Assembly (NCBI GenBank): GCA_951804945.1 | Contig: OX638151.1 | Span: 46,314,001-46,378,000, forward strand | Length of the DNA stretch: 64,000 bases | DNA from: Podarcis cretensis | Taxonomy: Eukaryota | Direction: 5' to 3' | In this document: positions 1 through 64,000 of the stretch, one piece after another | How positions within the stretch are numbered: position 1 is the first letter of the stretch | Layout: every line of letters begins with the position of its first letter | Notes under the pieces: model-generated | Seen by the model: the letters and a program-made list of their open reading frames with translations, nothing else | Database searches by the model: none | What the model was told of the DNA's origin: nothing | Made by a program: the position numbers and the translations under genes

Positions 1-67
1 TCCCCTAAAGCTTCCATGGCAGATGGCCATCCAACCTCTTCTTAGAAAATATAAGGAAGGAGAGTCC
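1..67 (-). mobile_element. CR1 3' fragment
   Basis: Reverse complement of AGAGGTTGGATGGCCATCTGCCATGG, shared with the CR1 end at about 22290. Confidence 0.65.
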
Positions 68-2716
68 TGTCTCTTTCTTGTTTGGATTGAGGTGAGACGA
101 GGGGTATGTGGGAGTGAAGAAACTAGCCTACCATACAAGAGTCAAATTAGCATTCATTGTTCCACCCACTTCTGTCTCTGCATCCAGGCCCCCAGAAGAT
201 CACCCAGAAGAAAACATGGTCCTTAAGCTGAAAAAGATTTCCCAGCCCTGACCTACAGCTTTGGTCAAGGTCTAATATATGATGTTATTCTGAAGCTACA
301 GAGAAATGATAAACGGCAATTCAAAACTAAAATCCTACCTAGGCTTCAGGAAAGATAAGGCTATAAAGGGAAAGATCAGCATTGCAAATATTTGCAGCAT
401 GGTTTATAAAATAATACTATTGTAGTAACAATGTCTTTCCTTCTCAGGTGATCATATCAGAATCAAAACGGATTTTATAATGTCGTAAGTTTTACTATAT
501 GAAATTATTTTATTTGTCACCTTTGTATCTTTCCTTTTATCCAAGGAGCCCAAGGTAGTATACATCCCACTGCCTCCAAGCAAGCTTGCGGAGGACGTTT
601 AAGCTGAGAAGCAGTGACTAACCAAAGTAACTGAGTAAGCTCCAAGGCTGAATGGGGATCTTTCCACTCCTAGTCTAACACTAGTAAACTTCTACATGCA
701 TGGTAAGAGCTTCTACTGTGCAGCTGAGTGGATACTAGTTTTCAAAGTACATTAACCTCAGCTCTTAATGCTTCAGCACTGAATTATATTGTAACAGAAT
801 CCGTCCTGAAGAAATAATTCACAAATAACCAAGTTCCTCGTGGCAAACTTCTTTTTAATGCATGTCAGATTCATCTATGTGCATTTGGATTGAAAAGTGC
901 AAGGATGACTCAGATTCTGTTTTTAAAACTCGTGCTTTGGCCACTCTTCCTTCTCGCTGCTACATAGGACACCCAATTTTGTGAAGCAAATGCCCACTGC
1001 ACACTTTGGTTGGGATTAGGAACCTGGAAAGAAACTTGGATTCTTAAAAGAGGGAAGACAAGGGAAAAGTAGCTGCTTATAACACATTTGGGTCACTGGC
1101 TGAATTATCACCATAAAAGGTAAACTAAGGTCTCTGCTTTCCACCTCAATGAAAGGAAATGATTCGTCTTCTGAATGGCTCAATCTCCTCATCCATCTTT
1201 AAACTCATTCTGTCTAAAATCTTAAATGTAAATGTTACTTTCAATTCTGATACTTTTGGCCACTTTAATAAGATAAACTTTATTTTCAGTACATATTAAC
1301 ACTGCCTTTATGCAAATAGATGATATTAAAAGCATGTAAACAGATACATTTACAGATGCATTACAGGAGATGGTATTTGAAATAATTTCATATTAATGGA
1401 CAGATGAGCATTTTTGAGCTACCAACAAGTTACACTGGTTGTGCAGGGCAAGGTTGATTGGAACATTCATAACATTGTTTTCAAAATATTGTATAACCCA
1501 CTCGTCAAGAGAAAGCTAGTTTTAAGGTATCAGGTATACAAATCTGATAATGCAATTAAGAACAGCACAAAACAGATTCTGGCAAAGCAAGTTTCCGTGC
1601 TATTCATTCTCTTCCTACCCAACAGGGGAATGAAATGTGTTTCCTGGACTTTATACCCTGCTCTGTTCACCAGCAAAGGAAGGTGGTACAGAATGATCTC
1701 TTCCTGTGGGCACTGGGGTGCTTCATTGGTCAACCAGCTGATTAATTAACAGCACTGATGGACTTCTAGAGACGAGTTAATTTTCAGCCAGAAAAGTATT
1801 GGCCTTATTCAATGAGCCTGTTTTTATTTCAAATTCACTGCATGGTTATGCTTGCATGTAGGGAGTAAGAAGAATGTTTACTCCCTACATGCAAGCATAA
1901 CCATGAAGTAAATTTGATCCTACTTACAGGATAATGTAGCAATTGTATAAATACAAAGTTTTGTATGTGTTTATTGTTGTCTTGCTTGCTTTTGTAATGT
2001 CTGTAAAGCATACTAAAACCATTAATGAAAAGAGTACATAAATGTGTTAAGTGAAATAAACAATGCCACATATAAAAACTAAGCTAGTGATTAGATTTGT
2101 AGTTTACAAGGGCTGCCAGCTTTGAAAAAAAGTTTGGGAAATTAGGGATTCATGGCATGGCACACAGGAAAGAGAGAAAGTTCTTGGGAAAAGGAGCCAG
2201 CTGGCCCATTTAAAGTTATCTCCATTGTTGTTTGAGACATCAAGAGAGAATGCTTACTGTGGAACTCAAACTCATTCCTGTTTGCCTGCCTGAAGAAAAA
2301 TAGAGGCAATGCTTCGAACTAGGATGAAAATCAAGAGTAAACAAAACAGTTTATTTAAACTTCTTAAACATGAGCAATTTTTATAGGGAAGTAGGGTACA
2401 ATTGTATTTTCCTACACCTTTATTTATTGCATAAGAAATGTAACTATTTGTTATTTTATGTATTACATTTGTATCCCATTTTTGCGCCAAAGATTTCAGA
2501 CAGGCATGCATGGTCTTCCCTATCCAATTTATCCTTATAGCAATCCTGAATGGCAGTTTAAGGTGAGAAATAAGATGGCAGCTTCAAATGAGCTTCATGT
2601 CTGAGCACATGCCACTCAGCCACTGCAAACATTTTCCCCCAGTTAACAGAGTTAATTATTTCGGGACCCAAATATTTATCGCCCCACACCACACCTTAAG
2701 AAATCTCATTTCTTAA

Positions 2717-2957
2717 GCCAGTGTGGTGTAGTGGTAGATTCGTAATCTGGGGAACCGGGTTCGTGTCTCCACTCCTCCACATGCAGCTGCTAGATGACCT
2801 TGGGCTAGTCACACTTCTTTGAAGTCTCTCAGCCCCACTCACCTCACAGAGTGTTTGTTGTGGGGGAGGAAGGGAAAGGAGAATGTTAACCGCTTTGAGA
2901 CACCTTCGGGTAGCGATAAAGCGGGATATTAAATCCAAACTCTCCTTCTTCTTCTTC
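2717..2957 (+). mobile_element. tRNA-derived SINE with L2-like tail (Squam2-like)
   Basis: GCCAGTGTGGTGTAGTGG A box, GGGTTCG B box, GACCTTGGGCTAGTCAC core, (CTT)n tail. Confidence 0.75.
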
Positions 2958-4831
2958 ACTTGTTCAGCTCTCAGACCACATTGTGGAAAAATACAGCCCT
3001 CATTTCCTCACTAGTACTTCCACTGCAATTCCAAATGATGGACTGACTGCTTTTGACAACATCTCTACCAGTACCTTGTGCCCGTACCCAGCAATATATT
3101 GTTCTCTTCCATGTTCCTATCATTTTGACATGTACAGTTGTACCTCGGTTTAAGAACAGTCCTGTTTAAAAATGATTTGGTTTACGAACTCTAAGAAAAG
3201 ATAGATAAAATTTCATTCTGTGTGATGTACTGCCAAAAAACAAATATAAAATAAGGAATTATTGTGAGAATAACCACATTATAAAAAGAAGCAAAATATT
3301 TAAAACCTATAAAATCTATGACCTCAATCCTAGACAGTTAAATGGCAGAAGCTTCCAAACAGTGAAAAAAATTATACTATATATGGCATGGAACTCACAA
3401 TATAAACATTATTAATTAAGTGCAAGACTGCCTTAGCAGAATGTGGCTACTTGATTTGATGGATGCTTATCTTAAACACAGTTATGATTACTAGCCCATG
3501 AGGGAAAGGATACTTGAAAACAAGTCTTACAAAACAAGGATACTTGAAAATAAGTGTTTTGTGCCTTCAGCTGGCTCATAAGAACAGCTGGTCAAAAAAA
3601 TATCCTATACGTATAACTTTGCTGCAATATTTTGAGGCGCTTTTTGTATTCTAAGCTCATGCATTCAAAAAACATGCTTGTTAAAATCTGTCACATTTTA
3701 CAGTCCCAATGATCTCTGTACAGTATTTCCTTTTCAGCTCTCCATAAGTTACAAAGCTATCTTAGAACAAAGATATGAAGAAATTTGAAAAGAAATGAGT
3801 TTGTCTGTTATAACAGCATTTATAAATTTGTGTTTTTCAAGGTTATAGCAAAACAGTAGTGTCAGAAATATCACAGTGGGGGAACTGGCCAATCAGAAAG
3901 GCACCAAGCATTGACAACTTTCCATTCTCAGGTATATGCAGAAAAAAGGGTCATAGGCTGATTGTTATGGATATTGTATGCAAGTTCCCATTTACAGCAA
4001 GTAACTGCAATAAAACACAACAGCGGTGTCATCAGCTGAACTTCCTATACCTAGTATGCTCCAGATGTTTCCAACTGCAACTCCCAACAGTCCCAGCTAG
4101 AATGGCTAATGGTCAGAGATGATGGGAATTATGATCCAAAACATACAGAGGTCACCAGCTTGGACTAGATACCCCCCGAGCCCCAGCCTAAGACTGTAAC
4201 CCAGTTTTAAATCCCTTCATAAAACAACTGTAATTTACTAAATCCTTCACCAACAAAGAAAGATGATTCAGCTGAAACTTTATGCTTTGTGTAGTCAGAA
4301 CTTCATCCTTCATGTGTTTATTGTTCGAGATATTTATCGGGCAGTACAGATGCTATCTTATAGTAAAATGCAAGTTCATACTATTTTTAAACATAGCAAT
4401 GAACTATAAACATGGTCCTAAAACAATTTCCAAAAGTCAGTAATTGCCCCACATTGTTTTATACAAAGAGTAAGGAAAGAGAAGAAGCCCACTTCTTCTA
4501 TAAAACTCACTTTACACAACAACAACAACCCTACATTGTTCAAGGGTGAAACAATTATGAAACCTGTTCCTGCATCCCACTGTTTCACCACTCAAGCTTG
4601 CACACTCTTAAGTTAACTCTCAGTAGAAAGAAAAAGCTGAGGGAAAGATGCACAAAATTCTGTGTTAGACTAGATTTGGACCTTAGAGATTCAACTTCCA
4701 TGTCCTATCATCATCAGTGCACAGTCTACACCAGAGCATTATCTGAACAGAAACATCTCTGATACAACACAGAAAGAGTAACCATATGCTAAACCACTAG
4801 TGATATATTTTGCCCTAATCATTTGACAGTA

Positions 4832-5196
4832 AAAGGTAAAGGTAAAGGTACCCCTGCCCGTACGGGCCAGTCTTGACAGACTCTGGGGTTGTGCGCCCAT
4901 CTCACTTAAGAGGCCAGGGGCCAGCGCTGTCCGGAGACACTTCCGGGTCACGTGGCCAGCGTGACATCGCTGCTCTGGCGAGCCAGAGCCGCACACGGAA
5001 ACGCCGTTTACCTTCCCGCTGGTAAGCGGTCCCTATTTATCTACTTGCACCCGGAGGTGCTTTCGAACTGCTAGGTTGGCAGGCGCTGGGACCGAGCAGC
5101 GGGAGCGCACCCCGCCGCAGGGATTCGAACCGCCGACCTTTCGATCGGCAAGTCCTAGGCGCTGAGGCTTTAACCCACAGCGCCACCTGCGTCCAC
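4832..5196 (-). mobile_element. Sauria SINE (Squam1), full length, young
   Basis: tRNA-like head with GTTCGAATC B box, BovB-related 3' end with (ACCTTT)n tail, 12-bp TSD CATTTGACAGTA. Confidence 0.92.
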
Positions 5197-6135
5197 CATT
5201 TGACAGTAGCGGCTCCAAATACAGCAGTGTTACTGATGTAAAACAGCCTTCTCCTACTCAATGACCTCCCAAGCTGCACCGGCTAGCATGGTCTGGGATG
5301 AAGGGAGCTGAAGTCCCACAAAGGCACCATGCTGGGAAAAGCTTTTGTAAAAAGTGAAACATGAAAAACAAATAATGAACCAATAGTGAAACATGTAGCC
5401 CCTTATTGTAAATCTACCAAGTAACAATAATTCAATAACCTTGCCAGGTCTGGCAGCTATTGTTCCAGCTCATGCACTTTGAGATCAACATAGTGGATGT
5501 GTGTCTTTTCTTCTTCTGCAAGACTAGCAATAGCAGGTGTAAGCTGACTACTTACTTCATGGAAAGTACAGCTGAAATGTGTTCATAACCGAAATGTACT
5601 ATGTGAATGCATTCTAGCAGGCACGGAATTTATCACCATAGAGATAATGCATGACTTCCCTATTGAAAGAGAGTTATTGGTTATTTCCATGTCCAAATAT
5701 GAAAGTTATCATTTCTGATTATATTCTTCTCTTGGGCAACATGCTAAAGGCAGCAACTCGCTAAATCAATAGTGACCTAAACAACTGGTATTAATGACCA
5801 TTTTGATATCTGATGTATCTTTTGTCTAATGACATGAACTGATTTAACATGGAACTGCAGTGTTTAAGTTAATGATATTATGTAATATGTTCTGCTTCTA
5901 TTTTCTTTGGGGAGAGCAACTCATTAAAATCTGTCTTAATAAATCCTATTGTAATTTAGTGTAAGTGGAGCACATTTGCTTAAAAGATAACTCTATTTTG
6001 TCAACAAAAGTGTGTGTTTGATATTCTCAGAGCAGAAAAGAGAACACCCTCTGGTTTTCTCTGGCAAAATTCCCAGAATCTGTACACTAAAATGGAAAAC
6101 CCCAATACCACTAATAGTTAAGTAAAGCAACTTAC

Positions 6136-6346
6136 CATCATAGAAAAAAAGGCCATATAAGTGTGGAATTAACATTTTTTTGCTGAGGAATCCATCCAAA
6201 TTGCAGAATTTTGCCAAAAAGTCAGGGAAGCATAGCTGTTGCAAGAGACCATCCAAAGTTCAAAACAATGTTCAGAACGGAACAGATTTGTCAAGGTCAT
6301 AGAATAGGTTGCTTTCTTTGAATCATTGTCTCCACTGCTGCTAGAC
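6136..6346 (-). other. Candidate internal exon (5' UTR or start-codon exon) of the minus-strand gene
   Basis: Strong acceptor tttctgtttctttttttgtag|G and strong donor ATG|GTAAGT. No frame is open throughout; it ends in short ATG-initiated frames (MAFFSMM or MLIPHLYGLFFYD). Confidence 0.35.
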
Positions 6347-6702
6347 CTACAAAAAAAGAAACAGAAATTTGGACTATTATTTTCAGTTTCACAGCAAGGC
6401 AATAAATGTCAATGTTAGACCATTGCTACTGTCCTTAGTAGTAACTGAGATTATTAGGGGAAATAGGTAAAGCAACTCCTTATCTAGCTTTGCTTCTACT
6501 CAAAGGTCTCCTGGCCCATTGGATCCCATATTTGGAATTTTCTGGTACAGCTTTTAATATTCAACTAAGACATATTTTCTTTGGGGGTAGTATGTTTGTA
6601 ATTTGATCCATCAGAATGGCAATTACTGTATGTGAAATGTGCATATAGGTACCTGCATGCATAGTGAGAAGTCTTCTCAGCAAACTTCTGAGAAGACTTC
6701 TG

Positions 6703-6810
6703 ACCATATGTCAGGAGTGCTCTGATGGTGTTACCTGCTTGGCAGGGGGTTGGACTCGATGGCCCTTGTGGTCTCTTCCAACTCTATGATTCTATGATTC
6801 TATGATTCTA
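6703..6810 (+). mobile_element. CR1 3' tip with (ATTCTATG)n tail
   Basis: GGGGGTTGGACTCGATGGCCCTTGTGGTCTCTTCCAACTCTATGATTCTATGATTCTATG. Confidence 0.85.
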
Positions 6811-7015
6811 TAACTGGGACAACATTCTCCAGAGCTTACTACATTGTAGTAACATCCAGCAAACGCACCCCACACCTCAGATTCCCTTCTCTCCAGATGT
6901 GTTCACTAAACATATATAAAACCAAACATATTCTCCTCAACATCAGAGTGTTCTAGCAAACCAAATATCATTTTCTAAATGAAATAAATAATTTCAGACT
7001 TTGAAAATCTGAGTA

Positions 7016-7240
7016 CAGTGGTACCTCAGGTTAAGTAATTAATTCGTTCCGGAGGTCCGTTCTTAACCTGAAACTGTTCTTAACCTGAAGCACCACTTTA
7101 GCTAATGGGCCTCCTGCTGCCACCGTGCCGCTGCTGCACGATTTCTGTTCTCATCCTGAAGCAAAGTTCTTAACCCGAGGTACTATTTCTGGGTTAGCGG
7201 AGTCTGTAACCTGAAGCGTATGTAACCCGAGGTACCACTG
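7016..7240. mobile_element. Tc1/mariner (Tigger-like) MITE
   Basis: TIR CAGTGGTACCTC..GTTA at both ends, TA TSD. Confidence 0.88.
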
Positions 7241-8514
7241 TAATGCCATCAGATTTCAATGGGCAGCACTGAGTGAAGGTCATTTTTTCTGCATACCTTC
7301 CAGCCACTTATACTTTCATAACAAAAAGTATTTTATAATAATGACTAGGAGGACAGACAATTATCCATTCCTTAGCTTAACTTGTCAGAAATGATTTAGT
7401 AAAACAAGTAAAGAACAGTATGAGAAGTATTTAATATCTGTGTTGGGCACCATCATTATTTTCTTTCAGTTTCATTGTTCTATGCTCAGTTCATCTTAAC
7501 AGATCACGCTTAATCAATATGTCCTAATATGGTTCAAACCACTAAGCAAAAGACATATGTTCTCAGTTTGTTTTCATATTTCCTTACATTCTCTCATTAG
7601 TAGCCTCTCACTAGCGTTCTTCAATATAGCGGAAAAGTATTCATACAATGTGTAACAATGATATTACTCATTCCAATACCTCTAACTTTTCTCAATTAAA
7701 TACAAACTTCAGTACAATTAAGCATAACAAAATTAGATCTCTAAACCTTCACTTTTGCATGATTTAAAAACACACAATGCTTGTTTTCAAGCATAGATAT
7801 CGCACTGCTACAGCGTTCTTCAAAATGTTTTCTGGGAAAAGAAGTTGTGGCACCCCTCAAACTGAAGTTTTGCCCTCAGGAGATGTAACCCCAGAGGAGT
7901 CGTCCAGTGATGAAAAGGTTGTCTAAGCTCTTATAGTAACAGCCCCACGCAGTATGATCTGAAGTAAGAGTATATTAGGGCTCTGAGGAACCTCAAGGGG
8001 GTGGGAATGGGAGAGGGAGAAGGAGTGGGAAGGGCGGATAAACATAGAGTGAATATAACATTCTGCTTTAGTCCTACATTATAGTTTTTTATTAAAACAT
8101 TTTAAAATAGACTTTTATCTCATGTTTCAAGGCAGTGTTGAAAATATATAACATCAAAAATTAAAAATGTAATACAACTAAGATGCAGCTAATAAAGCTT
8201 GGCAGGATTAAAAACCACAGCCAACTCAACAAAAGCCTGAGAGTACAATTATATTTTTAATAAGCACCAAAATACCAATAATGCTGGTGTTCGTCTAAGC
8301 TCAGAGGGAAGGTGGTTCCACAACATTGTTTTGTTATGAGGCTGGCTCTATGTTTTTAATGTATTTATATTGTGTATCAATCCATTTATTCATGCTTATT
8401 GTACACTACTGTAGAATGTCTGGATGAAGGACCATAATATGTAATATGTAAGGACCATAATATGTAATATGCAGAAATATGTAAATAAATAATGTGGATC
8501 AACAAATAAACATT

Positions 8515-8705
8515 CAAGTTCCAACCCCCTGCAATGCAGGAATCTCAACTAAAACATCCATGACAGATGGCCGTTCAACCTCTGCTTTAAAACCTCCAAT
8601 GAAAGAGTGCACCATCTTCTGAGGAAGTCCATTCCACTGTTGAACAGCTCTTATGATCAGAAAGTTCTTCCTGGTGTTTGGTCGGAATCTCCTTTTTTGT
8701 CTTGC
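8515..8705 (-). mobile_element. CR1 LINE 3' fragment
   Basis: RFRPNTRKNFLIIRAVQQWNGLP followed by the CR1 3' UTR. Confidence 0.85.
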
Positions 8706-8987
8706 TACCAACTGGAACTGGAACCATGCATATGTGGTATGGTCACATCATGCAAAGTCAGGGTTAGAAGCATTTATTTTGATTTCATCCAGATTCGGGC
8801 AGGTTTTATCGGGATCTCAGAAGGCTCTCAGACAGCTCCACTGGCGGTTGTTCTCTGCTTACTGTCAGTAATAAAGAGGTGTTGCCTCAGTGAAGAGACT
8901 TATGAAGGGAGGAAACACCTGTTCTGCAATTGACCCCACTTCCTCCAAAGAGCTGGCTGTGCTCTTTAAAGGACGCTTGTCTAGTTC

Positions 8988-9589
8988 TGTAGCTGTGGTT
9001 TTCAAAAGGCTGAAGAAATAGAGATGCTACTAAGGATTCCTTCCTGGAGTCTGGGGTGAGGCGCAGTGTAAATAAATAACGCAGAGTCTTCTTCAGTAAA
9101 AGAATAAAGGCTTTACTGAGTTAAAATAAACATGTTTGTAAATAACAGCATAATGAACAGAAGATTAAACTAGCTTCAGAGCATACACAGAGTTTCCACT
9201 GAGCACAGGCTTCACAGAGCGCAGGCTCCACACTGAGACACTGACTGAGACACTGCAGTGAGTCTGCCTGCAAGCAGATACAGTGGTACCTCGGGTTAAG
9301 AACTTAATTCGTTCCGGAGGTCCGTTCTTAACCAGAAACTGTTCTTAACCTGAGGTACCACTTTAGCTAATGGGGCCTTCTGCCACCGCTGTGCTATTTC
9401 TGTTCTCATCCTGAAGCAAAGTTCTTAACCCAAGGTACTATTTCTGGGTTAGTGGAGTATGTTACCTGAAGCGTCTGTAACCCGAGGTACCACTGTACAA
9501 TACTTATACAGAGAAAGAGTCATCCTCAAGATGAGTCACAGTGATTCAGCATGCTAAATGATTCTGCAGCTTTTCCGCATTTCACAACA
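8988..9589 (-). mobile_element. Possible solo LTR containing a Tc1/mariner MITE
   Basis: Minus strand begins TGTTGTG at 9589, TATAAGTA at 9508-9501, AGTAAA near 9115. Left boundary and TSD are uncertain. Confidence 0.35.
9281..9495. mobile_element. Tc1/mariner MITE, same family as 7016
   Basis: Same TIRs and internal sequence, TA TSD. Confidence 0.88.
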
Positions 9590-10648
9590 TTTCTAGACTG
9601 CTTTACTCCTTCTGCTCTCAAATACCTTTGTCATATGACATGGGGATGGTGGAACATCTATGATCTAAGCCTGGGAGAAGATGCTAAATGGGGAAGCTTG
9701 TTCCTCTTCTTCATTTGAGTCTTCCATGGGGCAGCATATGGGTCTAGGGTTGGTGGTCAGTACATTGGCTGACATATCCAAATATGTCTATGTGCACAAA
9801 ATCCAATGTGCACAGCCCAAAATAGGGTGCAGTGGATACCCTAGTGGAAGAAAAATGAATCTGATAAGTGCCTACAAGCATTGGATTCTACACATGTAGA
9901 ACATCCAGCACTAACAGAGCACAATGAATGGAATATTTTTGCCTTTACGCAGTAAGTGTTTGCAACCGAGTCTTACTTCTCCTTGAACGACCCTAACTTT
10001 TGAAAATTTGAGAAACTTATAATTACCATGGGGGATTTTTTGATAAAATTACTTTGGATCTTAAAACATCTTAAAGCTACTTTTAAAAACCTGACAGCAA
10101 GAGAATAAGAAGGGAAATGTAATTAGCTGTGCCATATAGAAATTATCTCCATATCCTGGAAATAGTTATTTTTCTATAAAGCTCCTGAAAAATTGTCAAA
10201 TATATTTTATAAAATGTAACATAAAATACGTGGATTATATTAAAGGGTGGATCCAACTACATGCACATTTAACTTTGGTAAAATAAAGTGCATTTTATTT
10301 CTCAGAAACAGCAGCAGCCTAGTGTGCATGCTCGTTTGACTTATATTGCTGGTAAGCAAACTACCACACTCGACCTCTTATGTTTTAAGGCAGGGGTGTA
10401 GAGCCTCAGGCCAGGGGCCAAATTGAGCTTTATAGGCCTCTCTATAGCTGTTGGGCCTCTCTGCAGGGAATACCACAAGAGTGGCTAGAGGAGCCACACC
10501 CTTTCTTCCCAGACCCCACCTCTCACTGGTCCTGCTCCATTCCCTTCTTGAGTGCTTTTGCCTACGTGGAGGTGTCCCTGACATGGGAAAAGGCCTGAAT
10601 GTAAAGATGTGGGTGCAGGAACCTTTATATGGCTGAAATGCAGCCTAC

Positions 10649-11152
10649 TGTCATGAATATGCCAGCTCCGAGTGTAATTTTACAGCCGGCTGGAGAATGC
10701 AGTCAGGAACAGAGAGACTTGGCTTATACTCTGGCAAAGGAGAGCCCACAGCTGCCAGCGTCGACTCCCCCTGTTCTTGGATGGCCGGCTGCTAAGGGAG
10801 TAACTGAGAGCAGGCTAGAACAGAGCCAAAGCTCTCCAGAAGCCCAAACAGGCGCGAAAAGCCACAGAGACAGCCTTTTTCAACAGGAAGGGGATGTAGT
10901 TGACCCAATAAGCCCGAGGCGTAGGCAAATAGGACGGCTGCTAGACAGGAAGCAAAATAAAAGACGTAAGGGTCGAAAGTTCAATATCTTCTGTCATCAC
11001 AGGAAGGAGTCTTCAGAAGGGTCAATTTGAGAGATTATGCCGGCGGCTTGGCTAGAGCCATCCAGAGTTAATTGTTTGTTTTTGCAATAAATCCCCCTTT
11101 TTAATTACGTACGCTTACTGTGTTATCAAGCCGCGAACCTGGACTCCTGACA
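10649..11152 (+). mobile_element. Solo LTR (504 bp) with an internal ORF, nested in a hAT non-autonomous element
   Basis: TGTCA...TGACA termini, 5-bp TSD CCTAC/CCTAT, AATAAA at about 11085, open frame 10650-11030. Confidence 0.8.
10650..11030 (+). CDS. LTR-embedded ORF (126 aa), Ser/Glu/Pro-rich then Arg/Lys-rich
   Basis: VMNMPAPS...DPISPRRRQIGRLLDRKQNKRRKGRKFNIFCHHRKESSEGSI*. Same register relative to the LTR start as the other two LTR ORFs. Confidence 0.4.
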   Translation, partial: VMNMPAPSVILQPAGECSQEQRDLAYTLAKESPQLPASTPPVLGWPAAKGVTESRLEQSQSSPEAQTGAKSHRDSLFQQEGDVVDPISPRRRQIGRLLDRKQNKRRKGRKFNIFCHHRKESSEGSI

Positions 11153-11429
11153 CCTATACTACAAAGGTAATAGTGTCATAGTAATAGTGCCACCCTCCAT
11201 TTTTGCCTCTGACCCCACCATCATTGACATGACACCCCTGAAAGTTGCTCACAAGACAATGTTGCCACAGAGATGGAAAGGTTCCCCCACCTATGTTTTA
11301 AAGGCTACCTTCCACAGCATTCTCAGGCTCATCCACACTTCCACTTGCCCCCCCCCCTGCAAAACCCTGCTCTTTACCGCTGAATTGGAGCAAACATCAA
11401 TGTGGTTTCCCATGGACTGATCCAATTCA

Positions 11430-11650
11430 ACTTTTCTGCTGGCGGCAGCAGCGGCGGAGGAACAATCAACAAGAAAGGAGCCCTTTTGGGCTGCTTGTTC
11501 TTCCTCCTCCGCTGCTGCCGCCACCACCACTAGGTTTGTGGTGTGGTGAACCAGCTTATACTCAAGTCAATAAGTTTTCCCAGTTTTTTCTCCTAAAATT
11601 AGGTGCCTCGTCTTATATTCGGGTTGGCTTATACTCAAGTATATATGGTA
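11430..11650. mobile_element. pogo/Tc2-like DNA transposon end fragment
   Basis: GGCTTATACTCAAGTATATATGG-TA terminus with a repeated GCTTATACTCAAGT subterminal motif. Confidence 0.55.
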
Positions 11651-13106
11651 GGTATCTTAATAGCAAAATGGGAACTCCTTGAAATAAAGAAAGCCAAGAA
11701 GTAAGCAGTCACCATGTATTGCTTTACTGTTACATTTAATAGAAAGACAGAGAAGTGTGTTGCTTAGAAATGTATATGAACGACTCAGGTCATAAAGGTG
11801 AAAGCCAAGTTCCCACTGAATTTATTTTCAAACTTCAACTAATATCCCTACATAAATTGCTAACACGTGTCTAACTATTCATCCCTCAACAAGTGTTTAT
11901 AAACATCTGATAATATGCTTTTAACTTTAAAAGTGCTAGAGGCATTTTAGTCACTAAGATTAATCAGATTTATATTTATATAAATATTTATATTTATGCA
12001 ACCTAATCATTATATAACTACTCTAACAAATATAGTAGTTATATAACTATATTAACTTCTGGCCAATGTATTCAGTCTGTCTTGAAAGCTTCTCTCTAGT
12101 TACTTGACAGATGCACCCACAATCGTAAGTCCCAAGACAGAGAGGAACACATCACATATCTCCATAGCCATATCTCCTACCCAGAGGAATCATCTTTATG
12201 CCTCTGATCACTAAATGCCAGAATTATTTTGAGAGGCAAGCAACCACCGCTAGGCTACTTAGAGCAGAGAGAAGGAACATCATGCAACAAGCACATACCA
12301 GTTGCTCTAATACAGTGGTTCCCAATTAGCTAATTACTGAGGACCTCCTATTTTTCAAAAGCCAAGCCATGGACCCCCTACTTTTGAAAAAGTATTACCA
12401 TAAGCATGTACTATGATTATTTTTCAGGGTTGGGCTTCGAAAACCATCTTGGCTTTTGTTTTTAATCAAACAGAGCTCTGTTTCTGTGGAAAAGGCAACA
12501 CAAACAAGGATTGAGTACAAAGTGCATCTGAGTATACACAGTAAAAGGGTCCAATTGTTATATGGAGTTTTCCAAAGCTACAAAAGAAAGAGCAAAGAAA
12601 TAAATAAGAAGGTGTGATCGCTTTATAACTGATGAAGCTGGCTCTAGGCCACACCAGATGCCTATGCGAGGCCTGATACTCTGAGCACATCTCCTTTCTT
12701 AATGCTTACTGTATATCCCAAGTCACTTTAGAAAGTTCTTATATTTAGAGAACCGCACAGACATTACCTGTAACAATATTTCCAATGCATTTCCTTTGTA
12801 AGAAAAGCATACCAGCTATGTAAAATGTTTTAAAATTTGTGAAACCTTTAAGGATCCAGAAAAATATAAACACCTAAAAGAAATTCTCTCTATATTAGGA
12901 GATGACAGACAAATACCATTGACTTCAATAGGGTCTAAGTGTAGGCAATTTGCAGGTACTAGCATGAATCTTCAATTACCCTAGCTTCAGCTTTCTAAAA
13001 AATGATTTCTCTTTTGAAGTGTCTGCAACATCAGAGTTAAAGGGCACCCCCCATGGCACCAGAACAGAGGGATACTGTGTCATTTACCATCCTCAATAGG
13101 TGAATA

Positions 13107-13461
13107 AAGGTAAAGGTAAAGGAACCCCTGACCGTTAGGCCCAGTCGCGGATGACTCTGGGATTGTGTCGCTCATCTCGCTTTACTGGCCGAGGGAGCCG
13201 GCGTTTGTCCGCAGACAGCTTCCGGGTCATATGGCCAGCATGACTAAGTCGCCAGAGCAGCGCACGGAAATGCTGTTTACCTTCCCACCAGAGCAGTACC
13301 TATTTATCTACTTGCACTTTGACGTGCTTTCGAACTGCTAGGTTGGCAGGAGCAGGGACTGAGCAACGGGAGCTCACCCCATCGCAGGGATTCGAACCTC
13401 CGACCTTCTGATCGGCAAGCCCTAGGCTCTGTGGTTTAGACCACAGCGCCACCCGTGTCCC
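13107..13461 (-). mobile_element. Sauria SINE, a different subfamily
   Basis: Same layout with diagnostic differences; TSD AATAGGTGAATA. Confidence 0.9.
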
Positions 13462-14009
13462 TTAATAGGTGAATAGATAGGCATAAAATTAAGAACTCCT
13501 GTTCTACAACCTCATCTCATTTGCCAGGCCTCAGAAATACTGAGGCAAAAGTTATTAGCTCTACTAAGTTTGTGTGTGCCTGCAGATACGTACTGACATA
13601 CAGAAGCAGCTAAGAATTCTGAGCTGAAAACTCCTCAGCTCACCTATCACATTTCAGTCATAAAATCCCAGAAATAAGGCAGGAATCCACCAAACTCAGA
13701 TTCCACTTCCAGGTCCGCTTCAGAATCAGGATGAGGTGGGGCTGCTATATTGTATTTAAAGTGCTGTGACAAGGAGACCCATGTGCTAGCTGCTCCAGGA
13801 AGTGGACTGATGGATTATCTGTTTTTAAAAGTTTGAAGGGGAGAAGTATCCTTTACAGGAAAATAGGCAGCATGGCAAACTCATAAGAGCTTTTATTTGT
13901 TTATCTTTGTGTTTTTGCATTTTATGGGCATAACAGACATAGTCTTGTCCCCATGCAGAACTAGGAAGTAGTGGATTTTAATAGATTTGCCCATCCCTAA
14001 TCTTTCACT

Positions 14010-14388
14010 AAGGGACGCAGGTGGCGCTGTGGGTTAAAGCCTCAGTGCCTAGGGCTTGCCGATCGAAAGGTCGGCGGTTCGAATCCCTGCGGCGGGGTGC
14101 GCTCCCGCTGCTCAGTCCCAGCGCCTGCCAACCTAGCAGTTCGAAAGCACCTCCGGGTGCAAGTAGATAAATAGGGACCGCTTACCAGCGGGAAGGTAAA
14201 CGGCGTTTCCGTGTGCGGCTCTGGCTCTGGCTCTGGCTCTGGCCAGAGCAGCGATGTCACGCTGGCCACGTGACCCGGAAGTGTCTCCGGACAGCGCTGG
14301 CCCCTGGCCTCTTAAGTGAGATGGGCGCACAACCCCAGAGTCTGTCAAGACTGGCCCGTACAGGCAGGGGTACCTTTACCTTTACCTT
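14010..14388 (+). mobile_element. Sauria SINE, full length, young
   Basis: GGGACGCAGGTGGCGCTGTGG head, (TCTGGC)4 internal repeat, (ACCTTT)n tail, TSD TAATCTTTCACT. Confidence 0.92.
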
Positions 14389-17048
14389 TAATCTTTCACT
14401 GTTCTGTGAGGAGAACAATTCTTAACACATATATGCAAGAAATTGGTTCTTTAAATATCCTGGTGCACAGACCTTTAGTGCTTTATTGGTAATTATCAAC
14501 ATGTTGAATTGGGCAGTTGGGCTCAGAAATGGAGCCATTAACAATTACATAATACTGCTGTTATATATGTGTCTGCAGTATTTGGTACCAGCTGAAATTT
14601 CTGACCACAGATCTGCCTTTTCCAGGAAACAGTTTGGGCAAGGGCCTAAGCAAAGCATAAGTGTTCATGGCCACAGCCACTATCTAGTAAAACAGGAACA
14701 GAGCCAGGTCCAGAAACACTCAAGCTGCAAACTAACCCTTCAAAAGGAGTACAATCTACCCACAATATGCTGTACACTTGCCCCTAGATCAGCTTTTCAA
14801 TCAGTCCAAAGCATTCTCTCTCATCTAGGTTAAGCCTCAGTTAATTGAACAGCAATAGACTGAAAATAACACAGTTTAGGTTACAACTAATTTTACTCTT
14901 TACTTCCCACCTAAGGTATGTATCAAGCAATTAAAGCTAATATATGCCAAGTCTCATAAATATGTGATCAGCAACTTAAATATATGCCAACATCTGCCCC
15001 TTGTCAATGCTGAAAGTCAAGCTAACACAGACTGAATCCTAAATCGAGAACACCTTAAAGATTTCTACTGCAAGTGTTATTTGCATCTCAATGAGAGCTC
15101 TCAAAACATTTCTCTCATTTCCAAGGCTCTGAGACATCCTGCCTCTCTACATAGAGTACTCAGCAGTTCAGTTATTCCAACCCAGCAGTCACTTGGAACA
15201 GACAAGGTTAGGCAGTGTTAAGCTCTGTGACCCCTCCAGTTAAGGGCTCCCGCTGTTGAGTTGTCACCTCCCTTGTTTAAGTTGTAAAATTCACACTTTT
15301 TGAAACTTGTCTGCCACATGACAGATTAAGTGAACTTCCGGGGGACAACCATAGATGGCTCATGCCTTGTTTTCTCCAAGATTGGTTAAAAATATGCAGA
15401 ACTCAATAAAAATAAAAAGAGAAGTGTGAACAGGCATGGGAAGGAGGTTAAGATGGTTCACCTGGTGAGATCAGTGTATTAAACTATAATAGGGAGAGAT
15501 TATATGTTGGCAGAGCCCACAAAGGTACAAATATTTTTCTGTAATTTGGATTTCTGGGGGATAGGGCAGTATAGCTTCAATTTCAAATAGTTTTCCTGCA
15601 TATGAATACAGAAAGAGCCGGGTTAGGTATAAATGAAAAACAAACCCCAAAATTTAAATGCCAGAAACTAAACACAAGTAATTAAATTCTAATAGGATGA
15701 AATCAGTAACTGCATTTAAAATGTTAATTTATGTATTAGAGTCAAGAAAAGTGGAGGGTAAAGTAAAAGCATATTGATTACATAATCAAACTAATAAGTC
15801 AACAACTTGGTTCTCAGCCGATTTTACAAATTAATATAAGCACCTGAATAGTATTTATACGTAGGAGATGAGTAGATTGTAAATGTGTGATCACACAAAT
15901 ACTTGTCCCATATATTAAGTCAGATTTGTCTTACTTCCACAACAATTCATAGTGGTGGAATTTTAAAGTAACATGATACCATCATTTGCAACAGCCGTAG
16001 TTTCCAATCTCCACGCTGCCATGCCGGGGGAGGGAGGAGGTTTGTGCAAGTAAAATTTAACTATGTTTTAATGTTATATACCAAACAAGCAATTATCCTG
16101 TTTTTTGTTTTGCTGAACAAATATTTGTTTCGTGTTACTTCTCAACCCAGCCAATAGTGAGCGGATACAAAGCAAGGCAGTCTAGGGCTAGACAGGGCCA
16201 GACCATGCATGAGGCAAAATGAGACAACTGTTTTGGGTGTCAGGATCCACAAGGGCAGCAGATCTGAGCTCCAGGAATGCATTGTACACTGCTACTGCCT
16301 CAGGGGCAGCAACGGATGCAACAGACTCCTTGGAGGCCAGATCTGCTGCCTCCTTGGCAGTCCCCCTTCCAGTCCTGCTTCAATAGTGGCCTCTCAATGA
16401 ATAGGAGGTGCTGCTGGTCTCCTCCCACCCCTGTGGAGGAAATGGCAGGGACTGCCTTGGGGGGGGGGGTCTTCCAGGCTCTGCACCCACCCAGCATGAT
16501 TCAGAGTGGGTGCCTTCCTCCCCACAACCCATGACAGCCTTTGATCTCTACTTCTACAGTCTGGGTAGGTTGACTGGATTCCCCGCTTTGTTGCCAATAC
16601 TGATCTTCGCTCACCCCTTTTATTTCTGATGTTGATATTATTTTCCTCTCTCCTTGTTCCTGGTGCAGATGTTCATTTACCCCTTTTTCCCTGGCCGATG
16701 GCTCATTTTGTGGTTTGCCTCAGGTGCCAAAATGTCTTGGGCTGGCCCAGCTTCCAATTGTTACTGGGCTACAACTCCAATCATTCCTAAGCCATGCACC
16801 AGAAATTATAGTTGATAAGTGGGAGTAAAGTGTGCCTATTGTAGTTGTAGCTGTGATCTTGAAAATAGCTTTGCCATGGTCCTCCTGACACACTGGTCAG
16901 TGCATCTCTGCACTAGCAGTACTCTGCTCTGTTGTACTTGGGTGATAGGAAAAAGCATTACCAGGACTCCTGACTTCTTCGTTTAGCTATTATGCATTAT
17001 TTCTGCTAATATTACTACTACTTTGCTCCTTTCCTGAAGCAAACAAAG

Positions 17049-17051
<3 letters not shown>

Positions 17052-17092
<41 letters not shown>

Positions 17093-17370
17093 TAATTAAT
17101 TAAAGATTGTCTTGTTTTACAGAGGTAAGTGTAATGTCTCTCGTATTTTTTCTATGTAACATTTTTACAAATCCGTTTCATTTGTTGAGACATTAGGGGG
17201 AGGGGAAAAAAGGGGTGGAGGGAAGGAAGATGGGTGGGGGTGGGGTCGGGTGGCGATGTTTCTATTATGCATAATGTATGTAGGCTTTGGTGTCAGCATT
17301 GCTTGTGCTGTTCACTTGTGTTCCTTTGGTGGTGAGAGAGGTTGGGGTTGGCCTAGGGTGTGGTGAAGCA
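17052..17370 (-). repeat. (AT)n microsatellite next to a probable L1-like 3' UTR fragment
   Basis: About 18 AT units followed by T-rich and G-rich tracts typical of reversed lizard L1 3' ends. Confidence 0.5.
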
Positions 17371-20300
17371 AACAAAGTTAAGTAACAATATTGCTCTGCG
17401 CAGGGGCTTCTCTCTGGCATTGGTGTCATACAGCAAGAGACTGGTATTTGCCTAGTGCAGAACCAACTACCAACACTAGAGCAAAGGAGACAAGATACAA
17501 AATTGCACAAGATGACGCACCTTGGCTGTGAGTCCTAGACCACCTGCTCCCTGCCTTGCAAGCATTTTTCACCTGTCTTGGGAAAGTGGGGCCCTGACTG
17601 ACTCCAGCTGATGAGGTTGAGGCTGATGAACAGACTCTTGAGCTGGGGAACTGGTTAGGGTTTTTTGTTGGAGAATTGTTGCCGTTATTCACACTATTTT
17701 TTGTATCTTTATCTTTAGACCTTATTAGGATTTATGTAGAAATTGTTCAGTTTGGTTGCGTCCTTTCTGATGTGTTTTATTTATTGTTTTGACTACTTTT
17801 GTTATATTTATGATTACATTTTTTCATGTTGTAAGCTGCCTTGGTTTTTACTATGGAAAGGTAGTATACAAATAAATTATGTATGTATAGTCTTGTTACA
17901 CCTCCCTTTATCATTTGAGCTGTGTATTTTGCCTCCAGATTTAGAAAGCTGTTGCTTTCTCAATAGTTTAAAAATCCATAGAGAAGTTAAAAACTCCATG
18001 GCCTAATCAGCTGAGACAAAATTAGTTCGGGTAATGATGTTCTTAAAAGCAATGAGCCAAAAACGCTACAAGAGATATGGCACAGTTGCATCAGATGATC
18101 AGCATTTAACTATTTATGGAAAGTCTGACTGAAATGAAGCAAGAGAGTATTCACTATAGTGAATATATGTATTCATTATAAAGTTAGATATCTGAGCAAA
18201 ACCTGACCTTTATTTTTGAATGCACTTGGAAATCTCTGAATTCAGGGTGCCAGGAAGCAAGAAATGTATTATTATCATTATTACGATGATTATTATTTAT
18301 TATTACTATTAAAATTTATATATCACTCTATATCCACAGGTCTCAGGGCGGTTCACAGGATAAAAGTGTATCATGGTTTTAGAAGAAGTCGTACAAGAAT
18401 TCTGCTTGTGTAATGTTCCTACCAGTGGGGGGAGGGTATGGGATTTACTGACTCCCCTTTTCAACAGCATGATGATCTGGTCAGAGGAACCATATGAATG
18501 ATTCTCCAGCTCATGTGCTCCCTGCCACACTCCTCCAGCACAAATGTGAAAACAAATGCATCCTCTTTTATTTTTAGCAAAGTGTTTTATTGCTACATCA
18601 CAATGGAAATAACAAGCCTATATGGTTTCTGATCCAAATTTGTACAGGCAAACTACAATTAAAAATAACTGCAGCTCCTGGTCTAAATGGGGAGGGGGGA
18701 CAGAAGCAGTGGGGGGGGGGAGGTTCATGCTTATAAAGCTAAACTATGGTTTAGTATTATTTTTTCTGTATTTTCAGAATTAAATGGAATGTAGATGCAT
18801 ATAAACTGCACTCAGGAATGCTTCACATGTTCATATCCATGATTCATGCTGCATCTTCCATAACATCTATGAGACAGGAACAGGGTGAAGCTGGTACCAA
18901 CAAGCTTTGTCCAACTGGAACGTCTAGATTGTGTGTGCTTATGGCTATGCTTTGGGCAAATAGTGCAGCACTACTGTTAAGTAACTAGAGGAAGCACAAG
19001 GCAAGGGCATCATTTAATTAAGGTGTGCAAGCTCAACTTCAATTACTCTCACCAAAGATCCTCCCTGGAATGGCTGCTGTAAAGGGGAATTTCCCTGCAG
19101 TAACTAATATGTTTAATGAATCATGTGTGCGCATGCCTAATTAATCCTCTGAAACGATTGCCACATCTAATACAGGAAATGCTTCTAATTCAGTCATTAA
19201 TTATCCCTTGCAAGTGATAGTTTCCCTTCAGTAAGTATATTCAATTGTAAGTAAGTGCCTTTTTTTACATGTCATGAGAAACCAAGCTCAGCTTTGCATG
19301 GGCATGAGGACACATCTTGAACATGATCCATTTGGTTAAGATGTCGGTGTGACTCTCTCTGCCATAACTTTGTGATGGAAAACTTAACTGCTGTCACTCA
19401 TGATTCACAATAGTGAAAACACCTTTACAAATTCAGGGCATGTTACCACTCATTGATAAGCCACTTCTTTATCACAGAATTCCAGAGTTTGAAGGAACCC
19501 CAAAAGTCATCCAATCCCCTCCATAAATCAGTCCCCGTATCTCAAAGCTGTTCAGCTTTTGGACATGCCCAAAAGGCTGCTTCATGCTTCTATTCTTAAG
19601 ATGCTCCAACCCCCTGCCAAGTCATTGTGGGAGCTTTCTTCTCTTCTTGTCTAACTTTAGTCATTAGCTCTTCCTCGCACCTCATCCTCATATCCTTACC
19701 TCCAATCTGTATTTGTTATTTTCTTCAGAAAAAGCCTGGACACCTAATAGGAAGACATAAACTGGTATCTTTCCATAGATTAAGTTCTTCTGTTTTGTTT
19801 TGTTTTCACAGTATGAGTTGGGTTCTCAGGAACCCAAAAGAAATACAAGATTTGACTTCTGGGCCAGTTTGCTTGCTACCCCTTTATGATCACAGTTTCG
19901 ACAGGTGGAAAGAAACAGTGGGCACCTATGAAAACCTCTTAACCCAGCTGTAGTGTATCCAAACATTATAGTGAAAACCCACTCTTCTTCTCTGGATTCA
20001 AGAGAAATAAGCACAGTATGCCAGCCCTCTCACTTACCTCCAAATGCCTATGGGGCCTGTGTTCTTTAAAACAATAAACTACTCAATTTTGTCTTAAACC
20101 AATTAAATAACAGTTTTTAAAATGATTGGATTTGCAGTTTAATGTGCTTCTTAATGCGTGCTTCAAAGTGTAGTAAATATTATGCCTGTTTCTGGCTTGA
20201 CTATTTTGACAAAAGGTGACCAAAATAAATTTAACCCCAACCCCAAGATAAAAACAAATTCTCACAAGTGAAGCAGTTCTGACTCCTATTTTAACCTGTT

Positions 20301-21483
20301 CAGATATAGTGGTACTCAAAAACATCTTGCTTATAATAAGTGGGCCAGAAGCATTAGTCCAAGTATCATATGTTGCTTGCAGTATTATGAAGTGGTTAAG
20401 ACTCTCTTCTTTAAACTGGCATTCAAAAGCCTGTGTTAAGCACACATGGAGTAAATCTGTATTTATATTTTTCAAGGCAATCCTACGCATGTCAACTCAA
20501 AAGCAACTTTTACAAAGTTCAATGAGATTTAGTCCCTGATCAGTGCATTTAGGACTGCACATGAAATTGTTTATTTCCCTTAGCACATTACCCTGTCTGG
20601 GCCTTTGGGAAATGGAAGGATTAAAAATGGTCCTAAAGCAGTAAGTCCCAACATCTAATGAATGCATCTTTAATTGCTGGGGACTAGATTGTTGTTTTTT
20701 TTTTTTTTTTTTTGTTTTGGCTTTGTACCTTGCCACATACAGGGTTTTTCTAAGAATTCTGAGACACTACTGAAATTCAATAGGATCCAGACCCCCCTGG
20801 AACTCTTTTAGAACATGTAACAACTGTCCTTCTCAGAGCACACTGCAGAAAGACATTCTTAAACTTCTATTCACAAGGAGAGACTGGGCTAAATGTTTCA
20901 GCTCAGGGACCAATTACTCAGCAGCAACATTTGCGGCAGAGGGTGAATCTCATACTGCTAAGGGTAGTTCCACTGCTTTCTCAACCAAAAACATAATTTC
21001 TACATGGCATTCACTCTCTCTGTGTGTTCTCTGTCATTAGAACAGCAAATGAGACTTTTCATGGAAGCAATAAGAATCTACCAAAGACCTCAAAATTAAA
21101 AGAGGAAGTTGAAAATATATTGCAAGAGACTATGGGTCAACACACACTTAGACTGAGCTTATATACAACACTGCATCATTGATTTTTTTCTTTGAACAAC
21201 AACAAAAATCAATGTTGCAAAATATGTGCTTCTGTGTTATCTTGGTAATAAACAGATTTTTGTGTGAAAGTGAGAAGAATATGACTTCATAATTCATCAG
21301 CCTGTTATGAAATGTGTTGAGCAAAACTATAGAAAAATGGATTATTCCACTTTAGGATTGATGTAATATAATTGTTTTGAGAAATCTATACAGCACCTAG
21401 AAGACCAAACGTTGTGTTGAAAAGTGCTTTAGTATCAGAAATATGTTCTCAGTTAAGGCATCTTCCCAAGCCATTACTTGAAG

Positions 21484-22390
21484 AAAACCACTGGCTGCAC
21501 AGGTGGTGTCATCAGGAATGATTTGGCTTCTTGGATCATGATCTCTGCTTCCTTGAGGTAGGACTTCTGCGAGAGATGGGCTGCACCTCACAGCATTTGG
21601 CAAGAATGTGTTTGTCAAGAGTCTTGAGAATCTTTAAACTAGATCTTGAGTGGGAGGGATAAAACAATATGAATGACAAAAGAGCAGCTGGCACTGGGGA
21701 TAATAGCGTCACTGATGCACTGAAAACTGAGGTGGTGCTCCAGAAACCTGCTAAAGGGCAAAAACTACAGGGAGGAAGGAAGCAGTTGCAGGGAACAACT
21801 CGTAGTTTCAGTTGTCTCTACACAAATGCACAGAGTATGGGAAACAAACAAGATGAACTGGAGCTTTTAACATAGGATGGCAAATACGACCTGGCAGGCA
21901 TTACTGAAATCTGGTGGGATGAGACTCATGACTGGAGTGAAGGAATTGAGAGGCACAACCTGTTCAAAAGGAATAGACCAAACAGAAAGGGAGGAGTAGC
22001 ATTGTATATAAAGGATGTGTACACTTGTGAAGAAATCCATGGCCTGGAGCATGAAAAGCAGATTGAAAGTATATGGGTAAAAACTGTAGGAGAGAGAAAG
22101 AATAGTGACCTTACTGTGGGTGTCTGCTACAGACTGCCAAGACAGACTGAAGACTTGGATAATGCCTTACTAGAGCAGATTAGCAAACATTCAAAAAGGA
22201 GAGAAATAGTAATCATGTGGGACTTCAACTTCCCCAAGAGTGCAAGGTCTGAAAAATTCCTCCATTGCATCGCTGACAATTTAAACAGAGGTTGGATGGC
22301 CATCTGCCATGGATGCTTTAGCTGAGATTCCGGCATTAAAGGGGTTGGACTAGATGACCCTTGAGGTCCCTTCCAACTCGATTCTATGAT
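21484..22390 (+). mobile_element. Internally deleted CR1 LINE (ORF1 esterase end, endonuclease N-terminus, then 3' end)
   Basis: FGFLDH and RDGLHLT (CR1 ORF1); CLYTNAQSMGNKQDELE, ESIWVK, GVCYR and DFNFP (APE endonuclease); jumps at about 22280 to the CR1 3' UTR ending TTCCAACTCGATTCTATGAT. Confidence 0.88.
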
Positions 22391-24109
22391 CATGTAATTG
22401 AATTAGCTAGACCCTTGTATTCTAACTTTAGTTTATGGGGTTCATATATTGTACATCCCTGGTAAATGAAGCAGATAATGGGTGACAGTGCAGCGCAAGG
22501 GTCTTTGCCAGATGATTCCCACTGCAGCAGGAGGATTCTCAGCTGAAAGGCACTCAGAATGCCTTTAAAGTATGATGGATGCTTATCTTTCCATTAACCC
22601 AGTAGGAATTGAGGCTTTTCAAACATTCCATTCAAACATCATGTTCGTTTTTATGAGACCATGCTATTCTAAGAGCCCAGTTTATACATAAAACTAAACC
22701 AAACTATGGGTTAGCAAAAACACACCGGTGTGAAAGTTCTGACAAGAGTTTGCAGCTGCCAGGCTCCCTCCTTGGACCTTCTGCTTGGCTTCACATTTTA
22801 TCCAAACTCAGGCTTCTGGTTTTGTCTCCTGCAGCAAATCATGAGCTGCAAACCTAACAAAATGAAAACATACCACAAATCTCTAGATATAATAAATGGT
22901 TTATCCCATCAGAAAACCAAAGGAACAATAGGGACCCAGGGAAGCTTCCCACTGATTCTCATTGTTCCTCTGGGTTTCTGAAGGCATAAACCACTTATTA
23001 CATCCAGAGATTTCTTGTGTGTTTTTATTTTGTTGTTTGGTTTATAGGAATTATTTGTCAGTTTATTAAAGACTAATCCTAAACACACTTATTTAGATGT
23101 AAATCCCCTTGAAATGGACACACTTTGAGGCTCAGACACATCCTTTCTGTCATTAGACCCTCTGACAGAGACCACACTGAAAATTTTGGTACCTATCACC
23201 TAGACTTAGAATGTACAGGAGTGGTAAATTTTATTTAATTCAATAATGTTGTTTAAACTACAATAAATTAACCTTTATTATATATTTATTATTTTTATTG
23301 CTGTGATTTTATTATACATTATCTTTTTATAGCATTTATGTTCTCTGGGCAGATCATAAATTTAAATAAATAAAATACCAATTAAATCAAGGCAAAAACT
23401 GCACCAGAACAGAAATTAGCATAAAACTAGCATGAAACCACATGAGGCAGCATAAGATCAATAAAACAGCAGTTTTTAAATTGCTTTAAGCTGCTTTGGA
23501 GGGATTGCTGAATGGCATAGTAGACAATTTAAAAACAAAAACTAGAACTGGAAGTTTACTCACATTCAGCTTGTTACAGAATGAGTAAAGCATGCCTTTG
23601 GATAAATGCTCATTTAGGCTGCGACAAAGAGACAGTTTCCAGAAATGATAAATGGCTGGCTGTGGAACAGCTAGTCATGGAGCTTATTAAAGGGGAGGTA
23701 ACCCTGGACCCAATCCCAGGTGGTGCCTAGCATATGGTATGAGATCAGGGCTGTAGCCAGATCAAGGTCAGGAGTGTGCGGCCCCACCTAGAGAACCGGT
23801 GTACCCTACCTAGGATTTTTAAGTTGTTCCACTACAATTTTCATTTAAGGAATGAAAGCTTGTTATGAAAAGGAAAAGCTGGTTGCAAGTTTGCTAGTGT
23901 GTCCCATCCCGCCCCCTACCCAAAACACATAAATTGATGATAAAACAAGATCTGAAAATAATGCTGAAAAACATTAAACATAAATTTCTTGAAATGCACA
24001 AAAAGCAAAGGGGACAGCAGCACCTGACACCCCCAACTCTTAAATTTAAAGACAGTCCTCCTGATCAGAAACAGGAAGTAATCTAGGGAAGCTGGCAGAT
24101 CATTTAGAC

Positions 24110-24245
24110 CAGTGTTTCCCAACCTTGGGCCTCCAGCTGTTTTTGAACTACAATTCCCATCATCCCTGACCATTGGTCTTGCTAGCTGGGGATGATGGGA
24201 GATGTAGTCCAAAAACAGCTGGAGGCCCAAGGTTGGGAAACAATG
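24110..24245. mobile_element. hAT hairpin MITE
   Basis: Long near-perfect inverted arms CAGTGTTTCCCAACCTTGGGCCTCCAGCTGTTTTTG. Degenerate relatives at about 4050-4168 and 54930-55062. Confidence 0.8.
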
Positions 24246-26241
24246 AACAAGCAAAGGAGAATGCGGTAATTTGCAGACAAGAACGAATTACTTCCATCAG
24301 CTGTTGGACAGATACCCACTCCTGAACTGCTGGGAAAAGAGAGCAAGTCAAATTGTGATAAAAGGAGTTGAGATGAATATTAATGTAATAGTCATTTAAA
24401 AAAAAAAAAAAAGAATATTACATACTTGTAAGACTAACATCTGTTCCAGAGAAATTGATGGAAAGCATTATTGAAACTTCCAAAGTAGTAGCAGTGTCAG
24501 TCTGTTGCTGTAAAGACAGCAAAGGATCAAATTAGACATGTCTTTAACCATGTCCTTGCATCTCAAGCTTCAATTTTTCCTTCTTTTTTAACTCTTTCCT
24601 CTTATGCTATTTTACCTCTTGTATGTTCTCTTTCTCTCCCCCTCCCCCCTTTATTGAACAGCAGCTTTGGGGCCATGTAACAGCTTCAGGAGGAGTAATT
24701 TCCACAAAGGAAAGAACTTAGCTAATTCACACTGTCTGAAAAAGTATGCAAACAGAAGCACAGCTATCCTTTGAAATTGTCACTTCTCCAAATTTTGCAG
24801 TTCTAAGGCCAAGTAATATATTCAAAAATGCATAAACTGGGGTTAAAGTCTGCATACAAATGCATGTATTAGTGAAAACAATAAGCAAATGTAAATTATA
24901 TTAAGAAACTTACATTTTAGGAGAAATATGCTATTGTTTTGCAGCTTATGTCTGATGGAGACAAACTACAAGCCTGGGTCTAATAGACACACTGCTCACT
25001 GCTCAATTCACAGGAGTGCAGCAGCAACAGACCAGAGGAAGAATGAAGCGGTCATGATCTATCTCCTCAAGGTAACCCACACATTTGCACTAACCATGGT
25101 TTGGCTTCATGCTACATGTGAATTAAGTAAATTAATTAATTAAGTAAATAAAGGAAGTTTCACATACATGTTCATGATATATTCAAATGTCAAAAGGTGC
25201 AGCTATAAGTCTGAGAGGGCCTCAAATTCATCTAAATCCAAAGCCTTTCAGGTGAGGCAAAACATATCAACATACCCCAATAATGGAATAGCAAAAGGAA
25301 ACATGAGCTAAAAAAAACCCCTAAACCTAAAACCAAGTAGCATTCTGTGCTGTGGAAACACATCTATTAATTCATTCTCTCTTTTTTTATAAAAAGAAAG
25401 AAAGGTAATTCAGAACTGTTTGCTATACCTTTGGATTCTAAAAATAATATTTGATATTTGTTCTTCCTTTCAATGCAGTGACAAGAAGATAACTCAGCCT
25501 TTCATTTGCTTTCTTTTTCAGATGATAGGATTGATGCTGCCCACACCACAATATTTTTTTTAAAAAAAGGAAGCCCACCCATCTATGAGAGAAAAAGCTT
25601 TTCAGTTTTTGCAGAGAACGTAAATCAAGCTGTCACAAGCTGCCTTAATTTATTTGTACAGCAGAATTATAATACAGCAGAAAACAGCTTACTGTAATGT
25701 AAATAAAGACTTGCATGCACTGCTAACAGGACAAGTTTATTTAATATAATATATTGCACTAACTCATCATTGCTACCTTTCAGTTTGTACTTCTATGGTA
25801 ACGAACAGTTATAACAAACAGAACCCTTGTGTAAAAATCCAATATGCATTCAGCAAGCACCCAGTTGTGGTGTTTTATTTCTACTAAAAACGATTCAATA
25901 CTATTTCCTATGTTACTTTATAAGCTATTTTAAATCAAACTTTTCCTTTTTAAATCCCACACTTTAACAGTGAATTACTATCAATGTTTACTCAGAAGTT
26001 AACTCCCATAGTATCTGATGGGGTGAACTCCCTGGTAAAACTAGGCTCAGTATGGAATCTTAAATATCTAAGTTCATGCAAAATTAGTTTGCATATGCCT
26101 GTTTTCACAATATATAATCTACAAATTAATGTATTAGGGAGTGGAGGGTATAAAATCAAGCAATCCTCTTCTGTACTTCAAAGGCTACAAGACTGGGCAC
26201 CTGTTTACTATACATCAGTTTTAGCAATGGGCTAGCAGAGA

Positions 26242-26511
26242 CAGAGACATTACCTTGCCAACAAAGGTCTGTATAGTTAAAGCTATGGTTTTCCCAGTAG
26301 TAATGTATGGAAGTGAAAGCTGGACCATAAAAAAGGCTGATCGCCGAAGAATTGATGCTTTTGAATTATGGTGCTGGAGGAGACTCTTGAGAGTCCCATG
26401 GACTGCAAGAAGATCAAACCTATCCATTCATAAGGAAATCAGCCCTGAATGCTAACTGGAAGGACAGATCCTGAAGCTCAGGCTCCAATACTTTGGCCAT
26501 CTCATGAGAAG
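26242..26511 (+). mobile_element. BovB (RTE) LINE ORF fragment
   Basis: RDITLPTKVCIVKAMVFPVVMYGSESWTIKKADRRRIDAFELWCWRRLLRVPWTARRSN, the characteristic BovB C-terminal sequence. Confidence 0.92.
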
Positions 26512-27579
26512 GGGGAGAAATGTTGCATGGGGGGAAATGTTGAATCATTCTGTTCAGCAAGGAACTCTCAGTGCCTTTCTAGATGACTAGTCCCCTACCC
26601 TTAAGCAGAGTGAGACTGTGTGTCCTTACCAGCTCATGTTTTTAAAAGTCACTTAAGTTCCCTAATAAACTTTAGAAAATTAATTAACATACCAGAAAGG
26701 CTTTACAATAGGTACAATAGGCTATAGTGTGAAGGAGACAGGAAAGCCCTGTGTAAGCAGAACTCTCCTTATGAGTCTTTCAGTCAGTGCCAATGCTTTT
26801 CAAACGCAATTATTTTCAAGTCAATTTCGACATCTGATTAATGTTTTCTATATTTAGAGTGATCACAATACATGATCACTGGCCCATGAACTTTGGTTTG
26901 CAAGAACAATGTTGGATGCCAAGCATACAGGGAAATGATTGAAAATTTGCTATTGGTTCTCCAGATTGTGATAGGACACCAGTGTGACACCGAGTGTTGC
27001 ATGTGCGTAAACATTTTTACCTTGTGTAAAATGATCCTGCCCCCTTCCGGCAAGTTTTTGCACTCCGTGGTAAAAGGGTGACAAATTGTTTGTAACACAG
27101 CAAAAGCTCATGAATTCAGCAAATGCACCCCTACTGCTGAAATGAAAAGGCCAATGGTCCCTCAGGTTCGGAGAGGCATCCAAAAGCACAGCCCATTAAA
27201 AGTAATGAGATGCGCAGGAACAACATCCGCATGCAAATGTTGTTCTGGCATCAACAAAGATGCATATTTACATGTCCATCCCAGTTGTCTCAGAAATTGA
27301 GATCCCTCCCTCCACCTCTCTTACCACAGATAACAGATGAGAGCTACAAACGGGCATGATGGAAAGTTGACAGATTTTCCGCCAACAACTTCAAACACAA
27401 AAAGTAATTGCAACTTTTGCAGCACAAAAATAAAGCAGGAAAGAACACACACATTATATATATATATGGGCAGAGGAAATGTGATAATAGAATAAGATAC
27501 ATAGTAAGACAGTAAGAGATTGTAACTGAAAAACTGAGCCACATTACTTGTTATCTGTACATTTTTTTTATTTATAAAT

Positions 27580-27626
27580 GTCCCTGAAGAGTGGCTGGGG
27601 CAGTCAGATGAGTGGGGTACAAATAA

Positions 27627-27674
<48 letters not shown>
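27580..27674 (+). repeat. L2 3' tip with a (TTA)n microsatellite
   Basis: AGAGTGGCTGGGG...CAGATG...GGGGTACAAATAAA matches the 3' end of the L2 at 40061-40110, followed by about 16 TTA units. Confidence 0.8.
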
Positions 27675-27676
<2 letters not shown>

Positions 27677-28266
27677 ATACGTTGGGCTTGAATTAAACCT
27701 TTTGGCAGGTACTTGATGTGTTCTCCTCTCTTCCTGGTACCTTTTGCAGCACAGTTTGAACCTCGCAAATATTTGGCACATCACAAGTGGTACTGAACAC
27801 TAAGATATTAATCTTAAAGATACTTAAGAAAAACGCAGATAATTTGTGAGCTTGACCATTTAGGCTGCAATCCTAATGATGTCTACTCAAAGGTAAATTC
27901 TATTTAATTCAGTGGAGCTTACTTCCAGGTAAATGGGGTTAGTTGCAGAGCCCCAGACTCTTAACTGTTTTGATTTGGGATGTCAGTGCTAAAGCTGGTG
28001 GATTAGTCCTTGTTATTTAGAGTTGCAATGCTTAATGGTTAGCATGCTACAAGTCTTTTAGCCAGCTGAAAACGTGCCCTCGATTAACCAGGCAGACTTT
28101 TAAAAATTATATTTTTATTATACATGTGCTTACAAAAGCTGAAGCATAAAATCACCATAAAATTAACAATAAAATACCAACAAATAGCACTAATAAAACA
28201 TGCCAGCAAAACACTCATGTACTGTAAATATGTTAGCTTTCTGGAAAACACTGCTATAGTCTAGGC

Positions 28267-28385
28267 CAGGCTTCCTCAAACTCGGCCCTCCCAGATGTTT
28301 TGAGACTACAGTTCCCGTCATCCCTGACCACTGGTCCTGCTAGCTAGGCCAAAAACATCTGGAGAGCCGAGTTTGAGGAAACCTG
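28267..28385. mobile_element. hAT (Charlie-type) hairpin MITE
   Basis: TIR CAGGCTTCCTCAAACTCGGC / GCCGAGTTTGAGGAAACCTG and perfect 8-bp TSD GTCTAGGC. Confidence 0.88.
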
Positions 28386-28569
28386 GTCTAGGCCCTTTTA
28401 AACCCTATTTACTAATATCTTCCACTGACAATAAGGGAGTGCAACACAAGATGGTAATTAATGAGCTCATTTTAATAATAAAAGTACATGCACACAATTA
28501 TGTAATTTGTTTAAAATGAGATGGAGCTTACATAATCAATGCTCTATCAGCCAGTAGTCTAAGAAGACT

Positions 28570-28727
28570 GGGGAAAGAGCATCTGCTTTACATACAGAAG
28601 ATCCCGAGTTCAATCCCCAGCATCTCCAGGTAGGGTTGGGAGATACTCCTGTCTGAAATCTTGGAGAGCTGCTGCTAGATGGACCAATGGTCTGACTTGG
28701 AACAAGGCAGCTTCCTATGCTCCTATG
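28570..28727 (+). mobile_element. Squam3-like SINE (tRNA head, CR1-like tail)
   Basis: AGAGCATCTGCTT...GAGTTCAATCCCCAGCATCTCCAGGTAGGG...GATGGACCAATGGTCTGACT...CTTCCTATG. Confidence 0.75.
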
Positions 28728-29909
28728 ATACCTCTCAGACCTCCATTCTGGACTTCTGGGAAGCCAGGGCTAAGCAGAATAACAAAATCAGAAGTGGGAA
28801 TGCAAGAAACAACCCACTCGCAATCCTGCAAGTCTACACATGGCAGAATTTTCTCTGAAAAGTTACCATATATCTTGCAACGGTTGTCTACAAATACGGT
28901 TTTGCAGTTTGAGAACCCAGCTACTAATGTTTCACATGATTTATTAACCTAATGACTCACCTTCCCTCAATTAGTATCATCAGCCTTTCCAGAGATAATT
29001 CATAGTTTTCTGTTTTAATGAAGGACTATATAATAGGACAGTGGGCAAGTTATAGGATAAATTATTTGCTCTAAAATTCCACAACTGTACTGCATGTACT
29101 ATACCAAATTTCACTGCATGATCTGTATTTATTCATTTTGAAAAATACATTAATAGTTCTATTTACTCAGCAATAGAGTCCCATCAGACCTAGACTGATA
29201 GCAGGAACTCAGCATCAGCCAAACCATTGAAAATACAGGGAAATAAGCCTTCATGGCCTTTCCACACTCTGCACCAGTGGGGAACTCAAGGCAACGGGGC
29301 TGAATGTGATATTCTCTATCTGGCCTTCAGAACTCACTCCAGGCCACACATATGTCTGGTACCACTTCACTGTTTGGGGATTATTTTTTTCTGGCTGGAA
29401 TGTGTCCTTTAATTCTTGTTCATCTGCGTGGAGAATAGCAATGGATGCATGAGTGTGTCTAGCCTACTGTGCAAATGTAAAATCTACATTCATTGCTCTG
29501 CTCACTTTCACATCAGGCCCCACCCACCATTGGTGTGTGGCTTCCCAAAGGTTGCCTAGAAAGGAAGGCAGCCTTCATGCTGAAAAAGTTTCCCCAGCCC
29601 TGCTCTATTGAAATTCAAGCAAGGCAAGATAAATATAGCTGATAGACAAAGACCATCACAGCTAAAGACCGACAAAACAACCCTACCCCTTCCCGAACTA
29701 GTCATATACAGTTTCCAAGGAGTGGAACACAACAAGACACTGCCAGAACAGCAGCCACAAAATAAAGATATTCAACACACTTGCCAGTCTACACCAGGTG
29801 TGTTTTTTTTTAGACAACAGAAATATATGTAGCATCTCAAGCTGACACAAACTTTTGAGGGTATAGCAGCTTCTTTTTACCATTCCAATTGGTTTGCTTT
29901 AGTTGCCCT

Positions 29910-31145
29910 GTATGATTACCTCTGTCAGGAGAGAGACAGGGGAAATGTCTCCTTGTTAATAATTCTCATCAACCTCTCAGTGGCTTTTGATAACATCAAC
30001 CATAGTATCCTTCTGGAGAGACTGTATGAGTTAGGGCTGGGTGGCACACCTTTGTGGTCATTTCAGAGGGAGAGTACTCTTCAGCTCCATGGAACCTTCC
30101 ATTGTGGGGCTCCTTGTTTAACATGTACATAAAGCTACTGAGTGGGGTAATCTAAAGATTTGGAGTACATTGTCAACAATATGCCAATGACACACAGCTC
30201 TGCTTCTCCTTTACATCTATGGGGATGGCAGGGGATGAGCTGGACCATTGTCTCAACAATGCACTGGATAAGAGTCAACAAACTGAAGTTAAATCCAGAT
30301 AAGACAGAGGCATTGTTAGTGGGTGGTTCCCTAGACCTGATGGATGGAAGGTTGCCTGCTCATGATGGCATTACACTCCATCTGAAGGACTGGTCACATA
30401 GTTTTGGGGTACTGCTTGATTCTTTGCTGCCGCTTGAGGCCCAGGTGCCCTCAGTGGTGCAGAATGCTTTCCATCAGCTTTGGCTGGTGGTCTACCTGCA
30501 CCCCTGTCTGAAAATGGATAGCCTATTGTCTATGCTCTGATAACCTCTGGGTTAGATTACTGCAACACATACATAGGGCTGCCTCTGAAGATCATTTGGG
30601 AACTTCAGCTGCTGCAGAATTTGGCAGCCAAGTTGCTCACCAGGGAAAGATGGTTTGAGCCTATTACACTGATCCTGGCCCAACTGCACAGGTTGTAAAT
30701 TAGTTTCTGGGCCCAATTCTAAGTGCTGACTTTAACCTCTACAGCTCAGAACTGCAATACCTCAAGGACCACTCCATATGAACTGACTGGGACCCTGTGA
30801 TCATCATCTAAGGCCCTTCTTTGTTTGCCTCCTTCACGAGAGGTCCAGAGGGTGGAAACACAAGAACAGGCCTTTCTGGAGCTGGGCTCCCCATTTGTGG
30901 AATGCGCTCCCCAAAGAGGCTAGCCTGGCGCCTTTATTACATATCTTTAGGCACCAGGCAAAAATGTTTCTCTTTAACTAGGCATTTGGCTGATTAAAAT
31001 TTTATGGATTTTAAAATGTGTTTGTAGAAGGGGATTTTTTTGGTTTGTGTTGCTGTTGTTCTTATTCTCATTTTGTATTTTTCTGTTGTGAATTACCCGG
31101 GATCTTCGAAAGGGCAGTATGCAAATTTAATAAAAATAAATAAAT
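29910..31145 (+). mobile_element. Degenerate L2 LINE, 3' portion
   Basis: Remnant motifs (AFDNINH, NKLKLNPDKTEALLV, LDYCN) and a typical L2 3' end with an AATAAA-rich tail. Confidence 0.85.
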
Positions 31146-32459
31146 TATATCTGCTGGAATCATTGAGCCACAATTTTAGAAGCAATAAATCCATATAATA
31201 TGCAAATCCACAATCTTCCCTGCAACATACAAGAACCATCCTTGTCTTTACCACTTCCAGCAGCAATTGAAAAGTGAAAATGGATTTTCATTACCGTACA
31301 GAGAACACCACTTATTCACTAGCTCATACCTCTCATACTACAGTACCATGGGAAATAGCTCTTTGTCTTACTTGTAAATCAGGCATATTAATGTTTGGTG
31401 CTAATACAGAAATTGCTGGTATAAGATATAATGGCAAAAGTGCCAAGCATAGTGCAAGAAAAAGGGGAAGGCATGAACCCTGGACTATATCTAGCTTTTT
31501 TTGTACTTCAAATAGATAAAACTTTGGATGAGTTCTGTAGCTAGGTCTGCTGTTACAAATGGCATACTCACATTAAGTAAGGCAATAGGTACTAGTATCA
31601 AAACTCTTGGCCCTTCCAGTAATCATATTAACTATTTCTCTGTTCTAATGAATAAAGGTTCTGCCATAGTGGATAAGCAGGGACAGTAACCTTTTTAACC
31701 CAATTACTCTCCCTTGAAAGAAGAATGAAGATGAAATGGGTGGGAAAGTAGGCAGATTGCAGTACATAAAACAAAATGTTCTGAACTCTCCATGCTATAA
31801 ATTTAGAATTTCAAACCCTGGCCTGTTTATACCCAATTTTTAAAACTTTCATTTGTCTGAAGGGCATAAAACTGGGAAGAGCAGGATAAGTAATTATTTA
31901 AATATAAATCAAAAAGGGTCTATTTTGTTTCATCATCTTGTGGGAGGCTCAAAGCAGAAGCACTAATTTATTACTATAATTTCATCTTTCAGATTCAGAA
32001 ACCCCTATGTTCCAAAATAACATTGGTTGAGTACATTAATGTTTTCCTGAGAGTTTAAGCTGTATATCCTCAAACTTTCAGTTAGTAAGGGGGAGAGTGG
32101 GAGTCTTCTCAGTTACCTGTTTACAACTAACCAGTCAACAGTCTGAACAGGATATAGTTTATATGCTACAGTTTAACTTTTGATCTCTCAAGGTGATTAA
32201 CAACATGCCAAAAAAGCAGGAAACAGCACCCAATGTCCTTCCCACAGTGCTGTTGGTGTCAGGTGACCCTGTTGGAGGTTGGGAAGCCAGACTGAAGCAG
32301 GTCCCCAATGCTGTTTTCGCCTCCCTCCCTCTTTTCATTCTTGTCCAAACATAGTTGGGCTTGGTTAAAAAAAAAAATCCACCCTTTGCTACCACGTGGT
32401 GCGCCATTATGATAATATAGCACTCTGTGGTGTGAAGCAATGGGTGGAGCCAAAGGACC

Positions 32460-33299
32460 TGTTAGGGGACTGCCATCGGAACAGGGGAGGGAGGCAAAGG
32501 GAATGCAGAGAGCCTCCGAGGCTTCTGAGGAGCAGCTCCTTGTCCGGCAGTGGGGAAAGCCACACCTCCAGTGGAATAGAGAGGGAAGGGGCCAGGCAAG
32601 TGAGGAGAGGGCTCAAAGATGCTGCGGAGAGCCCAAGCACCTCACATAGCCCAGCTGGCCAGGAGGCAAACATGCAACTTCCGTTGCCCAGCTTGTGCAA
32701 AGGGGTTAAACGCAAGGAGGGGAGGCAGAGATTTGGGGTGTCTAAGTTCTTATGTTGGAGGAGAAGCCAGAAGGCGCCACTCCAAGTGACTAAGACGGAC
32801 ATGAACTTTGTGTTTCTGCACTGTAAATAGGTAAAGGTAAAGGTACCCCTGCCCGTACGGGCCAGTCTTGACAGACTCTGGGGTTGTGCGCCCATCTCAC
32901 TTAAGAGGCCAGGGGCCAGCGCTGTCCGGAGACACTTCCGGGTCACGTGGCCAGCGTGACATCGCTGCTCTGGCCAGAGCCAGAGCCAGAGCCAGAGCCG
33001 CACACGGAAACGCCGTTTACCTTCCCGCTGGTAAGCGGTCCCTATTTATCTACTTGCACCCGGAGGTGCTTTTGAACTGCTAGGTTGGCAGGCACTGGGA
33101 CCGAGCAGCGGGAGCGCACCCCGCCGCAGGGATTCGAACCGCCGACCTTTCGATCGGCAAGCCCTAGGCGCTGAGGCTTTAACCCACAGTGCCACCTGCG
33201 TCCCCCTGCACTGTAAATAGTTTGCACCAATAAAACCTGTAAAAGACAGGTCAGAGTCCTGCCTGGTTACTCACGAGCAACCACCACAAACATCTGACA
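32460..33299 (+). mobile_element. Solo LTR (about 450 bp excluding the SINE), interrupted by a Sauria SINE
   Basis: TGTTAG...CTGACA termini, TSD GGACC/GCACC (alternative start at 32426 with GCACTC/GCACCC), AATAAA at about 33229. Both ends resemble the LTR at 45999 (ACTGCCATCGGA; CACGAGCAACC). Confidence 0.75.
32831..33205 (-). mobile_element. Sauria SINE inserted in a solo LTR
   Basis: Near-identical to the 14010 copy; 15-bp TSD CTGCACTGTAAATAG. Confidence 0.92.
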
Positions 33300-36200
33300 G
33301 CACCCTACTAAGAAATCATTAACAATATCTGAAGAGTATATGATAGTTATTTGAAAACAGTTTAGGAAGCAAAATATTTGCTGTGAAGATTATATATCTG
33401 TGAGCTGCAGGGATAAACGATCTCTGGTAGGGGTGACTTATAGGCCGAGAAATCATTCCCAAATTAGATCAATTCTACAGCAGGAATTTAATAAAGGATA
33501 TGTACAGGTGACCTCTAGAATATAATTCCAAGTTTCACTTTATGCTCCATAACGCCAGCATATAATCAAACAAAACACTTCTACTCTTCCCTCCCCCACC
33601 CCTTTATACATACCTTTCCATATTAGGGCCCTTTAGTTTTGCCAAACATTACTATTCTACAATCAGCTGAAAGCATCATTATAACTGTGATTCAAATACA
33701 GCATTTAACTCCCCAACCACTACAAATACCAACCTGGTGGGCATTAACAACCATGCATTCAGCCTTAAACCTAGAGCCTAGTTTACTCAGAAGGAAGGCC
33801 AGATAAACAACAGTGTAACTGGAGCAATTTCACCAGGGCTAATGCCTGCAAGGGGGCCTAGCCTCTGGCCTTTGATTAAAAAAAATCAATGCAAGCAGAT
33901 GTGGCAGCCTGACAATCTGTGCCTTTCAGCATGTGTAGCCAACAGGTGACGCGACAACGTTGATTGATGAGTGGATAACCAGGAGTTGCTCTGGTCACCT
34001 GACACACCTCCTTAAATTCATGTGCTGGCTACTAGTCAGTTTCCAGATCCACAAAGATCTTCTACTCCTTACGTTCAAAGCGCTCCATGACCTTGCATAT
34101 CCTTCCATTTCTCTGCTTTTGTAACCCAATACAACCTTACTTGTGATCTCCTCCTGCTTTCTAAACACTCAAAAGTGCCTACTCCACAGGACGGGCAGAT
34201 GTCCTCTGGCTTGCTTGTGTGATGTGAGCATGCCCGGCAGTGTGTGTGCCTGGCCGCCGAGGACTTTAAGGGCCCCAGCTTCTTTACTGAAAATTTCGGG
34301 GGGGGGGGTCTGGTCCCCCGGAACTCACCCCCCCACACAGTGATCCTGCCACAAAATGATCCTCCATGCAAAAATGTTTTACCTCAATATGTTGACCGGG
34401 GGGGGGGGAGGGGGTATGGTGGTCTCCCAACCTGCAGTCTTCAGTGGTACAACCCAAATGCTGGTTTACCACTTCAATGAAAACAAGTGAGAAATACGCA
34501 CTAACTATACGCATTGCTGATACATACTTTTCCTGCAAAACAGTTAAAGGCTGCTACTAAAGTGCCCTCTATTTTTGATGCCCAAGTGCCCAGAATACTA
34601 TTGTTGATTCACAGTCTCTTGTGCATGGCTGCTTGAAGTGTTTGCCCTCCATGGTTCACTTGCTTTAGATACTGTTCAAATATTTTGTTAGTGTTGCTTA
34701 CTCTGCTGAACTTTGTTGTCTAAGCTACTGTTAAGTTTTAGTCAACTTTTCTTCTGGGTTGTTTACCTGGTTTAGGTTGGGAGCAGGAATAGGCAGAAAG
34801 ACTGGTTACTTTTTGTTTTAAATGACATAAATAGTATAGAAAGCATTTGTCAGTTCTGTATAATCAAGATATATGGCAGCACTAATTAAGTTAGTGCCAA
34901 AGATAATAATTTTGAAGAACAATAAAAACATTATTTCCCCCCCTAACAAATATATGGGGATTAGAGGTGTTATAAACAAACAAGTTAAACAAATTTTCCC
35001 ATCCTTAAGGAGGATAGAAAGCACAGCTCTGCTTATCTGAGAATGGGAAAATTGTGAGAAAAGACAATGGAGTAGATCCATTGAAAGCAATATACTTAAG
35101 TACACTGATTTCAGTGGATTTACTGTAAGATGGATTGATCATCTTAGAGTCCAACTTTACTTAGAAGATGTGTCTTATTGCATTCATTCAATGGTGCTAA
35201 AGAAAGAAATACTGTATACAGTTTGTGAATTTCCTAGACAAGTTGGGCAGGAATCAAATGGCTATAAAAGAACTGAATATTGTTTTCAGTTGATCTTTTC
35301 CCATTACTATGAGCTCTGATAAAGTATGCAAACCTCATAAAAATGGGGCCCTTAAGGCATATTTTGATCATATTTTTCCTGACATTACAACTACCTGTGC
35401 TAAGTAAGTAGATTTGTGCAGCATGATTTATTCTAATCATTTTAAGGGATGCAGAATCCCCATTTAACATTTCCATGCATAGCATTAAGAGTTGCAGATG
35501 TGGCTATTCCAAGTGAGAAGTGGGGGGAGGGAATCAAACATCTGCTAATGTGGGGGTTCCAATGCAAGCACGCTGCCAGAATTCTTAGTACTATATTTGT
35601 TGCAGGAGGAAGAGAAAGGGATTTTGTTAGAATGGCAAATTAACAGATGGCACTCTAATCCTTAAACGATTACCAAATAAAGTAGTACAGGGCATATGAA
35701 CTAGATAAGGTGATAGAAAAACATCACTACAAGCACCATTCAGTGCTGTGTGGCTGTTAAAATATGCTTAAGGAGATCAGGGTTAGAAAGAGTCCTCCCA
35801 TTCACAATCACCACACCATTTTTTTCAATTGGACATGTGTGCAGTAGATATTTCTTTACTAATGCACATACATACCTTTAAATATATACATCCCTAGAAA
35901 GTGTGCAACGAACATTACAATGTATTTCACAGTGGGCAAAAGGAGGGGTTAATATTTTGGCGGAGGGATATTCTCACAAAAATATACAACTTGCCCCTTT
36001 CTGAGAGGAAAGCAGATTCCTGCAGAAGACTCTCCTTGGATTGGTCGCTAGAAAGCCACCCAGAGAAGTCTGTCTGACTGCTTTCCTCTCTCCCTTTCCC
36101 AGTATGGTCCCCACTTTCAACAGAGGAAGGTTTTCTAAATAATCCATGATGTCACAAAAGCATTTGCAAATATTTAAAAAAGATTCTTTTTGCTCCCATT

Positions 36201-37409
36201 CAAATACTAAATGGACAATATTCTAGTCAATTACAGGTAACTCAGACATTGCTGTTTGCTTCCAGGAAGCTTTGCACAAGAATGTTGTTGTGCAAACCTC
36301 AATATTAAAAAAGAAAGAAAGCTTGCTTTATAATATGCAAATGCACTTTCACTATGTCACTTCAGTTTTAGCTGCTGGTTTGAAGAGCAAAAAAGAGGAT
36401 ACATTTGCCGACTTCTACTTTTAACGATGGATTGCTATGATGAACCTCATTTTACATACCCATGAAAAAGAGGACATGTCCTGCAAAACGAGGACATATG
36501 GCAACCCTAGAATACTGAGGTTTTGTGCAAGAATTGTCTTGTGCAAAACCTCCATATTAGAACAAAAGAAAAGCTTGATTTAAGTTTTTCAAACATACAC
36601 CCAGCATTCAGCAACTGGAAATAGGTGCACTTTTAAAAATAAGCATTGTCACAGCTGGGTACTACGTGGACCTGCTGATTTGTTAGTTTTCAATTTGTCA
36701 GTAAAGCCCATAACTTTTTCTCTATTTTCCACTATTTGTGTCAGTTCCTCACTCATTGGCTAAGTTAGCTTAAACACAGGGATCTGTATGATATTTTCTG
36801 CAGTGAAGACAGCTGCAAGGGATTCATCTTCTCTACAATTTCTTTTTCTTCCTTTAGCACATCTTTGACTCCCTTGACCACTTCCCTAGCTGGTTTGTTG
36901 TTGTTTTTTGCTCCTAATGTATTTAAGTAATTTTTATTACTATTGCTCTTAACATTAAGTTTAAACATACTGACATTAAAAAGCTTCATGGGATTTTAAC
37001 CTTGGCTTCCTGCACAGCTAAATCTAACACTAACCATAGCAACTCAGTGAATATCTAAAAAACAAACTCTGAAAACAGAGCATAGCATTCTTAAGTATCA
37101 AGAAAGTGCTTGTTTTCCCCAATGCCATTTTCATTCTTCACCCTCAGTCCTCTTTTAACTCATTTTTCCAGGCTGCTTTGTACTTCTCTTTGCTATGGCA
37201 GTCTGCATGATTGAGTGTATAAACCCACAGTTGGGCATCAAGACATTATGCTTGAGCACAGCAGCTTGTAACATTCGGAATGTTAGTTTTTTTTGCTAAG
37301 GATGAACTTTTCATGAACTAAAAGTTTAATCAGGATGGAATTGAACTGAACCACTTCCTCTTTTAAAAACGAGCTTTTTAAACATCACAAGCACCTAGAA
37401 TTTGGCTCA

Positions 37410-38050
37410 ATAGCATAGTGGCAGCCAGTGCAGCTCTTTCTATGATCCGCACCAAGCACCGAGTCAGAGCATTCTGCAGTAGCTGCAGCTTCTCAACAGT
37501 CTTCAAGGCAGCCACCCACAGAGCACATTACAGCAAGCCAGCTGTGAGGTCAGCAGTGCATGGATCACTGTGGCAAAGCTACTCCTCTCCAGGAACAGCT
37601 GGAGATGCTTCTCCTTGCCACTTAAACCACTTGCTCTTCCAACGTCAGCACTGAATTAAGGAGCATCCACAGGGGAATGCAAACCTATCAAAAAACAAGC
37701 CCATTTACCTAATTATTAAACTCAAATTCCACCTACCTATGTGCAGCCATCTTGTTGGGATTGAGTCTCATCTTCTCAATCCAGCCAATTAGTCTCCTAG
37801 TAGTTTCATAGTATATGTGACAAGATGGAGCCCTGTAGGACCCTATAGTGCAAATGCCATGGGGCCAAGTGGCAATCCTTCCTTCTGGAACAGGCCCTGT
37901 TAGCAGGAGTCGAACCAATTTCCAACCACAAAGATGATTCAGCAGGATTCCATAGTACCATAGCTGACAGTACTGAAAGACACTGAGAAATACTGTAAAG
38001 AAAAAGCAATGGATTTGCACTCTCCCTGTCCTCTTGAAAAAGGTCATACA
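37410..38050 (-). mobile_element. Old L2 LINE fragment
   Basis: Minus-strand remnants VLQGSILS and KMRLNPNKM. Confidence 0.65.
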
Positions 38051-40019
38051 TCCAGCAGCCCAAGTTTGTTTCTGTTCCAAGCCTAGGCCTGAATACACAC
38101 TGAAACAGGACCACATGCCATCTACTCATAAACAGGTCAGCATATACAAAGCATACAGTTTTCACCCCCATTAAGATGTCCCACTAACAAGCAGTCAAAT
38201 GTTATCAGAATTTCTAATATCAGAAAGGTTCCTTCTTCCATAGTATTCTAATAAAACTGATCAAATTAATGTTCACTGCCTACTTTCTATATACTCTCTG
38301 ATGTCTAACTTCTAATATTCTCAGCACTGTTTCCTCTATAAATAAGATATGAAGAAATCAGTAGAATAAGCACCTTTTGTTTCCAACACATCTGGTGTTG
38401 TACTAACAAACAAAAGATTTTCAGTGCCAGCCAGCCATGTTTAAACTTTGCTTAACTTACTTACCCTAAAATATTTCTGTTCCAAACTGTAGAAGACAGG
38501 GTTGATTATATCCAGACAAATCACCAAGTTTACTAGCTTTTATTTTCTTCTTGGTTTTCCTTCCTAGCACTATGCCAAGGTTATTTACCATTTCTGAATT
38601 CCATCCACGACAGTAGAGCCTCTGGGATACAAAAGTGGAAGGGAGCCATCGACTTTAACCTGCTTAACCACAAAGTCATAAGGAGTCAAAGATTTACACC
38701 TTTTCTCACTGAGCAAACACCCTGGTACACTATGTGACGGGTCATCATAACCTTTAATCATCATAAGCAAAGAGAAGTCTTGGTAATAGGCTATGACCCA
38801 GAATTAATGGACCATACACCTGCTGGACCTTTTCGTTCTTCTGTTTGTTGCCAATTATGCATTTGACACTGCTGCCACACAAACTGAGTAGACAAGAACA
38901 GTCCTATCCACTATGTAATTCTGGATTGGTCCAGTTCAGTGTCACCTTTCTATCTTCTGTTGTTCCATTTGTTACACACTGTCGTAAGTCAAATATTATG
39001 TTGCAAATTTAGTCAGGAGGTTTCAGGACTATACTAGAGTATACTGTATGTTACTCTTACTAGTATCAGTGCTTTTCATGTAATCACTTATGTGTGTGAA
39101 TGAGAGAAGGATGAGTGAATCTTTGGAAAGATGACTGTACAAGGTTGCCACAGTGAGAGAGAAAACAAGTTCCAGTGGCTTGTAGCTATACACAGGACTT
39201 CATTTTAAGCAAAACATCAGATTTAAGGAAAACAATATTCTTTGGAAGAAGAAACTACATGTTCCAGGACAGCCCATTTGTCTTGGCCCTAAAGGCACTT
39301 TGATAAGGACAAAGATTATGACCGTTGAGCCACATAACCAGAAAAGGGCTTGCAATTCTGAGACCTTGAAGGGGGGGGGGGGTCTGAAAGATTATGCAAG
39401 GATCTTGCAATTCCCATAACTTTCCAAGCCAGTCTTGAAATACAGAAAATTCTGTGCCATGTAATCAAATACTTAGCTGAGAGTATTTGGAGTCTAGCCA
39501 TCTTTGGGTAAAAACTTATGCCCCCAAGGAGCTTCCACCTCATCCCACCCACACCACTATGTTATTTAGCTGGTCACTTAGTTAGACACAGAAATCATAA
39601 TTAGTAACCATACTCCATCACAGTGTGCATGAATGTGTTGTTTGATTGAGAAGTCTTGAATAAAGGAAGTGTTGTGTTCAATTAACATTCAATCAGAGAA
39701 AGACACACTGAAATCAATGTCCATGATTAACTTAGCTCCAGTAATTTCCATGGGTCTATTCTGAGTAAAGTTAGTTGAATGGAACCCAAAATTATTATAA
39801 AGTTATCAAAACTGGAGACAGTGCCTTGGTCTCTGTGCACTCCTCCTCTAGTCCCAGGCTACAATCATGACATATTCCATTCTGGACCCAGTTGTTATCT
39901 TGCCATTGCCATCTGATAAATATATTATCTTCACTGATGTCAACCTCTGACCCCTATTGCGCAGCATTTCCAGAACCAGCATCTGGGGCAACTGACTCCT
40001 GTCTCCCAAAAGAAACCTA

Positions 40020-40021
<2 letters not shown>

Positions 40022-40061
<40 letters not shown>

Positions 40062-42070
40062 TTATTATTTGTACCCCGCCCATCTGGCTGGGTTTCCCCA
40101 GCCACTCTGGGCGGCTTCCAACAAAGATGAAAAATACACTAAAATGTCACATATTAAAAACTTCCCTGAACAGGGCTGCCTTCAGATGTCTTCTGAATGT
40201 CAGGTAGTTGTTTATCGCTTTGACATCTGATGGGAGGGCGTTCCACAGGGCGGGCGCCACTACCGAGAAGGCCCTCTGCCTGGTTCCCTGTAACTTGGCC
40301 TCTCGCAGTGAGGGAACTGCCAGAAGGCCCTCGGTGCTGGACCTCAGTGTCCGGGCAGAACAATGGGGGAGGAGACGCTCCTTCAAATATACTGGACCGA
40401 GGCCATTTAGGGCTTTAAAGGTCAGCACCAACACTTTGAATTGTGCTCGGAAACGTACTGGGAGCCAATGTAGGTCTTTCAAGACTGGTGTTATATGGTC
40501 TCGGCGGCCGCTTCCAGTCACCAGTCTAGCTGCCGCGTTCTGGATTAGTTGTAGTTTCCGGGTCACCTTCAAAGGTAGCCCCACGTAGAGCGCATTGCAG
40601 TAGTCCAAGAGGGAGATAACCAGAGCATGCACCACTCTGGCGAGACAGTACGCAGGCAGATAGGGTCTCAGCCTACGTACCAGATGGAGCTGGTAAACAG
40701 CTGCCCTGGATGCAGATTTGACCTGTGCCTCCATGGACAGCTGTGAGTCCAAAATGACTCCCAGGCTGCGCACCTGGTCCTTCAGGGGCACAGTTACCCC
40801 ATTCAGGACAAGGGAGTCCTCCACACCTGCCCGCCTCCTGTCTCCCAAAAACAGTACTTCTGTCTTGTCAGGATTCAACCTCAATCTGTTAGCCGCCATC
40901 CATCCTCCAACCGCCTCCAGACACTCACACAGGACCTTCACCGCCTTCACTGGTTCTGATTTAAAAGAGAGGTAGAGCTGGGTATCATCCGCATACTGAT
41001 GAACACCCAGCCCAAACCTCCTGATGATCTCTCCCAGCGGCTGCATGTAAATGTTGAAAAGCATGGGGGAGAGGACAGAACCCTGAGGCACCCCACAAGT
41101 GAGAGCCCAGGGGTCTGAACACTCATCCCCCCCACCACTTTCTGAACACGGCCCAGGAGGAAGGAGCGGAACCACTGTATGACAGTGCCCCCAGCTCCCA
41201 GCCCCTCAAGACGGTCTAGAAGGGTGTTATGGTCGATGGTATCAAACACCGCTGAGAGATCCAGCAGAACTAGGAAACAGCTCTCACCTTTGTCCCTAGC
41301 CCGCCGGAGATCATCAACCAGTGCGACCAAGGCAGTTTCAGTCCCATGAATCCCGACTGGAAGGGATCCAAATGGTCCGCTTCTTCCAGGCGTGCCTGGA
41401 GTTGTTCAGCAACCACTCGCTCAATCACCTTGCCCAAGAATGGAAGGTTTGAGACTGGGCGATAGTTGGCCATCGTGGCCGCATCTAAAGATGTTTTTTT
41501 AAGAAGCGGTTTAATAACCACCTCTTTCAGCGGGTCTGGGAAGGCTCCCTCACGGAGGGAAGCATTCACCACCCCACGAAGCCCATCGCCCAGCCCTTCC
41601 CGGCTAGCTTTTATAAGCCAGGATGGGCAAGGATCCAGGAGACAGGTGGTTGGCTTCACTCGTCCAAGCAGCCTGTCCACATCCTCGGAGGTAACAGATT
41701 GGAATTGATCCCACACAACTTGACTAGACAGGACTCTAGCACTCTCCCACCCTGGCCCTGCTCCCACGGTGGAGTCTACCTCTTCCCGAATCTGAGCGAT
41801 TTTATCTGCAAAAAACTTTGCGAAATCATTGCAGGAGATCATGTGGCCCGTACTGGGCCCCGATGTCGCAGGTGGTTCCGCTAAATTGTGAACCACCTGA
41901 AAAAGTCTCCTGCTGCTGTTTTCTGCAGATGCAATAGAGGCGGTAAAGAAAGTCTTCTTCACTGTCGCTATCGCCACATGGTAGGCTCAATGTTGAGCTC
42001 TAACCTGTGTCCGGTCAGATTCGGAATGAGTTATCCGCCACCAGCGCTCTAGCCGTCTCAACGATTGTTG
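40022..42070 (-). mobile_element. L2 LINE, 5'-truncated, relatively young; reverse transcriptase in three frames
   Basis: Minus-strand ORFs 41270-41977, 40947-41330 and 40147-41175 contain NYRPVSNLPFLGK, LLDLSAVFDTIDH, GVPQGSVLSP, YADDTQLY and LHWLPVRFR. (TTA)n tail; possible TSD AGGTAA. Confidence 0.95.
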
Positions 42071-43709
42071 AGGTAAGCCTATCTTTATTGTACCAGAGTA
42101 CTTAGGAACAGGCACACTCAAACAAAATGGTATTCACAGAATCTGACTGTTCAGGACTTTTCCTTCCTTCTGCAAACTCAGAATTGGCATAAAGGTCTGT
42201 TGTTAATGCCATGTGCCTATGGGAAAGGAGGGAAAATGAGAAAAGACAACCACTCTGCCCTTTGCAACTCAAACAGCTGAGCAACTCACAGTACGTCCTA
42301 CTTTTTATTTAGCCTTAACACAAAGTCATCTACTCTTTTAATATATTTTATATTATTTATTCTATTAGTATGCATTATATTCTTTATATCATAGCCCATA
42401 ACATACACTTTGCTTTAGGTTCTTAAAAAAATGAGAAATTTCTGAACAGTGACTGACTGAAAGCTTTGAAGTGGATGTGTATGCCATCACATAATTAATC
42501 CTATTATATTATGAGGATGTTTTAACAAAAGCCTTTCACTCATAATACTTGACTCATTGGATTAAAAAAAAATAGATAGAAGCATCATTCATAGTTTAAA
42601 CCAAACCTACCTTATTGAAAACTTTAAATATAAAAGGGATTGAACATGGAGATGAAATGTAGTTTGGCATGTGTAAGGACTAGGGAATATGTCTTCATCT
42701 TGCTGCCACAGATAATAACTGAGAGCATCAGAAACTGTCAGTAAGTGGTAGCAAAAGGTTAGTTGTCATGAATAGACAGGATTACTTTAATACTCAGGTC
42801 ACACAATGCTTCACTGCTAGTTAAATGTATTTATAGATAAGCATTCAATGCGTGTAATGTGCATGGTTCAATTGTTATAATAGCCAGGCCAGCTTTGGAT
42901 TGGTTAGAATAAATATGTTCCAGAAGGCATTATTATTCTCAACAAAAGTGATGCAAACACTACAAAAAAATGATTAATTATACTGATGAGGCATGACTTG
43001 TGATTAATAGGGCAATCCTATGCATTTTATTTATTTTAAAAGCCCCACTGTCTTCAATGGGTCTTACCTTCATCTGACTGTGCAGCCCAATGGGCACCTG
43101 CGGCCACAGGATAAGGCTGACTGAAGAGATATTGAAATATCTGCTGGCATAGAAAATGAGCCTGTAGCTCATACTTTGCTTCCTTTTAACAAATGTTCTC
43201 AATATTAAAGAAGTCAGTCCAGAAGAGGGAAGACCTTAAGGGAACTTGCAAGAAAGATTTATACCACTGCAGAGGGATTTATACCATGCAGAGGGATTTT
43301 TACATTTTAAAGGAAATGTCTGGGTTTGCGGGTTTGTTTCTGGTGTGGGCTGCACACTGCAGCCACTGCCAGCCTGAGACTGCGCATGGGCGCAGGGGCA
43401 CCTTTTCTCCAGCTTGGGCTGGCAGAGGCTCGGGCTGTCCTCTTTTCTGCTCTTCAAGATTTGGCAACCCTATGTTCTGATGAGTTTGGAAGCTTCAGTT
43501 AGTGCAAAATGCAGCTGTTAGGGTGATTGGTAGAACACCCATGTTATATGTATTAAACTGGTGTTGAACATTCTGAGGCAAGGTTATTTCACTGACATTT
43601 AAAGCCCTAAACAACTTGCCAGTACCTAGCAAACCCCCTCCCCCAGTACAGACCAAGCCATTCTTAGGAAACATTGCTGGTTGCTCCATGACCAATGGAT
43701 TGTCACTTT

Positions 43710-44015
43710 ATGACAACATGGAAGGGAGCCTTCTTGGCGATAGCACCCACCTTCTGGAATGCCCTCCCTCGGGTAATTCATGAGGTAAAATCATTAGCAG
43801 CTTTTCTGTACATTGAATCTGTACATTGAATTATTTTGTTTCATACACTCCTCAGTGTGGTCTGCAATATATAGTTTTGTTCTGTTGTTTTTAATGAAAT
43901 TTTTAATTATATGTTGTTATTTCCATTGATTTTATGTTCTGCACTTAGAGATTTTTTATTTTTTTGTATTACATTATATTAAGCAGTATAAGATTTTATG
44001 AACAAACAAACAAAC
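43710..44015 (+). mobile_element. L2 LINE 3' fragment
   Basis: GCCTTCTTGGCGATAGCACCCACCTTCTGGAATGCCCTCCC (AF..APTFWNALP motif) and a (AAAC)n tail. Confidence 0.6.
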
Positions 44016-44405
44016 AGAAGAGGGTAATTTCTCTGACAACTACATGCACATGCAAATCTAGCACAAAAGCAAATATGAAGTTGTCACAAGCATTGGCTCT
44101 ACATGCAAGTCTGCTGCCCTGGGCTTTATGCTAACATAAGGTGTCTGGTACTGAACAAAACAAGGACGGACACCTATAGTTTTATCTAAGTTTGGAGAAG
44201 TCTGGGGCCCAAATATATTATGATAAAAAGTGGTGATGCATCTGTGGACATGCTACATATATTCTTATGTCCAATATTTGTCAAAGGATTGCTTTGACTC
44301 TTGTCCTTGTGAAATATGTCCAGCCTTCCTAATTTATATTGTTTATGTCAAATTGTGATTTCATTTGCATATGATATTTTCAAACACAGTACAGAATTGC
44401 AAATA

Positions 44406-44657
44406 CAGTGGTACCTTGGTTTACAAACTTAATCCATTCTGGAAGTCCATTCTTAAACCAAAGCGTTCTTAAACCAAGGCGTGCTTTCCTACAGTAGCGG
44501 GGCACTAAATTTACAAATGAAACACACTCAACAGGAAGCGAAACATGTTCTTATTCCAAGGCAAAGTTCACAAACCAAAACACCTACTTCCGGGTTTGCA
44601 GCATTCTTAATCCAAGTTGTTCATAAACTAAGTTGTTCTTAAACTAAGGTACCACTG
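44406..44657. mobile_element. Tc1/mariner MITE, related TIRs but different interior
   Basis: TA-CAGTGGTACCTT...AAGGTACCACTG-TA. Confidence 0.82.
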
Positions 44658-45291
44658 TATTGGTCAAAATGCACACATGCATTCTAATAAACATTTTCAT
44701 CTAACATCGTGGTTACACATTTAGCGGGGGGGGGGGAGTGGCAAGAAATTGAAGTTGAGGAAGAAGAGGCTTCCTTACCCATTTGCAGCTCTCTCAAGTA
44801 TTTATTTACTAAAGCTTCCCTTTACAATTACAAGAAGCCAGAACTGCATTGATCAAAACAAAGTAATTTCAAGGACAAATATGTGGAACTGGAATGAGTA
44901 GTTTTGTTATTTATCATTGCGCAAGGTAGACTGAACAGCCTGGTATTTTGAGCCAAGTTCCAACCTGTATTTTCTCTAGTCATTAAAATCTAGTCAGACT
45001 TATTTGTTTAAATGTCCACAGAAAGCTGAGTGTGTAAGAAGTCGTCGTAGAGTCAATGAAGTGAAAGCTCTTTAATTACTGCAGCTAATTCTAAGCTTGA
45101 TTTTCAGAAAAGGCATCTTATCAGTCACAACACACCAGTTTAGGTTAGCAGAACTTACTCTTTGTGGACTCAGCTATACAGCTGCAAATAAAACGTTTTA
45201 AATGTGTTGTAAAGTGCAATATACAAATGTGACACCAGATGGCAAAAGTGAGCTATGCCAAATTCAATGAATTTTTCAAAATGTTTTTTAA

Positions 45292-45292
<1 letters not shown>

Positions 45293-45334
<42 letters not shown>
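45293..45334. repeat. (AAT)n microsatellite
   Basis: Direct reading. Confidence 0.95.
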
Positions 45335-45336
<2 letters not shown>

Positions 45337-45998
45337 GTGTTTTTAATGTGTGTGTAGATTCCGGATCCAGAATTGGCCTCCACAGTCACTTACAGACTCA
45401 TTGTTAAAACCGTGTTTATGGAAAACAATCTTACGCAGCTATGAGTGATCGCCAAGGAAGAAGAAGATATTCCAAAATGTGGCCTCTGGTAATATCTGGT
45501 ATAACAAAATTTGAAGTTGTCATATAAAATTGGCCTGTTGTGCATGTAATGCTTATTGTTCTAGCTGAAGCCAAAGGCCATGACAAACCACCCTAAATCC
45601 AAAATTAGCTGAAAATGAACATGTGAGCATGTGGATACTCAAATGAAAAATTGCAGCCACTTTGCTCCTCCCTAAGTTCTCCTGCTGTCATAGTACCCAG
45701 AGCTAAGGCATGGTTTCACTTGGCATTCACTTACATCCAAACCTACTCTTCTTGCTTGTTTCTCTCCAGCCAAACCATGAGCTGTAGACATCATTTATTA
45801 TTGACTCACCATTCGTGGTTTGTCTGGGGGACAAACTTTCTACCGACTGTCACCTACCAATTTTTTTATAATTTTAATAAAAGGACATTATTTGCAAATC
45901 ACCCTTCGGGTGGGGGGGGGGGAGAAAACTACTTACAAATCGTAACTGAAATTGGAATAAAAATACAAACACAGGAAAGAGACAGAAATCAAAACGAC

Positions 45999-46434
45999 TG
46001 TCAGGGAACTGCCATCGGAGCCAGAGGCGGAGGGAAGGCTCCAGAACGATGCCGGAGAGGGTCCCAGCAGGGAGAGAGGCAGCCCATCTGCTGGGGAAGG
46101 AAATCAGCGTAACACCAGAGGAGAAGGGGGGCAGATGGGGGAATCGGAGAAAAGGCTCCAGGACTCTTCACCGGAGACCACTGGGGAGAGCACGGGTACT
46201 CCGCTGCCCGCACCCTCCCTGCGCAGAAGACTTCCGCACAGGGAGAGTAGGAGGAGACTTGGCGTCAAAGAACTTCTTTGCTGGAAGAAGTTTAAGAAAT
46301 GCCCACTGACGGATTCTGCCAGCGACTGAGACAGCCACGAGTGCAAGGCTGTCCAGAGAGAAAGGGCTCAACCAGGCAACCTAGCCAGGAGTGGCGGCAA
46401 CTTACGCACGAGCAACCCCCTTAGAACCATTACA
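45999..46434 (+). mobile_element. Solo LTR (436 bp) with an internal ORF
   Basis: TGTCA...TTACA termini, perfect 5-bp TSD ACGAC (45994-45998 and 46435-46439), frame open 46000-46329. Confidence 0.85.
46000..46329 (+). CDS. LTR-embedded ORF (109 aa, open from the LTR edge), small acidic-then-basic protein
   Basis: VRELPSEPEAEG...LPAPSLRRRLPHRESRRRLGVKELLCWKKFKKCPLTDSASD*. Protein-level similarity to the frame at 32678-32782. Confidence 0.5.
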   Translation, partial: VRELPSEPEAEGRLQNDAGEGPSRERGSPSAGEGNQRNTRGEGGQMGESEKRLQDSSPETTGESTGTPLPAPSLRRRLPHRESRRRLGVKELLCWKKFKKCPLTDSASD

Positions 46435-46770
46435 ACGACCAAATATTTAAATACAAGGATGTATTAAGTGAAATACTTGGGATTAGTTTGCATTAACAAA
46501 GTGCCATATCAGATCTGAGGACATACACGTAAGCTTTATCTAGCAGGGAAGTAAATATTTAATGTGAGAGGCCAAAGTGAGACAGATAGCAGTGGGTTAG
46601 AGGACTGGACTGCCCCACTCCAGTACTAGTAAGCAAAAATGCTTGCAGTGACAGAACAGTCATATGAGCACCACATAAAATTCCACCCTGTATCCCAAAG
46701 TCTAGCCTTTCCTTACAGGAAACACAATCCAACATCTTAGTCATTCTTTTTCATCTTTCCCAGGTATACA

Positions 46771-46804
<34 letters not shown>

Positions 46805-46860
46805 GGGGGGGGGGGGAGAGAGAGAGAGAGAGAGAGAGAGGGGGAGAGAGAGAGGGGGGG
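46771..46860. repeat. Compound (AT)n(AG)n(G)n microsatellite
   Basis: Direct reading; long polypurine tract. Confidence 0.92.
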
Positions 46861-49800
46861 TTATGTAGAGTTCTATTTACCCCACTAAATTGATAGAGAT
46901 ATAGATAAATATTTAGTGGGACAAATAGAACTCTACATAAAAACAAAATGCAACCATATCACAGAATTATGTAAAGACATTTCAGTTCTGGTCATCTTAT
47001 TTGCAACCCGTTCCCCAAATAACACCTATCATAGAATTACCCCCCCCCCCCCAAGTATGGCTGGACTCAGAGTTTAATCCAAAATATTGACAAAACACTT
47101 CTATACCTAGCAGCAAGAGAATACCCCCACAAACTACTACCTCAATAATATAATGTTCTTTTTCTCCTTTTACTTGCAATAAAAAATATTCAAGCAGCCC
47201 AAATTATGTTTATATATTCTATTTATATGGGCACACACCACCTGCTCTATCTCCTATGCAATTCCTCAGATGCTTCTTTCAATGGAATGGTTGGCCTCAG
47301 CTTTTAGAGCAGAGTGGGAAAGAGCGTAATAGTGGTTAAACTAGGGCTATTGCTCTGCCATTAACCCAGTTGCAAAGACAGTATGACAGGCTTACACAAA
47401 CAGGATTCCCTAGTTGGTGGTGCAACAAAAGGGGCTAAGCAAAATTTTGAAATCTTAACTGAACACCACCCATTAGCAATAGGAATGGGTTTTAACGCAG
47501 GCAAGTAGCTTTGAGATAATTACATGTCTCCTAGAGGGGTGGGGTGGACTGAGAGGAGATGCTAAAAACATCGTTATTCAGGAGAAAGCGGTGGAAAAAC
47601 TGTTCAGATCTTATTTTAATATGCTGAACAAACAGTTATTGAAACAAAGTTATGTTGCACTATATACTTATCATTACAGGGTGTTTTCCCAGTACAGAAG
47701 CCTTTCCATATTCACAGTAGTGGTAATTATGTGTTAAGGCTGCTGCTGTGGGAAGGTCTTGTATCAGGCTCCATGCATTCCATACCACCCACCCATGGTA
47801 AACTGTCAGTGTAAATGGTTCTGGGATTGGTGTTGACCAGTTCTGTCCACCCAGACAGAAATAGTAAGTTACACCCACGCTTTCATCATGAGAAACAAAA
47901 TGCAAAACCCTCTTTTTCATTTATAGAAGAACGAAAGAAAGAAATCCTACAGAAAGGAATGTGAAGACAAGTGGCCATACATTCACACTTAATTTATGCT
48001 GGATGTGATATCACCACAAGTCCTGATCCAGCACCAATATGAAATATTGTATTCTACATGCAAAGGCAGCCAGGGCAGGGAATGCTTTTAATATCACCAA
48101 TATAGATGTAAAATGCTTTTAAACAAACCGATATCATCTTAAATAAGACTCTACATCTGCAGTTGCCTCATGCAGGCATTTACACAGCCACTGGTGGCAA
48201 ATGGATTTTGGTAACAGAAACAACATCACAGAAGGAGATAACACTAGGAAGTAGGTAATTGTTTTGCCGCTCATCGCTAATGTTATCAAAGGCAATAATC
48301 AACAGGTGCTTATATCACATATGGAGATGCTGGGAATAAATATATAAGGAGACATAATCAGATGTTTGACATGAATGTTAAATGTGACACTGGCTACACA
48401 GTGGGACATAATTGAAAAACACAAAAAGACGGTGTTGTAAGACTGGAAATAGGTAAAAGTTTTTTTTAAAAGTGCACAGGAGATTTTTGCACATGTGGCA
48501 TATCTTGCCATTTTGCTGCTGACAAAACCATGGTGTGCTACTATAGTGCCTGTGCTTCTAATCACAATATGCTACATGTACCCCCAGCAGCAGTAGTCAG
48601 ACCAACTGCAAAGTAAGTAAAACTTTTGCTACATCTTCCTGCTTTGCCTTGCTATTGCTCCCCACCCCGAAGGGAGAAGACAGACCATCCCTAGAGGACA
48701 TCGCCAGACCCACCCACCTCTGATTTATAACGCTGGTCTGATACCAGACTTTTGGGTGGGGTGGTTAAAAGAGGGGAAATAGTTGTTTATCTGCTAATTA
48801 GTGGGTGAGAGTATTCTTTGTTTATTATTTGATTATTTGATTATTGTTAATGTTGTTTGTTATTACGGATATTACCCCCCCCCCCCCCCGATAAATATTA
48901 CATTAGACGATATGACTCCCACTGTTCTCCTTCCCTTATGATTGTGTGTGTGTGTGTTGATGTAAGTAACCTGAAGACCTTTGGGGGATCAGCTATAATC
49001 ATTTAATAAAATGATGATGATGATGATGACAATAAAGGTGCCAAGTAATATGGCAAGTAATATAGCATTAAACAACAGCAGAAAAATTTCCACAACTATG
49101 TGCCTTTTTGCAGAGCCAAAGAATGCTGCACATCCAATAGCATGACTAAACCTTTCAACTTGTCCCCAAGGGCATATTTTCAAATGTGCAGAGTTCTTTA
49201 AAACATCCTGCAAATATGCTATATACTTCCTCACAAATGGATATTAAAACATTTAAAGCATAAAGTTCTAAGGTATTTTAATCTAGCATTCTGCAAAACA
49301 AACTCTTCAGTTAAATGAAATCCTACACAGCCTCCTTCCCCTTCCCTATGTTATGCCTTAATGACCGAAATATAGCACACACACAAATCTAGCAGCAGTT
49401 TCCAAAACTTTGGACTTAGGAAGCAGGCAATGGATGATTTATTCCACAACTCTGAAGAAGCTACAGATAATGCTCCTTCACACACTTCTGATATTGGGCA
49501 TGGGGCAAGAACTCAAGCAGGGATGCTATGCTTTGAGAGGCACCATAGTTCAGTTGAGCACATATTTTCAATGCAGAAGGTAGCAGGTTAAAAATTCCTG
49601 GCACCTGCTGTTTAAAAAGAGCAGTTATCAAGCAGATGGGAAAGACTTCTGAAATTCTTGCAAGCTGAATCAAGGCAGGAAAAAACCACAAGCATCTAGA
49701 TCCTGCTTGCACCTCCAAGCCTTCTCCCAACTTCTACATGTCACGGGGAAGAAAAACTCCACCCATTCTCTCTTGCAGGTAGTGGTGGGCTTGGTAGACA

Positions 49801-50084
49801 CTGGGAGTTTAATTTTCCACCAGGGACTGGGGAGCTTGTAGTTCAACCCCATTGGGCCCAAGGGAAAATGATGGGGTCAGTATCACTTGCCCGAAGGAGA
49901 GCTACCATCTTCTTTGGAGTACTTCACTGGGACTATGATGTCACAGTAATAGTTTTATTTATACACATTGCCCTCAGATACATTGTACTCAAACAACAGA
50001 CAATTTAGATACAATGACTGAACATTCGTGATAGATAAAAATGAACACACACTACAATAGAGTTGCCTAACCTGTGACTATATT

Positions 50085-50417
50085 CAGGGGCGTACGAAGG
50101 GGGGTGGGGGGGTGCGGTCCACTCTGGGTGTCACCCTGACGGGGGTGACAAAATGGTGGGCGGCACTCCTCACCGCGGGGCCTGCAGCGTGCACGAGCCA
50201 CGCATCTTGGCACCTGCAGTCTCCACGCTGTCTGCCCGCTGCCTCCCCCCAGCTGTAGGGATGGGGCATGCAGCACCCATAGGGACAGCACAGAACATGC
50301 TGCGTCCATAGGGATGGGTTGCGCTGCGGCGCCCATAGGGATGGGAATCCTCATACCCTGTTTTGTCCCTGTGGGCACCATGCCCCCCGCCCCTATGGGC
50401 AGTTTGCACCGCACCAG
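50085..50417. mobile_element. GC-rich hAT-like non-autonomous fragment
   Basis: Begins CAGGGGCGTAC; internal repeats of CCATAGGGATGGG; CpG-rich against an AT-rich background. Confidence 0.45.
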
Positions 50418-52322
50418 GTACCTGAGAGCCTTCCTCCACCATACTAGATCTTGCCAGTTTACAACTTCCATCATCCATGCTGGCTGGGCTGAAGGGAATT
50501 GGAGTCCAATGATATTTGTAGTTTAACAAGTTTGGTACCCTTGCACGATAACATTGACAATTCAACCATCACAATTCAAAATAAAGTAACTTGAATTTAA
50601 GCAATATCTAAAGCAACACTCTGATTTCTGCAAAATATTCCTGTTATTTTAGTCTTTACATGCAATCCTATCTAATGACAGGGTGGGGATTCCCCTAATT
50701 GTAATAAATAATATGCCTTGCCATTTTAAAGCATTTATAATGCATAATGCTTCAAAATGGGCAATGCCCTTCACACAGAATATTTTTGTGTAATCTTTAC
50801 AACTGCTGTGGAAGACCATTTTTTTTTTGGAGAATTGAGCATCCTCAAACTGATGGTAGGAATCTGATTGACTTGTGCCAGACAAATGCTCTGTGGTGAA
50901 ACCCTCCTAGCCAGGTCCTGGTATAACCTGGGCTTTTTGAGTTCCGGCACCTCTCAGGTGGGCGCCATTGCCATTATGAGAGAACAAGGGAGACGTTCAC
51001 GGTGAGTTCAGGCACCTCTTTTTCTAGAAAAATAGCACTAGGTGTAACTTGCAGCAAGTAGCCAGCAGCAGTGCTGCAATCAGTGAAACTGGAGAGGCCA
51101 TTTTTAATCTCCTACAATGCTCCTGAGGTGGCATCACTTCTTGACACTGTGGGCAGTTTAGAATGGTGGCTTCAAGCCACTCAGCATGAGGGGCCTAAAG
51201 CAAAGCACTGTTGTAGCAGCAGTCCAAGGATACAATAGGCCAATGTCTGGCCTAATTCTTGGATAGAAGATATTCAGGTAATTTGGGTTTATAAATTTTA
51301 ATGGCTGCTGAAATTGGTTGAATTTGAAGTGTAATCTCTCCAGTTGCACGGTCATAACTATCCATCTATATTCAAAGGATGGGGACAGAGAAAAATTATA
51401 CACAAACTGTTCCTTTACTCAGATTTATATGCATTCTCACTCTTTTGAAATAGTTTCAATGTTAAGTACTTCTTTAAATATATTTGAAGCTTCTCATACA
51501 AATAGTGCAAGCGTACCATTCTGTGCAGCATGAAAACTTAGGCTGCAATACTTCAGCCACTTATCTGGGAGTAAACCTCAATGAGATCAATGTGGCTTAC
51601 TTATGAGTAGAGATGTATAGGTTTGCACTATTATTTCACCTTCAAATAACAAAGAGCCTGTACAGACTTCCAGCTTGGCGCCTCCGACAATGGCGGAATT
51701 CCTCTGATCGGGAGGAATTTGCTCCGTGGAAATCAGGGTCTGGCCGCCACGGCGAAGGCGGAGACCCACTAAAAATCACAGACGGGAGAAGCCTGTGAAT
51801 GTGGAATTCAGCTGGCACCTTTTGCGCCTCCCCTACTCGCGGGGAGACCCGGTTTCGGGGATCCGGAGCGAGGTGGGGTGAGTGGCGCTGTGCTTCGAAT
51901 TGACTGCTTCTTTCACAGAGTGAAGCCGCACTGCTGTTGCTGGAGAGCGCTGACTTTTTCCTGTGGACAATTTGATCCTAAACAACTACCCATGAGTAGA
52001 ACGGAAAATTGGATTTTTAAACGTCTTAATTTGGCACCGAAACGGGGAGGTTTCAAACAGGAAGTCCGCCTTCCCCTTTTGTAAATAGATTGAAGCAAAG
52101 AGCTTGCAAGCTAAAGTCTTGGAAAGTCCTCTGTAAAGGATTAAACTTCCATCGGCTAAAATCATTAAACCCCCCTTGGAAGCAGGAGAAGAGGGGGGGG
52201 GGAAATTGGGATCGCGTAAGCCTGCAGGAGAGAGTGAAGAAAGTTAAATTACCACCGCTCTGAACCTGGAAACGGGCTGCTAGTAAGACTGACGTTTTGG
52301 GAAAGTTCATTGACTGTGAATA

Positions 52323-53153
52323 AAACAAAAAAATTCCTTCCAGTAGCACCTTAAAGACCAACTAAGTCAGTTCTTGGTATGAGCTTTCGTGTGCATGCAC
52401 ACTTCTTCAGATACACTGAAACAGAAGTTTCCAGACCCTTCTATATAGTGAGAAGGTGGGGAGGGGTATTACTCAGAAGGGTGGTGGGAATGGGTGATTG
52501 GCAGATAGCTGTGATGAGCCTGTTGACGACTCTTAACGACTGCAATAGGTCTTACAGGAAAAAGCAAGGGGTGAAAAGGTGAAAAATGGCTTTGTCATGT
52601 ATAATGAGATAAGAATCCAAGGTCTTTGTTCAGACCAGGTCTCTCCATGGTTTTAAGTTTGGTGATAAGTTGCAATTCAGCAGCTTCTCTTTCCAGTCTA
52701 TTTCTGAAATTCCTTTGTAGTAAAACAGCTACTTTGAGATCTTGTATAGAATGTCCTGGGAGATTGAAGTGTTCTCCTACTTGTTTCTCTGTCTTGTGAT
52801 TCCTGATGTCCGATTTATGTCCGTTTATTCTTTGGCGTAAGGTCTGGCATGTTTGTCCAATATAGAGAGCTGAAGGACACTGTTGGCATTTGATGGCATA
52901 CACAATGTTAGACGATGAGCAATTAAATAGTCCCGAGATGGTATGTGTGATGTTGTTGGGGCCAGTAATGGTGTTGTCTGGGTGTATGTGGCATTATATT
53001 AGAATAATAGTATTATAATAATACTACAACCAGACCTAACACGGGCACTGGCACCAGAGCCTGCAATAAACCCAGATGCCAACTTTGCTGCCACATACAC
53101 CCGGACAACACCATTACTGGCCCCAACAACATCACACATACCATCTCGGGACT
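52323..53153 (-). mobile_element. Penelope-like retroelement fragment (GIY-YIG endonuclease end plus 3' pseudo-LTR) with an inverted 5' piece
   Basis: VYAIKCQQCPSALYIGQT...LRQRINGH...EHFNLPGHS...GLN. The Cys-rich linker CNKPRCQLC suggests the Neptune clade. Confidence 0.9.
52377..52414 (-). ncRNA. Minimal type I hammerhead ribozyme motif in the Penelope element
   Basis: Minus strand: GUAU-CUGAAGA-A-GUGUGCAUGCACAC-GAAA-GC-UC-AUAC, i.e. stem I, CUGANGA core, palindromic stem II, GAAA, very short stem III, UH cleavage site. Confidence 0.8.
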
Positions 53154-54424
53154 TCAGCTCTCTATTGCATTATTGCATTATGTAAGATAAGTGATTCATT
53201 GGAACAGCTCCACAAGAAGACGGATCTGATGACTATCAAAATTGATAACTTGGGACAAAAAGTGACTAATTTGGGACAAAAAGTGAACATCTATACAGAA
53301 ACCATTCAGGAATCGATACAGAAATCTACTTTGACATGGCAAACTGTGGAGAAGGTGAGGTAGAAAGTTTTTGTTGTTGAACCTAAAGTAATACAAGTGG
53401 ATAGGGAGAGAGCCCCAGCCTTACAGAGGCAATTTGATGACTATAAGTTGTTGCCTTCTATGATTGAATTCAGAGAAAGTCAGATTTTGAGGATTGGAGC
53501 CCTGCTTGGACTGGAGAAGGAAAGTTGGATAGATCACCTCATGCAGGGATTTACTGACCTTTGGGACCTGGACCTGGGTCAGGAGGAGATTGGAGTTGTG
53601 GGGACTTTCAGATTAGGAGGGATTTTGAAACACGTCCTGAAATATCTTTTGGATTTTAGTTTTAATTACGGAGTTTTGGCTGACCTGTCGAGAAAGAATA
53701 AAAACATTGCTAGGTCGGAGCTTCCCCGAGATCTACTCTTCAGCATCAAAGGAAGGAAATTAAGAACAAGATCAGCAGAAGACAAAGTAAAGTGTATGTA
53801 TAAATATGAAGAAGACCTGCAGAAGAGACTTGGAAAAGAGTTAAGAGCCTCGGACAGAAGATCACCAGGTTGATGAACTATATGGAATTGATGTAAATGA
53901 CTGGCAGAATCTGAGACCAGGGAGAAGAGACGGTGGAAGAAAATTGGAAAAAGTTTAAAGTTTATTTATAGAAACACTGTAAAATTAATGAGTGTCAGAA
54001 AAATGTTGGAATGAAATTATATGGCTTTAGTAGAAATATTCTAAGGAGTTAAGCATAAATATTATAGTATTAATGGAAAATAAGGTTAAAATAAGATAAT
54101 TATATGACAGAAAATATAGAAAGATGGAAAGGAATTGCTGAAACAATTAACAGAAGTGGAATACAAAAAGGGAGGTGAGAGGAGGTCGATGAAACAAGGG
54201 AATGAAAGATAAGGCATTGAAATGGTATGATGTATGTTTTTAAATTGTTTTTGCTTTGTTTTGTCTAATGTGTTAATGTTGCGTTGTGTACTGTTTATAT
54301 ATTGTATTGTATTGTTTTTTTTCTTTCTTTTGCTTCTTCTTTTTTTCTTTTCTTTTAAACCTTACAAAAAAGAAGAAAAAGTAATAAATATTATTTTTTA
54401 AAAAAAAAAACCAAAGAGCCTGCA

Positions 54425-54648
54425 CTGTGGTACCTCAGGTTAAGAACTTAATTTGTTCTGGAGGTCGGTTCTTAACCTGAAACTGTTCTTAACCTGAAGC
54501 ATCACTTTAGCTAATGGGGCCTCCCACTGGCACCGCACCGCCAAAGCATGATTTCTGTTCTCATCCTGAAGCAAAGTTCTTAACCCAAGGTACTATTTCT
54601 GGGTTAGTGGAGTCTAACCTGAAGTGTGTGTAACCCAAGGTACCACTG
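54425..54648. mobile_element. Tc1/mariner MITE, same family as 7016
   Basis: Same TIRs and internal sequence; left end overlaps the L1 TSD. Confidence 0.85.
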
Positions 54649-55146
54649 TATTTCTTCTTCATAGTGAGCATATGGACACCACACCAAATTCACTTCAAGT
54701 TATGTTTGACAGAAGATTAAATTCTCATTTCACTGAAGAATGCTATGAACATCATTCGCTTCAGTACAAATACCCAAAGCACAAGGGCAATAAGTGTTAG
54801 TCCCGATAACAAAATCCTGGTTTTAAAAAAAGATCAGCCCCTAACTTGTGCCTCAAGGTATAACGAATTAGGATTACACTTTGTCACAAGTCTTTTGCCA
54901 AAAATCTTCTAATATTTTGTGTAGATTGGGGGAGGAGCACTCCCTGTGACCCTTCAGGTGTTGCTGGGCTCCACCTATCTGCTTCAGTCAGCATGTCCAA
55001 TGATCAGGAATAATGGGAGTTCAACTGCAACATCTGGGGATTCACAGATTGGCTGCCCTTGCTGTAGAGCAACTAGCAAAGCTCTTACGCACATAGTAAC
55101 AAAAGCTAGGCTGAAACCCATTAAAAAACATCAGTACAACAGATAT

Positions 55147-55284
55147 TGATTGGACAGTGTTCTCGAAGCTACCAGGATGAGTTTGACCAAGCTGCAGGAG
55201 GCAGTGGAAGACAGGAGTGCCTGGCGTGCTCTGGTCCATGGGGTCACGAAGAGTCGGACACGACTAAATGACTAAACAGCAACA
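55147..55284 (+). mobile_element. BovB 3' end
   Basis: GTCCATGGGGTCACGAAGAGTCGGACACGACT, (CAA)n tail, TSD ACAACAGATAT. Confidence 0.9.
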
Positions 55285-55668
55285 ACAACAGATATAAAAA
55301 GTACAAAGCAGTGGACACTAGATACTTTTTTGAAAGTCAAAGTACCCAATCAAAACTCCTGAGTAGGGTGGTTGGACTAAATGACCCTCAGGCTCCCTTC
55401 CAACTCTATGGTTTTATGAACTCTGTCAATTTTGGAACTCTCACTTTCTCATTTTAACACTCTTAAATTCAGTTCTCCACATTTTCACAGCAAATTGAGA
55501 TTTTTTTTATTTTTTTAAAAATCATGAACATTCATCAGCATTTCAGGGCAGGTTTCTCCTAATATACACATTTTGTACGCAGTTTTGAGTAAGATATACA
55601 TTTTCTGCAATCCATGTTCCCTAATTTAATGCATTTTTTAAGGTTATTTTCTCCCTGCATCTGTATTT

Positions 55669-55893
55669 TGTATGTATTACTTGGCTGGGGAAACCAATCA
55701 CAAAATTCAGAGATGTGTCAATTTCAAAGTATGGCATTGTTTCAGTTCTCACATTCTTTGGAAATTGAGAACCTACCTACCTGTATGTATTACTTGGCTG
55801 GGGAAACCAATCACAAAATTCAGAGATGTGTCAATTTCAAAGTATGGCATTGTTTCAGTTCTCACATTCTTTGGAAATTGAGAACCTACCTAC
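55669..55893. repeat. Perfect tandem duplication, 2 x 112 bp (period 113)
   Basis: 55669-55780 is identical to 55782-55893. Confidence 0.92.
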
Positions 55894-56001
55894 AGATTTG
55901 GCAGGCTCTCTTTAAATGTGAACTGTATCGATTTTTCCTCCCATCCCTACTCCTGAGTAAGCTTAGCAGTCACAGGAAAAGAGGACACAGTCTCTCAATT
56001 A

Positions 56002-56243
56002 CAGTGGTACCTCGGGTTAAGTACTTAATTCATTCTGGAGGTCCGTTCTTAACCTGAAACTGTTCTTAACCTGAAGCATCACTTTAGCTAATGGGGCCTC
56101 CTGCTGCCGCCATGCCGCTGAAGCACGATTTCTGTTCTCATCCTGAAGAAAAGTTCTTAACCTAAAGCACTATTTCTGGGTTAGTGGAGTCTGTAACCTG
56201 AAGTGTATGTAACCTGAAGAGTATGCAACCTGAGGTACCACTG
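56002..56243. mobile_element. Tc1/mariner MITE, same family as 7016
   Basis: TA-CAGTGGTACCTCGGGTT...AACCTGAGGTACCACTG-TA. Confidence 0.88.
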
Positions 56244-56254
56244 TACTAAAGAAC

Positions 56255-57143
56255 TGGAAGCAGGGTGTAGGAATAAATGGGCAGTTCTCAAACATCACGG
56301 TAGTATGCAAGAAGTGGTGTCATCCAAGGATCATTTTGAGAACTGTGCTTTTTAACTTGTTCACAGATGAGCAGAAGTTAGGGAGATGTTAACCCAGTGT
56401 GCAACGGCTGTGAAAACAGGTGAATTCAGTGCTAGAGATAATTAGCAAAGGGGTTAAAAATAAAACTGGTAATATCATAATGCCATTGTACAGATCTATG
56501 GCCTGACTACACTTGGAATGCTGTGCTCAGTTCTGATCACCACATATAAAAAGAGATATACTGCTGGAAAAGGTGCAGAAGGCAATCATTTTAACAAGGG
56601 GGTGGAGAAAAGGTTACAATGTTTAGGGGTTTTTAGTTTGTGGGGGGGTGTGAAATCTGATGGAGGACAAGCACATGATAAGAACTGAATAAGATTGTGC
56701 ATTGGTACGAAGAAAGTGGATGGAGAGAAGTTTTTTTCTCTCACTCAGTGGTAATTCTAGAAACTGGGATCATCCAGTGAAGCTGAATGAGTGAAGATTC
56801 AGGACAGACAAAACAAAGTACTTCTTCACACAGTGTATAGTTAAACTCTGGAATTCACTCTCACAAGATGTAGCAAGGTCCACCAACTTGGACAGCTTTA
56901 ACAGGGAATGAAACAAATTCATGTATGATAAGACTCTGAATTGGCTACTATTTGTGATGAGTATATTATATCCAATGTAAGAGGCAAGTTTGCCTCAGAA
57001 TATCAGTTGCTTCAGTTCACAAGGAGCAGAGTACCGCTGTGTTCACATCCTGCTTGTGCGCTCCCACAGGCACCTGGTTGGCCACTGTAAGAACAGGATA
57101 CTGGACTATATTGTCCTTTGGTGTGATTCAGCATGACTCTTCT
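56255..57143 (+). mobile_element. Old CR1 LINE, 3' portion
   Basis: Degenerate RT C-terminus (QCATAVK, LYRSM, FFTQCIVKLWNSL) and CR1 3' UTR. Confidence 0.8.
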
Positions 57144-59576
57144 GCTCCTGTGACCCTGTGAAGGTTGCATGGGAGGATTGAGAAGGGATATATATTATGC
57201 AGCTGGTTCGGAGATTTCTCCAAGTACAGCCAATGAGCTAGTTTGAATTATACATAGGGGAGGAGAGTGCTATGATATAAGCCATCAAGATGCAAACCAT
57301 CAATGTTGTACGATCCAAAGCAACTCCATATCAAAAATGTAATATGTTATTGAAATTATAATTTGCTTGTTGGTGATTGTAAGAAAAGTTGTTTCCCAGT
57401 CTTCATAAAAAGTATTTCTAAATTAGTGACAAAGTTTGATACTGGTCATACGAACAGCAACCAGAAACAAGACTTCAACATTTACTTAGAATAAAAGGAA
57501 GGAGGAACACTTAACTTGTTTTGCACCATTAACATCAGGAAAAAAATGAAATGTTTATTGGCCTGGCTGGGGAAACCCAGCCAGATGAGTGGGGGTATAA
57601 ATAATAAAATTATAATTATTAATAATAAAGCAAATGCAAATACAGGCATTCAGCATGCACACACACAACACACCTTGTTTGTTGTTACCTTCCTACATTT
57701 GGGTCTCTTGTTACACAATCTCATCAGAAGTTCTTCCTAACCTCATCAATTCAAAGATATTGGAATTAGCATGGAGTAGCAAACCAATATCCAATGAAAG
57801 GATACTGTACTATTCTCAATTCAATAGTCTGTCATACATTCTGCTTCTTCGGTACACTTCCTATACTATGAGATGTTCATCCAAGTCATAAAGAAAAATG
57901 TAGTAAACCCACATAGAATCAAACTCTCCTAAAGACCATAGATATATATCATGTGATTTAAAAGAAGAAGCAAAACTGAGCTCTTTAAAACAGTGTCACA
58001 GCTAAGCAATTTTTTTTTAATTTGTCAGGATTCAAGTACTTTGTGCTAACATGGAGGTAAAGCTATCCTGGCTGGACAAAACATGGGAGAATGAGTCCTT
58101 TTTCTCCCATTTCTATATTGGTTTATTACTATAACCTTCAGGCAGAAAGGAACATTTCTCATGATCATATTGACATGCAAATGAAGGCAAAAGAGAAAAC
58201 AAGCCAGTTTTCAAAGAGAGAACAACATAAGATCAGAGATTCTAAAGCAATGAGCCCCATCTCCATTTGGTAATTCATCTTATCCTAATTAGCTGTGAGT
58301 GGGAGAAAACACAGTAGAGGTAGAAAAGCTGCTTAGGGCATATGAAAATTCAGAAGCATCACTGACACTAGGATTTACCACCAAGAGTGGCTAGTATATT
58401 AAAGCACTTAAGACCTCCCCCACCCCAATGACACACAGCTGTCCATAAGTGCAGATAGCACATCAAACCCAGTTCTATTCCAAGCAATTTTAAACAAATC
58501 AAACACTGTGTCTGATTAAATATCCAGATGCAAACAAAATCACTGTTCAGTCACTTTGATGTTTCAAGCCAATGGTCATTGCGAAGTGCCACTCAAGCAA
58601 TGCTATGTAAAAACACACTAAAATTCAGCATTAGCTTCTACAGGGTGCAGCAGCTAATCTCTTTATTTAAAACACACGCACACTATTTTTGCTAAGTTCT
58701 GTTGTGTCTGAGACTTCAATATCCTTCAGTAATTCTTTTTATAGGAAGCATTTAAGATGAGATCAAAGTAATTTCTGCCTACATTAATATTTGGATGAAT
58801 AAACAACCTACCACAGCAACATGCATATCCCTGTAAGCATCAACTTACTTGGGTTCTTGTGCTGTAGATTTATGTGCTTAGATCTAAATCCAGCAAATAC
58901 ATGTGTTTCAAAATACATTACCCAGTGGCTTGAAAAAGATGTTTGCAGCAGACACCACAATTTGCATAACCTACTCTGCTCACAAAATTCTGTTTAAATC
59001 TGTGAGGAATATGCTCACTTAGGATGGAGAGAGTCTGCTAACAGGAAACAGAGTTGATTTAAATCATATTTGTCCAGTAACTATTAAAAGGTGAAAACAA
59101 ACACTATAAGTTTGGGAGGGTGCAGGTGGCAGACAAAAAGACAAATCTATCAATATCAGACATGCTTTGCATATCATATTTAACAACACTGACTACCTTA
59201 CTGGGTTGTTGTAAGGATTCCAACCAAGTCATGTATGTGAAGCATATAAATATGAGCTACTTAATATTTAAAGTATGCTTACATTTCATAATTAAAAAGT
59301 CTTCAGATGTGCAACTCTTACAGCGACCCTGAAAGGCAGCATTATCAACATCTTCATATGAGGTTGAGAAAGAATGGCTTGCCGAACAACACCTAGTGAC
59401 TTCATGGCAGAGGAAAGCTGTAACTGAGGACTTCCCTATTCATAGCTCAGTCTCTTACACACCGGGCTATCCAGCTTGCCATTTAAATTTACACTCCTTA
59501 TAGTACCAATCTGAAGAGGCATATAATTGAATTAAGTCCACAAACAAATCAATTTTGCTTCAGATTGATCACTTAC

Positions 59577-59623
59577 GCAGTAAACAGAGAACCACCTCTG
59601 TTCCCCAGATGCTTCCGTAATCA
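59577..59623 (-). other. Candidate small non-coding exon
   Basis: Pyrimidine-rich acceptor (ttccttcatctctctctatgtgcaatctctag) and TGC|GTAAGT donor; 47 nt. Confidence 0.2.
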
Positions 59624-60688
59624 CTAGAGATTGCACATAGAGAGAGATGAAGGAAACTGCTCAGGTAAGACACCTTTGTTTGCACAAATGTGCCACGCAG
59701 GTTAACTAATCCCCGAAACGCATCCACGCCAAGTGGACTTGAATGGGAGTTTGGAACATAAGATTTAGAGAATCATAGACTTCCACTGCAGATTAAGTTG
59801 CCCCTTGCCACCATTCCAGCTGCTTGTCAGTCATAACTGGAAGGACTGGGAAGGGGGATCATAGCATCAGAGGTATGGCTGAATCCAACCACCATCCACA
59901 CAAGGTTTTTCCAATGCTTATGAAAGAAGTGGAGGATTCTAATCAGTATTAGCAATAGCAAGTCTACAACTCAGAAGTGATGGTTTTTCTAGACTATTTT
60001 ACACAGGGGTGCATTAGTCGTGCAGAGAGCTGGAAACATGCATGGACACTGAGGGCAAACACATAAGGAAATGAAATGTTGCTTCTGCCAAAATATGAAG
60101 AGCACATATTGGATCTGCTTTGCTTTCGAAGCCAATGAGCTGTTGGGTAGGAAAGGCAACCTAGACAGATACGCTTGAACTCCAGCAGTGTCTCTGGAAC
60201 AAAGCCCTGAGATTGCTCCAACTAGAAGAAGTGGCTCTTCAAGATCTCAGCCAGAAGCCTGACGCCGGCCTAAAGAAGACAACTTTCAGCAACACCCCCT
60301 CCCCGCTCCGCAAAAAAGAGCACACCCAAGAAGCCGACGCATTGTCCACACAAACCACTGCTTTCCCCGAGCTCCCTTCCCTGAGGAAATTGCAGTCCCT
60401 CCACATTTAAAACCTATTGGGCTACGTCGAGCACACGCACAGGAGATGCCTCTCGACGGACTTCTGACTCTGTCCGAGGGCTCAAGAGAAAAGGCGAAGA
60501 ATCCATGTGGCCGGGGTGGGGTGGGGTGGGGTGGGGTGGGGGTGAAGCGGGGAAGGGGCTTATTATGGGGCGGAGGGGGGGGGAGAGAGAAACGTCCAAA
60601 GAAGGCAGCTCTAGCCGCGTCCGCCTCACGCGAGGACCCTCTTTTCCGACAGGGCATGGAAAGGGCGACTCCCTCTCGCGCCTCCGTG

Positions 60689-60718
60689 GCCGCCGCCGCC
60701 GCCGCCGCCGCCGCCGCC
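60689..60718. repeat. (GCC)10 repeat in the CpG island
   Basis: Direct reading. Confidence 0.9.
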
Positions 60719-60848
60719 TCTGGCACGGTCGCTCTCGCTCGCCCCGAGTGACTCTTGCCAGAAACTTTGGCAGCCGAAGACGAGCGCGAGAAGGCGGGCG
60801 CGGCGAGCGCCCCGCGGCTCCCCGAGAAAGACTGAGGGAAACTCTTAC

Positions 60849-61250
60849 CTGGCTGACGCGGGACGCGCCGCGCGCTGGCTGGCTGACTCGCTCGCTGGCA
60901 GGTGAAGCGACGCTCCCCACAGAAGCGGCGGAGTCCAGGCAGGCACTATATCCCCCTTCGGCCAGGCGGCGCCAACAACGAGGCGCTCCTTCTCGGCTTG
61001 CACCTGTGCGCCAGGCGAGGCAAATGCTCCCTGGCGCCTTCTCCGTCTCCCTGTTCCTCTTTCTCCCGAGCGGCGGCGAGCTAGAAACCCCGCCGCTCCT
61101 CCTTCCTTCCTTCCTCCTCCTCCTCTCGCCTTCCCCCCAGACTCTCTCCCCGTCACGTCTCCACACAGCCCCGGCAGCCGTAGGGCGACTCCCGCCTTCG
61201 CGCTCTGCCTAGTGCCGGAATGTCCGAGCCGCCGCCGGAGCAGCATCCAC
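60849..61250 (-). other. Putative non-coding first exon (5' UTR); start site approximate
   Basis: Minus strand reads ...CGTCAGCCAG|GTAAGAGT at 60849, a strong donor. No ATG seen from the donor up to about 61210. Lies downstream of the CCAAT and GC boxes. Confidence 0.6.
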
Positions 61251-61769
61251 CTAGCGCTCCCCCGCCCCCTCCACTCGCACGCCAAGAGCAGGCAGCTCCC
61301 GAGCGCGCCACTCATTGGTCCTCCCGCCGCTGACCTCACCGCAGCCGCTCACGCCCACCTAGTGGATTTCCTAGGCAGCCTTTATTATAGGGGCGCCCGC
61401 CTACCAGCCCGGGCAGCGGGGCTCTCGGCACCAAGCTAGGCGCGCTCTTGCGCCGCTCGGGTCCATCCATTGATTGCACCACAAGTGAAGTAGCCTCTTG
61501 GCCTCCTGGCCAGTGTCCTGTTTTGGGGCGGGGCCCGGATGAGATGCACGGCGGTGGAAATCTATTAAAAGAGATTAAAGGGAGACAGCTGGAAGCTAAT
61601 CACCATCGCAAACAGTTGGGAGCAAGGAGGGAGGGGAGACAATTACAGCAGACACTGTAGGCTGGAAGGAGGTGACTGAAGAGGCTTGCGAGATGAGCTA
61701 GACAAAGTCACATTTCTCATAGACCTGCTAGCTTTGTCGCCAGTCACTTCTTTGGTGGTCAAACATATG

Positions 61770-62108
61770 GCCCATTGTGGGAAGTCCGCCAGCAGAACCT
61801 GAGCCCAACAAAACTCTTCCCACTGGAGATTCGCAGCGACTGCTTCCAGGAGTGGAGGTAGAGCTAGTTGCCAATGAGATCCTTCTCCTCCCCGAATTTG
61901 TCTAACCTTCTTTTAAAGCGATTCAAGTTGGTGGCTAGAACTACCCCTTGTGGGAGTGAATTCCATAGCTTAACTGTGCAGGGTATGAAGAAGTACTCTC
62001 TTTTGTCTGCCTTGAGCCTTCCAGCCTTCAGCTATATTGGATGGTCCTAGGTTTTAATATTATGAGACAGGAAGAAAAGCTGGTCTCTTGCCACTTTCTC
62101 CATACCAC
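61770..62108 (-). mobile_element. Old CR1 LINE 3' fragment
   Basis: Minus strand gives KREYFFIPCTVKLWNSLPQGVV, homologous to about 56800-56900. Confidence 0.75.
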
Positions 62109-63653
62109 TTTCTAAGCCTCCTTCCGGCAACTCCCACAGCCAAGCTGGTGCCAAACATATTGTTCTGCTTTCCTTTGGACCACATCAGTGAGGTGGGGGT
62201 CTTGTCATCTGAGCAGCCCAGAACCTCCATACACACCACCCAGGCTTGCACCCCAGAGAGGTCACTAAAGCAGGAGTTTGACTTCACCTCCGGAGTCACA
62301 CGCCGTTGTTCTCAAGACAGACAGATCCCAACAACCAACCAATAATACAGATTTTTGTGAAATAAAACAATGGAGATTCATTATGTGTTAAGGAATAATG
62401 TTTTCGTCCAGAAGTTGGAGCATGTACCATACACCCACACATAAAAGCCAATAAAATGCAAGTCAGCTGTAAAATACCAAAAACAATTGCGTGCAACTCC
62501 CCCCCCCCCCCAGTCTGAAAGGATTATTCTCTTATTCTACCCTGCATTTCATTTACTCTAGATGGTACTGTATCAAGATGCAAGAGCATGAGCGTTATTT
62601 GTCCACCTTGGGTGCATCAGACCACAAGCCAAACATACCAATGTACTAAAGGAGTATGCTAATAGGGAATAAAATGTGCCCTTGAGTGTCTTAACACACC
62701 AATAGAAATTGGCATTCATAAAGCGCCATTATCCAAAGAGCTTACATGCTGATGAAGTTTACAAATTTAAGATTTCTCCTGCAACTGTTATTCATAGATG
62801 TACTTTTAATAATGTCCATTGGACAACCCATGATTCTATACCTGAAAGCAAAACAGACCAATGTTAGTAGTAGTTTCCTCCCCACCCCCCCACCCCCCAG
62901 ATTATTTAAAGTGCCCTATGATAAAGTAGTGTAGTTGCTTATGGATGTGTTCTGCAAAGAGTTCTCTGCAAGGTTGCCGTATGCTAATAAACTGTCAAGT
63001 AAAGCTACTTCGAATGTTGCACTGCAGGTGTTGTTGTTGTTGCTGTAATATATACCATCATTATGGGTAAGGATGAGCTAAGATAATTCATGTTTGCTAT
63101 GTAGTCCTTTCTAAAATTAAGGTCCTTTCCAAATTACCGTACTCAATTATTGTGTGTGCACGTGTTCATTCATTCATTTCTTTTGAATTTGCCACATGGC
63201 AAATTCATGGGCGGGGAGCAGAGAGCTTACAAAATTAAACAAAAGGTAAAAATTGTTAAATCAATGCATGCAATAATTAGCAATGCAATCTCAAAGCAGT
63301 GTATACTATGTACAATATAAAAACAATATTTAAAAACAAAGCATAAAAACATATAAAAGCAAATAAAACAGATTTCAGGGATTCAGAAACTTTTATTTAT
63401 TTTATTTTATTTATTTGCAAAAAGAGATGAACTGATGATTGTGGCTTCACATATGGCAGAAAGAAGGGCATTCCACAGAACAGGGATAACACCAAAAAAT
63501 GCCCGGTTTTGGCTCACCACCCTATGATATTCTGTAGTGCCAGTAGTAGAATGTTCCAGCTTTTCCTGGCAAGACAACTACATCCATTTCTGGACTAGGA
63601 TAGCCTAACCACTGTTGTACATGTGTTGATAACTTTGGGGTTGACCCAAAGTT

Positions 63654-64000
63654 TCCATGGAGGCGCAAGTTACAGCAACAGCCAAGGCGACATTTTTCCA
63701 CCTTTGCCGCATCAAGCAGTTGGTCCCTTACCAACGCTCTGACCTGGCCATAGTGATCCATGCGACGGTCATCTCCAGGCTTGACTACTGTAATTCACTC
63801 TACGCGGGGCTGCCCTTGAAGCTGACCCAGAAACTCCAGAGGGTGCAGAATGCTGCAGCGAGGCTCCTCACAGGGTCTCTGCCATGGGAGCATATTCACC
63901 CAGTGCTTTTCAAACTGCACTGGCTCCCGGTGGAGTACAGGGTCAGATTTAAGGTGCTGCTTTTGACCTTTAAAGCCCTTCATGGCCTAGGACCCTCATA
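63654..64000 (+). mobile_element. L2 LINE ORF2 C-terminal region, runs off the window
   Basis: Translates to SRLDYCNSLYAGLPLKLTQKLQRVQNAAARLLTG...LHWLPVEYRVRFKVLLLTFKALHGLGP. Confidence 0.9.

Follow-up and report, generated by a model that had tools for sequence, protein, structure and literature searches.

The open frame in one solo LTR of Podarcis cretensis (hereafter LTR A) is very probably the last 126 codons of the Pol of a Tf1/sushi-type chromovirus, read past the chromodomain into the U3 of the 3' LTR. LTR A lies in a 64,000-nt stretch of DNA, referred to here as the window, which was analysed at its full length (GenBank assembly GCA_951804945.1, contig OX638151.1, positions 46,314,001 to 46,378,000, forward strand). 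In full-length relatives, a single frame encodes protease, RT, RNase H, integrase, SH3, chromodomain and an acidic linker, and then passes through the polypurine tract into the LTR. Reverse transcription puts U3 in both LTRs of such an element, and recombination between the LTRs leaves a solo LTR; as a result of these two processes, an orphan frame is present in every copy. Transcription of the frame would be confined to the 3' LTR of full-length elements, the promoter of a solo LTR being unable to supply it, and the tail would form a disordered extension of integrase that ends in a short basic-hydrophobic motif. The copy in the window is most likely an inert relic. A first-pass annotation of this DNA had proposed an old LTR gene shared by distant families; a conserved, shared coding feature beyond chance is indeed present, but it appears to be the C-terminal end of Pol and not a separate gene. 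If so, what looked like a new gene family disappears: the frames seen open in such LTRs are ends of Pol, wrongly described both by gene finders that annotate them and by Pol models that finish with the chromodomain.

LTR A begins with TGTCA and ends with TGACA. Its frame runs from base 2 (10650) to a TGA at 11028-11030 and covers 382 of 504 nt (76%), in agreement with the earlier description of a frame that opens at base 2 and takes up about three quarters of the LTR. The peptide carries PISPRRR at 10905 and NIFCHH at 10983, 14 of its last 41 residues are K or R, and ATGs are present at codons 2 and 4 (Table 1). Only 7 of 10,000 dinucleotide shuffles of LTR A reached 126 codons from base 2 (101 in any forward frame, 313 in any of the six frames); the shuffled null that the first-pass annotation had suggested thus places this frame beyond chance. 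For a second solo LTR in the window (LTR B), a chance frame was not rejected when that LTR was taken alone, since its frame was reached by 440 of 10,000 shuffles in register 2, i.e., reading from LTR base 2, and by 4,643 in any frame.

Table 1. Positions of the three solo LTRs and their features in the window.
Feature	Position	Strand	Basis or remark
Solo LTR A, family A, Tf1/sushi-type chromovirus (Gypsy)	10649..11152	+	Family search; Sushi-like end motifs
Left target-site duplication CCTAC	10644..10648	+	4/5 match to right one
Right target-site duplication CCTAT	11153..11157	+	4/5 match to left one
Register-2 open frame, 126 codons; probable copy of LTR-encoded C-terminal Pol/integrase tail	10650..11030	+	Read-through in relatives
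ATG inside tail, absent from most family copies	10653..10655	+	17/54 copies
Basic C-terminal motif, then F-N-I-F-C, then Ser/acidic end	10905..11030	+	
Predicted self-primer, putative start of R and RNA 5' end	11015..11024	+	10-nt complement
Predicted polyadenylation signal AATAAA	11086..11091	+	
Solo LTR C, B-related, frameshifted	32460..33299	+	SINE inserted at ~32828-33206
Solo LTR B, young family B, perfect duplication ACGAC	45999..46434	+	Same Pol tail, another lineage
LTR B register-2 frame, 109 codons	46000-46329	+	

LTR A showed no blastn similarity to the other two window LTRs (E<=1, word size 7), as had been noted before. The same register and architecture had also been claimed for all three LTRs, which does not hold for the third (LTR C): its register 2 is open for only 62 codons, a frameshift separates the register-2 start from the end motif, and the basic-Cys motif stands in register 3. 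Likewise, the P-x-S-P-R-R-R said to be shared is present in LTR A, but the corresponding stretch of LTR B reads PAPSLRRR. No longer homologue of the LTR A peptide was found among 303 candidates, and an ESM Atlas search with it gave no usable match. When the three peptides were compared with Pfam, no family scored above the cut-off, and the sole match below it was XRCC4_C (E 0.0095).

Evidence that such frames belong to Pol comes from full-length relatives in the same genome. Intact Pol frames of 1333 aa (L162, L163) and 1556 aa (L159, L160) extend 304 and 658 nt, respectively, into the 3' LTR, where the first codon stands at base 2. In these frames a codon ends on the T of the terminal TG, so that the first complete codon within the LTR begins at base 2, and this accounts for the register shared by these LTRs. 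Pfam families follow in the order PR-RT-RH-IN-SH3-Chromo in L162, where the chromodomain ends ~190 residues before the stop, and in all four of these elements, as well as in L166, the frame is not closed upstream by a stop but is open into Pol. The junction was recovered in 20 of 21 B-type loci, and in 19 of the 20 a G/P/E-rich linker ending in E-V-D reads straight into V-R-E-L; nine junctions are open for at least 230 codons upstream and through the full tail. Complete B-type tails have 95-109 codons, and all of them (16 loci) are kept open. By comparison, in 11 of 11 two-LTR Copia/ERV control elements the last long frame stops 46-676 nt before the 3' LTR. An ERV or Copia origin of the window LTRs was rejected, as the 20 integrase loci from a PF00665 search had no match to them and the internal regions linked to these LTRs are chromovirus gag and pol, not ERV/Copia genes. 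Intact young elements of ERV-like (gag-pol-env) and Copia type are also numerous in the genome (L109-L128), their LTR pairs being 96-100% identical.

Protein databases contain similar ends. Three UniRef gene models of Podarcis muralis Pol end with the same tail, and the nearest named proteins are Tf2/Gypsy-like models from lizards, frog and fish. Among the best 150 matches to a query running from the L162 chromodomain to the stop, only one (P0005) spans the whole tail, the others covering mainly the chromodomain. Inspection of 33 matches showed an L-L-C-W-K-R-R ending behind a similar linker in P0054 and an extension that is acidic and then basic in the Vipera latastei model P0053. The fish models from Labeo rohita (P0074) and Hemibagrus guttatus (P0122) run past G-G-x-x-V-T and stop ~10-25 residues further on; these ends, as read from the protein models, would fit a short read-through.

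No intact family A element was found in the genome searches, and the link between family A and Pol rests on decayed relatives. On C16, a family A 5' LTR is present at two duplicate places (87-90% identical to copy L231), followed downstream by a self-priming-type site and then by a sushi-type gag (27%, E 1e-11). The 5' LTR and gag fragment lie in inverted duplicates (L239, L240, L280 and L281; G000:C16:6.68-6.72 Mb), with two more partial copies nearby. Six old relatives on the A side (L308-L313) carry integrase, SH3, chromodomain, acidic linker, purine tract and LTR in that order. The LTR of L309 begins TGTCATGAAT, as the window copy does, matches 54 of 54 family A copies, and is 79% identical to LTR A over nt 296-501 (39% over the whole peptide); it is the closest Pol-linked LTR, but belongs to a related subfamily and not to family A. 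In L310 and L311 the linker is in phase with LTR register 2, as it is in L312 for the final linker codons; in L308, L309 and L313, three of the six old copies and all of them decayed, the two are out of phase within a G-run. In L353 (the same element as L310), Pol residues 137-1148 align in one frame, interrupted by 12 stops, that continues as LTR register 2. L166 stays open all the way from its chromodomain to the end of a 102-codon tail, and L335, also read in phase, ends in L-S-P-R-S-R-R, a basic tract and W-G-F-S-C.

In a DNA tree of the SH3-chromodomain region (25 rows, all from this genome, with L340 included under an A-linked label), L308-L313 grouped together at 98/99, separate from the B-type elements. 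L340 itself was rejected as an A-linked element, as its A-like LTR is nested in the LTR of another element. A first pattern search, for the purine tract plus LTR, yielded no family A element with internal sequence except L032/L048, and a second pattern gave 12 matches with pol upstream only in L316 (the same element as L309). Twenty family A copies chosen for long open frames had neither pol nor gag beside them on the same strand as the LTR, and nested repeats dominated the searches made with internal DNA.

A genome search with LTR A gave 604 candidates, of which 40 were scored and found to be 77-88% identical. Family A copies have 5-bp target duplications, perfect in 14 of 30, and solo LTRs of families A and B are spread over many contigs. 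The LTR ends (TGTCATG..CCTGACA) fit the Sushi motifs TGTYANR..CNTNACA, as given in Table 3 of PMC3601003. Stops over LTR positions 1-378, counted in 29 further copies from the DNA search, number 0.81 per 100 codons in register 2, compared with 6.11 in register 1 and 4.31 in register 3. The frame is open for at least 120 codons in 12 of 54 family A copies, a set drawn in part from a protein search, which favours open frames; among copies from the DNA search, the count is 7 of 30, the window copy included. Private indels within the frame were not multiples of three in 17 of 29 cases, as decay after insertion predicts. 

Selection on the tail was measured in lineages that still carry Pol. In 16 Pol-linked B-type LTRs, omega was 0.20 over the last 45 codons, the stretch that corresponds to the basic C-terminal motif of LTR A (codon models; 2dL 104 vs omega 1), with dS ~1.1, and elsewhere it was 0.48 in the first part of the tail, 0.31 in the linker and 0.11 in SH3 plus chromodomain (9 loci). 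Among solo copies, omega was 0.71 and 0.73 for 12 open family A solos (2dL 3.0 and 5.5) and 0.67 for 27 young B solos; the window copy compared with 11 others gave dN/dS of 0.55-0.61, against a neutral reference of 0.49-0.57. The low B-type values and the near-neutral solos indicate that active lineages preserve the end motif at the protein level and that solo copies drift. This demonstrates selection in the B-type lineages and not in family A; promoter elements also occupy these bases. In this genome, thousands of solo LTRs retain a legible trace of an extension of integrase on which selection acts at the protein level.

These values bear on the alternative that Pol merely lost its stop, that the purine-rich U3 stays open and that the resulting peptide is idle, its conservation being due to overlapping promoter and priming signals. 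The weak constraint on the first part of the B-type tail would suit such an account, as would the lack of a significant profile match between A and B tails, the frequency with which purine-rich B sequence is open by chance, and a tail length that varies from ~20 residues (fish, estimated from peptides) to 218. However, synonymous change is free in the last 45 codons while residues are kept, unlike what DNA-level signals would produce; moreover, the complete B-type tails are open without exception, and the same ending, basic and then hydrophobic, is seen again on each side of the tree. We therefore consider an idle peptide improbable, though it is the most serious of the alternatives, and favor a Pol tail retained for its protein sequence.

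Where the RNA begins was approached through self-priming. The primer of Tf1 is formed by the first 11 bases of its own RNA (PMC7175516), and self-priming is a mark of the Tf1/sushi group (PMC6317226; bioRxiv 10.1101/2022.12.06.519325). In 6 of 10 two-LTR elements, the beginning of the internal region is exactly complementary over 11 nt to a site that lies 19-22 nt ahead of the tail stop; one of the remaining elements had a 9-nt complement, and three had none there. On the A side, L356 has an 11-nt complement near the frame end. For family A, positions 11015-11024 form a 10-nt complement to the site behind the 5' LTR that precedes gag, a match partly built in, as the search pattern itself had supplied 7 of the letters. 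That pattern gave 57 matches vs 37 in the control, most of them from another repeat, and the sites of L240 and L239 against their own LTRs gave complements of only 7 and 6 nt (null range 6-9). From these complements we infer that the RNA begins at the self-primer, 13-22 nt before the tail stop. Nearly the whole frame would then be U3, and only the RNA of a full-length element would include it, at the 3' end.

This arrangement is relevant to the proposal of an accessory gene in U3 that stands alone, with its own ATG, and is expressed from a separate or spliced RNA. HIV nef and MMTV sag are such coding sequences, overlapping U3 and giving separate proteins with their own start. The lizard frame resembles them in overlapping U3 and in being visible in every LTR copy, but differs in that it is part of Pol in an element without env. 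The first-pass annotation had pointed to an ATG at 10653, which is present in the window copy along with that at codon 4. Four of the 54 family A copies combine an ATG with a frame open for at least 120 codons, and an LTR of another family, nested in a family A LTR (L035; G000:C3:101830106 onward), also has Met at codon 2, in a register-2 frame of 117 codons with a basic end; its tail had no profile match to those of LTRs A, B or C. However, only 17 of 54 family A copies have the ATG, 37 lack it (32 of the 54 begin TGTCAGG), and it is missing from 30 of 30 B solos. The ATG at 10653 also lies ~360 nt upstream of the predicted RNA start, and in relatives the frame is continuous with Pol upstream. 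A gene of this kind is thus very unlikely. Least credible is co-option of the window solo LTR by the host as a small protein gene: the copy is one of the few from the DNA search still open for at least 120 codons and its insertion is also present in a second organism (organism B), but its dN/dS is near the neutral reference, the omega of open solos is similar to that of young B solos, and a 5-nt insertion after 10657, found in both contigs of organism B that cover the 5' junction, takes the first ATG out of register, although the second would remain in frame.

What the Pol tail might do was considered with a structure model from 10 natural sequences. The chromodomain was predicted to be folded (pLDDT 84-92), and the linker and tail to be coil of low confidence, in which a single weak helix is placed on the hydrophobic-Cys-Trp motif (residues 230-238). 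Integrase C-terminal tethers exist in other elements. On balance, we lean slightly toward the tail as a flexible arm whose short linear motif would be a signal for nuclear import of the integration complex, for its tethering to chromatin, or for both.

The first-pass annotation had suggested homology of the A and B peptides from their architecture. This did not find support at the profile level: hhalign paired exactly the region flagged earlier, but with a probability of 0.2%, and 13 of 40 column shuffles scored as high. Adding 13 C-termini from the A side raised the value to 2.3% over 3 columns. By the same method, the B and C peptides are homologous (96.7%), and B against the tails of the 1556-aa family gave 25%. 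The equivalence of the A and B tails is one of position, in Pols that are related; common descent of their end motif is likely.

The closest architecture is that of the Reina-clade elements Bingo1-4 and Bingo7 of sugar beet, in which the chromodomain lies upstream of the polypurine tract and the frame continues into the 3' LTR (PMC3605345); they differ in belonging to a plant clade. In plant CRM group A, the CR motif (CHDCR) is encoded in the 3' LTR (PMC3059260, PMC3605345 and PMC6317226). As in the lizard elements, the Pol/integrase frame crosses the polypurine tract and enters the 3' LTR, where the integrase C-terminus is encoded, and a targeting role is proposed for the CRM tail, as we do for the lizard tail. 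Unlike CRM group A, where the CR motif replaces the chromodomain, L162 keeps its chromodomain and adds the tail after an acidic linker, and unlike the tRNA-Met priming of CRM, the lizard elements are predicted to be self-priming. The likeness to the CR motif is one of architecture, the tail peptides having been compared with Pfam families only. With the Tf1/sushi group (V-clade, sushi-ichi, Amn-ichi), the lizard elements share LTR ends, a chromodomain integrase, a CCHC gag overlapping pol, an 11-nt self-priming site and a 5-bp target duplication (PMC6317226, PMC7175516, PMC3601003; bioRxiv 10.1101/2022.12.06.519325); they differ from the descriptions found in the available portions of these sources in a Pol tail of 95-218 LTR-encoded residues. 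An LTR-encoded integrase extension is therefore known from plant CRM/Reina chromoviruses, and in the literature searched (mostly non-subscription papers) we found no description of Pol reading into the 3' LTR in vertebrates or squamates.

The 1556-aa Pol family is young and has the longest tail seen, 218 LTR-encoded residues, and LTR pairs that are 99.9-100% identical in L159 and L160. Its Pol has no chromodomain match in Pfam; the chromodomain is degenerate. Copies of this family are concentrated near contig ends: of the 123 copies listed, 51 are no more than 100 kb away from one, compared with 0.2% expected (contigs of known length, with 7 rows left out; 150 of 3,407 candidates were scored, and family was assigned by score). 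In all 8 stretches sampled (L357-L364; 7 contig ends on C1, C3, C4, C6, C7 and C8 and one internal cluster at C3:121.88 Mb), outer junctions lay in (TTAGGG)n, 26 of 26 in the same 5-bp phase and in both orientations. Telomeric flanks were found for 0 of 60 A and B solos. As points against strict targeting, dispersed copies of the 1556-aa family have ordinary flanks in 19 of 20 cases, their target 5-mers resemble the telomeric one, and amplification within telomeric arrays may be an alternative. The broader idea that Tf1/sushi chromoviruses of lizards evolved a second, LTR-encoded targeting module of integrase, a vertebrate parallel to the plant CR motif, has its strongest hint in this family, but is speculative and on present indications doubtful. 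If it were true, the 218-aa tail would steer an LTR retrotransposon into vertebrate telomeres, and if the tail sets insertion preference, the telomere-inserting relative would be a natural contrast for the choice of sites by chromoviruses.

Elsewhere in the window, comparison of 106 frames with Pfam gave a sole match, to an endonuclease family at 21876-22322, and no host gene was identified. Positions 60200-61450 have ~60% G+C and long overlapping frames, three of them without a Pfam match; this segment is likely a CpG-island promoter. Other repeats in the window are two near-perfect inverted pairs, of 40 nt and 65 nt, and a tandem duplication of 112 nt that is exact (1829-1917, 52929-53153 and 55669-55893).

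Follow-up and report, generated by a model that had tools for sequence, protein, structure and literature searches.

Solo LTRs in the window

The window, by which we mean the whole 64,000-nucleotide stretch of Podarcis cretensis DNA that was analysed (contig OX638151.1), contains solo LTRs of three types, referred to here as subfamily A, subfamily B and family C (Table 1). The subfamily A copy has the termini TGTCA and TTACA and is bounded by a perfect 5-bp duplication, in agreement with the preliminary description of this sequence, which had called it a solo LTR. Related copies are numerous: a first look at the genome yielded 3792 candidates, among which the 40 scored were 96%–100% identical, and a perfect target-site duplication (TSD) was present in 27 of 30 fetched copies. 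The frame noted in the earlier description is indeed open from base 2 of the LTR (position 46000) and comprises 109 codons up to a TGA at 46327–46329; it reaches the same stop in 28 of the 30 fetched copies, the window copy included. When the 109-aa frame was searched against Pfam, no family matched. The hexamers AATAAA and ATTAAA are absent from the subfamily A LTR; subfamily B has AATAAA at 33229.

Table 1. Positions of the LTRs and of the features within them, counted from the first nucleotide of the window.
Feature	Position	Strand	Remarks
Solo LTR, subfamily A	45999..46434	+	436 bp, TGTCAGG...CATTACA; TSD on both sides; Tf1/sushi-type Gypsy chromovirus (putative, by features and matches)
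5' TSD ACGAC	45994..45998	+	Second copy at 46435–46439
Open frame, 109 codons plus stop	46000..46329	+	Very probably the C-terminus of Pol/integrase, encoded within the LTR; full-length copies have it in one uninterrupted frame with integrase and chromodomain
Conserved U3 block	46201..46284	+	Pro-rich, then Arg-rich, then hydrophobic-K-x-L-L-C-W; omega 0.16, alignment
Self-primer ACTGACGGATT	46305..46315	+	Putative U3/R boundary; overlaps the P-L-T-D codons; the PBS that follows 5' LTRs is its reverse complement
U5 segment	46405..46415	+	Complement of the stretch immediately 3' of the PBS; candidate second Tf1 'pretzel' duplex, from sequence reading (10.1101/2022.12.06.519325)
Older solo LTR, subfamily B	32460..33299	+	Flanks GGACC/GCACC; homologous block 32678–32782; young repeat inside at ~32826–33207
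Third solo LTR, family C	10649..11152	+	Frame uninterrupted between base 2 and 11030; basic block and F-N-I-F-C at 10914–11030

Subfamily B comprises 390 genome candidates, and its other scored copies are 80%–87% identical. The window copy carries a frameshift between the N-terminus and the block; many further copies have stops or frameshifts, and in several, nothing interrupts the frame between base 2 and a PL[PE][DE]SASD stop. For family C, 600 genome candidates were obtained: at least four of the five TSD positions match in 21 of 30 copies, the block is present in 27 of 30, and the frame is open to at least 115 aa in 7 of 30. No parent element of family C was found, the polypurine tract (PPT) pattern search of the genome being empty.

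Other repeats and features were observed alongside these LTRs. A young repeat of ~380 bp (98%–99% identical copies), which we take to be Sauria-SINE-like, sits in the subfamily B LTR at 32826–33207 and also occurs at 4831–5197 and 14012–14389; a similar insert occupies the same LTR site at two other loci (L032 and L054), a possible sign that the site is a preferred target. Fragments of non-LTR retroelement frames lie at 40147–41986 (−), 21876–22325 (+), 30151–30540 (+) and 52595–52993 (−), presumably RT-, endonuclease- and GIY-YIG-like as judged by eye, and the segment 60000–62000 is GC-rich (~60%), CpG-island-like and probably a gene promoter.

The comparison that had drawn attention to the subfamily A frame is reproducible. 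Between 46204–46308 and 32678–32782, 16 of 35 residues are identical and 10 of these 16 are specified by different codons, exactly as claimed; nucleotide identity is 58 of 105, distributed over the three codon positions as 18, 23 and 17 of 35, and the remaining five frames have 9–13 identities. In 20,000 runs that redistributed these substitutions randomly over like bases, at least 16 identities arose with P = 0.004 and at least 10 synonymous codons with P = 0.008. In the alignment, the basic block varies less in its hydrophobic L-C-W core than elsewhere.

Full-length elements and their pol frames

That the frame is open as early as base 2 suggested that it comes in from beyond the LTR, and LTR starts were therefore sought behind a PPT. 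The pattern search led to a locus (L066) at which an integrase frame measuring 503 aa or more reads directly into base 2 of the LTR. There were 38 matches to GGA followed by the beginning of the window LTR; the element's PPT is present at 23 of the 30 loci fetched from them, and at seven PPT-linked loci of the window LTR type the integrase tail is in frame. Full-length elements of ~5.5 kb, organized as LTR-gag-pol-LTR, reside in the same genome. Two of them (L210 and L209) have unbroken pol frames of 1351 and 1333 aa, which end within the 3' LTR at the terminal motif of the window frame, and their LTRs are 99%–100% identical; in a further copy (L249), a 902-aa frame running from RT to the LTR ends in an LTR 91% identical to that of the window. 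The subfamily A LTR is 84%–91% identical to the LTRs of elements with gag and pol. No stop separates the integrase from the basic block in the full-length elements, and the pol tails of full-length relatives terminate at the same ...PLxDSxSD motif, 100–110 codons into the LTR. All 14 open elements keep the frame, with 100, 102, 108, 109 or 110 codons supplied by the LTR, corresponding to five U3 lengths. An intact parent of the exact 97%–98% subfamily was not found among these loci, the nearest PPT-linked LTR (96%) retaining a short internal stub only. For subfamily B, the chromodomain and B-type LTR residues share one frame in a broken copy (L208); a search with the PBS pattern gave 29 matches versus 15 in the control, of which only two consist of a B-type LTR followed by internal sequence, both broken.

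Taken together, these observations indicate, with a probability of about 0.9, that a lizard Ty3/Gypsy chromovirus reads its pol gene through the PPT into the 3' LTR, that the LTR frame represents the last 100–110 codons of this gene and that solo LTRs keep this tail, likely unexpressed. The preliminary description had proposed a separate small accessory gene while itself listing the end of pol or env of a known element among the accounts of the block that would refute it, and it is the end of pol that the full-length elements display: the frame is the uninterrupted C-terminus of pol, with no conserved start. The recovery and classification of full-length elements, which had been recommended there as a check, yielded a Gypsy chromovirus in which the frame continues from the internal region.

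The Pfam families recognized in the elements are Retrotrans_gag, CCHC (zf-CCHC in gag, 22.9 bits against a cut-off of 20.8), aspartyl protease, RT, RNase H, Integrase_H2C2, rve, SH3_Tf2-1 and Chromo. The chromodomain lies C-terminal to the integrase (PF00385, E-values of 1.4e-9 and 1.4e-10; HP1 was also matched), the closest solved relative of the element is Ty3 Gag-Pol (E = 1.7e-54), and the nearest named database matches are Gypsy/Tf2-type proteins. In both elements checked, pol is in the −1 frame relative to gag. No env was found between pol and the 3' LTR, pol entering the LTR directly in the ~5.5-kb elements; the analogy with complex retroviruses drawn earlier consequently does not extend to this Gypsy chromovirus without env. 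By its features and matches rather than by an RT/IN tree, the element is provisionally filed as a Ty3/Gypsy chromovirus of the Tf1/sushi type. Many SH3_Tf2-1 matches in the genome fall in open frames of ~1350 aa, which indicates a recently active sister family. Nested or rearranged elements were also encountered (L249:1-1868 and L072), with one family beside or inside another and half an LTR fused to integrase sequence.

Proteins that cross the PPT/LTR junction in frame are also present in databases: three are from Podarcis (P0004, P0005 and P0009) and one, recognized by motif and with a tail of ~17 residues, is from Labeo (P0011); an ENA protein with 45% identity ends in ...LLCWKRR... across the same junction. 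A profile of the block, compared with 1.84 billion representatives, gave seven hits, four of which are family members (P0001, P0141, P0143 and P0145); P0141, P0143 and P0145 retain the Arg-rich/KLLCW block, and distant relatives keep LLCW-like ends. The other three hits look like repeat-driven noise. Against the PDB, neither the tail sequence nor profiles built from the FxGF region and from the basic block gave a match, apart from a single hit at chance level (E = 0.52), and a search of the ESM Atlas with the 259-aa tail gave only chromodomain leads under 0.9.

Gene models are affected as well. The UniRef entry A0A670JKR6 (P0002), a phospholipid-transporting P4-ATPase of Podarcis muralis, ends in the terminal ~45 residues of the LTR, which likely reflects a gene-model artefact or exonization of an intronic solo LTR. 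The NCBI model of a vomeronasal type-2 receptor 26-like protein of the same species (P0007) contains Gypsy integrase and RNase H domains and is probably another gene model fused with the lizard chromovirus. The lesson for annotation is that pol tails encoded by LTRs can enter gene models.

Self-priming and selection on the pol tail

Downstream of the 5' LTRs, GC is followed by an 11-mer, the PBS, which is the reverse complement of a segment of the LTR. Primer and PBS pair at no fewer than 10 of 11 positions in 32 of 36 PBS loci, perfectly in 18 of them, and their middle bases co-vary, six types and one B type being distinguishable; the primer:PBS helix is part of the minimum-energy fold in three of four leaders and not in the fourth. 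In the Tf1/sushi group, the mRNA's 5' end pairs with the PBS in self-priming (10.1101/2022.12.06.519325, citing Butler et al. 2001). From the self-primer at 46305–46315 we infer that transcription of the LTR starts at ~46305. The last pol codons overlap an 11-nt self-primer co-varying with the PBS, which would place the basic block upstream of the start of the LTR promoter, so that a solo LTR's own promoter likely cannot express the block. Contigs from four presumed-RNA runs cover the LTR and internal parts and are uninformative on start, strand and expression.

Selection was estimated on a codon alignment of 14 natural open copies out of 18 distinct places (GY+F3X4), which had been chosen for an open frame and the terminal motif; L070, L075/L164, L181, L202 and duplicate rows were excluded. 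Omega in the 14 copies amounts to 0.07 in the IN core, 0.14 in the SH3 domain, 0.13 in the chromodomain and 0.20 in the FxGF region, and to 0.65, indistinguishable from 1, in the linker preceding the PPT. Within the LTR, it is 0.53 in the N-terminal part of U3, 0.16 in the 28 codons of the basic block (LRT p = 4e-18) and 0.26 in the last 14 codons. Removing the two columns fixed by the filter leaves the value for the block at 0.163, the selection of copies by open frame remaining. Synonymous sites of the block have diverged to the same degree (pS 0.60) as those of the IN core (0.64), which argues against a conserved DNA motif. Among unfiltered solo copies, the comparison of A with B gives pN/pS of 0.44 in the coding frame, the lowest of the six (0.57–1.55 in the others, 0.57 in the antisense frame that shares third positions); as ratios within families, calculated with no transition/transversion correction, are likewise ~0.45–0.48, this is the weaker test. 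Purifying selection at the protein level, as previously proposed, is thus upheld by the omega of the block and by the six-frame comparison. During the activity of the elements, purification of the Arg-rich/LLCW block was as strong as that of the chromodomain, and divergence at its synonymous sites was as free as in the IN core. We conclude that selection worked on active elements, of which solo copies just inherit the trace: it is only through the overlap of pol with U3 that solo LTRs, in their thousands, contain a basic ORF that looks purified.

These results bear on two alternatives to a pol tail. One is a separate accessory protein resembling nef or sag, made from a start of its own, through a spliced RNA or by cleavage of Pol by the element's protease. 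In its favour, the frame fills U3, is purified and is retained in 28 of 30 solo copies, the subfamily A frame has an in-frame ATG, its sole one, at 46135, which would yield 64 aa, and release from Pol by the protease is compatible with the sequence. However, the integrase and the block are not separated by a stop, the equivalent ATG is present only in subfamily A and absent from the related families of the L209/L210 type, the block is located 5' of the inferred start site, and the young solo copies (97%–98% alike) are open simply by youth, the frame decaying in the older B and C; we consider such a protein very unlikely. The other alternative, conservation of the block as DNA or RNA, i.e. as promoter or priming signals of which the amino-acid pattern would be a by-product, could draw on the position of the block directly upstream of the inferred start and on the last 14 codons, which overlap the self-primer, have a lower pS (0.41) and change their residues with the primer sequence. 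For the block itself it is largely refuted by the combination of an IN core-like pS over its 28 codons with the low omega, and by second codon positions being the best kept between families (0.73 versus 0.49 and 0.44), which leaves this explanation barely credible.

The integrase extension and known systems

In the element, gag precedes a −1-shifted pol (PR-RT-RNaseH-IN-SH3-chromodomain), and this an extension, first acidic and then basic, of ~230 residues counted from the chromodomain on. The extension runs across the PPT, occupies U3 and terminates ~25 nt beyond the putative start site; about half of its ~230 residues are encoded by U3.

The part of the extension between the chromodomain and the PPT, which lies outside the window, contains two tandem motifs, each composed of an aromatic helix, an acidic Ser/Thr linker and FxGF (L210:5377-5604, with equivalents in other full-length copies). 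They fit the definition of the TIM, in which a helix and an acidic linker of 8–16 residues precede FxGF and which is found in all known LEDGF/HRP2 partners (PMC9987994; 10.1101/624023). Of 21 rows, 20 contain at least one match to a TIM pattern and 13 contain two, the pattern having been written after the sequences were seen; with the pattern set in this way, two matches occurred in 0 of 10,000 shuffles. Omega is 0.10 and 0.16 in the FxGF motifs versus 0.32 in the spacer between them. The genome encodes LEDGF- and HRP2-like IBD exons, one set of which we take to be HRP2-like. A complex prediction for the lizard LEDGF IBD (P0052, residues 363–449) and the segment with both FxGF motifs, run without alignments or controls, scored 0.08 and speaks neither for nor against binding. 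From sequence patterns, it is possible, although we hold it only tentatively, that the two FxGF motifs tether the integration complex to LEDGF/HRP2-type readers. More speculative is the broader proposal that the multi-motif tail might mimic the host's partners in transcription elongation, the FxGF TIMs docking on LEDGF/HRP2, which read H3K36me, and the Arg-rich/Trp motif of U3 adding nuclear import or a second host contact. Lentiviral integrase binds LEDGF via folded domains. Should the proposal be correct, a retrotransposon would have reached the tethering factor of HIV through short-motif mimicry, independently of lentiviruses; should the FxGF motifs bind, the element would provide a vertebrate case of convergent integration targeting, which may explain its insertion sites. 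The motifs of MLL1, JPO2, IWS1 and JIL-1 share with those of the lizard a hydrophobic helix, an acidic Ser/Thr linker of 8–9 residues and FxGF, arranged twice in tandem (PMC9987994), but known TIMs reside in host proteins, whereas the lizard motifs belong to a retrotransposon integrase and are candidates by pattern.

As for the basic block, we lean slightly towards a nuclear-import or host-binding motif of the integrase, by analogy with the C-terminus of Ty1 integrase. The 'nuclear or RNA-binding regulator' of the preliminary description persists only as a putative role of the integrase tail, not as a separate small protein. A classical bipartite NLS consists of two basic residues, a spacer of 10–12 residues and at least three basic residues among five; the pattern occurs in 30 of 30 A copies and, among the 21 B copies whose block is unbroken, in 7, and is missing from P0141, P0143 and P0145. 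The block might instead serve particle assembly, either as an amphipathic helix that is possibly S-acylated or as an arm of the Pol tail that binds RNA, in keeping with its invariant part being hydrophobic (L, C and W) with basic residues at the flanks, with the loss of the second basic cluster in B-like families and with a near-invariant Cys beside basic residues, which resembles acylation sites. This we regard as rather unlikely, since the block occupies the C-terminus of integrase, where Ty1 has an NLS and targeting residues (PMC7459421) and CRM elements have a putative LTR-encoded targeting domain (PMC3059260). In Ty1, the residues that bind AC40 are located in the NLS linker, and basic clusters likewise surround a conserved hydrophobic linker at the integrase C-terminus (PMC7459421). 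By contrast, Ty1 is of the Copia type and its motif is not encoded by the LTR, and the second basic cluster of the lizard block is not universal.

Among known elements, those of the Tf1/sushi group (sushi-ichi, Tf1 and the fish 'Tf2' polyproteins) share with the lizard element the domain order, the chromodomain after IN, a CCHC gag and the −1 offset between gag and pol, as well as an 11-nt self-priming PBS, a 5-bp TSD and LTR ends that fit the Sushi motifs TGTYANR/CNTNACA (PMC3601003). The lizard IN extension is much longer, ~230 aa from the start of the chromodomain, of which 100–110 lie in the LTR; the tail of the Labeo relative apparently extends only ~17 residues into the LTR and has neither the two FxGF motifs nor the LLCW block. 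HIV nef and MMTV sag are separate U3-overlapping genes of env-bearing retroviruses; coding sequence overlaps U3 in these viruses as in the lizard element, but the lizard frame is the end of pol and the element has no env.

Pol overlapping the 3' LTR is already known. No description of the present variant, with its long multi-motif tail, was found in the open literature searched, nor one of FxGF/TIM motifs in a retrotransposon integrase or of the lizard family itself. As in the lizard element, pol extends into the 3' LTR in the plant CRM group A (and in beet Bingo1-4/7), where the LTR-encoded CR motif is a putative targeting domain (PMC3059260, PMC3605345). CRM elements, however, prime on tRNA-Met, the CR motif substituting for a chromodomain, whereas the lizard element self-primes and keeps its chromodomain upstream of the PPT. 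The remaining interest of the frame lies in the integrase extension, which combines a conserved motif encoded by the LTR, whose position corresponds to that of the CRM targeting domain, with two motifs of the LEDGF/HRP2 pattern.
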